From the NCBI GenBank assembly GCA_040767965.1, contig JAXGNR010000006.1, positions 64,001 to 128,000 of the forward strand: a DNA stretch of 64,000 nucleotides, given 5' to 3'. The translations under genes and the position numbers were made by a program. This document shows, one piece after another, positions 1 through 64,000 of the stretch. Numbering within the stretch: position 1 is the first letter of the stretch; each line of letters opens with the position of its first letter. The DNA is from Atribacterota bacterium. Lineage in GTDB: Bacteria; Atribacterota; Phoenicimicrobiia; Phoenicimicrobiales; Stramentimicrobiaceae. Under the pieces are notes generated by a model. It ran no database searches. It was given only the letters and a program-made list of their open reading frames with translations, and was not told where the DNA came from.

Positions 1-260
1 ATATTTATCTTTAATGTTAATGTTTTCTAATAATTCTCTTGCTATTTTATTGTAATGATTAAAAGCATACAGATCATAATATTTGACATCTTCTGTTATT
101 TTTCCATTATAAGAATCTTCTGTTCTTTCTTTCATTATTGAAGTATTTTTAATACTTCCATTGATAAAGGAAAAATATTACTTATGTTTAAAATAACTCT
201 TTCCAGTAATGGCAATTCTCCAGTCCAAAAATATCCGGGGTTTTTCTTATATTTTTTCAT
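1..260 (-). pseudogene. Possible degraded PIN-domain gene remnant
   Basis: ATG at 260 after AAAAGGAAA reads MKK*EKPRIFLDWRIAITG. The 'rIFLD' resembles a PIN-domain N-terminus. Several stops follow. Confidence 0.2.
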
Positions 261-683
261 TGCAATATATTTCCTTTTTGTATGTAATAATATTTTAATT
301 TTCTGGCTTTGAATGTTTAAAATATAGTTTTTCTTTAATGGGTTATCTTAATCCTTGCTTAGGAATTTAATTAAAATAAATTAAGAAAAATCTTTTAAAT
401 ATTACAAATATTACAAAGAACTATTTATTTTATTGGTGTAGAACATATTTTTAATTGTTAAGGTATTATATGTAGAAATTAGTGTAGTGGAAACATTCAG
501 CCATTAATTCAAAATAGACAAAATTTATTTGAATATTTTTTATTAATTATACCATAATGCTAATAAGATTATGCAAATTTCTCATTAAAAACAAACAGAA
601 TATTTTGTTCAATACATTTTAAAATAGTAAAATAAAAAAAGAGGTCTAAATAAAAATATTAAAAACAGATAGGAGTTCATAAA

Positions 684-1324
684 ATGAAAAATAGAAATTG
701 GTTGGTTACCAGTTTATTTCTCTTCTTTTTTCTTTCATAGCACTAATATTTACCGTCTCATTAGCAGCACAGGAGTTTTCTTCCCAGATTAAGATTACTC
801 AACCAAAGGAAACATATTTATATAATTATTTTGTAAAAGATCATCTATATCGGCTGGAGGGTGAAGACAGCAGTGGGGAACCTATGGTTATAATCGCTAA
901 CCGACAATAGGATTCTTATTTTGGCTTGCATCCGATTATGAAGTTTTATATGGGATTTACCAGAGAAGAAATTTTCTTATTCAATCCTATAATTGGATGG
1001 GAAATGATCACTGAGGGATATCATGAAGAAAAAGTTAGCTCAGAAATGCTAAATGGTTTGGAATGTGAAAAATATATCTATTCCAGGGAGGGAATGGAAG
1101 GGATTATTGAGTCCTGGTATTCACCTGAATTAAAACAACAGGTAAAAGTCATTATTCCTTTAATGCATTCTGAACAAAGCACTTTTGAATTACTCAACAT
1201 ACAAGTGGGAACTCAGGATGAAAAATATTTTATCATACCTGATGATTATATTGAATTATCATCTATGGAAGATGCAGAAAAACAAATTCAAACCGAAATA
1301 GGTATCGAGGAAAGTGCTTCATGA
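684..1324 (+). pseudogene. Exported DUF4412-like protein, disrupted
   Basis: AGGAG RBS and ATG at 684. Signal peptide has a frameshift at the T-run near 726-731. ORFs 698-910 and 926-1324 are in the same frame, separated by TAG 908-910. Motifs 'E-x-NGLECEKY', 'W(Y)SPEL' and 'FIIPDDY' are typical of DUF4412-like proteins. Confidence 0.55.
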
Positions 1325-1681
1325 ATTTGGATACATTTGAAGAAAAAGATTCTGATTCTGAATGAATACTATCTTTTTGTTAAATTATTAAAAAATAAAT
1401 TGAACATTAGATTGATTTTGCATCACAACACTTTTGCCTTATAATATAATTATAAGAATTACATTGTAAATAAGATAATAATAATTTGTAAGAATTAACT
1501 TATTGAATTTATACTTGACTTTTAATTTTTTGCTTAATAAAATATAGCTATTAAATTTGAATTAATATATTTCTAGATATATTTGAAATTATACATAAAC
1601 ACCACACCAATGTAGCCCAATCAAAACAACTTGCAATTTTCTAAAATATTCATACGAAAAGAAAATAGGTAAAATTATAAA

Positions 1682-1966
1682 ATGACAAATAAAAAAAAGA
1701 AGTTTGATATTTATCAGGAAGCTCCTTCAAATGAAAAATATTTTTATTTAAACAACAAGATACCATTAAAAAATCTGGCAGAGTTAATAGAGCAGCTTAC
1801 AAAAATTGATCAAGAAACAATTAAATGCCATGTTAATAAAAAAAATAATGATTTTGCCAAATGGGTGCGTGATGTATTTGGAGAAAAAGAACTGGCAAGG
1901 AGAATGAAAATGTCTCGCTCTCCACAGGGAATGCTAAAATCTATTACAAAATTTTTAGAAGGTTAA
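1682..1966 (+). CDS. Small DUF5752-like protein
   Basis: Pattern 'FYLNN..LKNLAEL...HVN...NDFAKWVRDVFGEKELA'; first gene of the glucan cluster. Confidence 0.65.
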   Translation: MTNKKKKFDIYQEAPSNEKYFYLNNKIPLKNLAELIEQLTKIDQETIKCHVNKKNNDFAKWVRDVFGEKELARRMKMSRSPQGMLKSITKFLEG

Positions 1967-1997
1967 TTATTAATATAAAATAGAAGGGATTTTTCAA

Positions 1998-4001
1998 ATA
2001 AATAATTTAAAAGACTTTAACGGGAAACAAAGAGTTGTAATTGAAAATGTGCAACCTGAAATTAATAACGGAAAATTCAATATAAAAAAAACTGTTGGTG
2101 AAAGTGTTATTGTTTCTGCAGATATTTACGCTGACGGACATGATCAACTTCTGGCAAATTTACTTTTTCGAAAAAATGGAGAAAAAAAATGGCAGAAAAT
2201 AAGAATGGAACATCTGGTAAATGATCTCTGGCAGAGTGAATTCAAAGTTATACAACCGGGCCTTTATGAATATTCCCTGGAAGCAATGGTTGACCAACTC
2301 TCAACATGGTGGCATGATATTCAAAAAAAAGTTGCTACCGGGACTAATATCCTGGTTGACATAAAAAGCGGGCTTCCCATTCTGACTGAATCAATGAAAA
2401 AAATAAAGGAGTCTGACAAAAAAACAGCAATCCAGGAAATCTTAGCTCTTATTCAACTCGATAAAGAGCAAGATATTTTAATTAAAAAATTAGAAAATCT
2501 TTTAACTGTTGAATTTATACAAAAATATTCAGTCCCAAATGACATTACCTGTTATCATAACATACTAAAGGTAACTGTTGATCGCAAAAGGGCCGGGTTT
2601 AGTGCCTGGTATGAAATATTCCCTCGCTCCTGCTCAAACAAGACCGATCAACATGGCAATTTTGATGATTGTTTACAAAAAATACCGGAAATTTCCCAAA
2701 TGGGTTTTAATGTATTATATTTTCCTCCGATACACCCTATTGGAATTACTCATCGCAAAGGAAAAAATAATTCTATTGTTGCAGAAAAAAATGATCCGGG
2801 CAGTCCATGGGCTATTGGAAATAAATCAGGAGGACATATGGCTTTACATCCGCAGCTGGGAAGTTTTTCTGATTTTCAAAAAGTTGTACAAAAAGCAGCC
2901 CAATTTGGAATGGAAATCGCTCTGGATTTAGCTTTTCAGTGTTCTCCCGATCATCCATACATCAAAGAACACCCTGAATGGTTTCGCTGGCGCGTAGATG
3001 GGACAATTCAGTACGCCGAAAACCCTCCCAAAAAATATGAAGATATAGTTCCCTTTAATTTTGAAACAGAAAACTGGCAGAGTCTATGGGAAGAATTAAA
3101 GAATATTGTTGTTTTTTGGATTAAGCAGGGAATTAAAATATTCAGAGTTGATAATCCTCACACTAAACCTTTTCTTTTTTGGGAATGGCTAATTAATTAT
3201 ATCAAAAAAGATTACCCGGAAGTAATATTCCTGGCTGAAGCATTTACTAGACCTAAAATTATGTACAGATTAGCTAAACTTGGATTCAGCCAGTCTTATA
3301 CTTATTTTACCTGGCGAAACACCAAACAGGAGCTAATAGAATACCTTACTGAATTAACTCAGTCTCAGGTAAAAGATTTTTTCCGTCCTAATTTTTGGCC
3401 AAATACACCTGATATCCTTTCTGAGTATTTACAAGCTGATGGAAAACCTGCATTCATAATTAGATTTATCCTTGCAGCTACACTTTCATCAAACTATGGT
3501 ATTTATGGACCACCTTATGAAAGATTTATCAATAAGGCTATCAGTGGCAAGGAAGAATATTATAACTCAGAAAAATATGAACTTAAAAACTGGCCATCAG
3601 AAGAAGTAAAAGAAAATGTTCATGATTTATTTGCCAAAATAAATAAAATCAGGGAGGAAAATCCTGAATTTCATAAAACGAATAATATTTTATTTTTACC
3701 AGTTGAAAACAATCAACTACTTTACTATGCAAAATTTAACGAGCAAAACACCGATGCTATTCTGGTTATTGTTAATCTTGACCCTAACTATACCCAGTCC
3801 GGTTGGATAAAAATACCGCTTGCTGAGCTGGGTATCTCAGCTGATCAGTCTTTTCTGGCTCATGATTTATTAGGCGGAGGACAATATATCTGGCAAGGTG
3901 AGTTCAATTATGTAGAATTAAATCCATATGTACTGCCTGCCCATATAATTAAAATTAAAAAATACTTAAAAAAAGAAAATCAATTTGATTATTTTAACTA
4001 G
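1998..4001 (+). CDS. glgE: Alpha-1,4-glucan:maltose-1-phosphate maltosyltransferase
   Basis: WYEIFPRS, YFPPIHPIG, ENPPKKYEDI, FRVDNPHTKP, FLAEAFTRP, FWPNTPDIL. The conserved 'RVVIENVQP' lies upstream of the track start at 2049, so the start is placed at ATA 1998. Confidence 0.95.
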   Translation: MNNLKDFNGKQRVVIENVQPEINNGKFNIKKTVGESVIVSADIYADGHDQLLANLLFRKNGEKKWQKIRMEHLVNDLWQSEFKVIQPGLYEYSLEAMVDQLSTWWHDIQKKVATGTNILVDIKSGLPILTESMKKIKESDKKTAIQEILALIQLDKEQDILIKKLENLLTVEFIQKYSVPNDITCYHNILKVTVDRKRAGFSAWYEIFPRSCSNKTDQHGNFDDCLQKIPEISQMGFNVLYFPPIHPIGITHRKGKNNSIVAEKNDPGSPWAIGNKSGGHMALHPQLGSFSDFQKVVQKAAQFGMEIALDLAFQCSPDHPYIKEHPEWFRWRVDGTIQYAENPPKKYEDIVPFNFETENWQSLWEELKNIVVFWIKQGIKIFRVDNPHTKPFLFWEWLINYIKKDYPEVIFLAEAFTRPKIMYRLAKLGFSQSYTYFTWRNTKQELIEYLTELTQSQVKDFFRPNFWPNTPDILSEYLQADGKPAFIIRFILAATLSSNYGIYGPPYERFINKAISGKEEYYNSEKYELKNWPSEEVKENVHDLFAKINKIREENPEFHKTNNILFLPVENNQLLYYAKFNEQNTDAILVIVNLDPNYTQSGWIKIPLAELGISADQSFLAHDLLGGGQYIWQGEFNYVELNPYVLPAHIIKIKKYLKKENQFDYFN

Positions 4002-4010
4002 GAGGTATAG

Positions 4011-7000
4011 ATGATCAGTCAGGACGATTTTGCTGAAAACCCTTTATGGTATAAAGATGCGATTATTTATGAACTGCATGTAAAAACGTTTTTTGACAAA
4101 AATGGTGATGGCATTGGTGATTTTAGAGGATTAACTGAAAAACTTGATTATCTGGAAAACCTGGGGATTAATACCATCTGGTTATTACCCTTTTTTCCTT
4201 CTCCCCTCAAAGATGACGGGTATGATATTTCAGATTATTACAGCATTCATCATCATTATGGCAATATGCGCCATTTTAAAAACTTCTTAAATGAAGCCCA
4301 TAAAAGAGAAATGAAAGTCATTATTGAATTGGTCTTAAACCATACTTCTGACCAGCACCAATGGTTTCAGAAGGCTCGTAAAAAAGATGCTCCTAAGAAA
4401 TGGCGGGATTTCTATGTCTGGAGTGATAACCCTAACAAATATCAGGATGCCCGTATAATCTTTCAGGATTTTGAAACTTCTAACTGGACCAGAGATCCGG
4501 AAAATAATAAATATTTTTGGCATCGTTTCTACTCTCATCAACCTGACCTTAATTATGACAATCCCGATGTTCAAAAAGCTATTTTAAAAGTAATTGATTT
4601 CTGGATGAAGATGGGTGTTGATGGAATGAGATTAGATGCAGTCCCTTATCTTTTTGAAAGAGAAGGTACTAATTGTGAAAATCTGCCTGAATCTTTAGAG
4701 TTTTTAAAAAAAATGCGTGCACATTTAGATAAAAATTATAAAAATAGAATGATTCTGGCAGAAGCTAACCAGTGGCCTGAAGATGCTATTCGCTATTTTG
4801 GAGATGGAGATGCTTGTAATATGGCTTTTCATTTTCCATTAATGCCTCGTATGTTTATGGCCTTAAGAATGGAAGATCGTTTTCCAATTGTCGATATTCT
4901 AGAACAAACGCCGGCTATTCCGGATAACTGCCAATGGTCATTGTTCCTCAGAAACCATGATGAATTGACTCTGGAAATGGTTACAGATGAAGAACGGGAT
5001 TATATGTATCGAGTCTATGCCAGAGATACTTCTGCCCGTATTAATTTAGGTATCAGGAGACGTTTAGCTCCATTACTGGAAAATCATCGCCGAAAAATGG
5101 AGATAATGAAAATATTACTCTTTTCCCTGCCTGGCACACCTACAATTTATTATGGAGACGAAATTGGTATGGGAGACAATCATTTCTTAGGTGATCGTGA
5201 TGGTGTCAGGACTCCAATGCAGTGGAGTCCTGACCGTAATGCTGGTTTTTCCCAGACTAATCCCCAAAGGCTTTATTTGCCGGTGATAATTGATCCAGCT
5301 TACCATTATGAAACAGTAAATGTGGAAAATCAGGAACAAAATCAAACTTCTTTTTTCTGGTGGATGAAAAGAGTTATCAATATGCGTAAAAATTACAAAG
5401 CATTTGGTAGAGGAAGTATCAAATTCTTACAACCTGATAACCCGAAAATACTTTCTTTTATCCGCAAATATGAAGACGAAATAATTTTAGTTGTTATAAA
5501 CCTTTCTCGTTTTTCTCAAGTGGCTGAAATAGATTTATCTGAATATGCCGGATATCACCCAATAGAAATATTCAGCAAGAATCAATTTCCTACTATCCAG
5601 GAGAAGCCTTATGTAATGACCATGGGTTTTTATGATTATTTCTGGTTTACATTACAAAAAGAAGAATCCTCTTCCTCGGAAAAAACCGGAAGGCAAATTC
5701 CAGTAATTAAAACAAAAAAAGAATGGACAGAACTCTTTGACAATAGGGCAAAATCAAGAATTGAAAATCAAATTCTACCTAGATTCCTGAAAGAGCAAAG
5801 ATGGTTTGCCAGCAAATCTCAGAAAATACTTAAAGTCAACATCACAGAAACCATTCCTATTAAAAATAGAAAAGGATCTTCTTTAGTACTGCTTGTTAGG
5901 GTTAGTTATACTTCGGGACCAGAAGAGTATTATCATTTACCACTATCTTTTTTAGGAATTGAACAAGCAGTAACATTATTACAGGAAAAGCCGAATTTTA
6001 TCTTATTTCAATATCAATCTCCAAATGCTGATGGGGTAGTTTATGATGCAGTATTAGATGAAAATTTCCATCAAACAATCCTTCAGCTGGTGGCTAAACA
6101 AAGAATTATAAAAACTGCTGAAGGAAAACTAAATTCCTACCCGGGTAAATATTTTAGAAATATCCGGAAAATGATAAGCTCTTTTGAACGTTCCAATCTT
6201 TTAGGTGCAGATCAAAGCAATACTTCAATTTTATATGGACATGAGCTAATCTATAAGTTATTCCGAAAACTTGATGAAGGAATAAATCCGGATTTGGAAA
6301 TAGTGAAATATATTACTGAAAAAACTGATTACCGAAATGTACCTTCTTTTGCAGGAGCAATAGAATATCAGAAAAAAGATGGTTCTCTGGTAACTTTAGG
6401 CATTCTCTATCCTTTTGTACAAAGTGAAGGCAACGCTTGGGATTATTCACAAGATTATCTTATCAGATACTATGAGAGAGTTCTATCAAAAATAACTCAA
6501 ATTGAGAAAAATCCTTCTCTTCCATCATCTCTTTTTGAAAAATTGGACGAAGACGTACCGGAAATGATGCAGGAGCTTATTGGTGCTCCATTTCTGGAAA
6601 TGTCTCATCAATTGGGGAAAAGAACTGCTGAATTACATCAGGCACTAGCACAACCTACTCAGAACTCTGCTTTTAAGCCTGAATCTTACTCATTGCTTTA
6701 CCAGCGTTCAATTTATCAGTCAATTCAAAGTCTGGTAAAAAGGACTTTCTTAATCTTAAGAAAAAATAGCAATCAGTGCCCTGAGAATATTCAGGAAGAC
6801 CTGAAAGAAGTACTATCTTTGGAGTCAACTATTATCAATCATTGCAGGAAGGTTTTATCTAAAAAGATTAAAACCAAAAAAATCAGAATACATGGTGATT
6901 ACCACCTGGGCCAGGTTCTTTACACAGGAAACGATTTTTATATAATTGACTTTGAAGGTGAACCTGCCAGACCTCTGGGAGAAAGAAGATTAAAACGCTC

Positions 7001-7349
7001 ACCACTGAAAGATGTAGCGGGAATGCTCCGTTCTTTTCATTATGCTGCCTTTGCACCGTTGATGCAAAATAAAATTGCTGGAGAATATGAAGATCTGGAA
7101 TACTGGGCAAAATTATGGACATATTATGTTAGTAAAACTTTCCTCAATGCCTATCTGAAACATATTGAATCTTCAGAAATTATACCTGAAGAGAGAGAAG
7201 AAATAAGCAAACTGCTTACTATTTATTTGCTGGAAAAATCAGTTTATGAGGTAGGATATGAAATAAACAATCGACCTAACTGGCTGTCAATTCCTTTAAA
7301 AGGAATACTATATGAGATAGGGGCTATTAATAATGAAGAAAAAGAATAA
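4011..7349 (+). CDS. treS: Trehalose synthase / maltokinase fusion
   Basis: N-terminal WYKDAIIYE, RLDAVPYLFEREGTNCEN, FLRNHDELTLEMV; C-terminal kinase motifs QRWFASK, ADQSNTS, RIHGDYHLGQVL, DFEGEP. Confidence 0.95.
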   Translation: MISQDDFAENPLWYKDAIIYELHVKTFFDKNGDGIGDFRGLTEKLDYLENLGINTIWLLPFFPSPLKDDGYDISDYYSIHHHYGNMRHFKNFLNEAHKREMKVIIELVLNHTSDQHQWFQKARKKDAPKKWRDFYVWSDNPNKYQDARIIFQDFETSNWTRDPENNKYFWHRFYSHQPDLNYDNPDVQKAILKVIDFWMKMGVDGMRLDAVPYLFEREGTNCENLPESLEFLKKMRAHLDKNYKNRMILAEANQWPEDAIRYFGDGDACNMAFHFPLMPRMFMALRMEDRFPIVDILEQTPAIPDNCQWSLFLRNHDELTLEMVTDEERDYMYRVYARDTSARINLGIRRRLAPLLENHRRKMEIMKILLFSLPGTPTIYYGDEIGMGDNHFLGDRDGVRTPMQWSPDRNAGFSQTNPQRLYLPVIIDPAYHYETVNVENQEQNQTSFFWWMKRVINMRKNYKAFGRGSIKFLQPDNPKILSFIRKYEDEIILVVINLSRFSQVAEIDLSEYAGYHPIEIFSKNQFPTIQEKPYVMTMGFYDYFWFTLQKEESSSSEKTGRQIPVIKTKKEWTELFDNRAKSRIENQILPRFLKEQRWFASKSQKILKVNITETIPIKNRKGSSLVLLVRVSYTSGPEEYYHLPLSFLGIEQAVTLLQEKPNFILFQYQSPNADGVVYDAVLDENFHQTILQLVAKQRIIKTAEGKLNSYPGKYFRNIRKMISSFERSNLLGADQSNTSILYGHELIYKLFRKLDEGINPDLEIVKYITEKTDYRNVPSFAGAIEYQKKDGSLVTLGILYPFVQSEGNAWDYSQDYLIRYYERVLSKITQIEKNPSLPSSLFEKLDEDVPEMMQELIGAPFLEMSHQLGKRTAELHQALAQPTQNSAFKPESYSLLYQRSIYQSIQSLVKRTFLILRKNSNQCPENIQEDLKEVLSLESTIINHCRKVLSKKIKTKKIRIHGDYHLGQVLYTGNDFYIIDFEGEPARPLGERRLKRSPLKDVAGMLRSFHYAAFAPLMQNKIAGEYEDLEYWAKLWTYYVSKTFLNAYLKHIESSEIIPEEREEISKLLTIYLLEKSVYEVGYEINNRPNWLSIPLKGILYEIGAINNEEKE

Positions 7350-9258
7350 AATATTTTATACAGATTCTATTCTAAGTAAAGATGATGTTTTTCTTTTTAA
7401 TGAGGGAACACATTATCAATTATATAAGCACCTGGGAGCACATCCTGGTAATATAAATGGTAGAAATGGTTTTCATTTTGCGGTTTGGGCTCCTAATGCT
7501 GAATCTGTTTCGGTGATTGGCGATTTTAATAACTGGAAACCCGACATTCATAAATTACAGCAGCTGCATACTGGAAGCGGTATCTGGGAAGGTTTTGTCA
7601 CCGATTTGGAGATTGGGGAAAAATATAAATATCATATCCAATCCAAACATCAGCAATATTGCGTAAATAAGAGAGATCCCTATGCTTTTTATGGTGAAAA
7701 ACCACCCTTAACAGCATCCTTGTTATGGGAATTAAAGTATCAATGGCAGGACCAGATCTGGATGGATAATAGAAAAGAAATAAACAGATTAGATAAACCA
7801 TTTTCAATATATGAAGTGCATATTGGTTCCTGGAGAAGAAAATTAAAACCGGAAAATGATTTTCTTAATTATCGGGAATTAGCTGTAGAACTATCCCAAT
7901 ACTGCAAAGAATGTGGTTTTACCCATATAGAGCTTTTGCCGATAATGGAACACCCTTTTTATGGATCCTGGGGGTATCAAACTGTTGGATACTTCTCCCC
8001 TACCAGCCGTTATGGCACACCACATGATTTCATGTATTTTGTTGATTATATGCATCAGCAGGGAATTGGCATTATCTTAGATTGGGTACCTTCCCATTTT
8101 CCAGGAGATGAGCATGGCCTGGTATATTTTGATGGCACCCATTTGTATGAACATGCTGATCCGAAACAGGGATTTCATCCTGACTGGAATAGTTATATAT
8201 TCAATTATGGCAGAAAAGAAGTCCAATCATTTTTAATCAGCAATGCCCTCTTCTGGCTGGATAACTATCATATAGATGGATTAAGAGTTGATGCTGTGGC
8301 CTCAATGCTTTATCTGGATTATTCCCGGGAAGAAGGAGAATGGGTACCAAATCGTTTTGGTGGAAGAGAAAATTTAGAAGCTATTTCTTTTATTAAGAAA
8401 TTAAATGAAAATTGTTATTCTTTTTTCCCTGGTATACAAATGATTGCTGAAGAATCCACTGCCTGGCCAATGGTTTCCAGACCTACCTATCTGGGGGGCC
8501 TTGGTTTTGGAATGAAATGGAATATGGGCTGGATGCATGACACTCTTTCTTATATTTCCAGAGATCCAATTTATCGAAAATATCATCATCAGGAGCTTAC
8601 TTTCAGTTTAATATATTCATTTAATGAAAATTTTGTCCTTTCTTTATCTCATGATGAGGTAACCCATGGTAAAAAATCATTACTGGAAAAGATGCCTGGA
8701 GATGATTGGCAAAAATTTGCTAATTTACGTCTTCTATCAGGCTATATGTTTGCTCATCCAGGGAAAAAACTTCTGTTTATGGGAGATGAATTTGGACAGA
8801 GACAAGAATGGCAACATGACTATTCTCTGGACTGGCACTTGCTTGAAGACCAAAAGCACGCTGGATTATTAAAATGGATTCAAGACCTTAACCATCTTTA
8901 CAAGGAAGAAAAATCCCTGTATGAAGTGGATTTTGAAAGTTCAGGTTTTCGATGGATAGAGAGTAATGACTGGAATAATAGCGTACTGGTTTTCTTGAGA
9001 AAAAGCAAATCCGATAAAGAAAAAATAATAGCCATCTGTAATTTTGTCCCTACCGTCTGGTACAATTATCGTATTGGAGTGCCTGAAAACGGAACCTGGA
9101 AGGAAATTCTCAATAGCGACGCCTTAATATATGGAGGAAGTGGCCAAGGGAATATGGGTGAAGTTTTAGCGACGCCTATACCTATGCATGGTTCTGATTT
9201 TTCTATCAATATAACTATACCACCTCTTGGTATTATATTTTTAAAAAAAGGAAAATAG
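7333..9258 (+). CDS. glgB: 1,4-alpha-glucan branching enzyme
   Basis: FAVWAPNA, YEVHIGSW, SWGYQ, DGLRVDAVASMLY, AEESTAWP, LSHDEV. Confidence 0.96.
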   Translation: MKKKNKIFYTDSILSKDDVFLFNEGTHYQLYKHLGAHPGNINGRNGFHFAVWAPNAESVSVIGDFNNWKPDIHKLQQLHTGSGIWEGFVTDLEIGEKYKYHIQSKHQQYCVNKRDPYAFYGEKPPLTASLLWELKYQWQDQIWMDNRKEINRLDKPFSIYEVHIGSWRRKLKPENDFLNYRELAVELSQYCKECGFTHIELLPIMEHPFYGSWGYQTVGYFSPTSRYGTPHDFMYFVDYMHQQGIGIILDWVPSHFPGDEHGLVYFDGTHLYEHADPKQGFHPDWNSYIFNYGRKEVQSFLISNALFWLDNYHIDGLRVDAVASMLYLDYSREEGEWVPNRFGGRENLEAISFIKKLNENCYSFFPGIQMIAEESTAWPMVSRPTYLGGLGFGMKWNMGWMHDTLSYISRDPIYRKYHHQELTFSLIYSFNENFVLSLSHDEVTHGKKSLLEKMPGDDWQKFANLRLLSGYMFAHPGKKLLFMGDEFGQRQEWQHDYSLDWHLLEDQKHAGLLKWIQDLNHLYKEEKSLYEVDFESSGFRWIESNDWNNSVLVFLRKSKSDKEKIIAICNFVPTVWYNYRIGVPENGTWKEILNSDALIYGGSGQGNMGEVLATPIPMHGSDFSINITIPPLGIIFLKKGK

Positions 9259-9340
9259 AAGGCTTAATAATGATATAATTCTAAAAATCTATAATTTCTT
9301 TTGGAAGAAACTATAGAAAAAAGGAGAAAATAGCTTATAA

Positions 9341-11770
9341 ATGAAAAAGAATAAATATATTTGCATTCACGGGCACTTTTATCAACCTCCAAGGGAAAAT
9401 CCCTGGCTTGAAGATATCGAACTGCAGGACTCAGCTTACCCCTTCCATGACTGGAATGAAAGAATATCAGAGGAGTGTTACAAAACGAATACTGCCTCTC
9501 GTATTCTGGATAAGGAGGGCGATATAGTTAGAATCATCAATAATTATACCAGTATCAGTTTTAATTTTGGCCCAACTTTACTCTCCTGGATGAAAAAACA
9601 TCAACCGGAAATATATCAGGCAATCCTGGATGCAGACAAAGCAAGTCAGGAAAAATTCAATGGACATGGATCAGCAATTGCCCAGGCTTATAATCATATG
9701 ATTATGCCTCTGGCCAATGAAAAAGACAAATATACGCAGGTATACTGGGGAATAAAAGATTTTCAGCATCGTTTCGGACGTTATCCGGAAGGAATGTGGC
9801 TTCCTGAAACAGCAGTAAACTATAAAACCCTGGAAACCCTGGCTGAATTAAACATCAAATATACCATTCTGGCACCTCATCAGGCAGCAAAAGTGAAAAA
9901 AATAAATGAAGATACTCAATGGCAAGAAGTAAAAGAAGCCAATATAAATTTCAGACAACCATATTTATGTAATCTGTCATCAGGTAAATCAATTAATATT
10001 TTTTTTTATAACGGAGCTCTGGCTCATGAAGTAAGTTTCGGAGGTCTATTACGTGACGGCAAAAAATTTGCCGATAAACTGTTAAGTAATTTTTCCCATG
10101 ATGAACAGAAACCTGAAATAGTGCATATAGCTACAGACGGAGAAACATTTGGGCATCATCATCGCTTTGGAGATATGGCCCTATCTTTCTGTTTAAATCA
10201 TATTGAAGAAAATAAACTGGCCAAAATCACCAATTATGGAGAATTTCTGGAACTGCATCCGCCGGTTTACGAAGTACAAATTGCTGATAATACTTCCTGG
10301 AGCTGTGTCCATGGTATTGAGCGCTGGAGAAATGACTGTGGTTGTCACACTGGCATGAATACCAATTGGCATCAAAAATGGAGAAAACCATTGCGGGAAA
10401 CCATGGACTGGTTAAGAGACAAATCAATCAGTATTTTCGAAAAAGGTGCTTCCGCCTACTTTCAAGATGTATGGCAGGCAAGAAATGAATACATAAAAAT
10501 ATTATTAAGCCGAACAGATGAAAATCTTGATAGTTTTTTCAACCAATTTACCAGTCACCCTCTTGAACATGAAGAAAAAATTAATGCATTAAAGTATCTG
10601 GAAATGCAAAGGAATGCTATGTTGATGTATACCAGCTGCGGCTGGTTTTTTGATGAAATTTCAGGAATTGAAACAACCCAGGTTATGCATTATTCAGCAC
10701 GCTGCATGCAATTAGTTAAAGAATTGTATGCTCTTGATTTGGAACCAGAATATGTAGAAAGAATAAGTCAAGCTTCCAGCAATGTTCGTAAATATGAAAA
10801 TGGGGCTAAAATATATGAAAAAATAATATACCCGGCAAAAATTGATTTATTAAGAGTTGGCGCTCATTATGCTGTTTCAACTTTATTTAACGGAAAACAA
10901 AAAAATATATATTCTTACCAGATCCTGGAAGCTGATATAAAGCGTTGTGAAAATGGACAATTAAAATTAGCCATAGGCCAAGCGATTATCAAATCTGACA
11001 TTACTATGGAACAGGACAAAATCAGCTTTGCCGTTCTTCATTTAGGAGATCATAATGTAAACGGGGGAGTGAGGCGTTATCAGGATGAACAAACTTATCA
11101 AAGCATGGTTCAAGAAATAAAAACAGGGTTCAGCCAGGCTAATGTAGTAGATATTATTCGATTAATGGATAAATATTTTGAAACTAACAGTTATTCTTTA
11201 TGGTATCTGTTCAAGGATGAACAAAGAAAAGTTATTCAGAAAATAATGCTTCCTAATAAAGAAAAAGCTGAAAGAAATATAAAACAAATATATATGGAAA
11301 ATTATTCAATAATGAATTTTTTAAAGCAATTAAATATCCCTATTCCTCAATCATTGTTAATTATTACACAACAAGCCATCAACCTTGAATTAAATAATAT
11401 TTTTCTTGAAACCTATATTGACCTGGAAAGATTGGAAAGCCTGATAGAAGAAATTCAAGGCTGGTCTATTAAATTAGATAAAAATACACTGGCATTTAAT
11501 ATTGAAAGATGGATTAATGATTCAATAGCAAATTTACAAGCTCAATATAGTAATGTTGAATATATCCAATCTATAACTGCTACTGTCAATATGCTGGAAA
11601 AATTAGAAATTGCCTTCTTCCCATGGAAAGCTCAAAATATTTACTTTCAGATGAAACAAGAATTAATCCCTGTGTTTCAGGAAAAAGTCAGTCAGAGAGA
11701 TGAAAATGCCAGTTTATGGCTGGAAGAATTCAAAAAACTGGGAGTAATGCTCAATGTAGGAGTATACTGA
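9341..11770 (+). CDS. GH57 glycoside hydrolase with DUF3536 domain
   Basis: IHGHFYQPPRENPW, GMWLPETAV, ATDGETFGHH, SWSCVHGIERW, MYTSCGWFFDE. Confidence 0.9.
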   Translation: MKKNKYICIHGHFYQPPRENPWLEDIELQDSAYPFHDWNERISEECYKTNTASRILDKEGDIVRIINNYTSISFNFGPTLLSWMKKHQPEIYQAILDADKASQEKFNGHGSAIAQAYNHMIMPLANEKDKYTQVYWGIKDFQHRFGRYPEGMWLPETAVNYKTLETLAELNIKYTILAPHQAAKVKKINEDTQWQEVKEANINFRQPYLCNLSSGKSINIFFYNGALAHEVSFGGLLRDGKKFADKLLSNFSHDEQKPEIVHIATDGETFGHHHRFGDMALSFCLNHIEENKLAKITNYGEFLELHPPVYEVQIADNTSWSCVHGIERWRNDCGCHTGMNTNWHQKWRKPLRETMDWLRDKSISIFEKGASAYFQDVWQARNEYIKILLSRTDENLDSFFNQFTSHPLEHEEKINALKYLEMQRNAMLMYTSCGWFFDEISGIETTQVMHYSARCMQLVKELYALDLEPEYVERISQASSNVRKYENGAKIYEKIIYPAKIDLLRVGAHYAVSTLFNGKQKNIYSYQILEADIKRCENGQLKLAIGQAIIKSDITMEQDKISFAVLHLGDHNVNGGVRRYQDEQTYQSMVQEIKTGFSQANVVDIIRLMDKYFETNSYSLWYLFKDEQRKVIQKIMLPNKEKAERNIKQIYMENYSIMNFLKQLNIPIPQSLLIITQQAINLELNNIFLETYIDLERLESLIEEIQGWSIKLDKNTLAFNIERWINDSIANLQAQYSNVEYIQSITATVNMLEKLEIAFFPWKAQNIYFQMKQELIPVFQEKVSQRDENASLWLEEFKKLGVMLNVGVY

Positions 11771-11883
11771 TGAAAATTCCTTTGCTGAGTTACTATTCTC
11801 AATTTAATTCTTTTATTAGATTTAAAAAAATAAAAAACTTAAAAAAACATTATTGCATTTTGGAATACAAAATTCAATATTAA
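11770..11883 (+). pseudogene. Vestigial N-terminus of malto-oligosyltrehalose synthase (TreY-like)
   Basis: ATG overlaps the GH57 stop (TGATG). It reads MKIPLLSYYSQFNSFIRF..., resembling the TreY start MxIPxATYRLQFNxxFxF; 37 aa. Confidence 0.5.
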
Positions 11884-11899
11884 CAAAAGGGGCTTTAAA

Positions 11900-13423
11900 T
11901 TGAACAATTATCGCAGTAGCGGGGTATTATTGCATATTTCCTCTTTGCCTTCCAGGTTTGGCATCGGAGATCTGGGGCCAACAGCATATTATTTTGCAGA
12001 ACTTCTAAAGCAAAATAAACAACATTTCTGGCAAATATTGCCTTTAAATCCCACAGAATTAAAACATGGAAATTCACCTTATTACTCTTATTCAGCATTT
12101 GCAGGAAATCCGATTCTCATCAGCCCGGAGTTGCTCAATCAGGATGGGTTGCTCTCTAAAAATGATTTAGAAAACTTATATCTTCCAGAGAAAACCCATA
12201 TCAATTTTCCCGACATCTACCCTTTAAAAGAAAAAATGCTTGTTAGGGCATGTGAAATATTCATAAGAGAAAACAAATTTCAAGATGAATTTGATAGTTT
12301 TTGCCGAAAACAAGCCTTTTGGCTGGATGACTACGCTCTTTTTAAGGTGATTTATAATCAGTTTCCTGCTTTAAAATGGAATGAATGGCCAGAAGAGATA
12401 AAGAATGGCAGAAAAAAAACCCTAAAATCATTAACTATAAAAATGGAAATAGGGATTAAAAAACAGAAGATTATTCAGTTCTTATTTTACCGGCAATGGG
12501 GTAATTTTAAAAAATATTGCAGAGTAAATAAAATTAAGATAATTGGAGATATGCCTATTTATATTACCCATCACAGTGCAGATGTCTGGTCTAATCCTGA
12601 ACTATTCAAATTAGATAAAAACAGAAATCCCTCTTTTGTTGCTGGAGTGCCTCCTGATTATTTCAGCAAAACAGGACAGTTATGGGGAAACCCGGTTTAT
12701 AAGTGGCCTGCGCATCGCAAGCAGGATTTTATCTGGTGGAAAAACAGAATTAACCATAACTTATCAATGGTAGATTTTTTACGAATTGATCATTTCCGAG
12801 GATTGACAGCATATTGGGAAATTCCGGCAGTTGAAAAAAATGCAATTAAAGGAAAATGGGTACCCGGAGGTGGAATTACCTTCTTTAAAATGTTAAAAAA
12901 GAATTACCCGAATTTGCCTTTTATTGCTGAAGATTTAGGAATAATTACCGAAGATGTAGTAAAAATCATTCAAAAATTAGGACTTCCAGGGATGCGGGTA
13001 TTGCAGTTTGGTTTTGATGAAAATAATTTTCCCCATAATATCCACCTTCCTCATAATTACATAAAAAATTGTATAGTTTATACCGGGACTCATGATAATA
13101 ACACTATTCAAGGATGGATACAAAATGAATTAACTGCGATACAACAAAATTTGCTTAAAAAATATTTGGGAATAGATTTTCAGTTGAAAAATGTTCATTG
13201 GGAATTGATTAGATTGGCTCTGGCATCTGTGGCACAATTAGCAATTATGCCTGTTCAAGATATTCTCGGGTTAGGATCTGAAACCAGGATGAACTTCCCT
13301 TCTCATACCGATTGCAACTGGCAATGGCGGTTAACAAATAAAAATATGCTAAATATCAAAGAAAATGCCCTTCCAAAACTAAATAAACTAGTAAAAACTT
13401 ATGGAAGAGACAAAGTAGATTGA
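11900..13423 (+). CDS. malQ: 4-alpha-glucanotransferase (GH77)
   Basis: RSSGVLLHISSLP, GVPPDYFSKTGQLWGNP, RIDHFRG, IAEDLG, YTGTHDNNT. Confidence 0.95.
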   Translation: MNNYRSSGVLLHISSLPSRFGIGDLGPTAYYFAELLKQNKQHFWQILPLNPTELKHGNSPYYSYSAFAGNPILISPELLNQDGLLSKNDLENLYLPEKTHINFPDIYPLKEKMLVRACEIFIRENKFQDEFDSFCRKQAFWLDDYALFKVIYNQFPALKWNEWPEEIKNGRKKTLKSLTIKMEIGIKKQKIIQFLFYRQWGNFKKYCRVNKIKIIGDMPIYITHHSADVWSNPELFKLDKNRNPSFVAGVPPDYFSKTGQLWGNPVYKWPAHRKQDFIWWKNRINHNLSMVDFLRIDHFRGLTAYWEIPAVEKNAIKGKWVPGGGITFFKMLKKNYPNLPFIAEDLGIITEDVVKIIQKLGLPGMRVLQFGFDENNFPHNIHLPHNYIKNCIVYTGTHDNNTIQGWIQNELTAIQQNLLKKYLGIDFQLKNVHWELIRLALASVAQLAIMPVQDILGLGSETRMNFPSHTDCNWQWRLTNKNMLNIKENALPKLNKLVKTYGRDKVD

Positions 13424-13491
13424 AAATTATCTTATACTTATTGTGTCAGACTCTTTAAATTATATTAATTAAACTATAATATTTGATTTAC

Positions 13492-13506
13492 GATAATAGG
13501 TATCAA
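13492..13506. promoter_or_regulatory. Weak Fur-box-like site upstream of sufC
   Basis: GATAATAGGTATCAA resembles GATAATnATTATC and the two other boxes in this window. Confidence 0.35.
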
Positions 13507-13610
13507 AGAGAAGATAGTAGTAGAAATATTTTAAGATATTTTGATATCATACATATTTATGGAATATTGAATAAAAAATACTTTAAAATGCCTTAGAAAG
13601 CTGTGGTAAA

Positions 13611-14357
13611 ATGAAAAATTTATTAGAAATTAAAGACTTATCTCTATCTCTTAACGGGAAACTTATTTTAAAAAATATAAACATGGAAATCTGGCAAGGT
13701 TATGTTCATGCAATTGTAGGCCCAAATGGCGCTGGAAAATCAACTTTGGCCTCTACCATCATGGGCTTGGAAGGATATCGGCAGTATACAGGTAATATTT
13801 ATTTTAAGGGACAGAATATTAGTAATCTTACTATCGATGAGCGCGCACGCCTGGGAATTACTTTTGGCTGGCAAGAACCAGCACGCTATGAAGGATTATT
13901 GATTAAAGATTTCTTGAAAGCAGCTGCGAGAGATAAAAATAGTAACTTTATATTTGAACAATTAGAAAAGTTGGGCTGAACTCCAAAGAATATGCCAATA
14001 GGGCAGTTGATAAAACTTTTAAGTGGCGGGGAAAGGAAAAAAGTTGAATTAGCTTCAATCCTGGTAATGGATCCTGATTTAGTATTGTTAGATGAACCGG
14101 ATTCCGGAATAGACGTGGAAACTCTCGACAAGATGTTTGAAGTTATTAAGGAGCAGAAAAAAAAGAAAAAAACTATTGTTCTGATTACTCATAGTCTTGC
14201 AGTACTGAAACAAGCAGATCATGCTTTTATGCTTTGTAATGGAGTAATATTACAAAAAGATAAAGTGGCTAACATAATCCCTTATTTTAAAAATAAATGT
14301 ATTCCCTGTGAACATAAAAATATTCCAAGTCCCAGTTATGAAGGAGTTACAGCTTGA
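13611..14357 (+). pseudogene. sufC: SufC/SmsC-type ATPase with two compensating frameshifts
   Basis: GPNGAGKST, LSGGERKK, DEPDSGID, C-terminal CIPC. Adding one A near 13969 and removing one T near 14020 restores 'EKVGLNSKEYANRAVDKTLSGGE'. Confidence 0.85.
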
Positions 14358-15287
14358 ATAATACAATTCTTACAAAACAACTTTCCCATGCAACAGATAC
14401 CGAAGATATCTTTAGCAGATCTGATATTGCTCACATCTTTATTCATCATCATAAAGTAATCCAATCTCATTTATTACCTGGATTAAAAGTTGATGTTAAA
14501 GAACTTGGAGACCATATAGAAATAAAAACCATTGTAGAAAAAAATGTACAAATTGAAAAACCAGTCCATATGTGCTTTGGTATGATTCCGGAAAATGGAA
14601 TCCAAAAAATGGTAATAAATACAGAAATACAGGAAAACGCTTCAGCCTCCTTCCTTGCACATTGCGCTTTCCCAAATGCAGTTGACATTCAACATATCAT
14701 GGATGGCAATATCAGAATAGGCAAAAATGCCTCTTTTAAATATCTGGAAAAACATACTCACGGACTCCATGGAGGAGTGAAGGTTTACCCTCATGCTACT
14801 ATTTTTCTTGATTATAATGCCCATTATTATTCCGAGTTTGAATTACTTAAAGGAGCGGGCAGGTGTTATTGATATTAATTACGAAGCAACATGTGAAGCA
14901 GGAAGTGTCTTAGAAATGATATCAAGAATTAGCGGTAAAGAAAACGATCTTATAAATATTAAAGAAATTGGCCACCTGATTGGTGAAAAAGCTCGTGGAT
15001 TGCTAATTTCAAAAGTAGCAGCCACCGGAAATACAAAGGTAGAAGTTTATAATAAACTAACAGCTTCTGCTGCTTATGCCAGAGGACATGTAGACTGCAC
15101 GGAAATAATTAAAGATAATGGTATAGTTAGTGCAATCCCTGTTGTTGAGGTAAGCCATCCAAAAGCACATATAACACATGAAGCAGCTTTGGGCAGTGTT
15201 GATTCCAAACAATTACAAACCTTAATGGCAAGAGGTTTAGATGAAAATATGGCTACTGATCTGATTATTCAAGGTTTATTAAGTTAA
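14354..15287 (+). pseudogene. SufB/SufD-family (SmsB-like) scaffold, frameshifted
   Basis: PVHMCFG, AHCAFPNA, ARGHVDCTEI, HEAALGSVD...LMARGL. One extra base near 14855 splits it into two ORFs. Confidence 0.85.
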
Positions 15288-15327
15288 CTTTATTAAATAG
15301 ATTGTATTTTCGTTAGGAGTGTTTTAA

Positions 15328-15882
15328 ATGAAAAATAAGAATACATTCCTGGGAATAGCATTAATAATCATTGGAATTGCCTGGACTTTGTCTAATTTAT
15401 ATATTATTAATGGACATTGGGTACTCCCTTTTATTGGTATTATACTCCTCATAATTTATCAATATCGAGGAGGAACACAACAAAAAGAGACAATAGGGTT
15501 TTTGATTGCCGGATGTATCATATTTATGATAGGTATTTTCGCAGCTATCAATGATCTTTTTTACCTGGGATTCCTGGAAGGTCCCCTCTTCTTCTTTTTT
15601 CTTGGAGCTGCTTTCTTACCGGTTTATGCCTTGCACACTCGTCATTTTCCCCAAAAAGAATCAGGAAAACATAATTGGCCTATTTATACCGGATTTATTC
15701 TAATAGCTTTTGGCTTGTTTATTCTTCTAGTTGAAACATTTAAAATACCGGAAGTACAAAATTTATCGCTACTCTGGCCTGTAGTCTTGATTCTGCTGGG
15801 TTTATATATTATATTTGGAAAAGTAAAGAAAAATAAAATTTGTTATTATTGTTGTCATAATCTAAACCACTACTTTGAATAA
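15328..15882 (+). CDS. Membrane protein, LiaF/DUF5668-like
   Basis: Several TM helices; 'GIALIIIG' and 'LWPVVLILLG'; adjacent to a PspC gene. Confidence 0.55.
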   Translation: MKNKNTFLGIALIIIGIAWTLSNLYIINGHWVLPFIGIILLIIYQYRGGTQQKETIGFLIAGCIIFMIGIFAAINDLFYLGFLEGPLFFFFLGAAFLPVYALHTRHFPQKESGKHNWPIYTGFILIAFGLFILLVETFKIPEVQNLSLLWPVVLILLGLYIIFGKVKKNKICYYCCHNLNHYFE

Positions 15883-15923
15883 ATAAATTTAATAATATAA
15901 GTTTGTAATTAGAGGGTAATAAG

Positions 15924-16184
15924 ATGAAAAAAATCTATAGGTCAAGAAAAGACAGTAAAATTGCTGGAGTATGTGGTGGGATCGCTGAATATTTTAAAGT
16001 TGACCCCACCATCATAAGGCTTTTAGCTGTACTGACAGTTTTCTTTGGAGGCGGAGGAATCGTTGCCTATATAATTGCCTGGATTATCATTCCCCTGGAG
16101 CCTTTAGAAGAAAACACTTCTAGTTTTAAAAAAACTGAAAACACAGTTGATGCTGAAATTATTGATGATGAAGAACAAAAATAA
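15924..16184 (+). CDS. PspC domain protein
   Basis: [28 protein letters not shown]...YIIAWIIIP. Confidence 0.9.
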
Positions 16185-16186
16185 AC

Positions 16187-17387
16187 TTATTTATTTTTGT
16201 CTAGAACATATTGGGCCAATACTGCAATACCATACGGTAAGGCATCATCATCAAAATTAAATCTATTGCTATGACCAGGCATCACTTTATTTCCAGGAGC
16301 GGTAACACCCAGTCTCAACATAGCTGATTTAGAAACTTTTTCCATAAAGAAAGAAAAATCTTCTGAGCCCATTCTGGGAGTTGGCAATTCAACTATATAG
16401 CCCTCTCCTAAAGCTTTGTTAGCTGCATCAGTTAACTCTTTTATCGTATCAGGATGGTTTACGGTACTGGGAACACCGAAGATATAATCAAATTCATAAT
16501 TACACCCAAAAGCTTTAGAAATATTTTTAATGATTTTTTCCATTTTTGCTCCTACTTCTTCTCTCACTTTGGGATTATGACATCTTACAGTACCTTGTAA
16601 GAGTTATTTCTTCTGGAATAATATTAAAAGCAGTTCCTCCATGTATAGTACACACAGAGATTACTATACTATCAAAAGCATTTATCTGTCTGCTAACTAT
16701 TCCCTGTAAAGCAACTACTAACTGTGAGGCAGTTAAAACAACATCATTTGTTTGATGAGGTAGTGCACCATGACCTCCATTTCCGGTGATTTTAATATTG
16801 AATTTATCTCCAGAAGCATGAAATGTACCAATCCAGGTGCCTATTTTCCCTGTGTCCAAATAAGGATCTGCATGCAAAGAAACTATATTATCCACTTCCG
16901 GATTTTCTAACACTCCTGCTTCTACCATTACTTTTGCTCCAGTTAGTATTTCCTCAGCTGGTTGAAATACAAACTTTACAATACCAGAAAACTGATCCTT
17001 CATTGAACTTAACAGCTTGGCTATTCCCAACAATATGGCAGTATGTCCATCATGGCCACATGCATGCATAACACCTTTGTGAACAGATTTATAAGGAATG
17101 TCATTTATTTCCTCTATCGGGAGTGCATCTATATCTGCTCTAATTGCTGTTACCACAGGAGAACCTTTTTTATTTCCTTTTAGAACTCCTAAAACGCCAG
17201 TCTCCATATCAATAGGGACAATTTCTACTCCAAAACTTTCCAGTTCTTTTTTTATAAGTTCAGCAGTTTTATATTCTTTCATTCCAAGTTCTGGATGCTG
17301 ATGAAGTTCTCTGCGTATTTTTGTCGAATAATCCTTTAATTCTATTGCTTTTTGAAAAATATCATTTCCCAATTGAAACTCCTCCAA
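16187..17387 (-). pseudogene. M20D amidohydrolase with a single frameshift
   Basis: HQHPELG, RADIDALP, MHACGHDGH, FQPAEE, GGHG, SEDFS. An extra base near 16596 breaks 'LTGTVR'. Confidence 0.88.
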
Positions 17388-17508
17388 TCTTTTTTATAAA
17401 TATTTTTTATTAAATAATATATTTTTTTATTATAGCTTAATTTAGTTATTATTAAAAGAATATCTTCTTTTTATGGTTTATATGCTTTTTAAAAAAATAT
17501 ATTCCCCT

Positions 17509-19215
17509 GTTAGTGTAAAATTTACTGGGGTACTTAAAGATACTTTAAACTTGCTTACTAACATAAAAAGGTGTAGACTTACCTAAATACCCATCAAGAA
17601 GTATCCTTTAAATAAAGGAGGTAAGACTACACCTATGGATATTGATATGATAACCATAACTTTTCCCCAAGTCCGAGTAGAAATTCCAATAAAGGATCTC
17701 ACCTTTGACACTCTAGAAGACATGATCTTTGACATGATGCAAAAATTGCCCAGATGGTCTTTACCAAAGTGCTCTCTGATATTGATGACTACCTGCGCAA
17801 GAACAGAAGACGTGGAAAACTGAAAAATACCGGTAAAAGAAGCAAAACCTTCTTAACCCGTTTTGGTGATGTCTCCTTTTTCCCGCACCCGTTACCTTGA
17901 GAAGACCGGTAAAGCCCAATACCTGTTGGATGAGGCTCTTTCTACCATCAAAAACCAGCGGATCAGCCTTTCCCGTGCCATGACCGAGTGTTTACTTGCC
18001 AGCTTATCTTCCTACCCGCGGGAAGTGGTAGGCCAAACCAAGCTTTACTGGGTCATACCCGCAGCCATGAGTCTATACGCAAAAACGTACTATACAGGCT
18101 AGGCTGATCATCGAACATGAAAAAAGAGACTACAGCAGCTGGAGGAATCTGGATATTTCCGCAAAAGAAGCACCGGATGTTGTCTATACCGAAGCTGATG
18201 CCACCTATCTCAAACTACAGAAACCGGAAAAAGACAAAAAGCTGGAAGTCAAAATCGGGATCGGTTATTGTGGTAAGGAAAAATCGTTATTCCAGCGGTA
18301 ATTCCCAAAGACTGAAAGAAAAGTTCCTCTACCTGGGTACCGGCAAGAATTTTATGTATAACTTTAGCCTAAGAGCAGAAGAACTAAACATCTCCCAATC
18401 TAAAAAGCAGTACTTCAGGGCAGACGGAGACAAGTGGATCACCTCGGAATCCGTGACTACTTCCCTTCTGCCACTTATCTGCTTTGCCGTTTTCACCTGA
18501 ACAAACGCCTCGAGAGCTCTTCCGGGCAATAAGACCCAGCAGAAGCTGATCAAGAAGCTTACTTTTATCCGAGCCGGATTGATGAAGCCCTAGCCAGGAT
18601 TGACAATCTCTTGGTAGTCTCTTCTGAGCCAAAACAGAAAAAGCTTTTGGCAGACTTTACTCCTATATAGCGAACAACCGCCAGGGGATCAATCAGGCAA
18701 CTCTAAAGGACAAGGACATCGCCAAAACAGGAGCGATTGAGTCAATGTCAAACTGGCCATTGCTAACCGCTTTAAAAAGCGGGGCAGAAGCTGGAGCAAA
18801 AAGGAGCATTCTCTTTACTGAAGGTAAAAAAACCATTCAATGGCAAGTGGGGATTCCTGGTGGGGCAAAGAACCATCCTATCAAGATAACACCACTTAAA
18901 CCACCCTTATCAGCATCTTCTTTTACCAAAGAAGTTTCTTCTTCCCAGTAATCCAGGCTAAGATCCCGGCCTTGGATGGACCGAATCGGGATAAACCCTG
19001 GGTAGGTGTTTAAAGTAATACCAATTAGAGCTTGTGTAATTAAATGAAAAAATTTAAAAAAGCATATTTCGTATTTATGACTGTAAATTAAATAAAAGAA
19101 GGGTATTTGATGTGTATTAAAACTAATATAGTCTTTTCAAATCTGTAGGTAGCTCTGCCTTAAACCATAAACATTTTGGCAGTGGAAAAAGTACCTACAA
19201 GAATTTGACACAGAC
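17509..19215 (+). mobile_element. ISLre2-family-like IS with decayed transposase
   Basis: Imperfect IRs GTTAGTGTAAAATT and AATTTGACACAGAC. 9-bp target duplication TATTCCCCT at 17500-17508 and 19216-19224. Higher GC. Transposase fragments TRFGDV..RTRY, YTEADA, ADGDKWI, CRFHLNKR, GAIES, RFKKRGRSWS, with many frameshifts. Confidence 0.85.
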
Positions 19216-19231
19216 TATTCCCCTGAAAGAC

Positions 19232-19259
19232 TTGACATTATAATTAACAATGTTATAAT
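19232..19259 (+). promoter_or_regulatory. Consensus sigma70/sigmaA promoter
   Basis: TTGACA (19232-37), 16-bp spacer, TG-n-TATAAT (19254-59). Confidence 0.75.
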
Positions 19260-19264
19260 ACTAT

Positions 19265-19354
19265 CTGGTTTGATGAAAATAAACCATTAAATATTCTTTT
19301 CATTTTTATACCTCCTTTCAAACCCGCTTTGTTTTAAAACAAAGCGGGTTTTTT
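19265..19354 (+). ncRNA. Candidate ~90-nt sRNA with anti-Shine-Dalgarno motif
   Basis: Lies between a consensus promoter and an intrinsic terminator. Has a 5' hairpin TGGTTT...AAACCA followed by TTTTCATTTTTATACCTCCTTT. No convincing + strand CDS. Confidence 0.55.
19320..19354 (+). terminator. Intrinsic terminator
   Basis: AAACCCGCTTTGTTTT/AAAACAAAGCGGGTTT palindrome followed by a T-run. Confidence 0.8.
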
Positions 19355-19478
19355 AATTTCAATTAAAATCAAACGTATCTATGGAAAGTTTTTCTTAAAT
19401 TGTTGGAAATAATTTGATGATAAAAAATAAAATTATTATATGAAGATATTTTATAGGATATTCTAAAGAAAATTATTT

Positions 19479-20432
19479 TTACTTTTTTCTTAAAATACTA
19501 TTTATCCAGTTAAGAATAACATCAAAAACAGGGTGATCCGTTTTACCCAGATCATAATCAATTGAAACATGATTCTCTTCAGAGAAATAATGGATATTTA
19601 CATTGTAATTATATTTATGTAGATTGTTATAAAAAGCCTTGTTGACATTTTTAGAAACTTCCCGATCGCCAGCTACCAATAAAAAAAATGAAGGCGGAGT
19701 TAGCCCTTCTTTGATGTAGTTTATAGGAGATGCGCTTTCCAAATCCTGTATTTTATCACCAAAAACCCATGAAAATAAAAACTGGTTTTCTGGCTCGGCT
19801 GCAAATAATGAAGGAAGATGATATGCTGCACTGTCCAGACCAATTACTCCAGCAATATCTGAGGGAATTAAATCAAATTCAGCAAGATATTTTTCATTTA
19901 AAGCAATTAAAGCGGCTAAATGCCCTCCCGCTGAATGTCCAAGAATAAATATCTGCTTTGGATTTCCACTATAATAATTGATATTTTTCTTAACCCAGTA
20001 AAATGCACGGGCAACATCAACAGCTTGGGCGGGAAATTGATTATCTGGAGAAAGTCTGTAGTTTATACTTACATAAATAAAATTATTGTCAGTAAAAGCC
20101 TTAGCCTTATGGCCTGGAATCCCTTTGTCACCCAATGCCCAGGATCCACCATGAACATAAATTACAACAGGGCAAGAGTGACAGTTTTCTGGTTGATACA
20201 AGTCTAATAAATGACTGCTATGCTGATATTTCTTGTGTTCTTCTTTATTATAAAATTCATCAAAATAGCTGATATCCTGATGAATTTTTATATTATTCCA
20301 TACTATTTCTTGAGAAAATACAGGTAATGTAAAAATAAAGAAAAACAATATGCAGAATATTTGCAAAAAAACAAATAATTTACCACAGGCAGAATTAGTT
20401 TCCACCTGTGGTAAAAAAATATTATTCTTCAT
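19479..20432 (-). CDS. Exported alpha/beta hydrolase (HSL-like carboxylesterase)
   Basis: LDLY, HGGSW..GDK, INYRLSP, GHSAGGHL; hydrophobic N-terminus. Confidence 0.85.
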   Translation of the reverse strand: MKNNIFLPQVETNSACGKLFVFLQIFCILFFFIFTLPVFSQEIVWNNIKIHQDISYFDEFYNKEEHKKYQHSSHLLDLYQPENCHSCPVVIYVHGGSWALGDKGIPGHKAKAFTDNNFIYVSINYRLSPDNQFPAQAVDVARAFYWVKKNINYYSGNPKQIFILGHSAGGHLAALIALNEKYLAEFDLIPSDIAGVIGLDSAAYHLPSLFAAEPENQFLFSWVFGDKIQDLESASPINYIKEGLTPPSFFLLVAGDREVSKNVNKAFYNNLHKYNYNVNIHYFSEENHVSIDYDLGKTDHPVFDVILNWINSILRKK

Positions 20433-20802
20433 ATTTCCATAATTTATGAATATTACAATATTCTCTAACCTTTTTTATCCCTTCAGCATCCTTAAATTCT
20501 GCTTCAGGAGGATCACCAGGTTTTAGGAATTTTTTACATGAACCCTTGTCGGTGATAACCTGTATCCACTCTATATAATGTTTTTCTTCCATTGGATGCA
20601 AGGTGGAACCTACAGTCACTTTAATACCTTTTTCTGTTTTTTGAACTACAGGAACATGCTTTTCAGTAGCCTGTTCAGCAGTTTGTTCTTTCATTAATTC
20701 CATGGGCTCACCACAACAAACCAGTTCACCCTTGCCACCGTGTAAAACTTCTATAATGTTTCCACAAATATCGCATTTATAAATTTCATATTTTTCAGCC
20801 AT
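20422..20802 (-). CDS. dfx: Desulfoferrodoxin (2Fe superoxide reductase)
   Basis: YKCDICGN...CCG, EKHVP, HPM, HYIEWI, YCNIH. Start moved to ATG 20802 after the GGAG RBS. Confidence 0.93.
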   Translation of the reverse strand: MAEKYEIYKCDICGNIIEVLHGGKGELVCCGEPMELMKEQTAEQATEKHVPVVQKTEKGIKVTVGSTLHPMEEKHYIEWIQVITDKGSCKKFLKPGDPPEAEFKDAEGIKKVREYCNIHKLWKYEE

Positions 20803-20877
20803 TTCCCTACTCTCCTTTTGATTTTTTCTACAGAACAATAAGTCAGAATATTTAAAATCTCGCTTAGCATATTTTTT

Positions 20878-21375
20878 TTAATGTATATCGTATATAGTTT
20901 CCATATCTTCAAATAAAGCTTCCAGATCATCTTCATGCTCTACTTCATCTTTTAAAATTTCCAAAACTATTTGGTAAGTTATAGGATCTTTGTCTTTAAG
21001 ATGTTCTGATAGCTTTTGATATACATCTATTGCACATTGTTCACCTTTAATATTCTGTTCTAATAAAGTTTTCACATTTGGGTCACTGGGTGCTTCATAT
21101 CCGCAATTAGTAACTTTATACCATTCCTCAGGGCTCAGAACAGGAGTTCCGCCTAATTGCAAAATTCTTTCTGCCAGCATATCAGCATGTCTTAATTCAT
21201 CATTAGCATGTTCTATTAACTCAGCCACTACTGCACCTCTCATAGTACCTTTTGCAACTTTGGCACCTAACCAGTATTGATAATAAGCAAGCCATTCATC
21301 AGCTAGAGCTTTGTTGAGCTCTTTAACCAACTCGTTGACATCCATTCCTACTAATTTTTTTCCTTTTGTACCCAT
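20878..21375 (-). CDS. Ferritin-like DPSL / bacterioferritin-related protein
   Basis: ALADEWLAYYQYW, E..H, EQCAI, DEVEHE diiron pattern. Confidence 0.88.
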   Translation of the reverse strand: MGTKGKKLVGMDVNELVKELNKALADEWLAYYQYWLGAKVAKGTMRGAVVAELIEHANDELRHADMLAERILQLGGTPVLSPEEWYKVTNCGYEAPSDPNVKTLLEQNIKGEQCAIDVYQKLSEHLKDKDPITYQIVLEILKDEVEHEDDLEALFEDMETIYDIH

Positions 21376-21416
21376 TTTAATCCTCCTTTTTTTTAAATAA
21401 ATTAAAAATGTTATTT

Positions 21417-21869
21417 TTAATTGTCTTTATTTTTTTCTTTCTCTAAACATTCCAGGCATACACCCTCTAAGATAATTTTCTTCCTTAAAACATGAAACTT
21501 ATCGCTTATATCTTCAGGTATATTAATATTATCATATTCTATGCATTCAAAATCAATTATTTTCTTACATTTCAGGCAGCGGAAATGATAGTGCTGTTTT
21601 AAATTAGCGTCAAAATGCCTGGCACCATGACCGCCTTCTACTATTTTAATCAATCCCTTTTCCAATAAAGATAAAAGTGTTCTATTTACGGTGTCGAAAG
21701 ATATATTAGGAAACTCTTTTCTTACCCTTCTATAAATAATTTCAGCAGTCGGATGTGATTTTGAATCAACCAAACAACAAAAAACACTCAGACGCTGAGG
21801 GGTAATCCTAAAATTATTTTTTTCTAATTTTTCTTTACAATATAAAAAAGTATTTCTCATTTGAATCAT
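21417..21869 (-). CDS. perR: Fur-family regulator, PerR-like
   Basis: RITPQR, HPTAE, HYHFRCLKC, CLEC; heads an oxidative-stress operon. Confidence 0.8.
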   Translation of the reverse strand: MIQMRNTFLYCKEKLEKNNFRITPQRLSVFCCLVDSKSHPTAEIIYRRVRKEFPNISFDTVNRTLLSLLEKGLIKIVEGGHGARHFDANLKQHYHFRCLKCKKIIDFECIEYDNINIPEDISDKFHVLRKKIILEGVCLECLEKEKNKDN

Positions 21870-21921
21870 CTGCTCTCATAATTTTAATATATTAAACAAA
21901 GTAAGAAGTATTGTATTTTTT

Positions 21922-21950
21922 ACTATATAGTAATAAATACTATTTGTCAA
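21922..21950 (-). promoter_or_regulatory. perR promoter with palindromic operator in the spacer
   Basis: TTGACA-17-TATAGT on the minus strand; the spacer contains the near-palindrome ATAGTAATAAATACTAT (21927-21943). Confidence 0.55.
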
Positions 21951-22134
21951 GAATTACATCTAAATCTTATTTTTCTGACTTTCTTAAACTCCTTTATAAA
22001 TCATTGTTTGGTCATAAAAAAACTGTTTTTAAATTTACTCAAATAAAAAAATATATTGCTAACCGAAATATTACCTAAAGCTGTTAAAATATAATATAAT
22101 ATAATAATATAGTATTTTAATTGCATTTTAAAAA

Positions 22135-23424
22135 ATGGAGAATCCTATGAGCAATAAAACTTTTTTTATTAGCAATACTAAAAAAAGCATCTTACTACTA
22201 CTTTTAATAATATCAATTTTTCTAAACTTTTCAACAATTATAGTTTATTCAAACAATCAATCAACTGAAGATCTTTATTTTCAAGGTATCAATTACTTAA
22301 AAAATGAAAATGATTATGATAAAGCGCTTGAAATATTCAGAGAAATATTGAATGTTAACCCAAATTACGCTGAAGCTCATTTTCAAATTGGTGAAATCTA
22401 CAGGCTGACAGAAGAGTATAAAAAAGCAAAAATTTACTATCAAAATGCAATTAATTTAAAAGAAAATTACCTTTCCGCTTATTATAATTTGGGATTAGTT
22501 TCCTTAGAATTAAAGGAATACAATAATTCTTTAAATTTTTTTAAAGAAACAATCAGAATAGACCCAAATTTTTCTAATGCTCATTATGGTTTGGGACTGA
22601 GTTATTTAAAATTAGAAAATTACAACCAGGCTATCAATGCTTTTCAACTGGTAACATATTTAAATCCAAATGACTTTCAGGCATTTTACAGATTAGGTAT
22701 AAGTTTCAAGAAAGTTGGTGACGATTTAAAGGCTGTTGAATTTTTTAAGAAAGCTTTGGAAATTAAACCCGACTTTGGAGAATCTTTCTATGAGTTGGGA
22801 ATTATTTATTACTCACAAAAAAAATATGAAGAGGCTATTACCTATTTGGAAAATGCAGCTGATTTTCTTCCAGAACAGGCTGATCAGATCTATTTTCAAA
22901 CAAGCATACTAATGCAGGAATTGGGTGATTATGATTCTGCAATTGAATTATTAGAAAAAACAATTCATATCAACCAACAATATACTGAAGCTCATTACTA
23001 TCTTGGTTGGCTTTATAGCCAAACAAAAAAATTTGAGCAGTCAATTGAGGCATATCAAACAGTTATTTCCTTAAATCCAAACTATGATTCTGCTTATTAT
23101 AATTTAGGCTGGGCTTTTATTGAAAAAAACCAATTACCTGAAGCTGTAGAAACTTTTGAACAGGCAATAGCAAAAAACCCTGATGACGCAGATTCTTATT
23201 ATTCTCTGGGGTGGACTTATGGAAAATTAGAAGAATATATGTCAGCAAAAGATGCATTTCAAAAAACTATCCGGATTCAGCCTAAACATATCTATGCTCA
23301 TTATGGATTAGGGGTTGCACATTTAGCTTTAGGAGAGAGGACTCTGGCATTAGAAGAATATGCAATATTAAAAGATCTTGATAGCACAATAGCAGAATTA
23401 TTGTTTGAACAAATTTATCCATAA
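22135..23424 (+). CDS. Exported or membrane-anchored TPR repeat protein
   Basis: N-terminal hydrophobic segment and about 11 34-aa repeats (AYYNLG, AHYGLG, P-n-y). Confidence 0.9.
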   Translation: MENPMSNKTFFISNTKKSILLLLLIISIFLNFSTIIVYSNNQSTEDLYFQGINYLKNENDYDKALEIFREILNVNPNYAEAHFQIGEIYRLTEEYKKAKIYYQNAINLKENYLSAYYNLGLVSLELKEYNNSLNFFKETIRIDPNFSNAHYGLGLSYLKLENYNQAINAFQLVTYLNPNDFQAFYRLGISFKKVGDDLKAVEFFKKALEIKPDFGESFYELGIIYYSQKKYEEAITYLENAADFLPEQADQIYFQTSILMQELGDYDSAIELLEKTIHINQQYTEAHYYLGWLYSQTKKFEQSIEAYQTVISLNPNYDSAYYNLGWAFIEKNQLPEAVETFEQAIAKNPDDADSYYSLGWTYGKLEEYMSAKDAFQKTIRIQPKHIYAHYGLGVAHLALGERTLALEEYAILKDLDSTIAELLFEQIYP

Positions 23425-23562
23425 AAAAATTTCTCATATATAAATGTTTCTGCTCGTAATTTACTGATTTTTTTTATTCTATTTTAGTAACCTGTTTAAC
23501 TTTTATATCAAACTTAATTAAAAAATATATTTATAGATAAATAAGAAAAAAGGAGGAGCATA

Positions 23563-24630
23563 ATGATCAATAATTTTTTTCAAGAAGTTTATTTTCACAA
23601 TCGAATTATTGATTATATTTCTGCAATTGCTATTTTTTTATTAGCAGTTTTAACTATAATCATTTTGAAAAACTTCCTTATTAAAGCCCTGCAGACTTTC
23701 GCCAGAAAAAAATCAACTACCATAGATAAACGCTTTGTAGATAATTTTCAAAACAAAATGAAACCTTTTGTCAACCTTCTCTATTTTGGAAGTTTTTATC
23801 TTGGTTTTTATCAACTAAATATACCTTCTTTTTTAGAAAAAATAGTAAATATATTTATTGTTGCTTTGTTGGTATTTTATAGTGTACGCTTCATCCTATC
23901 CATTATTTCTTACTTTCTGGAAAACTACTGGATTAAAAAAGAAACTGACTCAACACGTATAACTGCAATTCGAGGCGTAGAAACCTTCTTAAAGGTTATC
24001 TTATGGTCAATTGCTGTAATAATATTGTTAGATAATATGGGAGTACAAGTATCAGCATTGGTTGCAGGTCTTGGTATTGGAGGTATTGCAATTGCCCTGG
24101 CAGCCCAAAACATTTTAGGAGATCTGTTCAGCTATTTTATAATTTATTTCGATCACCCTTTTGAAATAGGAGACTTTATAACTATTGATAGCTTTTCTGG
24201 TACCATTGAAAATATTGGAATAAAAACAACTCGTATCAGAAGTTTAGGCGGAGAAGAAATCATCTTCTCTAATACTGATTTAGTAAATTCTCGCTTGCGT
24301 AATTATAAAAGAATGAGAAAAAGAAGAATTTTATTTAATTTTGGAGTTATTTATCAAACTTCAACTGAGCAGTTAAAAAATATTTCTGCTGTTATAAAAG
24401 AAATATTTAATAGAATAGATGGAGCAAGTTTGGATCGTGTTCATTTCTCTGCCTATGGTAGTTTTAGCCTTAATTTTGAAGTGGTTTATTATGTAAACAG
24501 CAGGGATTATAATAAATATATGGATATTCAACAGGAAATTAACTTTCAAATGAAAGAAGAGTTTGAAAAGTATAATGTTGAATTTGCCTATCCTACTCAA
24601 ACTCTTTTTCTGTCTAAAGAAAATAACTAA
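23563..24630 (+). CDS. mscS: Small-conductance mechanosensitive channel
   Basis: LVAGLGIGGIAIALAAQ, PFEIGDFI, GTIENIGIKTTRIR, FAYPTQ. Confidence 0.9.
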   Translation: MINNFFQEVYFHNRIIDYISAIAIFLLAVLTIIILKNFLIKALQTFARKKSTTIDKRFVDNFQNKMKPFVNLLYFGSFYLGFYQLNIPSFLEKIVNIFIVALLVFYSVRFILSIISYFLENYWIKKETDSTRITAIRGVETFLKVILWSIAVIILLDNMGVQVSALVAGLGIGGIAIALAAQNILGDLFSYFIIYFDHPFEIGDFITIDSFSGTIENIGIKTTRIRSLGGEEIIFSNTDLVNSRLRNYKRMRKRRILFNFGVIYQTSTEQLKNISAVIKEIFNRIDGASLDRVHFSAYGSFSLNFEVVYYVNSRDYNKYMDIQQEINFQMKEEFEKYNVEFAYPTQTLFLSKENN

Positions 24631-24657
24631 ATAGCCAATATTTTTATGGAGGTAACA

Positions 24658-25575
24658 ATGAAAGGTTGGATTCTTTTTGACTATAAAGATGAAACTTTAA
24701 AAAGCGAACATAGGGAAATTGAAAGATTTTTAGAAACTGCAAAAAAAAGAAATATTGAGATTGAAGTATATGAACCTCAGCAGTTTGACTTAATGGTAAA
24801 TAAGCAGGCCAGTGACAGCATAATGATAAATGATAAGCCAACCTCATTGCCTGACTTTATTTTACCCCGAACAGGAGCCAGTACAACATATTACTCATTG
24901 GCTATTATCCGCCAATTAGAACGAATGGGAATTCCTAGTTTTAATACTGCTCAAAGTATTGAAACAGTGAAAGATAAACTATTTACCCAGCAAATACTTG
25001 CCTCCAGCAATCTTCCGGTCCCAAGAACATTATTGGCAAAATACCCTATAAATGCTGATTTGGTAGAAGAAAAACTGGGTTTTCCGGTAATAGTTAAAAC
25101 ACTATCCGGATCTCAAGGTAGTGGTGTTTATTTAAGTAAAACCAAAGATGGATTTGCCGGGTTAATGCAATTGATTAATGCCGCAAAAACTTCCAGCAAT
25201 ATTATAGTGCAAGAATTCATACAGAGTAGCGAAGGAAGAGATCTTCGTGTTTTTGTTATTGGAGGAAGAGCAATTGCTGCTATGCAGCGCATTGCCCAGG
25301 AAGGGGAATTTCGTGCAAATATCTCCAAAGGCGGTCACGGAAAACTTTTCCCTCTCAATTCTGAGATTGAATGGCTGGCTATTGAAAGTGCAAAAATATT
25401 AGGACTGGATGTTACGGGAATTGATCTCCTTTTTGATGGTGATCATTTTAAGATTTGTGAAGCTAACTCTTCACCTGGATTTATTGGATTTGAAAAATAT
25501 TGTAAAATAGACATACCTAATGAAATATTTAACTTCATATCAGTTCGTCTTGGGTTTTTTAAAAATCATTCTTAG
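24658..25575 (+). CDS. RimK-family alpha-L-glutamate ligase
   Basis: KDKLFT, GSQGSGV, QEFI, DLRVFVIG, FRANISKGG, CEANSSPG. RBS GGAGG precedes ATG 24658. Confidence 0.88.
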   Translation: MKGWILFDYKDETLKSEHREIERFLETAKKRNIEIEVYEPQQFDLMVNKQASDSIMINDKPTSLPDFILPRTGASTTYYSLAIIRQLERMGIPSFNTAQSIETVKDKLFTQQILASSNLPVPRTLLAKYPINADLVEEKLGFPVIVKTLSGSQGSGVYLSKTKDGFAGLMQLINAAKTSSNIIVQEFIQSSEGRDLRVFVIGGRAIAAMQRIAQEGEFRANISKGGHGKLFPLNSEIEWLAIESAKILGLDVTGIDLLFDGDHFKICEANSSPGFIGFEKYCKIDIPNEIFNFISVRLGFFKNHS

Positions 25576-25614
25576 CTAGCAAAGAATTTACATTATAATA
25601 ATCTGGAGGAAATT

Positions 25615-25890
25615 GTGCAAATATATTTATTTACCGCAGCTCTTATAGCTATAATGGCAGTAATTTTCGCCTTACAAAATGCAATACCTATTACTGTTAG
25701 TTTTTTAATCTGGAAAGTAGAAAGTTCTCTGGCTTTGATTCTTATAATCGCATTTGTTGCAGGATTAATAACCAGTTTCCTTTTTAATGCTATTTCTCGG
25801 CTTCGAAAAACTACTACTATTCCTATTTTTAAAAAAAATGATGAAAACACAATAACAAAGAAATCTTCAAATGATAATGAAAAAGAGTAA
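25615..25890 (+). CDS. LapA / DUF1049 family membrane protein
   Basis: IFALQNA..V.FL.W...SLALILI pattern. Confidence 0.8.
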   Translation: MQIYLFTAALIAIMAVIFALQNAIPITVSFLIWKVESSLALILIIAFVAGLITSFLFNAISRLRKTTTIPIFKKNDENTITKKSSNDNEKE

Positions 25891-25940
25891 AATAAAAAAT
25901 AGAATAAGTCTAAATATTTTTTGAAAGGAGTATATCCAGA

Positions 25941-27005
25941 TTGCCAAAATTGCTTAAAAAAAGAAGTAAATCTGCTGGTCTCACTCCAGGAACATTAATT
26001 CATATTGGCGAAAGATTGATGGATATTCCTAAGATTTCTATTATTGATTACACAGCTTCTGATTTAGAGGAAAAGATTATAAAAAATATTGAAGAATGTT
26101 GTGTGTACCAGGAAAAAAATTCAATAACCTGGATTAATATAGACGGTATCCATCAATCTAATATAATAGAACAAATTGGCAACTTATTCCATATACACCC
26201 TCTAACCCTTGAAAATATTATGAATACAGACCAGAGACCTAAAATAGAATATTTTCCAGGTTATATTTTTATTGTTTTAAAAATGATTTATTGGAATGAG
26301 ATCAAACAAGAAATTGAGATTGAACATATCAGCCTTATTCTGAAAGATCGGATTGTTTTGTCATTTCAGGAAAAAGAAGGAGATATTTTTAATCCTATCA
26401 GAAAAAGAATAAAGACTAAAAGCGGTAAAATAAGGATGAAGGGTGCAGATTATCTGATATACGCTCTTTTAGATGCAATTGTGGATCAATATTTTTTAAT
26501 TTTAGAAAAATTAGGGGATAAAACAGAATTACTGGAAGATTCTTTAATAAACCAACCTTCCCCTGAGAATCTACAAACTATTCATCAAAATAAAAGAAAT
26601 TTAATTTTTATAAGAAATGCTGTCTGGCCTTTGAGAGAAGTTATTAATAAACTTGAAAAAGATGATTCTAAATTAATCCAAAAAAATACTAAAATCTTTT
26701 TAAGAGATGTCTATGACCATACAATACAGATAATTGAAACAGTAGAAACTTTAAGGGATATGGTTGCTGGCTTGCTTGAAATTTATCTGTCTAGCTTAAG
26801 CAATAAAATGAATGAGGTAATGAAGGTACTTACAATTATTGCAACAATTTTTATTCCATTAACTTTTATTGCAGGTATTTATGGGATGAATTTCCACTAT
26901 ATGCCTGAATTATCATGGAAGCTGGGATATCCTATGGCAATTGGGGGAATGTTTATTCTTGGTCTGATTATGCTTCTCTTTTTTAAAAAGAAAAAATGGT
27001 TATAA
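25941..27005 (+). CDS. corA: Magnesium/cobalt transporter
   Basis: HPLTLE, QRPK, MNEVMKVLT, YGMNF..MPEL. Confidence 0.95.
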   Translation: MPKLLKKRSKSAGLTPGTLIHIGERLMDIPKISIIDYTASDLEEKIIKNIEECCVYQEKNSITWINIDGIHQSNIIEQIGNLFHIHPLTLENIMNTDQRPKIEYFPGYIFIVLKMIYWNEIKQEIEIEHISLILKDRIVLSFQEKEGDIFNPIRKRIKTKSGKIRMKGADYLIYALLDAIVDQYFLILEKLGDKTELLEDSLINQPSPENLQTIHQNKRNLIFIRNAVWPLREVINKLEKDDSKLIQKNTKIFLRDVYDHTIQIIETVETLRDMVAGLLEIYLSSLSNKMNEVMKVLTIIATIFIPLTFIAGIYGMNFHYMPELSWKLGYPMAIGGMFILGLIMLLFFKKKKWL

Positions 27006-27060
27006 TGATACATTAAATGTAATAATTTTTTATTAAGTTGTTTATTTGTCAGGATTTATT

Positions 27061-27783
27061 TTATTTCTTATCCTTTTTAGAGGTCTTTTTCTGACAATTT
27101 TTTGAATTTTTGCTCTTATCTTCTTCTGAAGATTTAAATTTTGTAATTAATTGATCAATTTTTTTGTTTTCTCCTACCAAAATAAGATTTTCATTTTCAT
27201 TAACAGTATGTCTTTCAGTAGGCGAAAAAGTAAATTGGTTACCTCTGCGAATAGCTAATAAAGTTACTCCATATTTTCCTGGTAAATCAAGCTCTCCAAG
27301 AGTTTTTTCACAAAAAATGGGTAATGCTGCAATCTCGATAAGACTGTATTGCTGGGACAATTCCATATGGTTTTTAATATTTGGCATAATCAAACTTCTT
27401 GCAATTCTTATCCCTTCATCTCTTTCCGGATATACCACTCGATCTGCACCTATTTTTTCCAATACTTTCCCGTGTAATAAACTATTGGCTTTTGTGATAA
27501 CCTGTTTTAACCCCATCTCTTTTAACATGATTGTAATTAATATGCTTGCCTCCAGATCAGTTCCCAGGCTGACAATAGCAGCATCAAAATTTTTAACTCC
27601 CAGTTCTTTTAAAACTTTTTCATCTGTTATATCGACTTTAACTGTTTTTGTTATAATATCTTTTAGCAAATCTACCTTTTCCATATCATTATCTACCCCT
27701 AAAACCTCATGACCCAGTTCAACTAATGTGGTAGCAACTGCTGAACCAAAACTGCCCAAACCAAAAATTACAAATTGCTTCAT
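27061..27783 (-). CDS. ktrA: Trk/Ktr K+ uptake NAD-binding subunit
   Basis: GLGSFG Rossmann motif, IGADRVVYPE, RCK-C domain. Confidence 0.88.
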   Translation of the reverse strand: MKQFVIFGLGSFGSAVATTLVELGHEVLGVDNDMEKVDLLKDIITKTVKVDITDEKVLKELGVKNFDAAIVSLGTDLEASILITIMLKEMGLKQVITKANSLLHGKVLEKIGADRVVYPERDEGIRIARSLIMPNIKNHMELSQQYSLIEIAALPIFCEKTLGELDLPGKYGVTLLAIRRGNQFTFSPTERHTVNENENLILVGENKKIDQLITKFKSSEEDKSKNSKNCQKKTSKKDKK

Positions 27784-27816
27784 TTCTTTTTTCCTTCTTC
27801 TTTCTAAAAATCAGAT

Positions 27817-29169
27817 TTACCCCACCATAATATGTCCTTCAGGGTATTGAATTGATTCCGGATGTCTATTTATGATTAATGATAAAGCCAATGAAAGAGG
27901 TCCCAGTCTACCTAAAAACATAGTTAAAATAATGATAATTTTCCCTGCTGGAGATAACTGGCTTGTTATTCCTGTGGAAAGTCCCACTGTACCAAAAGCA
28001 GAAATAATCTCAAAAAATAATTCAATAAAGTCAAACTTCTCATAATAAGAAATCAATAAAGTCATCATCAAAGTCCAACTCAGGGAAAGCATCAATATCG
28101 CCCAGGCTTTGTTCATTATTGTGCTTGATATCTGCCTGCAAAAAAGATAAAGATGCCTTCGGCCTTTTAAGGTATAGTACATCCATAAAAAAGCGATAGA
28201 AAATGTTGTTGTCTTGATACCACCTCCGGTAGAGGTAGGGGATGCACCAATAAACATCAATATTATTAAAAAAAACAAGGTGGAATTCCCTAATTGCTCA
28301 ACAGAAATGGTATTAAATCCTGCTGTTCTGGCAGTAGTAGATTGAAATAAAGATGTAAGTATCCTGCCTTTCAATAACATTGGCTGTAAAGTAGCACTAT
28401 TGTTTTTTTCTAAAAGATAAATTCCGACCGCCCCGGTAATCAGCAAAACTATGGTTACTACTAATACTAATTTACTGTGTAGCGAAAGCCTGTGCTTTTT
28501 AGGAAATTCAAAAAGTTCAACTAAAACTAAAAACCCAATTCCACCGAAAACAATCAAAATTAAAAAGATTAAATTTATTCCAATATTTAAATTAAATTGC
28601 TCCAAACTGTCGCTAAATAAAGAAAAACCTGCATTACAAAAAGCGGATACTGCATGAAAAAAAGAAAGAAAAAGATGGTTATGAACACTAGTCAGGTTAC
28701 TCCAATTAATATATAAAAGCAATGTCCCCAATCCTTCAAAAAAAATAGTAAAAACTATAATATACTTAGCTAATCTTACTAATCCTCCAATTGAAAACTG
28801 ATTTAGTGATTCCTGGATAAGAAGGCGCTGCCGTAAAGATATTTTTCTTCCCAGCAGAAAAGCAAACATGGTGGAAAAAGTCATAATTCCCAACCCGCCA
28901 ATCTGGAAGAGAATCAATATTACCCATTGGCCAAAAAGAGAAAAATCTTTCCCGGTATCCAGCACAATTAATCCGGTTACACAAGTAGCTGAAGTGGCAG
29001 TAAAAAGAGCATCAAGTAATTCAATTGATATGCCACTACTGGAAGATATTGGATGTTGCAAAAGGTATGTCCCGATTGAAATAATACCTAAAAATCCCAG
29101 TACTAGTATCTGGTTTGGAGTTAACTCTTTTTTCTTTTTAAACAAGGGATGCCCTGATTTTGTTTTCAA
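27817..29169 (-). CDS. ktrB: Trk/Ktr K+ uptake membrane subunit
   Basis: SATCVTGL, SAFCNAGF, RTAGFN, SAFGTVGLS. Probable TTG start at 29169; the track start lies inside the IS end. Confidence 0.9.
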   Translation of the reverse strand: MKTKSGHPLFKKKKELTPNQILVLGFLGIISIGTYLLQHPISSSSGISIELLDALFTATSATCVTGLIVLDTGKDFSLFGQWVILILFQIGGLGIMTFSTMFAFLLGRKISLRQRLLIQESLNQFSIGGLVRLAKYIIVFTIFFEGLGTLLLYINWSNLTSVHNHLFLSFFHAVSAFCNAGFSLFSDSLEQFNLNIGINLIFLILIVFGGIGFLVLVELFEFPKKHRLSLHSKLVLVVTIVLLITGAVGIYLLEKNNSATLQPMLLKGRILTSLFQSTTARTAGFNTISVEQLGNSTLFFLIILMFIGASPTSTGGGIKTTTFSIAFLWMYYTLKGRRHLYLFCRQISSTIMNKAWAILMLSLSWTLMMTLLISYYEKFDFIELFFEIISAFGTVGLSTGITSQLSPAGKIIIILTMFLGRLGPLSLALSLIINRHPESIQYPEGHIMVG

Positions 29170-29203
29170 TTTATTACCACAATTATATAAATTTGGCTTT
29201 ATA

Positions 29204-30406
29204 TGTATTATTTTCAAGATGTGTTTACACATCCAAGTTCTTTCCTATAGAAATAGGATACTATTTATCCGGGCTCCGGTAAAGCCAATTTACGCTTACC
29301 ATCAATAAATTTCTGGTAAGGTATCTTACCTTTTAGCCGGTAACCCTGATTCGTTCTTTTAAAATTGTAATAGTAGATAAACTTATCCAGATCATCCTGT
29401 AACTGGTTTAAACAGGTATAGACTTTCTTGATCATGGCAACCTGGTAGAATTCTTCTAACAGTGTTCTGTTAAAACGTTCTACTATCCCATTACTCTTGG
29501 GACACCTGGGCTTAATTCGGCTATGTCTGATACCACATCTGTCCAGGAATATCTCATAGTCATGTTTGCCGTTCTTCCAGTGAGTGGTATATTCTTTGCC
29601 ATTATCAGTCAGGATGCGATCTAGCCGAATACCAAACATCTCATAGACCGGTATTACTTTGGTCTTCACAAAGTCAATGGCACTTTCTGCTTTCTTATCA
29701 ATATAGACCTTGGCAAAGCCGAAATTACTGTAGGCATCAATACCGGTCTGTTGATAGATTCTACTAATCCCTTGATGGTACCCACATAGAAGGTATCCTG
29801 ACAGAAGAGGTATCCGGGATAAAAGCCTTGATATGACTTTCATTCTTCTTTGCTGCCTCTCTGAGATAGCTCTCGGTGATGACTGGATTATCCGAGTGTT
29901 CCTGGGCATAAAAGAGCCTGTCCAGACGGTGATTTAATCTTTTCTCTTTAAGACATTATAGATACCGCTGGGGCTGATGATAATACCCTGTTCTTTAAGC
30001 TCATTGGCAATTCTGCCAGGTCCATGGGTCGGATAGTTCACTATGTAATTGTAAATGACCTGTTCCTTATCAGGTTTGATCTGATTAGGCATTTTCGGTT
30101 TGGATTTTTCTCTATAGAGCAAACCCGGATAACCGAATTGGCTGAATCTTTTAATCCACTTGTAATAGACGGTTCTGGAAAGATTAAAGATTCTACAGGT
30201 ATCAGCAATATTCTTGTGTTTATATGCATGTTGCAGTACACTATACTTGTAACTGGCAATGAAATCATCTTTGGTCATGTGTGCTGTTCTCCTTCCTATT
30301 TAGAATTTGTTTTATCAACTACATTCTATAGGAAAGACAACATGCATGACCAATTTTTTTTAAGTTATTTTAAGTCAAAGTGTAAACAGTACTCGAAAAT
30401 AATTGC
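29204..30406 (-). mobile_element. IS481-family-like IS with frameshifted transposase (29265-30278)
   Basis: IRs TGTATTATTTTCAAGATGTGTTTACAC and GTGTAAACAGTACTCGAAAATAATTGC. Flanking direct repeat (GC)TTTATA. Subterminal IR at 29240-52 and 30324-36. HTH plus DDE motifs (IDAYS, TDNGKEY, NGIVERFNRT). Confidence 0.85.
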
Positions 30407-30584
30407 TTTATATAATATATACCATATTGTTTTATTATAAATCAATTTCAAAATGTTTTTCTATGCTATTTTGGTTAATTGTTGCAAAACTAATTTACTG
30501 TAACTAAAATAATATTAAACCCTGTATTGATTATTATTTGAACTGTTCGAATATTTTTAATTGCTGATAAGGAGAATATTATAG

Positions 30585-30955
30585 ATGATAAAACCTGTAT
30601 TGTTAATTTATATTGTAAATCAAATATCCTTTATTATTATTATTGTATGAAGTTTAATATGTATAGAATTTGTAATTATTATATTTATTGATTTAATAAA
30701 ATTAGAGATTAGGAGATTTAAAGGATTAAGACCATATTATGAACGTACTATTCTACGTCATCGTTTTGGCTCATATTTACTTCTAGGTTTAGAATTCTTA
30801 ATTGCAGCTGATATTATTCTAACTATTAGCCAGCCAAGTCTGGAAGAAATTATTATCCTGGCCGTATAGTTGGAATTAGGACAGTTATCAGTTACTTCCT
30901 TGATAAAGAGATGTCCAGTTCAGACAAAAACAAAAAACTAAAAGAAAAATAATAA
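30585..30955 (+). pseudogene. DUF1622-family membrane protein, degraded
   Basis: Fragments read RHRFGSYLLLGLEFLIAADIILTISQPSLEE and IRTVISYFLDKEM, with frameshifts; not in the ORF track. Confidence 0.75.
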
Positions 30956-30971
30956 ACATCTTCAATATTAT

Positions 30972-32866
30972 TTAATATACAAAACGAGTAATTGTTGCCA
31001 ATAAAAAAGCAATAAGAAAAGTGAAAATAATTGTAAATATGGTTCTTTTGCTTCCAATTTCTTTGATCAAAACAGCTATTGTTGCCACACAGGGGACATA
31101 AAAGTACAAAAATAGTAAATGTCATTATTTGAGTGGAACTCATTACAGTACTAACATCAGCAACTCCCAGGGCTTGAACTAACATAACCATAGACAATTC
31201 TTTTCTCAGTACGCCAAAAATGAGGGTTACACCTACTGCTACAGGCAATCCTAATAATAAAGTAACAGGTGATATTATTTTATTAATAAATGCCTCTAAA
31301 TGCCAGTGTTTCAATAAACTTAAAATAATGCTGCCAATAATTAATAGGCCAGGCAACTACAATAAATTCTTTCATTCTTAACCAGACTTTGGATAATAAT
31401 ATTTTTATCGAAGGCAAGTGGTACGCAGGTATTTCCAGAATCATACCAGGAGTTATCTCTGGCATAATCTTAGAAAGAATTAATCCGGCAATTGCCACAA
31501 CAATAATATTAAAGATAAAGACAAACATAGCTGCTTTCGGTCCGAGATAAAAAGCAACTAATCCAAAAATAATAGTTATACGGGCAGCACAGGGAATCAT
31601 AGTTGTTAATACAGAGGTAATGAAACGATCTCTTTCTGATTCCAAAATTCTGGTAGCCATTACCGCCGGTACTGTACATCCATAACCTAGTATAAGAGGA
31701 ATAATTGCTTTCCCATGCAATCCGATTTTATGAAGGAAAGCGTCCATTAAGTAAGCAACTCTGGGTAAATATCCAGTGTCTTCCAAAAATGCCAATCCAA
31801 ATAGAAAGGGAAAAAGGAAAGGTAAGACAATCGCAATACCTCCAGCCAGACCCTGTACAACACCATTTACAATATGGTATAGCAAAGTATCAGCACCTAA
31901 AACATGTTCAGCATATGGTAAGAACTGATAAAAGAAATCAAGTAAAGGCTCTTCCAGTAATGCCCCTACATAAAATACAAAATTAAAAAAAAGATATAAA
32001 ATAATTGCAAGTGAAATATAACCAAAAAAGGGATGCATTAAAATACTGTCCAGGTGATTCCTGAATTCTTTTTTTGGTTTAGAAAGCTTAACAACAGATT
32101 CATAAAACTGCATTGATAAATGATGCCGCTCTGAAGAAATTATCTCATCAGAACTTCTGTCACGGCATTTTTCTAATTGATTTTGATAATTTTGCACAAT
32201 TTTAATAAAATTATCGTTACTAACTTTAATTTCATCAATAAAATGTTGATCATTTTCCAATAACTTTGTTGCTAAAAAACGATCGGTAACATTGAATTTT
32301 TCAGCATAATTAGATTTCTTTATATGTTCAGATAAATCTTTTATTACCTGTTCCACATCTCTGCTAAAAGATTGAAATTCACTTTTTATTGGTTTCTGAC
32401 CCATTTTATAAACAGTTTCAAATAAACTATTTAATCCCCATCCTTTGTGGGCAATGGCAGTCACCACCGGTACACCTAATAAATTACGATAATTTATCAA
32501 TATCAATAATAATGCCTTTTGCTTCAGCTTCATCAATCATATTAAGGCAAATAACAATTGGTAAATTCAATTCCAATAATTGCAGAGTTAGTTCTAAACC
32601 TCTACAAAAATAATGCCTTCTACTTCATCTACTTCTTTTCTTAATAAATACTTCCGGGCTTCCAGTTCAGCCAGATCAAAAGAAGTCATGGAATAAGTGC
32701 CAGGCAAATCAATAATTTCACTGGTTATCCCCTGGAAAGTCATTTTGCTGCTACTATATTTAACTGTTTTCCCTGGGAAATTAGAGGTAATTGCCTTATA
32801 TCCGGCTACATGATTAAAAATAGTACTTTTCCCACAATTAGGTTGTCCCATTAAGGCAATTTTCAT
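30972..32866 (-). pseudogene. feoB: Ferrous iron transporter B with multiple lesions
   Basis: GQPNCGKS, DLPGTYS, LNMIDEA, LEDTGYLPR, GYGCTVPA, YVPCVAT. Breaks near 32620-32600, 32490, 31345 and 31100. Confidence 0.9.
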
Positions 32867-33096
32867 GACTCTACCTCCACTAATATTTTAGCAGCTATTC
32901 CCATACCCAAAGCTACTTGATTACCATGTATATTAACCAAAACAGGTCCTTGCATAAAACCACTTTTTTGTAATAACATAATATCCCCGGGGTGTATTCC
33001 TAAGCAACTTAATCTCTGTCTTATCCCCAAACCACCCTTAATCCTTACAACTTTAACTTTACTGCCTGATTTCACATCTGCTAAATTAACTACCAT
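32863..33096 (-). CDS. feoA: Ferrous iron transport protein A
   Basis: RQRLSCLGIHPG...GPVLV...VALG; overlaps the feoB start. Confidence 0.9.
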   Translation of the reverse strand: MVVNLADVKSGSKVKVVRIKGGLGIRQRLSCLGIHPGDIMLLQKSGFMQGPVLVNIHGNQVALGMGIAAKILVEVES

Positions 33097-33143
33097 GGTT
33101 ATTCTAACCTCTTTTAATTCTATTCAATTTTGAATAGCTTTTT

Positions 33144-33581
33144 TCATTTTTTCTGACATTTTTTACAGTAACCTTTAATTCCTAATCGATGTTCTGTAGC
33201 TACAAATTGATGTGCCTGACAAATCCTATTTTGCATTTTTTCCACATCTTCATCATAAAATTCGATGATCTCACCACAATTGACACAAATTAGATGATCA
33301 TGGTGTTTTCTGTTGTAAATTTTTTCATAGAGCACTTTTTCTTTAAAATGCAATGTTTCCATTATGAGTCCACTATCAATTAATAATGGTATAGTTCGAT
33401 AGACTGTAGCAAGAGAAACATTTGACTGGTGTTTTCTGAGCTGTTGATATATTTCATCTGCATCAAAATGATTTTGAAGTTTTATAATCACTTCAATTAT
33501 TTCTTTTCTCTCTATTGTATATTTTAAATCTTTTTCTTTTAGGAATATTTTAAATTTTTCTTTATAAGTAGCCAAAACCAT
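33144..33581 (-). CDS. fur: Ferric uptake regulator
   Basis: HFDADE, SLATVYRT, HHDHLICVNCG, GYCKKC; upstream of feoAB. Confidence 0.88.
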   Translation of the reverse strand: MVLATYKEKFKIFLKEKDLKYTIERKEIIEVIIKLQNHFDADEIYQQLRKHQSNVSLATVYRTIPLLIDSGLIMETLHFKEKVLYEKIYNRKHHDHLICVNCGEIIEFYDEDVEKMQNRICQAHQFVATEHRLGIKGYCKKCQKK

Positions 33582-33594
33582 ACCTCAAATGTGA

Positions 33595-33611
33595 TTGATA
33601 ATCATTCTCAA
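33595..33611. promoter_or_regulatory. Fur box
   Basis: TTGATAATCATTCTCAA near-palindrome between a TTGACA (33638-43)/TAAAAT promoter and the fur start. Confidence 0.8.
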
Positions 33612-33876
33612 TTATATTTTATTATATTATCTGCTTTTGTCAAGGTAAAAATTAATTTAAAATACTGAGGATTTAAATTACATTAAATCAGAAAATCGAT
33701 GAAATACTTTATATATTAGTAAAAAAGGAAAGTATTTATACAAAAATAACAAAAAACTGAAAAATAATATTTGTGGTGCATTTTTACAGAAAATTAAAAA
33801 TTTAATTTTTAGTTTTATTTAGATTATTTTTAATTGATTTTTTGGTCAATACTGCTGATAGACACTGTTTCTTTGT

Positions 33877-34749
33877 TTAAATTATTTCTAGGAGTAAAGT
33901 CTCTATCTGGCATCCTATATGTTTAGATATAATTTGGCATTTAGTAACCAATAAAAAAAACAAAGGGCTTGCTTTATTTGAAAGAGCCTCATAATTTCCC
34001 TGTCCTTTACTAATTATCATTTCTGCCTCATTAAATAAGCGCATAAATTCAGATGAACAATATTCTAAAACAACTCCTGGTGAATCAGCACCACAAGAAA
34101 TAATTTTTGCATACCGATTAATACCGCAAAAAATAGCATCATCAACCAGAGCACCATTTAAAACCGGCTTCCCTTTTACCACATAGATAACAGTTTTCTT
34201 ATATTTGTCTACAAGTAATTCTATTAATATTCTATCAAAGATTACCTCCCCGGCATTGTCTGCCAGATACAGTATCAGTTGAGAATTAGACAAATGATCC
34301 AGAAAAGCAAGATATTTAAAATGGTTACCGTTATTAAAATCATGAAGAAAATCATACTCAAGCAATGAATCCACTTTTTTCTCTATTGAATTGTCATAAT
34401 CAAAGGTGTAGTCAATAATATTACCAATAATTGCTAATTTTAGAGCAGTTAGAAGCTTATTCTCAGAATTGTTAACTTTATCCTTTATTTTAGGATAAAT
34501 CTTCAGTGCCATTTTGTTGCTGTCTTCTTTAATTTCCCGGTAAGGGTCTTTTTTACCGGTAATTTTGTTAACTAAGGCATAGACCTGCCTGCCCATCTCT
34601 GCTGGGGTAGTATCAAGTGAAAATTTTGGAACCAACTCAGAAAGGCTGTTTAGTACTTCTCTTTGCACCTCTGTACTTGCACCAGACATTTTTGCAGCAT
34701 TCAATGCTTGATTATAAAAACAGGGAATACAATCTAAATATGATCTCAT
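33877..34749 (-). CDS. DUF89 / ARMT1-like damage-control phosphatase
   Basis: LDCIPC, DPY, GNIIDY, LADNAGE..FD, SKGQGNYE, KC. Confidence 0.88.
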   Translation of the reverse strand: MRSYLDCIPCFYNQALNAAKMSGASTEVQREVLNSLSELVPKFSLDTTPAEMGRQVYALVNKITGKKDPYREIKEDSNKMALKIYPKIKDKVNNSENKLLTALKLAIIGNIIDYTFDYDNSIEKKVDSLLEYDFLHDFNNGNHFKYLAFLDHLSNSQLILYLADNAGEVIFDRILIELLVDKYKKTVIYVVKGKPVLNGALVDDAIFCGINRYAKIISCGADSPGVVLEYCSSEFMRLFNEAEMIISKGQGNYEALSNKASPLFFLLVTKCQIISKHIGCQIETLLLEII

Positions 34750-34993
34750 TTTTATCTCCTAAAAAACATGTCTTAATTTAATTTTATCTTGCTATAAGCT
34801 AGCATCAATCTATATATCTTTCAGAATGATATTTTTTATGTATTTCCCTTTTAAAAACAAGAATACTTCTAACAATAATTATTGAAATATCATAATCTCT
34901 AATTATTTTAATACTATAACTATCCTTTTTATAATAGCATTTTCAATAACCCAGATAAATTATCAATTAATCTTCACTTTTTAAAAAGCATAC

Positions 34994-35830
34994 TTAGCCT
35001 TTTAATTGTGATAGAATAGACTCAATAATACTATTGAAGGATTGATGTGTTTCGCTTTTACTTTCACTGCATATAAAAGGAAAACCATGATCTCCAGCCT
35101 TTACTATCTGTATGTCAATAGGGATATCACCTAAAAATGGAATCTGATAGTCTTCTGCTGCTTTTTTACCACCACCTGTCATAAATAAATCGATTTTTTC
35201 ACCACAGTTTGGACACTGAAAACCACTCATATTCTCGATTATACCTATAATCGGGATATTTATATCTTTTAAAAATTTAATACACTTCCGGGAATCGGTT
35301 AAGGCAATTTCCTGAGGAGTAGTAACAATAACACCACCATCTAAATCAGGGATAAGCTGACAAATTGATAAAGGTTCATCACCTGTTCCCGGTGGTGAAT
35401 CAATGATTAAAAAATCCAATTTACCCCAATTAACTTCACCTATTAATTGTTTTAAGGCTACACCTTTCAAAGGTCCTCTCCAAACTAAAGGAGTATCTTC
35501 TCCTTCTATTAAAGAAGCCATAGAAACAGCTTTTAAATTTTTTCTAGCATTGATTGGTTCTATAAGACCATCATTACCCACTAATCTTTGTCCATCAAAT
35601 CCTAACATTTTAGCAACAGAAGGCCCATGCAGGTCAGCATCCAGCAAACCAACCTGATATCCTCTTTCTGATAATGCACAGGACAAGTTTACTGAAACGG
35701 AGCTTTTCCCAACTCCACCTTTATTGGACAGGATCAATATTTTATGTTTTATGTTAGACATATTCTGCTTTAATCTTTCATTAAGGTCTTGATTAGCATG
35801 TTCTTGTGACAAATTGTTATTATTATTCAA
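34994..35830 (-). CDS. Mrp/NBP35 (ApbC) Fe-S carrier ATPase
   Basis: NKGGVGKS, DADLHGPS, DSPPGTGDE, TTPQ, ENMSGFQCPNC. Confidence 0.92.
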   Translation of the reverse strand: MNNNNNLSQEHANQDLNERLKQNMSNIKHKILILSNKGGVGKSSVSVNLSCALSERGYQVGLLDADLHGPSVAKMLGFDGQRLVGNDGLIEPINARKNLKAVSMASLIEGEDTPLVWRGPLKGVALKQLIGEVNWGKLDFLIIDSPPGTGDEPLSICQLIPDLDGGVIVTTPQEIALTDSRKCIKFLKDINIPIIGIIENMSGFQCPNCGEKIDLFMTGGGKKAAEDYQIPFLGDIPIDIQIVKAGDHGFPFICSESKSETHQSFNSIIESILSQLKG

Positions 35831-35909
35831 TATTTATTCCCTTTCTTCTCTTAATACTACTTTTAATTGTCTAAAGAAAAATTAATATTTATATTATTCT
35901 ACTCTACTT

Positions 35910-36314
35910 TTATTTTACTTTTTTATCGCAATCAGCTGACTCTTTATGTTCTTCTTTTGCAATTCCATAACCTTTCCCGGCACCTGGCTGACAGAAAAAT
36001 TCATTTCCCAGTAGTTCTCCATTTAAGTATTTCTCAATAACATCGTTTATTTCACCATTTACTCCACAGATAACCTCGATACCTTCTTCTGCAAAAAGAT
36101 CTAAAGCCTTTTTACCCATACCTCCAGAAATAATTGTCTTTACTTCCTTTTGAGCAAGAAAGCCTGGTAAAAAACCTGTCCGATGTCCAGGATTGGAAAT
36201 TTTTTCCTGGTTAATTATTTTTTTACCTGATATTTCAATTAACAGATAAAATGGACATCTGCCAAAATGTTCAGCTACTTTATTTTCATCAATAGCAATT
36301 GCTATTTTCTTCAT
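35910..36314 (-). CDS. NifB/NifX-family (FeMo-co binding-like) protein
   Basis: HFGRCP, ISGGMG..A; start moved to ATG 36314. Confidence 0.85.
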   Translation of the reverse strand: MKKIAIAIDENKVAEHFGRCPFYLLIEISGKKIINQEKISNPGHRTGFLPGFLAQKEVKTIISGGMGKKALDLFAEEGIEVICGVNGEINDVIEKYLNGELLGNEFFCQPGAGKGYGIAKEEHKESADCDKKVK

Positions 36315-36330
36315 AAATGACCTCTCTTTT

Positions 36331-36696
36331 TTATCTTTGCCCTGAATGCGGGGCAGCATTAGGATGGTTAGCTGGTGTTAAAGTTCCTTCTTTGTATTTT
36401 TGCACTATCTCTTCTATTGTTCCTGTTACGCCTGTAAATATCTCAATACTTGATGAATTCAGGGTACGGAAAGCATTAGGACCACAATGCCCTGTGATAA
36501 CAGCTTTTACTTCTTTGTCAGCAATCATTTGAGCAGACTGTATACCCACACCCCCCATACCGTTTATATTACTATTTTCTAAAACTTCAAAATTATCATT
36601 TTCTATATCATACACAATAAAATAAGGGCATCTTCCAAATCTGGGATCTATCTCACTCTTTAAATCTGGACCTGAAGAAGTAATGGTAATTTTCAT
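36331..36696 (-). CDS. NifB/NifX-family (FeMo-co binding-like) protein
   Basis: DPRFGRCPYF, GGVGIQSAQ, ITGHCGPNAF. Confidence 0.88.
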   Translation of the reverse strand: MKITITSSGPDLKSEIDPRFGRCPYFIVYDIENDNFEVLENSNINGMGGVGIQSAQMIADKEVKAVITGHCGPNAFRTLNSSSIEIFTGVTGTIEEIVQKYKEGTLTPANHPNAAPHSGQR

Positions 36697-36840
36697 AATA
36701 AACTCCTTTTTTATTCTACCCTAATATTAATTATAAACCCTTATAGCAAATTTATAAAAATATTAGTCTTTTTCTTAATTGTTAAACAAAAAAATAAGAT
36801 AAAGATTAAATTATTCTATCTATTTTTCTTGATAAAACTT

Positions 36841-36888
36841 AAATAAATCATCAATATTGTATTTAAATACAATATTGATGATTTATTT
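36841..36888. repeat. Perfect 48-bp palindrome
   Basis: AAATAAATCATCAATATTGTATTT followed directly by its reverse complement. Confidence 0.9.
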
Positions 36889-36914
36889 TTTCTAATCATG
36901 CAATTTTGCTTGTA

Positions 36915-37283
36915 TTATGATTCTTTATCTTTCTTTAATTCAGCTATTCTTTTGTTCACTGCATCCAGTTCGGCCTTAATATCATCAGCTTCTGCTTGCA
37001 ATATATCCATTTCCTGTTTAGGATCTATTGTGCTTTGGTAAGGGTAGTTTGAGCCATAACCAGGATAAAAAGGCTGCATTGGAGGGTAAACAGGATAAAC
37101 GGAACTAAAACCGCATCTATATCCACGACCAACACCTCGTCCAAATCCGCGTCTATATCCCATACCTCCCCGAATACCTGCAGGGTTAGCATATCCTGGA
37201 AAAGTAGACCCAGCACAGTATCCTGCTGATCTTCCAGTCATTGATCCAAATCCTAATGGTCCAGTTCTATCACCACCTGGCAT
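36915..37283 (-). CDS. DUF5320-family protein
   Basis: MPGGDRTGPLG.G.MTGR.AGYC, Gly/Arg-rich middle, C-terminal coiled coil; RBS AAGGAGGTG. Confidence 0.85.
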   Translation of the reverse strand: MPGGDRTGPLGFGSMTGRSAGYCAGSTFPGYANPAGIRGGMGYRRGFGRGVGRGYRCGFSSVYPVYPPMQPFYPGYGSNYPYQSTIDPKQEMDILQAEADDIKAELDAVNKRIAELKKDKES

Positions 37284-37304
37284 AAAAAACACCTCCTTTT
37301 CATG

Positions 37305-37781
37305 TTATTCTTTTTTTCTACAATCTTTGCATTCTCCATAAAAATGAAGGATGCAATTCTTTATTGAAAAACCATATTTTCGAGAAATTTTTTCTTTCAT
37401 TTTTTTAATAATATCTTGTTCTTCTTCAGTTAATTCATTTGTATCAAAAAAACTTCGGCAATTAATACAAACTAAATGCTGGTGACAGTTCACACCTTCA
37501 ATTTTACCAACTAATTCATATCTGGCTCTACCTTCGCCAGATTCAACTTTCATCACTAAACCATTTTTCATTAAAAAGTCTAGAGTCCTATAAACTGTTG
37601 TTAATCCAATAGCAGGATATAATTTGTATGATCGTAGATATATTTCTTCAGCGCTTAAATGTTTCTCTGCATTACTCAAAATTTGTAAAATAATTCTTCT
37701 GGGTATAGTAACCCGATGACCTCTTCCTCTAAAACGTCCTGGCCAGTTTTCAGGTAAATGATTGCTAAATTTTTCATTCAT
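37305..37781 (-). CDS. Fur-family regulator
   Basis: RVTIPRR, HLSAEEI, GLTTVYRTL, HQHLVCINC, CKDC; probable ATG at 37781. Confidence 0.88.
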   Translation of the reverse strand: MNEKFSNHLPENWPGRFRGRGHRVTIPRRIILQILSNAEKHLSAEEIYLRSYKLYPAIGLTTVYRTLDFLMKNGLVMKVESGEGRARYELVGKIEGVNCHQHLVCINCRSFFDTNELTEEEQDIIKKMKEKISRKYGFSIKNCILHFYGECKDCRKKE

Positions 37782-37797
37782 TTTACAATCTTCCTTA

Positions 37798-37815
37798 TTG
37801 ATAATGATTACCATT
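37798..37815. promoter_or_regulatory. Fur-box-like operator
   Basis: TTGATAATGATTACCATT, just downstream of a TTGACA (37842-47)-17-TATTAT promoter and abutting the RBS. Confidence 0.7.
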
Positions 37816-37858
37816 AACATAATAGTAATTTTTTGCTATCATGTCAAGTTTTTATAAC

Positions 37859-37896
37859 AAAAAAAAGAGATGGTTTTTTACCACCTCTTTTTTTTT
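37859..37896. terminator. Bidirectional-type intrinsic terminator
   Basis: A-run, GAGATGGT-loop-ACCACCTC, T-run. Confidence 0.7.
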
Positions 37897-37973
37897 GTTT
37901 TCAGTATTCTTCTGAATCATTCTATCCAAGAAAATAATTCATGATTAATTTATTTTAAAATATTTTTTTCTGC

Positions 37974-39299
37974 TTATATTTTTTGTACTATCTTTTTCAT
38001 TAGCAATTCTCGGAGGTCAGGTTTCCCGATTTCCTGTAATTCATATTTGATCCTGACCCATTTTTTATTAATTGTCATTACCCGACTTAAATCAATAGGT
38101 GTACCTATAATTACCAATTCAGCATCACAACTATTAATAGTAGCTTCCAGTTCTTTGATTTGCTCTTTTCCATAGCCCATCGCGGGTAGCAAATTACCAA
38201 TATGAGGATATTTTTGGTAGGTTTTCTTAATGCTTCCCACTGCAAAAGGTCTTGGATCAACAATTTTTATTGCTCCGAATTTTTTTGCAGCAACTATACC
38301 GGCACCAAATGTCATTTCTCCATGGGTTAAAGTAGGGCCATCTTCAACCACAATCACTTTTTTTCCTCTAATACTTTCTGTTTGGTTAACGGTAACAGGT
38401 GAAGCTGCTTCAATTAAAAATGCTTTTGGTGCATTTGAAAAAATATTTTCTCTTAATAAAGAAATATTTTCCGGGTTAGCGGTATCGATTTTATTTATTA
38501 TAACTATATCGGCCATTTTTAAATTTACAGCACCAGGGTAATATGATTTTTCATGACCAACTCGATGTGGATCTGTTACAACTATGTTTATATCTGGTTT
38601 ATAAAAAGATAAATCATTATTTCCACCATCCCAGATTATTATGTCAGCTTCTTTTTCGGCTTGTTTTAAAATTTCTTTATAATCCACTCCTGCAAAAAGA
38701 ATATTACCCATATCAATATGAGGCTCATATTCTTCTCTTTCTTCAATAGTACATTCATATTTATTTAAATCTTCATAACTCTCATAACGCTGACAAATTT
38801 GTTTTGTTAAATCGCCATAAGGCATAGGATGTCTGATAATAACTATTTTTTTACCCATTTCTTTCAAGATTTGGGCTACTTTCCTGGTAGTTTGACTCTT
38901 CCCGCAACCAGTACGGACTGCGCATACTGAGACAACTGGTACTTTTGCTTCCAGCATTGTGTTATCAGGACCCATCAGTCTAAAATCGGCACCAGCAGCT
39001 AAAATAGTTGATGCCTTCTCCATAACATATTGATGTGGCAGATCGCTGTAGGCAAGTATAACCTGATTAATCTGATATTCTTTAATTAATCCTTCCAATT
39101 CTTCTTCTGCAAAAATAGGAATCCCTGCCGGATATAATTCTCCGCTTAATTCAGCTGGGTACTTTCTATCAGCTATATCTGGAATTTGAGTTGCAGTAAA
39201 AGCCTGTACCTGATAATCCTTATTGTTTCGAAAGTATACATTAAAATTATGGAAATCTCTTCCTGCAGCTCCCATAATAATAACATTCTGTTTTTTCAA
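37974..39299 (-). CDS. cDPG-synthase-like P-loop protein, probable arginine synthetase (ArcE) family
   Basis: IIMGAAGRDFHNFN, AVRTGCGKSQT, RHPMPYG, CTIEEREEYEPH, WDGGNND, VEDGPTLTHG. Confidence 0.7.
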   Translation of the reverse strand: MKKQNVIIMGAAGRDFHNFNVYFRNNKDYQVQAFTATQIPDIADRKYPAELSGELYPAGIPIFAEEELEGLIKEYQINQVILAYSDLPHQYVMEKASTILAAGADFRLMGPDNTMLEAKVPVVSVCAVRTGCGKSQTTRKVAQILKEMGKKIVIIRHPMPYGDLTKQICQRYESYEDLNKYECTIEEREEYEPHIDMGNILFAGVDYKEILKQAEKEADIIIWDGGNNDLSFYKPDINIVVTDPHRVGHEKSYYPGAVNLKMADIVIINKIDTANPENISLLRENIFSNAPKAFLIEAASPVTVNQTESIRGKKVIVVEDGPTLTHGEMTFGAGIVAAKKFGAIKIVDPRPFAVGSIKKTYQKYPHIGNLLPAMGYGKEQIKELEATINSCDAELVIIGTPIDLSRVMTINKKWVRIKYELQEIGKPDLRELLMKKIVQKI

Positions 39300-39464
39300 A
39301 TCTATTCCTCCTGATTAAATTTAATTAAATTGTAATATGCATTTTTAATAAATCAATTCTATTTTTAATAAATTAAAATAATAAGCAATCTATCTGACAA
39401 CAAAAAGAAAAATATTCAAAAATGATAGATTGCTTAAATTTCATTTATTAACTTTTTTCAATAT

Positions 39465-41126
39465 TTATTTTATTTTCTTCTCCTGCGCTTCCTGCAAAGG
39501 AAATTTTATCCCCAGTTGTTTGGCAGATATGGAAGACAGCAAATATATAGCAATATATAATAAAACTACACCTATTACTAAATCTATGATAACCGGTACT
39601 CCAATACCTGCCAGAATATAACAAATAGCTGCTATCAATGCTACAGTAAACGCATAAGGAATTTGAGTTCTAACATGATCGATATGGTCAGACCCGGCAA
39701 AAGTTGAGGACATAACTGTAGTATCAGATATAGGACTACAATGATCACCCATAACCGCACCAGTTAATACACTTGAAATTACAATAGGTAAAGCAGCTCC
39801 AACGCTTACTCCTAAAGGGATGACAATTGGGGTAACAATTGCCATAGTGCCCCAGGAAGTACCAGTTGAGATTGCCACCAGAGCTGAAACTATAAATGTA
39901 ATTATTGGTAGGATTACAGGAGATAAGAATCCTCCTAAGACTCCTACTATGTACGGAGCAGTCCCTAGCTCATCACATATACTGCCAATTGACCAGGCAG
40001 TAATTAATATTAAAGTTGCATATACCATCATCCTTGCTCCATTCATAAAAGAGTCCATAATTTCTGCTACCGAAGCAATTTTTTGAACAATATACATTAT
40101 CATTGCAATTATAAAAGAGATCAAGGTTGCCAATAGTATTGAAAACATGGAATCTGCATCAGATATAGCCTGTGAGAAAGAACCAGCCTCACTGCCTCCT
40201 CCTGTAGACCACATAAAATAAAATGATAATAATACTAATAAAACAATAGGCAACCACAGGTTTATTGGCTTTAAAGAAGCCTTTTCTGCTACTTTTAATT
40301 CTGATGTTCCGGATAAAGGTCTAGAATCTTGCGCCCAGAGTTCCCCGGTAGTTCTTGCTCTTATTTCTGCTTTTAACATTGGACCATAATCTCTACCAGT
40401 ATAAGCAATTATTCCCACCATTAGAATGGCAAAGATGGAATAAAAACTATAAGGAATACTGCTTAACCAGAGAAAATACGGGGAAACAGTGATAGTTTCC
40501 GGAAGAGCATCTCCTATTATCCCAACCTGATAGCCAATCCAGGTAGAAATAAGAAATATTGAAGAAACCGGAGCGGCAGTTGAATCTACAATATAAGCTA
40601 ATTTTTCTCTAGAAACCTGATATTTATCAGAAAGAGGACGGAATAAATTTCCAATAAAAGCTGAGTTAGCATAATCATCAATAAAAATCACAATTCCTCC
40701 TAACCAGGAAAAAAGCTGTGCCATTTTAGAATTATGAGCCTTTTTACTAACTGATTCTAAAAATGCCTGTCCTCCTCCAGAAAAAAAGATCATACCCATC
40801 AATCCGCCAACTAAAAAGAAAAAGAGAATAATACTGGCATTCCAGGAATCGGCTACGGAAGAAACTAAAGTGCTGGCTGTAGTGTTGACTCCCGCCCAAA
40901 GATTTCCACCATTCAGGATAGTACCACCAACCCAAACAGCAATAAACAAAGATATCAAAGCTTCCTTTAATATCATGCACAATGTAATAGCCAAAATAGG
41001 AGGTACTAAAGACCAGATGCCGAAGTTACCCTCAGCCACATCTTCATTTGCTCCAACGGTTATAGATAAGAACAATAGAATAAAAAATATAAAACAAAAT
41101 GTGAAAATACTTCTTTTACGAAACAT
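39465..41126 (-). CDS. NhaC-family transporter, probable lysine transporter (LysW-like)
   Basis: IDDYAN, SREKLAYIVDSTAAP, STGTSWGT, GDHCSPISDTT, HVRTQ; lysine riboswitch upstream. Confidence 0.85.
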   Translation of the reverse strand: MFRKRSIFTFCFIFFILLFLSITVGANEDVAEGNFGIWSLVPPILAITLCMILKEALISLFIAVWVGGTILNGGNLWAGVNTTASTLVSSVADSWNASIILFFFLVGGLMGMIFFSGGGQAFLESVSKKAHNSKMAQLFSWLGGIVIFIDDYANSAFIGNLFRPLSDKYQVSREKLAYIVDSTAAPVSSIFLISTWIGYQVGIIGDALPETITVSPYFLWLSSIPYSFYSIFAILMVGIIAYTGRDYGPMLKAEIRARTTGELWAQDSRPLSGTSELKVAEKASLKPINLWLPIVLLVLLSFYFMWSTGGGSEAGSFSQAISDADSMFSILLATLISFIIAMIMYIVQKIASVAEIMDSFMNGARMMVYATLILITAWSIGSICDELGTAPYIVGVLGGFLSPVILPIITFIVSALVAISTGTSWGTMAIVTPIVIPLGVSVGAALPIVISSVLTGAVMGDHCSPISDTTVMSSTFAGSDHIDHVRTQIPYAFTVALIAAICYILAGIGVPVIIDLVIGVVLLYIAIYLLSSISAKQLGIKFPLQEAQEKKIK

Positions 41127-41272
41127 TGCTAATTATTTCTCCTTCTTAATTTTATTAAAATTAATTATCGTCTTTACACTCAACTAGCAACCTTGAACCA
41201 TTTTATTATCTATAATCAGCTCCTTTCTTTTTTATTTCGCTGTTTTACTGATAAAAGAAAAAGTTAGTAAAC

Positions 41273-41314
41273 AAAAAGAGCAATCAATAAGCGCTGAGCT
41301 CATCGATTGCTCTT
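41273..41314 (-). terminator. Riboswitch expression-platform terminator
   Basis: Minus-strand AAGAGCAATC...GATTGCTCTT followed by a U-tract. The segment GATGAGCTCAGCGC can pair instead with the aptamer 3' end. Confidence 0.75.
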
Positions 41315-41358
41315 GATAAAAAGTAAATTAATTTGTACCTCCCTTTTGTCTCTCCTCG

Positions 41359-41543
41359 ATGAGATAGCGCACCATCAAAGACCGGGAGCTGTCTTTGATG
41401 ACAGTGCTATGATTGTTGATCATAGTCCCAGCCTGGATCCTAGAGCATCAGATGCCAGACTTCGGCGAAGATTCCTTTTCTGATAATTCATTGCTGCTCA
41501 GCTCATTATCAGTACTCTTAATCATTCGCGCCTCTACCCCACT
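41359..41543 (-). ncRNA. Lysine riboswitch (L-box)
   Basis: Minus strand GGTAGAGGCGCG..AAGAGTA..GAAAAGG..CGCCGAA..CTGGG..ACTGTC..GGTGCGCTATCTC. Confidence 0.92.
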
Positions 41544-41756
41544 TCAGAATAAAAGTGAGGTGATACTATATTCAATTTATTTCAAACTAACATAATAAAA
41601 TTAAAAAGTCAATTCTTTTAATGGTTCGTTTTCTTCTTTTAAACAAACCTTTTAAAACACTTTGCAATCCTTAATATTTTATTAAAGTATTCATTAAGAT
41701 CTTTCGCTTGGTATTATCACTTTTTAGAAACGAAACTGTCAATCTAATATGCTATT

Positions 41757-43034
41757 TTAAAATAAATTTTTTATTAATGTAAAATCTCCAGATTTAGCTG
41801 CTTGTAAAATTGGTGCCATATACTCATCAATCAGACTGGCATTAAGCGGTACCGGCATATTCTTCAATTTCATATCCAATTGAGGGTTTTTTGCTGCTTT
41901 TAGTGCTCTTGTAATATATTCATCATTAAAACCTGGTAATTCACTTAAAGTGGCTGGGGCATCTATACTTCTGTTGAAGTTAACTAACCCTTGGGCTACT
42001 GCTATCCCAAGCTCTTTTCCCGAGAGAATATCAGTATTTTCAGTTATAATATCATTTTTTTGTAATATTCTTCCAATAACTTTTAATTGCCTTTCAATTG
42101 CTGGAGCAAAAAATACAGTGTAATAAGGATTCATAATCCCACAAGCACGGCCATGACTGGTAAGATCTACCAGAGAAAAACTGGTTAAATGAGCACCATT
42201 TGTTCCGCCTACCATAATAGCATACCCGCCTAAATCAGTTGCCAATCCAAGAGCTTCTCTTGCTTCCAGGTTATTTGGTTCTTCAATTGCACCTCTAGTG
42301 TTTTTTATTACTAATTCTAACGCTGTAGCAGTTATCTCGCTGACTAATTCGAATTTATCTTCTCCGATACCATAAAATACTTCCAGGGTATGGGCAATAC
42401 CATCCAAAGCCCCGTCTATGGTTAGATTTTTAGGCATACTGGAAGTTACAGAATAATCAAACATGGCTATCTCGGGAATAATAGCATCATCTACAATTAA
42501 TTTTTTCTGTCCCTCTACTGGATCAGTTATATTGCTATATTTTGTTAAGTGAGCTGCAGAGCTTGCTGAGGTTTGCATGGCTATTAAAGGCCATAATTTT
42601 TTATCGCTTTCTTGCAATGCTTTCGTTACAAGGCCAGTTCCGAAGTAATCATCTATCTCAGGGCTTACTAAACCTACACTTGCTAAAGCATTAGCAGCCT
42701 TTACACAATCAATTACACTTCCGCCTCCTATTGCAATAAGGCAATCAGGCTGATAATGAAGTATATAACTTTCTACTCGATAAACATCCTCTCTAGGGGT
42801 ATTGGGTTTTGCTCCTGGGGCAAAACGATTACCAGATAACTGAATATTATTTTTTTCAAGAGAGGAAAGAACTTTGGTCATATCTTCGCTTTCCCGAGAT
42901 TTATTAGAAATTATCAATGCTTTTTCTCCATATCTCGCAGCAATACTCCCTATCTGATCCATTACATCTAAACCAAATATATAGTTGTCTTTTTTAAAAT
43001 TTTTAATTAATTGATAAGCTTTTTCTTTTAACAT
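41757..43034 (-). CDS. Iron-containing alcohol dehydrogenase family protein
   Basis: IGGGSVIDCVK, DGALDGIAH..E, GTNGAH, HGRAC. Confidence 0.85.
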   Translation of the reverse strand: MLKEKAYQLIKNFKKDNYIFGLDVMDQIGSIAARYGEKALIISNKSRESEDMTKVLSSLEKNNIQLSGNRFAPGAKPNTPREDVYRVESYILHYQPDCLIAIGGGSVIDCVKAANALASVGLVSPEIDDYFGTGLVTKALQESDKKLWPLIAMQTSASSAAHLTKYSNITDPVEGQKKLIVDDAIIPEIAMFDYSVTSSMPKNLTIDGALDGIAHTLEVFYGIGEDKFELVSEITATALELVIKNTRGAIEEPNNLEAREALGLATDLGGYAIMVGGTNGAHLTSFSLVDLTSHGRACGIMNPYYTVFFAPAIERQLKVIGRILQKNDIITENTDILSGKELGIAVAQGLVNFNRSIDAPATLSELPGFNDEYITRALKAAKNPQLDMKLKNMPVPLNASLIDEYMAPILQAAKSGDFTLIKNLF

Positions 43035-43094
43035 AATTAAACTCCTTATTAAAAGTAAAATTTGTTTTTAATATTTTACTTTTATAAATTATTT

Positions 43095-43973
43095 TTAGCT
43101 TATTTTACGAAGTATTTCTCTTAATTTCTCACGTGCTTCATTTGTTAAAGGCTGAATAGGTTTTAATGTATTGCCTACATCTATTCCTTTGATCTTTAAG
43201 CTTTCTTTCATAATAACTGGAAAACTCCCAAGAGAGAAAGCTATTCTTAAAGGAGCCAACTTAAATTGGGCCTCTAAAGAAGCTTTGTAATCTCCTTTTT
43301 TAAATAATTCATAAATGGATACTACTAATTCTGGAACAATATTAGCAGTTGCTGCCACACTTCCATGACCACCATAAGCTAAGAATCCATAAATCAAAGT
43401 ATCTCTTCCTGCTAATACAGCAAAATCTTCCCCTGAACGCCTGATTATTTCAGCAGCTTTACTCATATCTCCACTGCTATCTTTTATTCCCACTATATTA
43501 TCAATACGACTGAGGCGAATAATTAAATCTGTACTCATATCAACTCCTGTTCGTCCAGGATTGTTGTACAAAATAATCGGCAAATCTGTATTAGAGGCTA
43601 TTTCCTGAAAATACAAAAATAATTCTTCTTCACCAGGGCTGATAAAATAAGGAGTTATAACAGACAACGCATCTACTCCTATATCTGTGGCCATTTTAGT
43701 TAATTTTACCGCTTCTTTGGTAGTAATTGCGCCTGTACCGGCATATACCGGAACTCTTTTATCGGTAGCTTCCATGACTGTTTCAATTACTTTTTTCTTT
43801 TCCTCAAAATCAATACCATATCCTTCCCCGGTACTACCAAGCGGAAAAACTCCATGAACTCCTGCCTTAATAAGGTAATCAGTCATTTTTTTTAATACTT
43901 GACAATCCACTTTTTCTATATCATCAAAAGGTGTAATCATAGGAGGTATAATACCCCCGGGTATAAATTTCAT
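43095..43973 (-). CDS. DapA-family aldolase/dehydratase
   Basis: GSTGE, LYNNPGRT, GIKDSSGD; context favours sugar-acid catabolism. Confidence 0.85.
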   Translation of the reverse strand: MKFIPGGIIPPMITPFDDIEKVDCQVLKKMTDYLIKAGVHGVFPLGSTGEGYGIDFEEKKKVIETVMEATDKRVPVYAGTGAITTKEAVKLTKMATDIGVDALSVITPYFISPGEEELFLYFQEIASNTDLPIILYNNPGRTGVDMSTDLIIRLSRIDNIVGIKDSSGDMSKAAEIIRRSGEDFAVLAGRDTLIYGFLAYGGHGSVAATANIVPELVVSIYELFKKGDYKASLEAQFKLAPLRIAFSLGSFPVIMKESLKIKGIDVGNTLKPIQPLTNEAREKLREILRKIS

Positions 43974-44073
43974 TTTTTCTCCTTTAAGTTTGTTCTATCA
44001 TATTCTTCATTAAATTTATCTCTTCAATAAATATATTTCATATTACTTAAATTACTATCAGAACAGAAGTATT

Positions 44074-45033
44074 CTATTTTGGTTTGTTGACTGGCCAGGT
44101 AGGATTTTCTCCTGACAAAACTTCATGAATACCTTGAGCTGCATGTAAAGACATTCTTATTATACATTCTTTGGTAAGCGCAGCATTATGGGGAGTCATT
44201 ATAATATTATCTAACCCAAATAAAGGGTGATTATGCGGAGGTGGTTCCGGGTCAAAAACATCAATAGCTGCACCTCTAATTATCTTTTCCTGAAGAGCTT
44301 GCACTAAATCTTTTTCAATAACCAGGTCTCCCCTGGCAAGGTTAAGGAAAAATGCTGTGGGTTTCATGAGTTTAAATTCTCTTATCCCAACAGATTTCTT
44401 TGTATCTGAAGTAGAAGGGATGTGAATAGAAACAAAATCAGCTTCAGAAAATAATTTATCTTTATCCTCTACTTTGATAATTTCTGCAGGGAAATCTTTT
44501 TTATCTACAAAAGGATCAAAGCCAATGACTTTCATTGAAAGTCCATGGTATGCTTTTTGGGCTAGTTTTTTCCCTATCTTTCCAATTCCCAATACTCCTA
44601 ATACTTTTCCCTCTAAATCCATTCCTATTTGGCGATTTCTAAATTCATAATCACCTCTTCTTGCTGCTTGATCGCTTGTGATTAAATTTCTTGCTAAGGC
44701 AATTATAAATCCTAGGGCTAGTTCAGCTACGGTATTTGAATTTGATTCAGGAGCATTAGTTACATAAATTCCTAATTCTGTTGCTTTTTTAATATCAATA
44801 TTATCAACACCAACCCCATGACGTGAAATAACTTTCAATTTTTTTCCGGCATTTAGAACTTCTGCCGGGAAAGGAGCTGTTCGAGCTAGAATAGCATCGC
44901 AATCAACAACATCTTTTTTTATTTCTTCTACAGTCCAGCCGGAACCCATTTTTATTTCATAACCTTTTTCTAAAAGGTATTGTTTACCCTCTTCGGATAT
45001 ATCTTGAGGAATCAAAACTTTATATGCAACCAT
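44074..45033 (-). CDS. D-isomer-specific 2-hydroxyacid dehydrogenase
   Basis: RHGVGVDNID, GIGKIG, NLARG, DVFDPEP, TPHNA. Confidence 0.9.
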   Translation of the reverse strand: MVAYKVLIPQDISEEGKQYLLEKGYEIKMGSGWTVEEIKKDVVDCDAILARTAPFPAEVLNAGKKLKVISRHGVGVDNIDIKKATELGIYVTNAPESNSNTVAELALGFIIALARNLITSDQAARRGDYEFRNRQIGMDLEGKVLGVLGIGKIGKKLAQKAYHGLSMKVIGFDPFVDKKDFPAEIIKVEDKDKLFSEADFVSIHIPSTSDTKKSVGIREFKLMKPTAFFLNLARGDLVIEKDLVQALQEKIIRGAAIDVFDPEPPPHNHPLFGLDNIIMTPHNAALTKECIIRMSLHAAQGIHEVLSGENPTWPVNKPK

Positions 45034-45070
45034 ATTTTCTCCTTATTTATTATTGTAAAAATCTTCCACC

Positions 45071-45964
45071 TTACTTTTCCTGCAGGGAAATATTATTCAT
45101 CTTCTCATAGAATAAGGCCAGTCCTCCATGATCCAGGTTCTCCTGTCCGTCATTGATCAGTGACTGCATCATCTCCATGACCTGGGATGTTAAGGGCATG
45201 GCATTGTGCAGGGCCTGGCTGGTGGCTAAGACATTATGCAGGTCTTTGACATGCAGGTTGATGCGGAAGCCGGGGTCATAGCTGGAGGAAAACATTCGGG
45301 GTGCCTTGTCTGTCAGACACTGGCTGCCGGCTAATCCTCCTTTTATTGCTTCAAAGATGGCTCTGGGATCTACTTTGGCTTTTTTGCCTAAGGCCAGGGC
45401 TTCTGCTATGATGGCGATATTGACTGCTACAATAGCCTGATTGACTAGTTTGGTAGTGCCTCCTGCTCCGATCTCTCCCACCAGTACCGGTTTACCTAAG
45501 ACTTCCAGGATTGGAAGGACCTGCTTAAAGATCTCTTCTTTTCCTCCTACCATAATAGCCAGCGTTCCCTGGATGGCTTTTTCCTGTCCTCCGCTGACCG
45601 GGGCATCAAGCATGTCTACCTTTTTCTTGGATAGGGATTGAGCCAGGGACTGGGAAACTAAGGGGGCAATAGAGCTCATGTCTATTAGAATCTGGCCTGG
45701 AGAGGCCCCTTCCAGGATGCCGGAAGGACCAAGGACTACCTGTTCTACATCAGGGGAGTTGGGTAACATGGTGATAATGATATCACAGCTACTGGCCAGC
45801 TCGGTTGCAGAAGTGGCTTCTTTCGCTCCCTGAGTGAGCAGTTTCCGAAGATTGTCTTTGCTTCTGTTATAGGCGACCAGAGGGTATCCTGCCTTCAAGA
45901 GGTTTTGGGCCATGGGGAAACCCATGATGCCTGTTCCGATAAATCCGATTGTTTTGGTTTTCAT
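45071..45964 (-). CDS. garR: 2-hydroxy-3-oxopropionate (tartronate semialdehyde) reductase
   Basis: GFIGTGIMG.PMA, DMSSIAP, DAPVSGG, GGLAGS, PGFRINLH.KDL. Confidence 0.8.
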   Translation of the reverse strand: MKTKTIGFIGTGIMGFPMAQNLLKAGYPLVAYNRSKDNLRKLLTQGAKEATSATELASSCDIIITMLPNSPDVEQVVLGPSGILEGASPGQILIDMSSIAPLVSQSLAQSLSKKKVDMLDAPVSGGQEKAIQGTLAIMVGGKEEIFKQVLPILEVLGKPVLVGEIGAGGTTKLVNQAIVAVNIAIIAEALALGKKAKVDPRAIFEAIKGGLAGSQCLTDKAPRMFSSSYDPGFRINLHVKDLHNVLATSQALHNAMPLTSQVMEMMQSLINDGQENLDHGGLALFYEKMNNISLQEK

Positions 45965-46057
45965 ATATATTCTCCTTTCATTTCTAAAAACAGTCCTTTT
46001 AATTAAAATTAATAGGACTACAAATTTTATATTTAATATTACAATTTCTTTCTAAAA

Positions 46058-47329
46058 CTAAAAAAGATTGCCATTTTCATCAAATACAAGTTCATAAGGT
46101 GAAGAATCAATAATTTCTAAATTATTTATATTCTTCGCTATATTTAATAAATTCTCTGATATTTCTATTTCTTTCATGGCAATGGTATTTTTGATTCTGA
46201 CCATTGTAACATCTTTTTTGTTTAAAATATTTGAAGTCTTAATACATGCTTGTATGGCTTGCTTATCACTTTTTAAAACCATTGGAATTTTTACACTTGC
46301 TGGTACTGTTGAAGTTAATGAATTAGGATAGGTTTGTTCAAAAATCATTTTTTTGAAAAAGCGTTGAGTTGTAAAATCAACAATACCGATACCATTTCCA
46401 TTTCCGTGAGACTTTTCTGTCAAATCCAGCACTGCAACTCTAGTTATATCAGGCCCTCCGCTAATAAATTTGGTATGATATTTTCCTACAACATTAGTAT
46501 CGAAACCTGTTCCGCTAATATCTTTTCCTATTTCGTCTATTATTAAAACATCTAATTTATCAAAATATAGTTTAGGAGCTAGTCTTTTTGCTTCTTTTTG
46601 CAGATAAGGTTCTCTTTTCTCAATCTCATCAGTTTTTAAAACTTCTATTTTGCATGTTTCGTGATATGCATTTTCTAAAATACCTATTCCAAAAATAATA
46701 TTTCCTTTTTCTAAAGTAACTTTTGCAATATCCAGGATATTTTCAGCCATCCTGCCAAAACCAAGGTTATGGCAAATATCTGCTCCTTTTTGTTTTCCCA
46801 GGCCAATTGTAACCATTTTTATCAAACCACTTTCATAATCTCCCCGAAAAGCAACATGTGGTTTGATTCTATTGATAATAATAGTTGCATCAGCATTATA
46901 AGCAAATTTATCCATGTACACCGGGAGATTGTTCGATGAAATTCCTACCTGAACTGTTTCCATTGTAGCTTTTATTGGTGCTTCAATGTATTCTTCTGTA
47001 AAACCCATCCCTTCCAGCATACTCCTCTGTCCTGTAGCGGTTGCCCCCCCATGACTGCCCATTGCCGGAACTAGAAATGGCTTAGCGCCGAGATTTTTAA
47101 TCTCTCTTACCAAAATTTTAACCATTAAAGGCAGATTGTTTATTCCTCTACTCCCAACAGCTATAGCTATCTCTTGCCCTTCTTTTATCTGTGCAGTTAA
47201 TTTACTTGTGCGGATATTGTTGATTAGCTCTTCTTCAATATTATTAATTAGTGGCCTTTCAAATATCTGTTTACATTTTACCATTTTAGGAATTTCTATA
47301 TTATCCAATAAATTATCAATTGTACTCAA
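46058..47329 (-). CDS. Lactate-racemase (LarA N-terminal) domain protein
   Basis: AVGSRGI, PAMGSHGGAT..GQ, NRIKPH, GLGKQKGA, GKDISGTG.D. Confidence 0.75.
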   Translation of the reverse strand: MSTIDNLLDNIEIPKMVKCKQIFERPLINNIEEELINNIRTSKLTAQIKEGQEIAIAVGSRGINNLPLMVKILVREIKNLGAKPFLVPAMGSHGGATATGQRSMLEGMGFTEEYIEAPIKATMETVQVGISSNNLPVYMDKFAYNADATIIINRIKPHVAFRGDYESGLIKMVTIGLGKQKGADICHNLGFGRMAENILDIAKVTLEKGNIIFGIGILENAYHETCKIEVLKTDEIEKREPYLQKEAKRLAPKLYFDKLDVLIIDEIGKDISGTGFDTNVVGKYHTKFISGGPDITRVAVLDLTEKSHGNGNGIGIVDFTTQRFFKKMIFEQTYPNSLTSTVPASVKIPMVLKSDKQAIQACIKTSNILNKKDVTMVRIKNTIAMKEIEISENLLNIAKNINNLEIIDSSPYELVFDENGNLF

Positions 47330-47663
47330 TTCTCCACCTGCTTTCTTAATTATTTGATTATGTATAAATACTATTTATTATTTTTGGTTTTAAAGTTTAA
47401 TAAATGAAGTTATTTTGGCCTCACAAGATTAAAATATCTGTTCAAAATAAACTGATAGACTTTCTTAATGTTAAGACAATAAAAATTATTTTGCAAGTAT
47501 TATCAATTTTTATATAGAACTAAATAGTATTATAATTTCTTTTAGTATTAGTGATTTTATTGTTTTTATGTTCAGGCAGAAAATCAGCTTTTAATTTTCA
47601 AAAGAAAATTTTAATATTTTATTTTCAAAAGTTAAATAAACTTTATAAAATATTTTTCTAATT

Positions 47664-49496
47664 TTAGTTATATAAGTCTGGTTCTATTATTTCTTTACGA
47701 TATTCTTCTTTTGCTTTTTTAAGCCTATCAATTTGTGATTCTAGTTCAATTGAGAGTTTTTTGGGTAGGTCTATTTTCGCAAAAACTTGCTTCATTCTAG
47801 CCATTTTTTCGAGATATTTATCAATTTTTAAAGAAAACTGAGCAATATACTCTTGTTTGGTATATTCCTTCTTTAATTCTCTTTTAAATAAATTATGAAG
47901 GTCATCATAAAGAGGTATTTTACCAACAGGGGTTTCTATAGCCTCATATTCATTGTGTATTCTGCCTTCAGCCCAAATAACCCAAATAATTTTGTCCACT
48001 TTGCTGTTAAGAAATGAGCCCTGTTCGTCTTTTAAAAAATAATTAGTAGCAAATACTTTTGGAATTCTCCGTATTCCTTCTTGAAAATAAACATGACTGT
48101 TTAAATATGTAGAAAAAGGAACAGAAATAAAATCAAGGTTGGCCATGGGATTATGTTTACGGACACCTTGTTGTCCTAATGTAGCAGCTGTTGTTTCAGA
48201 TTCCAGTGTTGCACCAATCAACACCCCGTGTATCCAATTCAATGCTTCTACTACTGGCATTGAAGTATCAGAATCTCTACCTCCATAGATAAAACCATCT
48301 ATCGGCACTCCCATAGGATTTTCAGCTTCTTTATCAATGTTTTCTAATTCAGATAAACGGATAGTATAACGGGCATTTTTATGAGAAGGATCAATTGTAT
48401 TCCCAATTGCGTCTTTTTTTCCATAATACCATTCCCCACTATAATTGATTCCCTCTTTAGGTAATTCTTTCCCCATTCCCATCCAATATGGAATGCTTTC
48501 CTTAACAAGTACATTGGAAAAAATTATTTCCCTTGGAGTGGTTAATGCTTTATAAATTTCCGGATCATCATCAGGATTGACATCTTCAATAATGCCAAAG
48601 ATCCCTTTTTCCACATTTACTGCTTTTATTTCTCCATTAATTTTCCTTAAATAAGCTATATCGTCTCCAACAATAGTCTGTCCTGGCAGCATAGCTGTGC
48701 TGGTTTTGCCACAAGCACTGGGGAAAGCTCCTGTAAAATAAGTAACTCTATTTTTTGAACCGTGGACACCCATAATAAACATATGTTCTGCTAACCAGCC
48801 TTCATTTTGAGCTTTTTGGATTGCCAGTCTTAATGCTAACTTTTTTAATCCTACAGTATTTCCAGCATATTGGCAGTTAACTGAATAAACACAATTTTCT
48901 TCCAGGTCAATATAAACCCTTTTCTTGTCAACATCAATACTGATATTGTTCTCTAATCTCCCGGCTGAATGTAAGAAATAGAAATATTTGTCTGTCTCCT
49001 TTAAGGATTTAAATCCTTCATAATTACTGCGGTAAAGTAAATCTTCACTATGAGCAACATACGCAGAATCAGTAATCTGTAAAGCTGGAGCTGAAAAAAC
49101 TGAACCTGCAGGACCCAAAGAAAAGAAACGCACTAACATTTCTTTATTTTTCATACTCCCTTTAAGGTATGATTTTATTTCCTCTAAACCTTTTTTCTTT
49201 TCTATTGAATTTACATCAATTCCCCAGTTCACTTTCTGAGAAACAAGATAACGAGTAATATCTTTATCTCTACCCTGGTCATTGTATCCATCAAAATGAA
49301 TAGTATGTCCCGGTAATTTTAATTTCTTTTCTTCGCCATTTTTTAAAGATAATTCTCTGATATACTGTATATCTGCAGGGTCATCAGTAATTATTGTAAC
49401 TTTTTCAGGTTGACAAAGTTTGATTGCCTCCAGAACACGTTGCTTAACAGAGGTATTACCCAAAGCCTCTAGTTTTTTTATATAGGTACTATCCAT
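47664..49496 (-). CDS. pckA: Phosphoenolpyruvate carboxykinase (GTP)
   Basis: WLAEHM, GAFPSACGKTSTAM, VGDDIAY, GGRD, ETTAA. Confidence 0.93.
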   Translation of the reverse strand: MDSTYIKKLEALGNTSVKQRVLEAIKLCQPEKVTIITDDPADIQYIRELSLKNGEEKKLKLPGHTIHFDGYNDQGRDKDITRYLVSQKVNWGIDVNSIEKKKGLEEIKSYLKGSMKNKEMLVRFFSLGPAGSVFSAPALQITDSAYVAHSEDLLYRSNYEGFKSLKETDKYFYFLHSAGRLENNISIDVDKKRVYIDLEENCVYSVNCQYAGNTVGLKKLALRLAIQKAQNEGWLAEHMFIMGVHGSKNRVTYFTGAFPSACGKTSTAMLPGQTIVGDDIAYLRKINGEIKAVNVEKGIFGIIEDVNPDDDPEIYKALTTPREIIFSNVLVKESIPYWMGMGKELPKEGINYSGEWYYGKKDAIGNTIDPSHKNARYTIRLSELENIDKEAENPMGVPIDGFIYGGRDSDTSMPVVEALNWIHGVLIGATLESETTAATLGQQGVRKHNPMANLDFISVPFSTYLNSHVYFQEGIRRIPKVFATNYFLKDEQGSFLNSKVDKIIWVIWAEGRIHNEYEAIETPVGKIPLYDDLHNLFKRELKKEYTKQEYIAQFSLKIDKYLEKMARMKQVFAKIDLPKKLSIELESQIDRLKKAKEEYRKEIIEPDLYN

Positions 49497-49732
49497 ATGC
49501 TTACCTCTTTTCCTCTGTTTAAAATGAATAAAAGCTGTTAATGCTTTTGATTTTAAATATTTTACTATAATATAGTATCATTGAAGACAGGTCAAGATGC
49601 AGAATTTATTATATGGCGGTTTCTTCAATAAATGTTAGATGTGCAAAATGAATGGCTGGCTACCTTATTGAGGAAAACTAACTGATGCATTATAATTAGG
49701 TATTATAATTCTTAAAATACTAAGGAGACTAT

Positions 49733-50701
49733 ATGAACCTTCAATTTAAGATCTTGATTTTAATTGCATTAATGTTTTCTATACTATATGGAATTATTGC
49801 CGGTGTCGGGGCCTATCTGGGAGCTGGGAGTATTAACACTTATCTTATTATGGCAATTGGGATAACTTTTTTCCAGTATTTAATTGGACCATCACTGGTT
49901 TCCGCTATGATGAAAATAAAATGGGTTAATGAGACAGAGGAACCAGAACTCCATAAAATTGTAGAAGAATTAGCAGATAAAGCAGGCATCCCCAAGCCTA
50001 AAATAGGGATATCACAGATGGCAATCCCTAATGCTTTTGCTTTTGGTCGTACATTAAAAGATAGCAGAGTTTGTATTACCCTGGGAATAAGAAATCTATT
50101 AAATGAAGAAGAGTTAAAAGCAGTTTTAGGACATGAAATAGCACATGTTAAACATCGTGATATGATTTTAATTACTGTATTGTCAGTAATACCCTTAGTT
50201 TTATACTGGATAGCCTGGCGCATGATGTGGGGGAATATGTTTAGAAGAAGGGAAAATGGAGGGGCATCTGCTTTAATTGGCTTAGCTGCATTTGCAATGT
50301 ATTTCATCACTAATTTGCTGGTATTATATGGTTCGAGAATTAGAGAATATTATGCTGATCAGGGAAGTGTACAGCTGGGAAATTCTCCACATCAACTTGC
50401 TTCCGCCCTGTACAAATTAGTTTACAGTTCAGCACATTTTAAAGGTAATAAAAAGGGAGTGCAAGAACTGCGAGAAGTTGAAGGCTTAAGGGCTTTTTTC
50501 CTGAATGATGTAGCTAAGGCTGATCAGGATATCAAGGAACTTAAAGAATTAGATAAAAATCTTAGCGGCTCAATAGAAGAAAAGGAATTAAATGAACTGA
50601 GAGATAAACAAATAGAAATTAGCCAGTCTGAAAAAATTATGGAACTCTTTACTACCCATCCTAATATGCTCAAGAGAATTAAAGCATTGTCTGCTTTATA
50701 G
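49733..50701 (+). CDS. htpX: Zinc metalloprotease HtpX
   Basis: PNAFAFG, GHEIAH, SRIREYYAD, THP..KRI. Confidence 0.9.
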   Translation: MNLQFKILILIALMFSILYGIIAGVGAYLGAGSINTYLIMAIGITFFQYLIGPSLVSAMMKIKWVNETEEPELHKIVEELADKAGIPKPKIGISQMAIPNAFAFGRTLKDSRVCITLGIRNLLNEEELKAVLGHEIAHVKHRDMILITVLSVIPLVLYWIAWRMMWGNMFRRRENGGASALIGLAAFAMYFITNLLVLYGSRIREYYADQGSVQLGNSPHQLASALYKLVYSSAHFKGNKKGVQELREVEGLRAFFLNDVAKADQDIKELKELDKNLSGSIEEKELNELRDKQIEISQSEKIMELFTTHPNMLKRIKALSAL

Positions 50702-50713
50702 TAACTAAAAATA

Positions 50714-50754
50714 AAAAGGCTTTAAATAAAAATTTAACTTATTTAAAGCCTTTT
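50714..50754. terminator. Terminator between convergent htpX and tctA
   Basis: AAAAGGCTTTAAATAA...TTATTTAAAGCCTTTT. Confidence 0.7.
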
Positions 50755-50762
50755 CTTCAAAT

Positions 50763-52295
50763 TTACTTTGATGAGAAAGATTTTTTAAATTTATTGACTA
50801 TTTTCCCACCAATTCCAGTAGTAAATACTAAACTTAAAATTATAACTACAACTAAAACTAGAGATATAGGCCTATCTAAAATTGCTGCTAAATTACCCCT
50901 GGAAAGCAACATTGCTCGCCGGAATTGGACATCAGCCATATTGCCAAGGATAATACCCAATACCAGAGGTGCCAGAGGGTATTCCAGCCAGCGAAAAATA
51001 AATGCCAATATTCCAATTACAATCATAACTTTCATGTCAAAATAACGCAAGTTAGCAGAATAAGCACCTATAACACAAAGAGGTACAATAATAGGCATTA
51101 ATATATCTCTTCGTATTTTTAGTAATGATATTAAAGGTCTTGCTAACAACAATCCAAAGACTAACATCGCTATTGAGGCAAATAACATTAAAATAAAAAC
51201 ATGATATGTAAAACCCGGGAACTCTTGTCTTAATAATGGCCCTGGTCTTACTCCATGAACCTGCATCGCTGCCATTATTAGAGCAGTACCCACACTTCCG
51301 GGAATACCAAGTGTTAAAATTGGTATTAAAGCTCCACCAATACAGGCATTATTTGCAGTTTCAGCAGCAACCACACCTTGATAATTTCCTTTTCCGAATG
51401 TTTCCGGTTCTTTAGAGGCACGTTTGGCCATATCATAGGCAATAAAAGAAGCAGTTGATTCACCCACTCCAGGAACAGCTCCAATAAATACCCCAATTAT
51501 TCCTGAACGGATTCCATTCCCGATATACTTAGTTAATGTGCTTAATTTCGGTATTATTGGTCCAATTTTTTGTGGGATAGAATAAGGGACTTTTTCTTTT
51601 AATACACCTATGATTTCTGAAATCCCAAATACTCCGATAAGCGCAGGAATGCTAAAAATACCGCCTAATAATTGAGAATTACCAAAAGTAAAACGAGGAA
51701 AATTATAAATCGGGTCTAGCCCAATAGTTGAAATAAATAAACCTATAAAACCTGCAATCCATCCTTTTATAGGCTGATCACTACTGCTAAGATTGCCGCA
51801 AATGGTAATCCCAAACACTGCCAGAAAGAAATATTCCCAGGCACCAACTGCTAAGGCAATTTTGTAAACAAGAGGGGTAAAAACAATTAAGGCAATAATA
51901 CCTATCATCATTCCGAAAAAAGATGTTATTGTGCCAACTCCAATTGCCAAACCTCCTTCTCCCTTTTTTGCTAAAGGGAAACCATCAAAAACAGTAGCAG
52001 CTGCCGAAGGAGTACCGGGAATGTTAATCATAATTGAGGCAATACAACCACCATAAATTGCCCCTACATAAATTCCAATTAAAAGAGCTATGGCAGTTGC
52101 AAAACCAAAATTGTAAGTGATTCCAATTAATAACGCCAAGGTCATAGTTGCTGTCATGCCTGGAATAGCACCCACTATGAGACCTATTAATGTTCCGCCC
52201 AATACAACTAAAATAATCCGAAAAGATATTTCTGCGGAAAACACCTGGACAAACAGAGCAATTTCTTCACCAATATTTTGAATTATAGATTCCAT
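50763..52295 (-). CDS. Tripartite tricarboxylate transporter large subunit (TctA)
   Basis: GAIPG, NIPGTPSAAAT..DG.P, AETANNA, LGIPGS; ATG at 52295. Confidence 0.9.
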   Translation of the reverse strand: MESIIQNIGEEIALFVQVFSAEISFRIILVVLGGTLIGLIVGAIPGMTATMTLALLIGITYNFGFATAIALLIGIYVGAIYGGCIASIMINIPGTPSAAATVFDGFPLAKKGEGGLAIGVGTITSFFGMMIGIIALIVFTPLVYKIALAVGAWEYFFLAVFGITICGNLSSSDQPIKGWIAGFIGLFISTIGLDPIYNFPRFTFGNSQLLGGIFSIPALIGVFGISEIIGVLKEKVPYSIPQKIGPIIPKLSTLTKYIGNGIRSGIIGVFIGAVPGVGESTASFIAYDMAKRASKEPETFGKGNYQGVVAAETANNACIGGALIPILTLGIPGSVGTALIMAAMQVHGVRPGPLLRQEFPGFTYHVFILMLFASIAMLVFGLLLARPLISLLKIRRDILMPIIVPLCVIGAYSANLRYFDMKVMIVIGILAFIFRWLEYPLAPLVLGIILGNMADVQFRRAMLLSRGNLAAILDRPISLVLVVVIILSLVFTTGIGGKIVNKFKKSFSSK

Positions 52296-52320
52296 AAGAA
52301 TTAAATCACCCCTTCCGTAT

Positions 52321-52845
52321 TTATGGTAATGGAATATTAAATAATTTGTCGAAAATAAAAGAAATTGCAAATGAAGTACCGATAGAAATAATGAACAAAT
52401 TTAAGATTTTTACTTTTAGATAAAACATAATTGCAAATAAAAATATAAAAGTTGCTAAAGTAAAATGCATATGCTGTACAAAAAGAAAACCATAGATAAT
52501 TATCATACTGGTTATTATCAATATTCTTTTTAATATGGAAAAATCAACTATATCAGAAGCATGTTTAAAAAATTTTGAAATTTCCAGTATTGCCCCTCTT
52601 TTGATAGAATCAATTAAGAGAAGTATTCCGCATATGCCTATACTAGCTGTTACAACCATTGGAAATACGCCTGGTGCATCCAAAATATTATTATATACTC
52701 TCATATTTGAGGCAACTAAAAACAAAAAAGTGCAAACTCCTATTAAGAATATTGAAGAAATAAAATCTTTTGCGCTTATTTCCAATTCTCTATTTTTTTG
52801 ATCTTCAGTAATTTTTTCTTCCAAGTTAAGTCCCTCCATAATCAA
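52321..52845 (-). CDS. Tripartite tricarboxylate transporter small subunit (TctB)
   Basis: PGVFP motif, 4-5 TM helices, C-terminal 'F..LFNIPLP'. Confidence 0.82.
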   Translation of the reverse strand: MIMEGLNLEEKITEDQKNRELEISAKDFISSIFLIGVCTFLFLVASNMRVYNNILDAPGVFPMVVTASIGICGILLLIDSIKRGAILEISKFFKHASDIVDFSILKRILIITSMIIIYGFLFVQHMHFTLATFIFLFAIMFYLKVKILNLFIISIGTSFAISFIFDKLFNIPLP

Positions 52846-52879
52846 TTCTTTTCGCTATCTAAAATATTTTAATACTTTA

Positions 52880-52910
52880 AAAAGGGACCTATTAAACAAT
52901 AGGTCCCTTT
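52880..52910. terminator. Stem-loop after the tctC-like gene
   Basis: AAAAGGGACCTATT-AAAC-AATAGGTCCCTTT. Confidence 0.7.
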
Positions 52911-52941
52911 GATTATGAAATCAGTTCAGGGCAATCCTATT

Positions 52942-54030
52942 TTATTTTTCACCCTTCATCGGATATTGACTTGTGTCCCATCCTTCTGGAGGCCAGGTCC
53001 AATCTTCAGGACGAGGAATTCCGTATTCTGCTGGTGATACATCAATTTCCCCTGCTTCATATAATAGCCATGCCCAGTTTGATCTGGCAATAGACTGTAA
53101 TCTGTCAGCTTCTTCTCCAACAATGCCTGAAACCTGCAGTCCAACAGCTTCAGCTGCTTTCTGTACTGAAGGTTGTTCACAGGCATAAATGAATGCCTCT
53201 CTTATTTTATCTCTAATTTCTACAGGAATATCTCTTTTAACAAATATTGGCCAAGCTTTAATCAAATCATCTAAATAAGCTGCTTCAGAGCGAACTTGCC
53301 CTGCTGTTGGGGCAACATAAGGTTCGCCATTAGCAGGATGTACTTCAAGCCCTTCTTTTACTCCAAAGACTGTCAGTACTTTTAAATCACCTGATTCAAT
53401 AAATTCCCAGCCAGCTGATAAAGTAATAGGGGCAAATTTTACTTCCCCTCTTAAGACCGCCACAGCTGTAGGATGACAGCCACCATGGGGAACCCAGGTT
53501 CTATCTTTTGCACCAACACGTTTTGCGAATTCTTCTAAGTATATTTGAGTAGAAGTACCTACACCGGTTACTCCTATAATTGTTTCTTCATTTTGCATAT
53601 ATTCAATAAGATCTTCAATATCTTCAAACTCTGAATCACTGCGGACTACAACTCCATCAGGTCCATTCATGGTAAAGAGAGTTTCCCATTCTTCCCAGGT
53701 TGTATCTACAAGTCCTAATAATTGATGGGTAACAGCAACAGAGCTATTACCAGTTGCAAACCACCAATAACCATCAGCAGGGCGTTCTAAAACATATTCA
53801 CAGGCAACGGCACTTGAGGCGCCGTCCATGTTTACTACAGTTATTGGTCTTTCTAAATACTTTTCCATTTCTGCTATAAATGGTCTAACAGCAGTATCAG
53901 TACCTCCACCGGCAGCAAAGCCTACTACGCAGGTAGGTGAACGTTCTGGCCAATCAGCAGCCAGTACAACACTAGTAGCTAATAAAGATACAATTAATGT
54001 AATTATCATTATTAATGATAATTTTTTCAT
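52942..54030 (-). CDS. Tripartite tricarboxylate transporter substrate-binding protein (TctC)
   Basis: Signal peptide, WPER, GFAAGGGTD, N..GA, PADGY. Confidence 0.88.
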   Translation of the reverse strand: MKKLSLIMIITLIVSLLATSVVLAADWPERSPTCVVGFAAGGGTDTAVRPFIAEMEKYLERPITVVNMDGASSAVACEYVLERPADGYWWFATGNSSVAVTHQLLGLVDTTWEEWETLFTMNGPDGVVVRSDSEFEDIEDLIEYMQNEETIIGVTGVGTSTQIYLEEFAKRVGAKDRTWVPHGGCHPTAVAVLRGEVKFAPITLSAGWEFIESGDLKVLTVFGVKEGLEVHPANGEPYVAPTAGQVRSEAAYLDDLIKAWPIFVKRDIPVEIRDKIREAFIYACEQPSVQKAAEAVGLQVSGIVGEEADRLQSIARSNWAWLLYEAGEIDVSPAEYGIPRPEDWTWPPEGWDTSQYPMKGEK

Positions 54031-54426
54031 AAAAATTTACCTCCAAATTTAATATTGTTTTAAAATATTTTTTGTGCTAAATTATCACCTCCAATTATTT
54101 TATTTACCCAATAACCCTATCAACAAATATTTATATATAAAAACAAAGGGTTATTTAAGTACATTTAAAATTAATTAAGAATGTTTTATTTAACATCTTT
54201 ATTTGGGAAATGAAAAATAATTTAATGATTTGCAGTTTATGAAGAATTATAAGCAAGTAGTTGTTTTTTGTTGTTATATTATTCAAGAAATTTTGATTTT
54301 TAAAATACATTTAGCTCTCAATACCCTTGTGTAATTATTTATTTGATAAATGAAAGACTATTCAAAAAGTATCATATTACAAAAATTTTGTCAACTTAAG
54401 TATTCAGAAAAGAAGCCATATATCTA

Positions 54427-55416
54427 TCAGAAATTAAACACTTTCAATGCGGCAAAACTAACACTTGTCACAATAATTGTACCAATTATTCCTATTAGCA
54501 GTGGTTTAAATCCCAGTTTTTTAATGTAAGCAAAATCTGTTCCAAACCCTATACCTACCATACCCATCAAAATTAGAAATTTACCTATCTTCCCAAAGGC
54601 AGATATTCCTTCCGGAGTAAAAAAATCATTAGCTGCAAAAAAAGCCATTACTAAATAACCAAATAAAAACCAAGGGAAAGCACTTATAATAGCCTTTTTA
54701 CTTATCTGGTTTCTACCTGTTTCTTTTGTTTGAAAATTAAAAGAAATTAAAGCAGCTAATACAATCATAAACATATTTCTGGTAAATTTTACTATGGTTG
54801 CAATTTGACCTGCCCTTTCGCCATATATGTAACCAGTGCCAATAGTTTGGGGTGTATTATGCACAGCAGTCCCTGCCCAAACTCCAAAGAAAGTTTCATT
54901 AAGTCCTAATAATCTCCCAAGAAGTGGCATTGTTATTAATAAAAGAAAGGCAGATATAACTATAACACTAACAGCATAGCAGGTCTCCTCTTCTTTTGCT
55001 CTTATTAATGGAGATGTAATAGCAATAGCACTTCCTCCACAGATTGTAGTGCCTACTGCTAGCAACGTACTTAGCTTATCAGATAAACCAGCTTTTTTCG
55101 CTAACAGATATATTGAAAAAAATCCTACTATCATAGTTATTATTATAACCAGCAAGCTTAAAGGGATTTCCTGGGCAATTGTTAATGAAAACCCTGCCCC
55201 TAAAAAAATAATACCCCACATTAAAGGTGTTTCAAATTTTTTTAATACAAATAACCAGCTTTGCGGAAAAAGACCGACATTTCTAATTATCGCACCCAGA
55301 ATAATACCAATCATCATAGCTTCTACAGGATTAGTTCCTGCTATCACAATAATAGAAGATAGCCATCTTGAAATTATAGCTATTATGGCCATTACAATCC
55401 ATCCAATTATTAACAT
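54427..55416 (-). CDS. YeiH / putative sulfate exporter family membrane protein
   Basis: GTTICGGSAI, G.WAGTAVH, A.IVKFTR. Confidence 0.85.
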   Translation of the reverse strand: MLIIGWIVMAIIAIISRWLSSIIVIAGTNPVEAMMIGIILGAIIRNVGLFPQSWLFVLKKFETPLMWGIIFLGAGFSLTIAQEIPLSLLVIIITMIVGFFSIYLLAKKAGLSDKLSTLLAVGTTICGGSAIAITSPLIRAKEEETCYAVSVIVISAFLLLITMPLLGRLLGLNETFFGVWAGTAVHNTPQTIGTGYIYGERAGQIATIVKFTRNMFMIVLAALISFNFQTKETGRNQISKKAIISAFPWFLFGYLVMAFFAANDFFTPEGISAFGKIGKFLILMGMVGIGFGTDFAYIKKLGFKPLLIGIIGTIIVTSVSFAALKVFNF

Positions 55417-55490
55417 AATTTCTCCTTTATTATTGTTTTATTTTATAAATATAAAAATAAATAAAAAATTTATTTGAGATATTTATAATT

Positions 55491-56735
55491 TTACTGTGTC
55501 AAAACTTTTCTTATATCAGATTCAATATGGGCTAAATCACTTGTAGTTGCTTTATAATTATAAGAAGTAGAAAAGACACTTAAATCTTTTAATCCGGTAC
55601 CGGTTAAAAGTAAGACAACTGAGGCTTCTTTTTCAATCAATTGACTCTCTCTCAATTTTTTGACTGCATAGAGAGAGGTTGCTGTAGCAGGTTCAACAAA
55701 ATAACCGCCTTCCCCAAATTTCTGTTGCGCTACTATAATTTCCTCTTCAGTTACACTTTCTGCTAACCATTTGTATTGTTTTGTTTTTTGGATAATTTCA
55801 TCCCCACCCATAGGATTCCCGGAGGTAATTGCTTCAGCAATAGTATGGAAGTTTGAAAAAGGAATTATATGGCCTTTGTTTTGTTTAATTGCAGAAACTA
55901 TGGGGCTGTTATTCTCTGCTTGTACTACAATCATTCTGGGTAATTTTTTTATTAATCCGGCTTCAAATAATTCTCTATAACCCTTAAAAATACCTCTGAT
56001 ATGACCGCAAGCAGAAGTAGGAACCGCAATGTAGTCCGGTACTTGGTTTTGCAGCTGCTCAAACATCTCAAAAGCAGTTACTTTATACCCTTCAGTCCTA
56101 ATTGGACCATTACCGGAAACAATCCTCAACTTAACTTTTTTGGCCAGATTAAGTACAAATTTTTTCATTTCTGAATAATCATCAGCTCTGACCTTAAAAA
56201 CATTTGCACCATGAAAAAGCATGGGATAGATTTTCTCATCAGGAGTAAATTCTGGAACAAACACAATAACCTTTATTCCTGCTTTTGCACCATATGCAGC
56301 TATAGAATGGCCCATATTGCCAGAAGAAATGGTAGCAGTAAATTTTTCTCCCATTTTTTTAGCCATATACAAAGTAGTTAGAGATCCTCTGTCTTTAAAA
56401 CTCCAGGTAGGATTTTGGGTTTCATTTTTTAAGAATAAATTTTTTATTCCGGTAAATTCTTGTAATTTTTGATTGGCTATCAATAGGCTTGTATTTCCTT
56501 CACCCAAGTTCAATGTTTCATCTTTTTCTGAGAAAAGAAGAAAATCAGAAAATCTTTGCCAGATGGTTTCACCTTCTTTAATTTTAGCTTTTTTAATATC
56601 AGGTAATAATACTTCTAATGATTCTCCTTCATCTGTAAACTCTTCGATATAATCCAAGGGAAATATTTTGTTTGTTAAAGTAGAAATCAATACTGGTTGT
56701 TTCAAATAGATATCATCTTTATTGTTAAAATCCAA
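55491..56735 (-). CDS. thrC: Threonine synthase
   Basis: LGEGNT, NPTWSFKDRG, SSGN, LTGTGLK. Confidence 0.88.
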   Translation of the reverse strand: MDFNNKDDIYLKQPVLISTLTNKIFPLDYIEEFTDEGESLEVLLPDIKKAKIKEGETIWQRFSDFLLFSEKDETLNLGEGNTSLLIANQKLQEFTGIKNLFLKNETQNPTWSFKDRGSLTTLYMAKKMGEKFTATISSGNMGHSIAAYGAKAGIKVIVFVPEFTPDEKIYPMLFHGANVFKVRADDYSEMKKFVLNLAKKVKLRIVSGNGPIRTEGYKVTAFEMFEQLQNQVPDYIAVPTSACGHIRGIFKGYRELFEAGLIKKLPRMIVVQAENNSPIVSAIKQNKGHIIPFSNFHTIAEAITSGNPMGGDEIIQKTKQYKWLAESVTEEEIIVAQQKFGEGGYFVEPATATSLYAVKKLRESQLIEKEASVVLLLTGTGLKDLSVFSTSYNYKATTSDLAHIESDIRKVLTQ

Positions 56736-56764
56736 TATGAGCCTTCTTTCTGTTTAATAACTGT

Positions 56765-57766
56765 TTATTGTACAAGCAATTCTGCAATCTGAACTGCATT
56801 TAAGGCTGCCCCTTTTCTTAAATTATCCGCAACAACCCATATTGCTAATCCTGGATTGAAAACAAGGTCTTTTCTTATTCTGCCAACAAATACTTCATCT
56901 CTTCCTTCTGCATATAAAGAAAGCGGATAGCAATTATGTTCAGGGTCATCTATAACCTCAATGCCTGGGAAATTATTTAATAAACCCCTTGCTTCGCTTG
57001 GTTCAATTTCCTTTTCTGTTTCAATATGTATATCTTCAGCATGTGCTCTAAAAACAGGCACTCTGGCAGTTGTAGCAGAAACGTTAATATGATCTGCATG
57101 AAGAATTTTTCTTGTTTCATTGAGCATCTTTAATTCTTCAGTTGTATATCCATTTTTTTCAAAAGAACCAATATGTGGCAATACATTAAAGGCTATCTGA
57201 TGCGGATATTCTTTTATTACTAATTCTTTTCCTTGAGAAAAAGCTTCGGTTTGATTTTTTAATTCTAAAATAGCTTCTTTCCCAGTTCCAGAAACTGACT
57301 GATAAGTAGAACAGATTACTTTTTTAATACCTACTGCATCATAAATGGGTTTTAAAGCCACAACCATTTGAATGGTTGAACAGTTAGGATTAGCAATTAT
57401 CCCCTGATGCTTAAATACATCTTCTGGATTTACTTCTGGCACAACCAAGGGCACATTTGGATCCATTCGATAATATTTTCCATTATCAATTACCACACAG
57501 CCTGCTTGCACAGCTAAAGGAGCGAAGTGTTTACTTACTTCATCCCCACCTGAGAAAAGTGCAATATCAATGCCTTGAAAAGAATTGTCTTTTAATTCTT
57601 TCACAACAATTTTTTCATCTTTAAAAAAATATTCTTTTCCAGCAGAGCGATAAGAAGCAAAAAGGTTAATTTCATTTATTGGGAAATTTCTTTCCTCTAA
57701 AATACTGGCCATTTCTTCTCCAACAGCACCAGTTGCTCCCACAACTGCTATATTAAATCTTTTCAT
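56765..57766 (-). CDS. asd: Aspartate-semialdehyde dehydrogenase
   Basis: GATGAVG, NPNCSTIQ, YQSVSG, DNLRKGAALNAVQIAE. Confidence 0.96.
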   Translation of the reverse strand: MKRFNIAVVGATGAVGEEMASILEERNFPINEINLFASYRSAGKEYFFKDEKIVVKELKDNSFQGIDIALFSGGDEVSKHFAPLAVQAGCVVIDNGKYYRMDPNVPLVVPEVNPEDVFKHQGIIANPNCSTIQMVVALKPIYDAVGIKKVICSTYQSVSGTGKEAILELKNQTEAFSQGKELVIKEYPHQIAFNVLPHIGSFEKNGYTTEELKMLNETRKILHADHINVSATTARVPVFRAHAEDIHIETEKEIEPSEARGLLNNFPGIEVIDDPEHNCYPLSLYAEGRDEVFVGRIRKDLVFNPGLAIWVVADNLRKGAALNAVQIAELLVQ

Positions 57767-58256
57767 CCTCTAACCCCTCCTTTTCTAAATTAAATTCTTT
57801 ATGAACTGCATTTACAGCTTGAGCAATATTTCTTTGATGAATAAGACAGGATATTCTAGTTCCAGATGTACTTATCATATCTATATTAATATTATTACGG
57901 GCTAGAGCTTCAAACATACGGGCAGCAATCAAAGGGTCTGATGTAATTCCGGCACCAATAATAGATATTTTAGCTACTTCTTTATCTGATAATACTTCTG
58001 GAGATTTAAGTTCCTCTGCTACCTGTTTTGAGATGGTAATTGCTTTTTCCAAATCTTCAGAGGTTACTGTAAAAGCAATGTCATTAACTTTATTGTGTTC
58101 AGCACTCTGAATAATCATATCAACAACAATATTTTCACTAGCTAGAGCTTTAAACAGTTTAGCAGCAACTCCGGGAATATCCGGGACATTTTTTATAACT
58201 ATTTTCCCCACATCTATTTCATGGGTAACTGCTCTAACATGTACTTTTTCTAACAT
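57753..58256 (-). CDS. Internal in-frame aspartokinase beta subunit
   Basis: GGGAGGAG followed by ATACCA and an in-frame ATG at 58256 (MLEKVHVRAV), at the start of the ACT domains. Confidence 0.7.
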   Translation of the reverse strand: MLEKVHVRAVTHEIDVGKIVIKNVPDIPGVAAKLFKALASENIVVDMIIQSAEHNKVNDIAFTVTSEDLEKAITISKQVAEELKSPEVLSDKEVAKISIIGAGITSDPLIAARMFEALARNNINIDMISTSGTRISCLIHQRNIAQAVNAVHKEFNLEKEGLEDEKI

Positions 58257-59915
58257 TGGTATCTCCTCCCTTGTTTGTACTATAGTACCGTTACCATTAT
58301 CAAAGCTTGATTTTACTAAAATGTCAACTCCATAATTTCTAGCAATATCAATTGCACGGTGATATAACACTTTGGCTCCCAAAATAGCCATTTCTGACAT
58401 TTCATCATGGGATATTTTTTTAATTTTGCGAGCTTCAGGAACCAAAACAGGGTCAGCAGTAAAAACACCGTCGACATCTGTATAAATCTCACATCGAACA
58501 GCATGCATTCTGGCTGCCAGGGCAATAGCTGTAGTATCAGAACCTCCTCTTCCTAAAGTTGTAATATTGCCCTGTTCGTCAACTCCTTGAAACCCGGCAA
58601 CGATAACTATTTTTCCTTGGTTTAAGGCTTCTTTTGTTCGATAGTGGTTAATACTGTTAATTCTTGCTTTGGTATATGAATTATTAGTAATAATTCCAGC
58701 CTGGCCACCTGTAAAAGAGATGGCTTGTTCCCCTAATGCCTGAATCGCCATTGCGACCAGGGCAATAGAAATTTGTTCCCCGGTAGAAAGCAGCATATCC
58801 ATTTCTCTTTTTCCAGGATTAGCTAGAATTTCGTTAGATTTTTTAATTAAATCATCTGTAGTATCACCCATTGCTGAAACAACAACAATCATCTGATTAC
58901 CTTTTCTAGCCTGCTCAACTACTTTTTGGGCAATCTTTTTTATTTTATCAGTATCAGAGATGGAACTACCGCCATATTTCTGGACAATAATTGAATTGAT
59001 TTTACTACTATCTTCAATTTTAGCACCATCTGTATCCGGGTCCAATATTTTTATTTGACTTTTCACTTCAGCTTGAGAAAAAGTCTTGCGCATAATTTTT
59101 ATAATTTCGTTTTCAGCACCTTCTTTTACTAATGATATAATTGTTGGTCCGGATCCACTTAAGGCAACTCCGGCAATACCGGTTTTTTGCACTTCAGAAA
59201 ATATATTTTTTGCTCCCTTGATAAAAGGCATTCGAAAAGGCTGATGAAGGCGGTCCTGCATTGCCTCAGGAATAAGGTCCCATTTTGATTGCTGCAAGGC
59301 ATTTACCAATAATGCAGATTTGCTTAAATTATCCACAGCATCTTGCAAAGATACCTGTTTAGGTAAAACTTTACGCATCTCTGCTGTACTCAATGTAAAA
59401 GAAGGTATACCAACAACTGCCCTCAAGTCATGAGGAATATCCAATTTTACCCATTTTATTTTATCATTACTATCTTTATAGGATATTGTAAATCCTCCAA
59501 TTAAAGCTGGAACAATATTATCGAGATGGTTTTCCAGCAGATAAGCCAATTGCAGGATTTCTTCTTTGCTTAAATTAATATCAAATAATCTACTGGCACC
59601 TAATATCCCTCCAATAATGGCTGACGCACTACTTCCTAAACCTCTGGCAATGGGTATTTCGTTTTTGATTGAAATTTTAATACCATTTTCAGCAGGATTT
59701 AAGCCGGCTTTTTCCATTGCCAGACAAGCAGCTTTATATATTAGATTGTCCTTTCCTTTAGAAATTATATCTGATCCTTCACCTTCAGCTTTAAAAACAA
59801 GTCCTTTCTTAATTTTTTCCATTTTAATGTCCAGGTATAAAGATAAAGCCATACCTAAACAATCAAAACCTGACCCTAAATTAGCAGTAGTGGCAGGTAC
59901 TCTTACTTTAATCAT
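57753..59915 (-). CDS. Homoserine kinase - aspartate kinase fusion (ThrB-LysC)
   Basis: N-terminal VPATTANLGSGFDC, IPIARGLGSS, LSGSGPT; then VQKYGGSS, VVSAMG, TTLGRGGSD, TDVDGV and two ACT domains in one frame. Confidence 0.9.
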   Translation of the reverse strand: MIKVRVPATTANLGSGFDCLGMALSLYLDIKMEKIKKGLVFKAEGEGSDIISKGKDNLIYKAACLAMEKAGLNPAENGIKISIKNEIPIARGLGSSASAIIGGILGASRLFDINLSKEEILQLAYLLENHLDNIVPALIGGFTISYKDSNDKIKWVKLDIPHDLRAVVGIPSFTLSTAEMRKVLPKQVSLQDAVDNLSKSALLVNALQQSKWDLIPEAMQDRLHQPFRMPFIKGAKNIFSEVQKTGIAGVALSGSGPTIISLVKEGAENEIIKIMRKTFSQAEVKSQIKILDPDTDGAKIEDSSKINSIIVQKYGGSSISDTDKIKKIAQKVVEQARKGNQMIVVVSAMGDTTDDLIKKSNEILANPGKREMDMLLSTGEQISIALVAMAIQALGEQAISFTGGQAGIITNNSYTKARINSINHYRTKEALNQGKIVIVAGFQGVDEQGNITTLGRGGSDTTAIALAARMHAVRCEIYTDVDGVFTADPVLVPEARKIKKISHDEMSEMAILGAKVLYHRAIDIARNYGVDILVKSSFDNGNGTIVQTREEIPMLEKVHVRAVTHEIDVGKIVIKNVPDIPGVAAKLFKALASENIVVDMIIQSAEHNKVNDIAFTVTSEDLEKAITISKQVAEELKSPEVLSDKEVAKISIIGAGITSDPLIAARMFEALARNNINIDMISTSGTRISCLIHQRNIAQAVNAVHKEFNLEKEGLEDEKI

Positions 59916-60019
59916 TTTAATGCTCCTTATCTGTAAAAAATGTCAGTAAAAATAATCCTTTTTTTCAAGACTGAGTTTATTTTATTGAATAATTATAAAA
60001 ATAAAAGTTTAACAAGTTT

Positions 60020-61339
60020 TTATTTTGAATTGACTGACAGAACATCGTCTTCAAAAACAGGCATATAACTAATTTCTTTTACATTATTATCTTGTTTGGA
60101 TAATTTTTCCAGTATCTTCTTTAGATTTTCTTCTTCAGAATAATTAATTAAAAATCCTAAATTAGAAGTGTTGTTTTCAGATACTTTTTGAGTAAATTCA
60201 TTGACTGGTAATCCGTTTTCTATTAAAAATTCTTTATAATCTTTTTGGTTTATGCCTTCTAATTGCAGTCTGATAAAATATTTGTATTTTACTTGTTTAA
60301 ATTTATTAATTTGTAATTTCTGATACTTTTGTAAAAGATAGCTGTATTCAAAATAATCAGGATTTCTGGTAATCCTGATTATATCGCTGACCACCATGCT
60401 TCCTCCAGCTATACTACCGGCTCCTGCTCCAGAGAAAAATAAATTCCCATAACTTTTACCATACAATAGAATTCCATTATCAGCTCCGTATATTTTTGAA
60501 AAAATATGATGCTGATCTATTAATTGTGGGCGAACGCTAATTTCCACTTCGTTTTTACTTTTTTGAGATGTTGCTAAAAGCTTTATTTTATAACCAAAAT
60601 CTCTGGCTAATTGCATATCTGCGTGTTTCACTTTATCAATCCCTAAAGGATTAATTAATGAAAGATCTAAGCGGGTTCTGAATCCCAGTGATGATAAAAT
60701 AAATATTTTATAGAGTGAATCAAATCCCATTACATCCTTGAAAGGATCAGCCTCAGCATAACCCATTTCTTGAGCTTTTTTTAAAGCATCCTCTTGAGAA
60801 ATGTTTTCTTCAAACATTAAATCTAATATATAATTAGTCGTACCATTTAGTATTCCGGTTATGCTCTCCAGTGGACAAGAAGTCAACATATTAGATAAAG
60901 TACCCAGTATGGGAATAGCACTGGCAACTGATGTTTCAAACAAAAATAGAACTTTATTTTCAGATGCTATTTCCAACAATTCATACCCGTGCTTAGCTAT
61001 CAGTTCTTTATTTGGTGTAACTACATGTTTCCCTGATTGTAACGCTTTCTTTATAAAATTATAGGCCGGATATTCTCCTCCAATAGTTTCGATAATAATA
61101 TCTATCTCCGGATGTTCAATTACCTCCTGTGCTGAACTGGTAAAAAAAGGTTGGTAAATTTTTGATTCTGGTTTCCTGGTTATATCCAGATCTGCTAAAC
61201 CAACAACCTTTAATTTTATTGGTGTTATTTCCTTTTCAATAAATTCATAATTTTCTTCCAAAATTTTATAAGCACCGCCGCCAATATTTCCTAAACCTAA
61301 GATACCTATTCCTATTTCTTTTTTTTGCATTATAAACAT
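60020..61339 (-). CDS. hom: Homoserine dehydrogenase
   Basis: GLGNIGG, HVVTPNK, GILNGTTNY, GYAEADP, GAGAG. Confidence 0.93.
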   Translation of the reverse strand: MFIMQKKEIGIGILGLGNIGGGAYKILEENYEFIEKEITPIKLKVVGLADLDITRKPESKIYQPFFTSSAQEVIEHPEIDIIIETIGGEYPAYNFIKKALQSGKHVVTPNKELIAKHGYELLEIASENKVLFLFETSVASAIPILGTLSNMLTSCPLESITGILNGTTNYILDLMFEENISQEDALKKAQEMGYAEADPFKDVMGFDSLYKIFILSSLGFRTRLDLSLINPLGIDKVKHADMQLARDFGYKIKLLATSQKSKNEVEISVRPQLIDQHHIFSKIYGADNGILLYGKSYGNLFFSGAGAGSIAGGSMVVSDIIRITRNPDYFEYSYLLQKYQKLQINKFKQVKYKYFIRLQLEGINQKDYKEFLIENGLPVNEFTQKVSENNTSNLGFLINYSEEENLKKILEKLSKQDNNVKEISYMPVFEDDVLSVNSK

Positions 61340-61382
61340 CCTTTTTTATTATTCTTTTTATTAGTTTTATTTGTTTGTAATT

Positions 61383-61592
61383 AAAAAAAGTCTTTCATCT
61401 CTTTAAAGACGAAAGACTTTTTCGCGGTTCCACTTTATTTTTTAAACAATAACAATATAGAAAAATAGAATATTATCAATTATATTTTTATTATTTAAAC
61501 AACTCTTTATTTGAACAAATACCTCAGGGCTGGTCTTGGGATATTTAGTATAAAACGATCAACTAAAATCCTACTCTTCCCTTCATAGGTAC
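61383..61592 (-). ncRNA. T-box riboswitch (Thr specifier ACC) with terminator
   Basis: T-box AATAAAGTGGAACCGCG (61423-39), antiterminator/terminator 61383-61422, stem I at 61520-61592 with GA motif, AGUA and specifier ACC (61532-34). Confidence 0.88.
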
Positions 61593-61682
61593 ATTAAATC
61601 AATAAATTTTCTGTAATTCTATCATTGAGATTTTGTTTTGTCAAAATATATTTTAGGCAAATAGTATAGTGTATTTCAAGTA

Positions 61683-63560
61683 TCATTCAATCCATTCCAG
61701 ATCCAGCTCTGCCAGCTTGGCTTTGGTTGGAACTCCATTTTCATCCCAGCCCTGCATGGCATAGTAGGTTTGAAGGGCCTGGTTGAATTCTTCTTTATCA
61801 ATGGCCTTGTCTTTTAAAGGACCGCTGGTAAAGGCCTTGAAGATACGATCCGGTAATTTATCATCTTCTTTGGTGAATCCTTCTCTGTTGTTGAAGCAGC
61901 GGGCCATAGTCTGAGATTTTTCACCAATCTTGATCAGTTCAAATAAGCTGGTATTCCAGCCGGTTACTGCTTCTACCAAAGAAACCAGGTTTTTAAGGCT
62001 CAAAGCTCCACTTGGTGCACCGGTAAACATACATAAACAAATACAGTTGTACAGACTCCAGAGCCTCTCAGTATAAGTATTAAATCTTACTTTTTGATTA
62101 CTTAGATCCAGAGGATTAACTGGTTCCAGTAATCCTAAAGGCATCACAGATTCCAGAGGATATCCGTAATCAGCAAACATCGGATCATGAGGCATTTCCA
62201 TATGATCTGCTCCGGTTGGAGAGATGGCATACTGTAATCCTACGTTGACCTTTCCTCTTGGTTCATGCATGGGAAATTCCTGTCCCTTGACATGCATGGC
62301 ATACTGTTCTGCCCCTTTGCCGAATTCCTGGGCAGCTTTGGCTACGCCTTTGGCTAAGGTGGCTCCTATTCCATCTAAGTTGTAGATCTTTTCGATCATC
62401 TCTAACATGGCATCAGCATTGCCGAATTTCAGCTGGATGCCGTCGGTGTCTTTTTCGGTGATGATGCCTTCTTCGAAGCATTCCATGGCAAAGGCGATGG
62501 TGGTGCCGGTGGAGATGGTATCAAGTCCGTATTTGTTGCACAGCTCATTACCTTTGGCAATGGCCTCAAGATCATCTATGCCCAAGAGAGAACCCAGGGA
62601 ACCGATGGTCTCATATTCAGGTCCTCCGTAATAGGGATCCACATCATAGCGTCCTTCCACTTTGACTTCTCTTTTGCAGCGGACCGGACAGGCATAGCAG
62701 TGGCCGCGGCGGACTAAGATGGTCTCAGCCATGGTAGGTCCCGAGATGGCAGAGGCACCTTCAAACTGGCCTTCCCGGAAGTTGCGGGTAGGCAGGATAC
62801 CGGCTGCGTTTAAGGATTCTACTCCTCTGGCGGTACCGTAATCGTGCATGCCCTGGGAGACTTGTTTCCAGTTGAGGGCAAACTCCTTGGTAATCTCTTT
62901 GATCTTGTCTGCATCATGGTAGGGGTTCTTGCCTGAGGCGCGTACAGCAATGGCCCGCAGTTTCTTGGAGCCCATGACTGCTCCCAGGCCTACTCGGCCG
63001 TTGTAATGTTTGGATTCATTGCTGATGCATGCATAGTTGATCAGCTTTTCTCCGGCCGGGCCGATCTGGGCTATTCTGATCTTATCATCTCCCAATTCTT
63101 CACGGATCATACGCTCGGCCTCTCCGGTGGTCTTGCCGGTTAAGGATGCGGCATCACGTAACTCTATCTTGTCATCCTTGATCCACAGGTAGACGGGCTT
63201 GGGGGAGATGCCTTTGATGATGATGGCATCATAGCCGGCCCATTTGAACTCAGGGGCCCACCAGCCTCCGGCTTCTGCTTCTCCGAAGCCTCCGGTTAGA
63301 GGGGATTTGGCTGCTACGGTGTAGCGGCTGGCTCCCGGGACGGTGGTACCGGTAATGGGACTGCAGGCAAAGACTAAGATGTTCTCAGGGCCTAAGGGAT
63401 CTACGCCCTTGGGCATCTCTGAAAGTAAGAAGTAACTGGCCAGGGCGCTTCCTCCCAGGTACTTGCGGTAGATGAGCTCTGGTAAGACTTCTGTTTTGAT
63501 TTCACCTTTGGAGAGGTCTACTCTGATGATCTTACCATTATAGGGTTTCTTTTCTGACAT
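61683..63560 (-). CDS. Aldehyde:ferredoxin oxidoreductase (W/Mo) family
   Basis: KSPLTG, IGPAGE, GLGAVMGSK, CYACPVRC, PEYET, DTIS, C.CMF; RBS AAAGGAGG before ATG 63560. Confidence 0.93.
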   Translation of the reverse strand: MSEKKPYNGKIIRVDLSKGEIKTEVLPELIYRKYLGGSALASYFLLSEMPKGVDPLGPENILVFACSPITGTTVPGASRYTVAAKSPLTGGFGEAEAGGWWAPEFKWAGYDAIIIKGISPKPVYLWIKDDKIELRDAASLTGKTTGEAERMIREELGDDKIRIAQIGPAGEKLINYACISNESKHYNGRVGLGAVMGSKKLRAIAVRASGKNPYHDADKIKEITKEFALNWKQVSQGMHDYGTARGVESLNAAGILPTRNFREGQFEGASAISGPTMAETILVRRGHCYACPVRCKREVKVEGRYDVDPYYGGPEYETIGSLGSLLGIDDLEAIAKGNELCNKYGLDTISTGTTIAFAMECFEEGIITEKDTDGIQLKFGNADAMLEMIEKIYNLDGIGATLAKGVAKAAQEFGKGAEQYAMHVKGQEFPMHEPRGKVNVGLQYAISPTGADHMEMPHDPMFADYGYPLESVMPLGLLEPVNPLDLSNQKVRFNTYTERLWSLYNCICLCMFTGAPSGALSLKNLVSLVEAVTGWNTSLFELIKIGEKSQTMARCFNNREGFTKEDDKLPDRIFKAFTSGPLKDKAIDKEEFNQALQTYYAMQGWDENGVPTKAKLAELDLEWIE

Positions 63561-64000
63561 AATATATGCCTCCTTTAAATTAGAACTAGGTGTTTTTTTA
63601 ATTTGTCTTAGACTTTTTATACATAATTTTTTCATTTGTTTATCTTTTAATTTTTATAAACAATTATTCATAATAATAAAAAGTATTAATTTATTGTTTA
63701 TTGTTGATTAAATAAAACTCATCTAATGTGGGATTTGATTAGCAATTGCTATTATATATATTTATTCTATTTTTAATAATTCAGCAAAAAAATAAAAAAG
63801 CAGAATTTCAACATAAACATTTTTAAATATTTTCTTATTTTTATTAGAAAAATGTCATTATTAGAATACATTATTCATTTTTAATTTTGCACTAAAATAT
63901 TAAAAATAGAATGTTGTTAAATAAACAATAATTTCATATTTTTCATTAACACACTAAGTTAAATTAATAACACTTTTCTATTTTTTTGTCAAATCAGACA

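Follow-up and report, generated by a model that had tools for sequence, protein, structure and literature searches.

A promoter, a G-free core and a terminator within 123 bp

The window analysed here is a stretch of 64,000 nucleotides from the genome of an Atribacterota bacterium, in which a 123-bp unit on the plus strand (19232-19354) combines a promoter, an unpaired core and an intrinsic terminator. The -35 hexamer TTGACA (19232-19237) is followed by a 16-nt promoter spacer (19238-19253) and the extended -10 element TGTTATAAT (19251-19259), whose TG (19251-19252) falls inside the spacer and whose TATAAT occupies 19254-19259. With 12 of 12 hexamer matches plus the TG, it is the sole site of this quality among the eight promoter-like sites found between 18500 and 20000. 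The spacer also includes most of a near-palindrome, ACATTATAATTAACAATGT (19235-19253), which is specific to the window. Judged by promoter spacing only, transcription would begin near 19265-19267, and the elements together point to a plus-strand RNA of about 90 nt, whose synthesis, strand and two ends are those predicted from the DNA.

Shortly after the predicted start, the plus-strand arms TGGTTT (19266-19271) and AAACCA (19281-19286) may form a small 5' hairpin with a variable loop (19266-19286). This is followed by a 34-nt core that contains no G and is left unpaired (19286-19319), and then by the intrinsic terminator, which has 14 pairs, six of them G-C, a 4-nt loop (stem 19320-19351) and a T-run reaching 19354. 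The folding energy of the RNA from 19265 to 19358 is -25.6 kcal/mol, which beats all 200 dinucleotide shuffles (z = -5.75) and is owed mostly to the terminator.

Within the core lie the tract UUUUCAUUUUUAUACCUCCUUU (19297-19318), a CAT complementary to a start codon (19301-19303) and, at the 3' end, the 10-nt anti-Shine-Dalgarno (anti-SD) sequence ACCTCCTTTC (19310-19319), all on the plus strand. The 3' tail of the 16S rRNA of the source genome reads …GGAUCACCUCCUUUCUA, and ACCUCCUUUC in the core is an exact 10-nt copy of the anti-SD of this 16S rRNA. Read in order, the core consists of the complement of AAA AGA AUA UUU AAU, then CAU, a 7-nt A/U spacer and the 10-nt anti-SD; its own complement encodes a start codon with about five further codons behind it (AUG AAA AGA AUA UUU AAU). 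Since it has no G, the core can neither pair with itself nor form an antiterminator with the terminator arm. When the complement of the core was scored as a translation-initiation region (TIR) of the source genome it ranked 121 of 1191, good but not extreme, a rank that rules out the core as the mirror of a consensus TIR and suggests that it resembles the mirror of one particular TIR. The promoter, palindrome, tract and terminator, as well as the SD, ATG and open reading frame (ORF) on the opposite strand, were all found where the original prediction had placed them.

Conservation and distribution of the unit

The unit is present as a single copy in its own genome. Across 12 loci compared in 66 pairs, mean pairwise identity was 0.87 for the unit, against 0.65 and 0.62 for the 60-nt flanks and 0.59 for the shuffled baseline, with conservation setting in at the -35 and ending at the T-tract. 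In the alignment that included the flanks, the -35 hexamer, the extended -10 and the core are invariant, and the spacer, the hairpin loop (which carries indels), the terminator loop and both flanks vary, which is the pattern expected of a unit that would be transcribed from the plus strand. Among 28 distinct full-length copies of the type found in the window (type A), drawn from genomes and metagenomes, the -35 reads TTGACA and the promoter spacing is 16 nt in every one, and the -10 region reads TGnTATAAT in 27 and TGnTACAAT in one. The sequence of the spacer drifts, its pairwise identity of 0.60 lying close to the shuffled baseline of 0.59, and the palindrome that overlaps the promoter lies in this unconserved spacer.

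Conservation of the core was assessed in 18 copies, where all 34 columns are at least 90% conserved and 32 are invariant. The anchor used to search metagenomes comprised only the anti-SD and the terminator arm and left the remaining core free to vary; in the type-A copies that it retrieved, the 26 nt upstream of ACCTCC are identical in 19 of 22. The 34-nt invariant run exceeds the length of a typical seed, and the imperfect pairings described below leave that length unexplained.

The secondary structure was evaluated on a model-guided alignment of 22 copies; default MAFFT misplaces the 5' stem between variants with short and long loops. Overall 96.8% of the pair cells hold standard pairs, both sides change at seven pairs (six in the 14-bp terminator, one in the 5' hairpin), and the covariation score of the observed alignment was reached by none of 500 shuffles. 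For the terminator, 97.4% of cells are paired and six of the 14 pairs show compensatory double changes; RNAalifold, run on the same alignment, recovered the terminator only, with 13 pairs, five of them with double changes. The 5' hairpin has six pairs, 95.3% of cells paired and a loop with indels, and its compensatory pair is a GC-to-UA change in the sister family. The small hairpin noted in the original prediction is therefore backed by conserved arms and one compensatory pair, and we grade it as tentative because RNAalifold alone does not predict it.

The Atribacterota, very few of which have been cultured, reach high abundance in marine sediments, oil reservoirs and anaerobic digesters. A BLAST comparison with 40 relatives, a check suggested with the original prediction, bore out that the unit is conserved and its flanks are not: 20 of the 21 other genomes of the window's family match, and most matches span from query position 32, just before the -35, to the terminator. 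A covariance model (R2) built from 22 copies and run over 86 Atribacterota genomes detected the RNA in 20 of the 21 other genomes of the window's family and in 23 of 30 genomes of the sister family, all within one Atribacterota order, and some sister-family genomes are multi-copy, with up to five matches to the model. With stricter filters, none of the 34 genomes of five other Atribacterota families, four being single-contig assemblies, gave a match.

The wider search gave a similar lineage. An exact-match scan with a degenerate core-plus-terminator pattern, covering one genome per species in about 185,000 species, returned 19 stretches, of which 15 come from records whose titles name Atribacteria, Atribacterota or Caldatribacteriota, three from Candidatus genera and one from a record titled 'candidate division TA06'. 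Two of the three Candidatus genera are placed in Atribacterota (class Ca. Phoenicimicrobiia, order Ca. Pheonicimicrobiales). The metagenome scan yielded 81 stretches, 80 of which were parsed and 72 of which were distinct; they include 22 type-A copies, a sister variant (…AACAAAACAATCTTTTTCATAATTAT) identical in 36, and four loci that are chance matches without the core. A look through sequencing runs listed none of RNA with this sequence. Among three metatranscriptome contig sets, taken from the study whose DNA does carry it and searched at 80% likeness, matches occurred in one only, as a single 356-nt contig that carries a relative's copy from the core upstream through the promoter and is uninformative on strand, ends and transcription.

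No known family matches the locus. Specifically, 18800-19800 was compared with Rfam by cmscan, also proposed at the outset, and of the 15 matches with E values up to 10 none reached its gathering score. The best, driven mostly by the terminator, were PK-repBA (25.4, gathering 45), Trp_leader (24.1, gathering 41) and RybB (22.9, gathering 40), and PyrR at 22.8 bits likewise stayed below its gathering score. A search by title and abstract found no relevant paper on small or regulatory RNAs of Atribacterota.

The weaker matches to the covariance model are units of the same plan and different sequence, present in the source genome and in relatives. They share TTGACA-17-TGnTA(T/A)AAT, followed by a 5' part that varies and often includes a CA-rich linker, then CUUUUUCAU-N7-8-ACCUCCU and, last, a terminator. 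One such paralogous unit of the source genome lies on another contig (C12:50528-50632), and in this paralog type three genera show no difference in the roughly 70 nt that lead up to the terminator, with terminator stems that differ by compensatory changes.

We regard it as almost certain that this unit is a functional gene for an RNA. The segment 19232-19354 is confirmed as a conserved unit, and its layout is that of an independent, self-contained putative RNA gene. It would define a sharply delimited, order-wide small RNA family with siblings, usable for RNA family databases and for the annotation of metagenome-assembled genomes.

Neighbouring genes and the opposite strand

Fourteen same-family loci reach beyond the terminator, and in each of them the downstream gene lies on the same strand and encodes a Mur-ligase-type (pgsB-like) protein. 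Its start is about 75-150 nt after the terminator, and the gene of a small membrane protein comes next. Pfam identified only Mur_ligase_M in the pgsB-like protein, which by its motif and its PgsC-like neighbour we take to be PgsB/CapB; the small membrane protein is presumably PgsC, again by its motifs. On the other side, upstream sequence is available for 13 same-family loci, and 11 of these have a same-strand gene of about 100 aa there, which by its motifs we assume to be pspC. This gene stops 20-30 nt short of the -35 and no hairpin separates the two, so its transcripts probably end at the terminator of the small RNA. The interval from the terminator to pgsB holds a conserved plus-strand promoter-like element, TTTACA … TATAGCAT, which suggests that pgsB has a start of its own.

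In the source genome both flanks of the unit are rearranged and the 123-bp unit itself is untouched. The pspC-like gene is found at 15924-16169, followed by a split M20 peptidase gene and then by an IS-like repeat of 1.7 kb (17508-19216), which lies outside the RNA gene, ending 16 nt upstream of the -35. Copies of this repeat occur in five other places at 91-96% identity (contig C7 twice, C10, C5 and, partially, C17) and also on the near-identical variant contig C25; its ORFs are fragmented and gave no Pfam match. The pgsB gene is 105 kb away on the other strand, and the downstream neighbours, all on the minus strand, encode an esterase, a desulfoferrodoxin, a ferritin-like protein and a Fur-family regulator. 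From this neighbourhood the original prediction had proposed that the RNA converges on a perR operon and could be regulated by metals or redox state. Since the adjacency to perR is peculiar to the source genome, and relatives carry the pgsB-like gene instead, the basis for that link is gone; a search of the locus for a metal or redox operator found none. The contexts of the RNA in the sister family differ as well, and this variety, together with the intact unit between rearranged flanks, argues for an independent gene.

The position shared by these loci of the window's family could also mean that the unit serves the gene behind it (pgsB in most relatives) as a 5' leader or an attenuator, with a factor that binds the core deciding between termination and read-through. 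The same-strand pgsB-like gene a short distance behind the terminator in 14 of 14 loci would fit this, as would the several sister-family copies that precede a same-strand gene and the leader-type nature of two of the weak Rfam matches (Trp_leader and PyrR). Attenuator and riboswitch leaders, however, keep a fixed position upstream of the regulated gene and form an antiterminator, and the Atribacterota RNA does neither: the unit stays intact in the source genome although pgsB has moved, sister-family contexts vary, and a core without G cannot supply the antiterminator. In addition the promoter-like element separates the terminator from pgsB, and the TIR of pgsB shows no complementarity to the core (mean -7.1). 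We therefore regard a leader as highly improbable, and return to the unit as a gene of its own.

The opposite strand reads AAAGGAGGT-ATAAAA-ATG, a perfect SD at 7-nt spacing, and continues into a 16-codon ORF, MKRIFNGLFSSNQIVL (19303-19253, minus strand), whose frame and length are not conserved. The second option of the original prediction was a pair resembling type-I toxin-antitoxin systems such as Ibs/Sib, made up of this small minus-strand peptide (MKRIFNG...) and an overlapping antisense repressor. In Ibs/Sib loci a small RNA fully overlaps, in antisense, a very short ORF including its SD, and the Atribacterota RNA likewise overlaps a very short ORF and SD. Such a pair would explain why the core finds its only perfect complement in the genome on its own opposite strand, why 28 of 28 copies retain there an ATG behind a perfect SD, with 8 to 32 open codons from which a very short peptide might be translated, and why the paralog on C12 has a hydrophobic peptide of 22 aa as its antisense ORF.

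In contrast to Ibs/Sib, however, the frame, length and hydrophobicity of the ORF and the toxin promoter are all unconserved in the Atribacterota loci. The distance from the -10 to the CAT ranges from 38 to 47 nt and the copies fall into three frames (17, 9 and 2 of the 28), with ORF lengths of 8 to 32 aa. Most of the peptides lack the length or the hydrophobicity needed to cross a membrane, with polar or proline-containing tails, and in another paralog type the antisense ORF ends after seven codons (MKKLFVG*), which again speaks against peptides as the purpose of such loci. An 'IL*' ending is frequent and is simply the plus-strand -10 box in reverse complement. Beyond the terminator, where the promoter of the would-be toxin should lie, no conserved minus-strand promoter was found: identity falls to 0.62 right after the T-tract, and the gap holds the promoter-like element of pgsB on the plus strand. 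Nor does a neighbouring gene read into the ORF in the syntenic relatives, since both the downstream pgsB-like and the upstream pspC-like genes lie on the plus strand.

Only MKRIFNG is kept in the antisense peptide, at the nucleotide level; the lack of any synonymous change in these seven codons points to a constraint on the RNA and not on the protein. When conservation of structure and seed is set against that of the reading frame, as had been suggested, the structure and core are thus kept and the antisense frame is not. A toxin-antitoxin-like pair therefore appears quite improbable, and we judge the antisense ORF to be probably a by-product of a core that mirrors a TIR, and not a gene.

Proposed pairing with translation-initiation regions and comparison with known RNAs

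The best reading of the unit, to which we give somewhat more than even weight, is a trans-acting RNA that would mask translation-initiation regions. Specifically, an RNA made from a near-ideal promoter of the housekeeping type and ended at its own intrinsic terminator would pair in trans, through its core, with the SD, start codon and early codons of mRNAs; with the SD and AUG paired, binding of the 30S subunit would be blocked, and decay of the mRNA by RNase E or RNase Y might follow. Two features by which trans-acting small RNAs are recognised are present, namely an own promoter and terminator and a conserved unstructured seed, and the complementarity of the core suggests that the RNA may act on candidate mRNAs by base pairing. 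This is essentially the first option of the original prediction, an sRNA masking ribosome-binding sites: the anatomy and conservation of the unit support it best, and its two embellishments, the start of a nearby DPSL gene as target and the link to perR or redox control, found no support.

The usual RNA chaperones are missing from the list of possible partners: Hfq (PF17209), ProQ (PF04352) and CsrA (PF02599) were not found in the 98%-complete source genome, with control genomes positive. The source genome does encode RNase E/G, RNase Y and two RRM-domain proteins. The family may thus offer a useful case of how anti-RBS RNAs work without classical chaperones.

We computed duplex energies over 5321 candidate TIRs of the source genome and found no outlier among them (best -27.7, mean -11.8, sd 4.0). 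An ungapped, G-U-aware scan of both strands of the genome gave 39 of 39 positions for the locus itself, 32 of 39 for the paralog and at most 30 of 39 for everything else. The top 20 predicted targets are a mix of envelope and cytoplasmic proteins, and N-termini resembling signal peptides, present in 17.9% of 1859 ORFs, account for 36 of the top 100 (Fisher p = 6.6e-6). This signal-peptide bias is partly generic, as six cores with a shuffled 5' part gave bias differences of -0.28 to -1.19, compared with -1.39 for the real core. Predicted targets thus show at most a weak leaning towards products that start with MK(K/R) and a hydrophobic stretch, which would be exported or membrane proteins.

Six candidates were followed individually, and none proved to be a conserved specific target. 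The DPSL gene start, which had been described as nearly complementary, reaches -18.5 kcal/mol and ranks 312 of 5321, and was dropped. For an LptA/LptC-like gene the start could be resolved in seven of 12 orthologous loci, with energies from -17.1 to -25.7 kcal/mol, and the pairing is not kept; the true orthologs of a DctP-type binding protein gave -23.9, -18.3 and -12.4. The own-genome ortholog of a 559-aa protein of one relative (G017) reached only -10.4, pspC ranks between 33 and 1239 of 5321, and pgsB was rejected on the mean given above. Viral contigs searched with the 24-nt target patterns of both variants contained no exact match.

The lack of a conserved specific target among these six candidates bears on the main rival explanation, that the RNA is real and has no specific targets, being instead an abundant mimic of the 16S tail that competes with ribosomes for SD sequences at large, or serving as decoy or sponge to some protein with affinity for U-rich single-stranded RNA, for instance the RRM proteins or ribosomal protein S1. 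The exact 10-nt copy of the anti-SD, the perfect consensus promoter, an invariance that extends over 34 nt and so beyond the usual seed, and a genome with two RRM-domain proteins and no detected Hfq, ProQ or CsrA would all suit such a role. It is harder to reconcile with the middling rank of the core complement (121 of 1191), by which the core mirrors a particular TIR, and with the paralogs, whose sequences diverge in the stretch that would pair with codon 2 and those after it and so suggest target specificity. On balance we consider a nonspecific competitor or decoy unlikely, and prefer a trans-acting RNA that masks TIRs.

A more speculative idea, which we hold to be rather unlikely, is that the RNA and its siblings are constitutive mimics of the initiating ribosome, presenting the anti-SD tail of 16S rRNA and a CAU 'anticodon' at the distance that separates SD and AUG. 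This would explain both the 34-nt invariance and the lack of a conserved single target. If true, such RNAs would be competitors of the 30S subunit at the strongest initiation regions and provide a throttle or store for mRNAs, perhaps mainly those of exported proteins, that is made of RNA only and independent of chaperones, in hosts that are very slow-growing bacteria of the subsurface and of digesters. A broader part in the control of translation is conceivable, given how unusually long the invariant core is and how exactly it copies the anti-SD.

Among known RNAs, two groups come closest to the masking of TIRs that we favour. Enterobacterial small RNAs of the MicF type are trans-encoded, mask the SD and start codon of mRNAs for envelope proteins and depend on Hfq. 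The Atribacterota RNA resembles them in having its own promoter, an intrinsic terminator and an unstructured anti-TIR region, and differs from them in that Hfq was not found in the 98%-complete genome and that no cognate target with long complementarity was found.

The second group are the csRNAs (cia-dependent small RNAs) of Streptococcus. As described (Marx et al. 2010, PMC3091779), csRNAs have an unpaired region against the SD and start codon between a 5' stem-loop and a terminator stem-loop, occur as several siblings per genome at variable locations, and are proposed to block the initiation of translation. The same description gives a nonamer, [A/C]UCCUAAA[A/C], just after the first stem-loop, anti-TIR regions that are poorly conserved, and promoters controlled by CiaR (PMC3091779). 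Measured against this description the Atribacterota RNA is alike in its similar size, two terminal stem-loops (the 5' one tentative), unpaired anti-SD/anti-AUG region and siblings.

The differences are nevertheless several. The promoter is a plain TTGACA/TGnTATAAT, with the -35 conserved in 28 of 28 copies, and is not of the CiaR type, and the 15 Rfam matches with E values up to 10 include no csRNA family. As far as the csRNA description goes, the nonamer follows the first stem-loop, whereas CCUCCUUUC abuts the terminator in the Atribacterota RNA; type A lacks the nonamer at the csRNA position, and the CCUCCUAA(A/C) of the paralog types also adjoins the terminator. The phylum is different too, and the core is invariant over 34 nt, in contrast to the poorly conserved anti-TIR regions so described for csRNAs. 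Since promoter type, nonamer position and model match all fail and the lineages are unrelated, the Atribacterota RNAs would represent an independent family of the same functional kind, and by this comparison the csRNA design appears to be independently re-invented in a genome in which Hfq, ProQ and CsrA were not detected.

Sibling units of the sRNA

Outside the window, the same genome carries a sibling of the sRNA unit on contig C12 (50528-50632, minus strand), which runs from TTGACA-17-TGTTAAAAT through a 5' hairpin and the linker CAACCAACCAACAAAUAAC to UUUUUCAUUUUUAGACCUCCUAAC, and closes with a strong terminator. The stretch of about 70 nt that leads up to this terminator is identical across three genera, and among these same genera the terminator itself shows compensatory changes. 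The antisense ORF of the sibling is a hydrophobic peptide of 22 aa.

Another unit of the same design is possibly present on contig C13 near position 21904 (minus strand), as judged from its sequence: here CAUCAUUAAAAACCUCC is followed by a hairpin and a T-run, and a TTGACT … TATAAA stretch lies upstream. In two genomes of the sister family within the same Atribacterota order, the variant form of the RNA is multicopy, with five model matches in genome G024 and four in G040. One subgroup of these copies has a C-rich 5' part, and for this subgroup no obvious promoter was found within 100 nt.

Genes and repeats flanking the sRNA

To the left of the sRNA lies a 1.7-kb IS-like repeat (window 17508-19216), the end of which is 16 nt upstream of the -35 element. 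This repeat is 91-96% identical to five other places in the genome (two on contig C7, one each on C10 and C5, and a partial one on C17), and its ORFs are fragmented and without a Pfam match. Beyond it, a gene for an M20/M25/M40 peptidase (window 16187-17387, minus strand) is split into two adjoining ORFs of 126 and 270 aa in different frames; either the gene is a pseudogene broken by a frameshift, or the split is an error of the assembly. Contig C25 of the same assembly (4958 nt) is 99% identical to window 15001-18429; it probably represents the pspC-M20-IS region a second time, either as a variant from another strain or as a duplicate made in assembly.

On the right, an oxidative-stress cluster (window 19479-21869, minus strand) is convergent with the sRNA terminator; this same-strand run encodes a Fur-family (PerR-like) regulator, a ferritin-like protein, a desulfoferrodoxin and a BD-FAE/alpha-beta-hydrolase esterase. 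At the syntenic loci of relatives (L009-L025), a conserved promoter-like element, CTATTTACAAT … TTC(T/C)TATAGCATTA, is found upstream of the pgsB-like gene, between it and the RNA terminator.

Small RNA-binding proteins

Hfq, ProQ and CsrA are absent from the genome of the window, which encodes two small RRM-domain RNA-binding proteins (C10, 101784-102059, and C4, 769167-769463) that may possibly act as RNA chaperones. Both of their genes are themselves among the better predicted pairings with the RNA core, at -26.6 and -23.8 kcal/mol.
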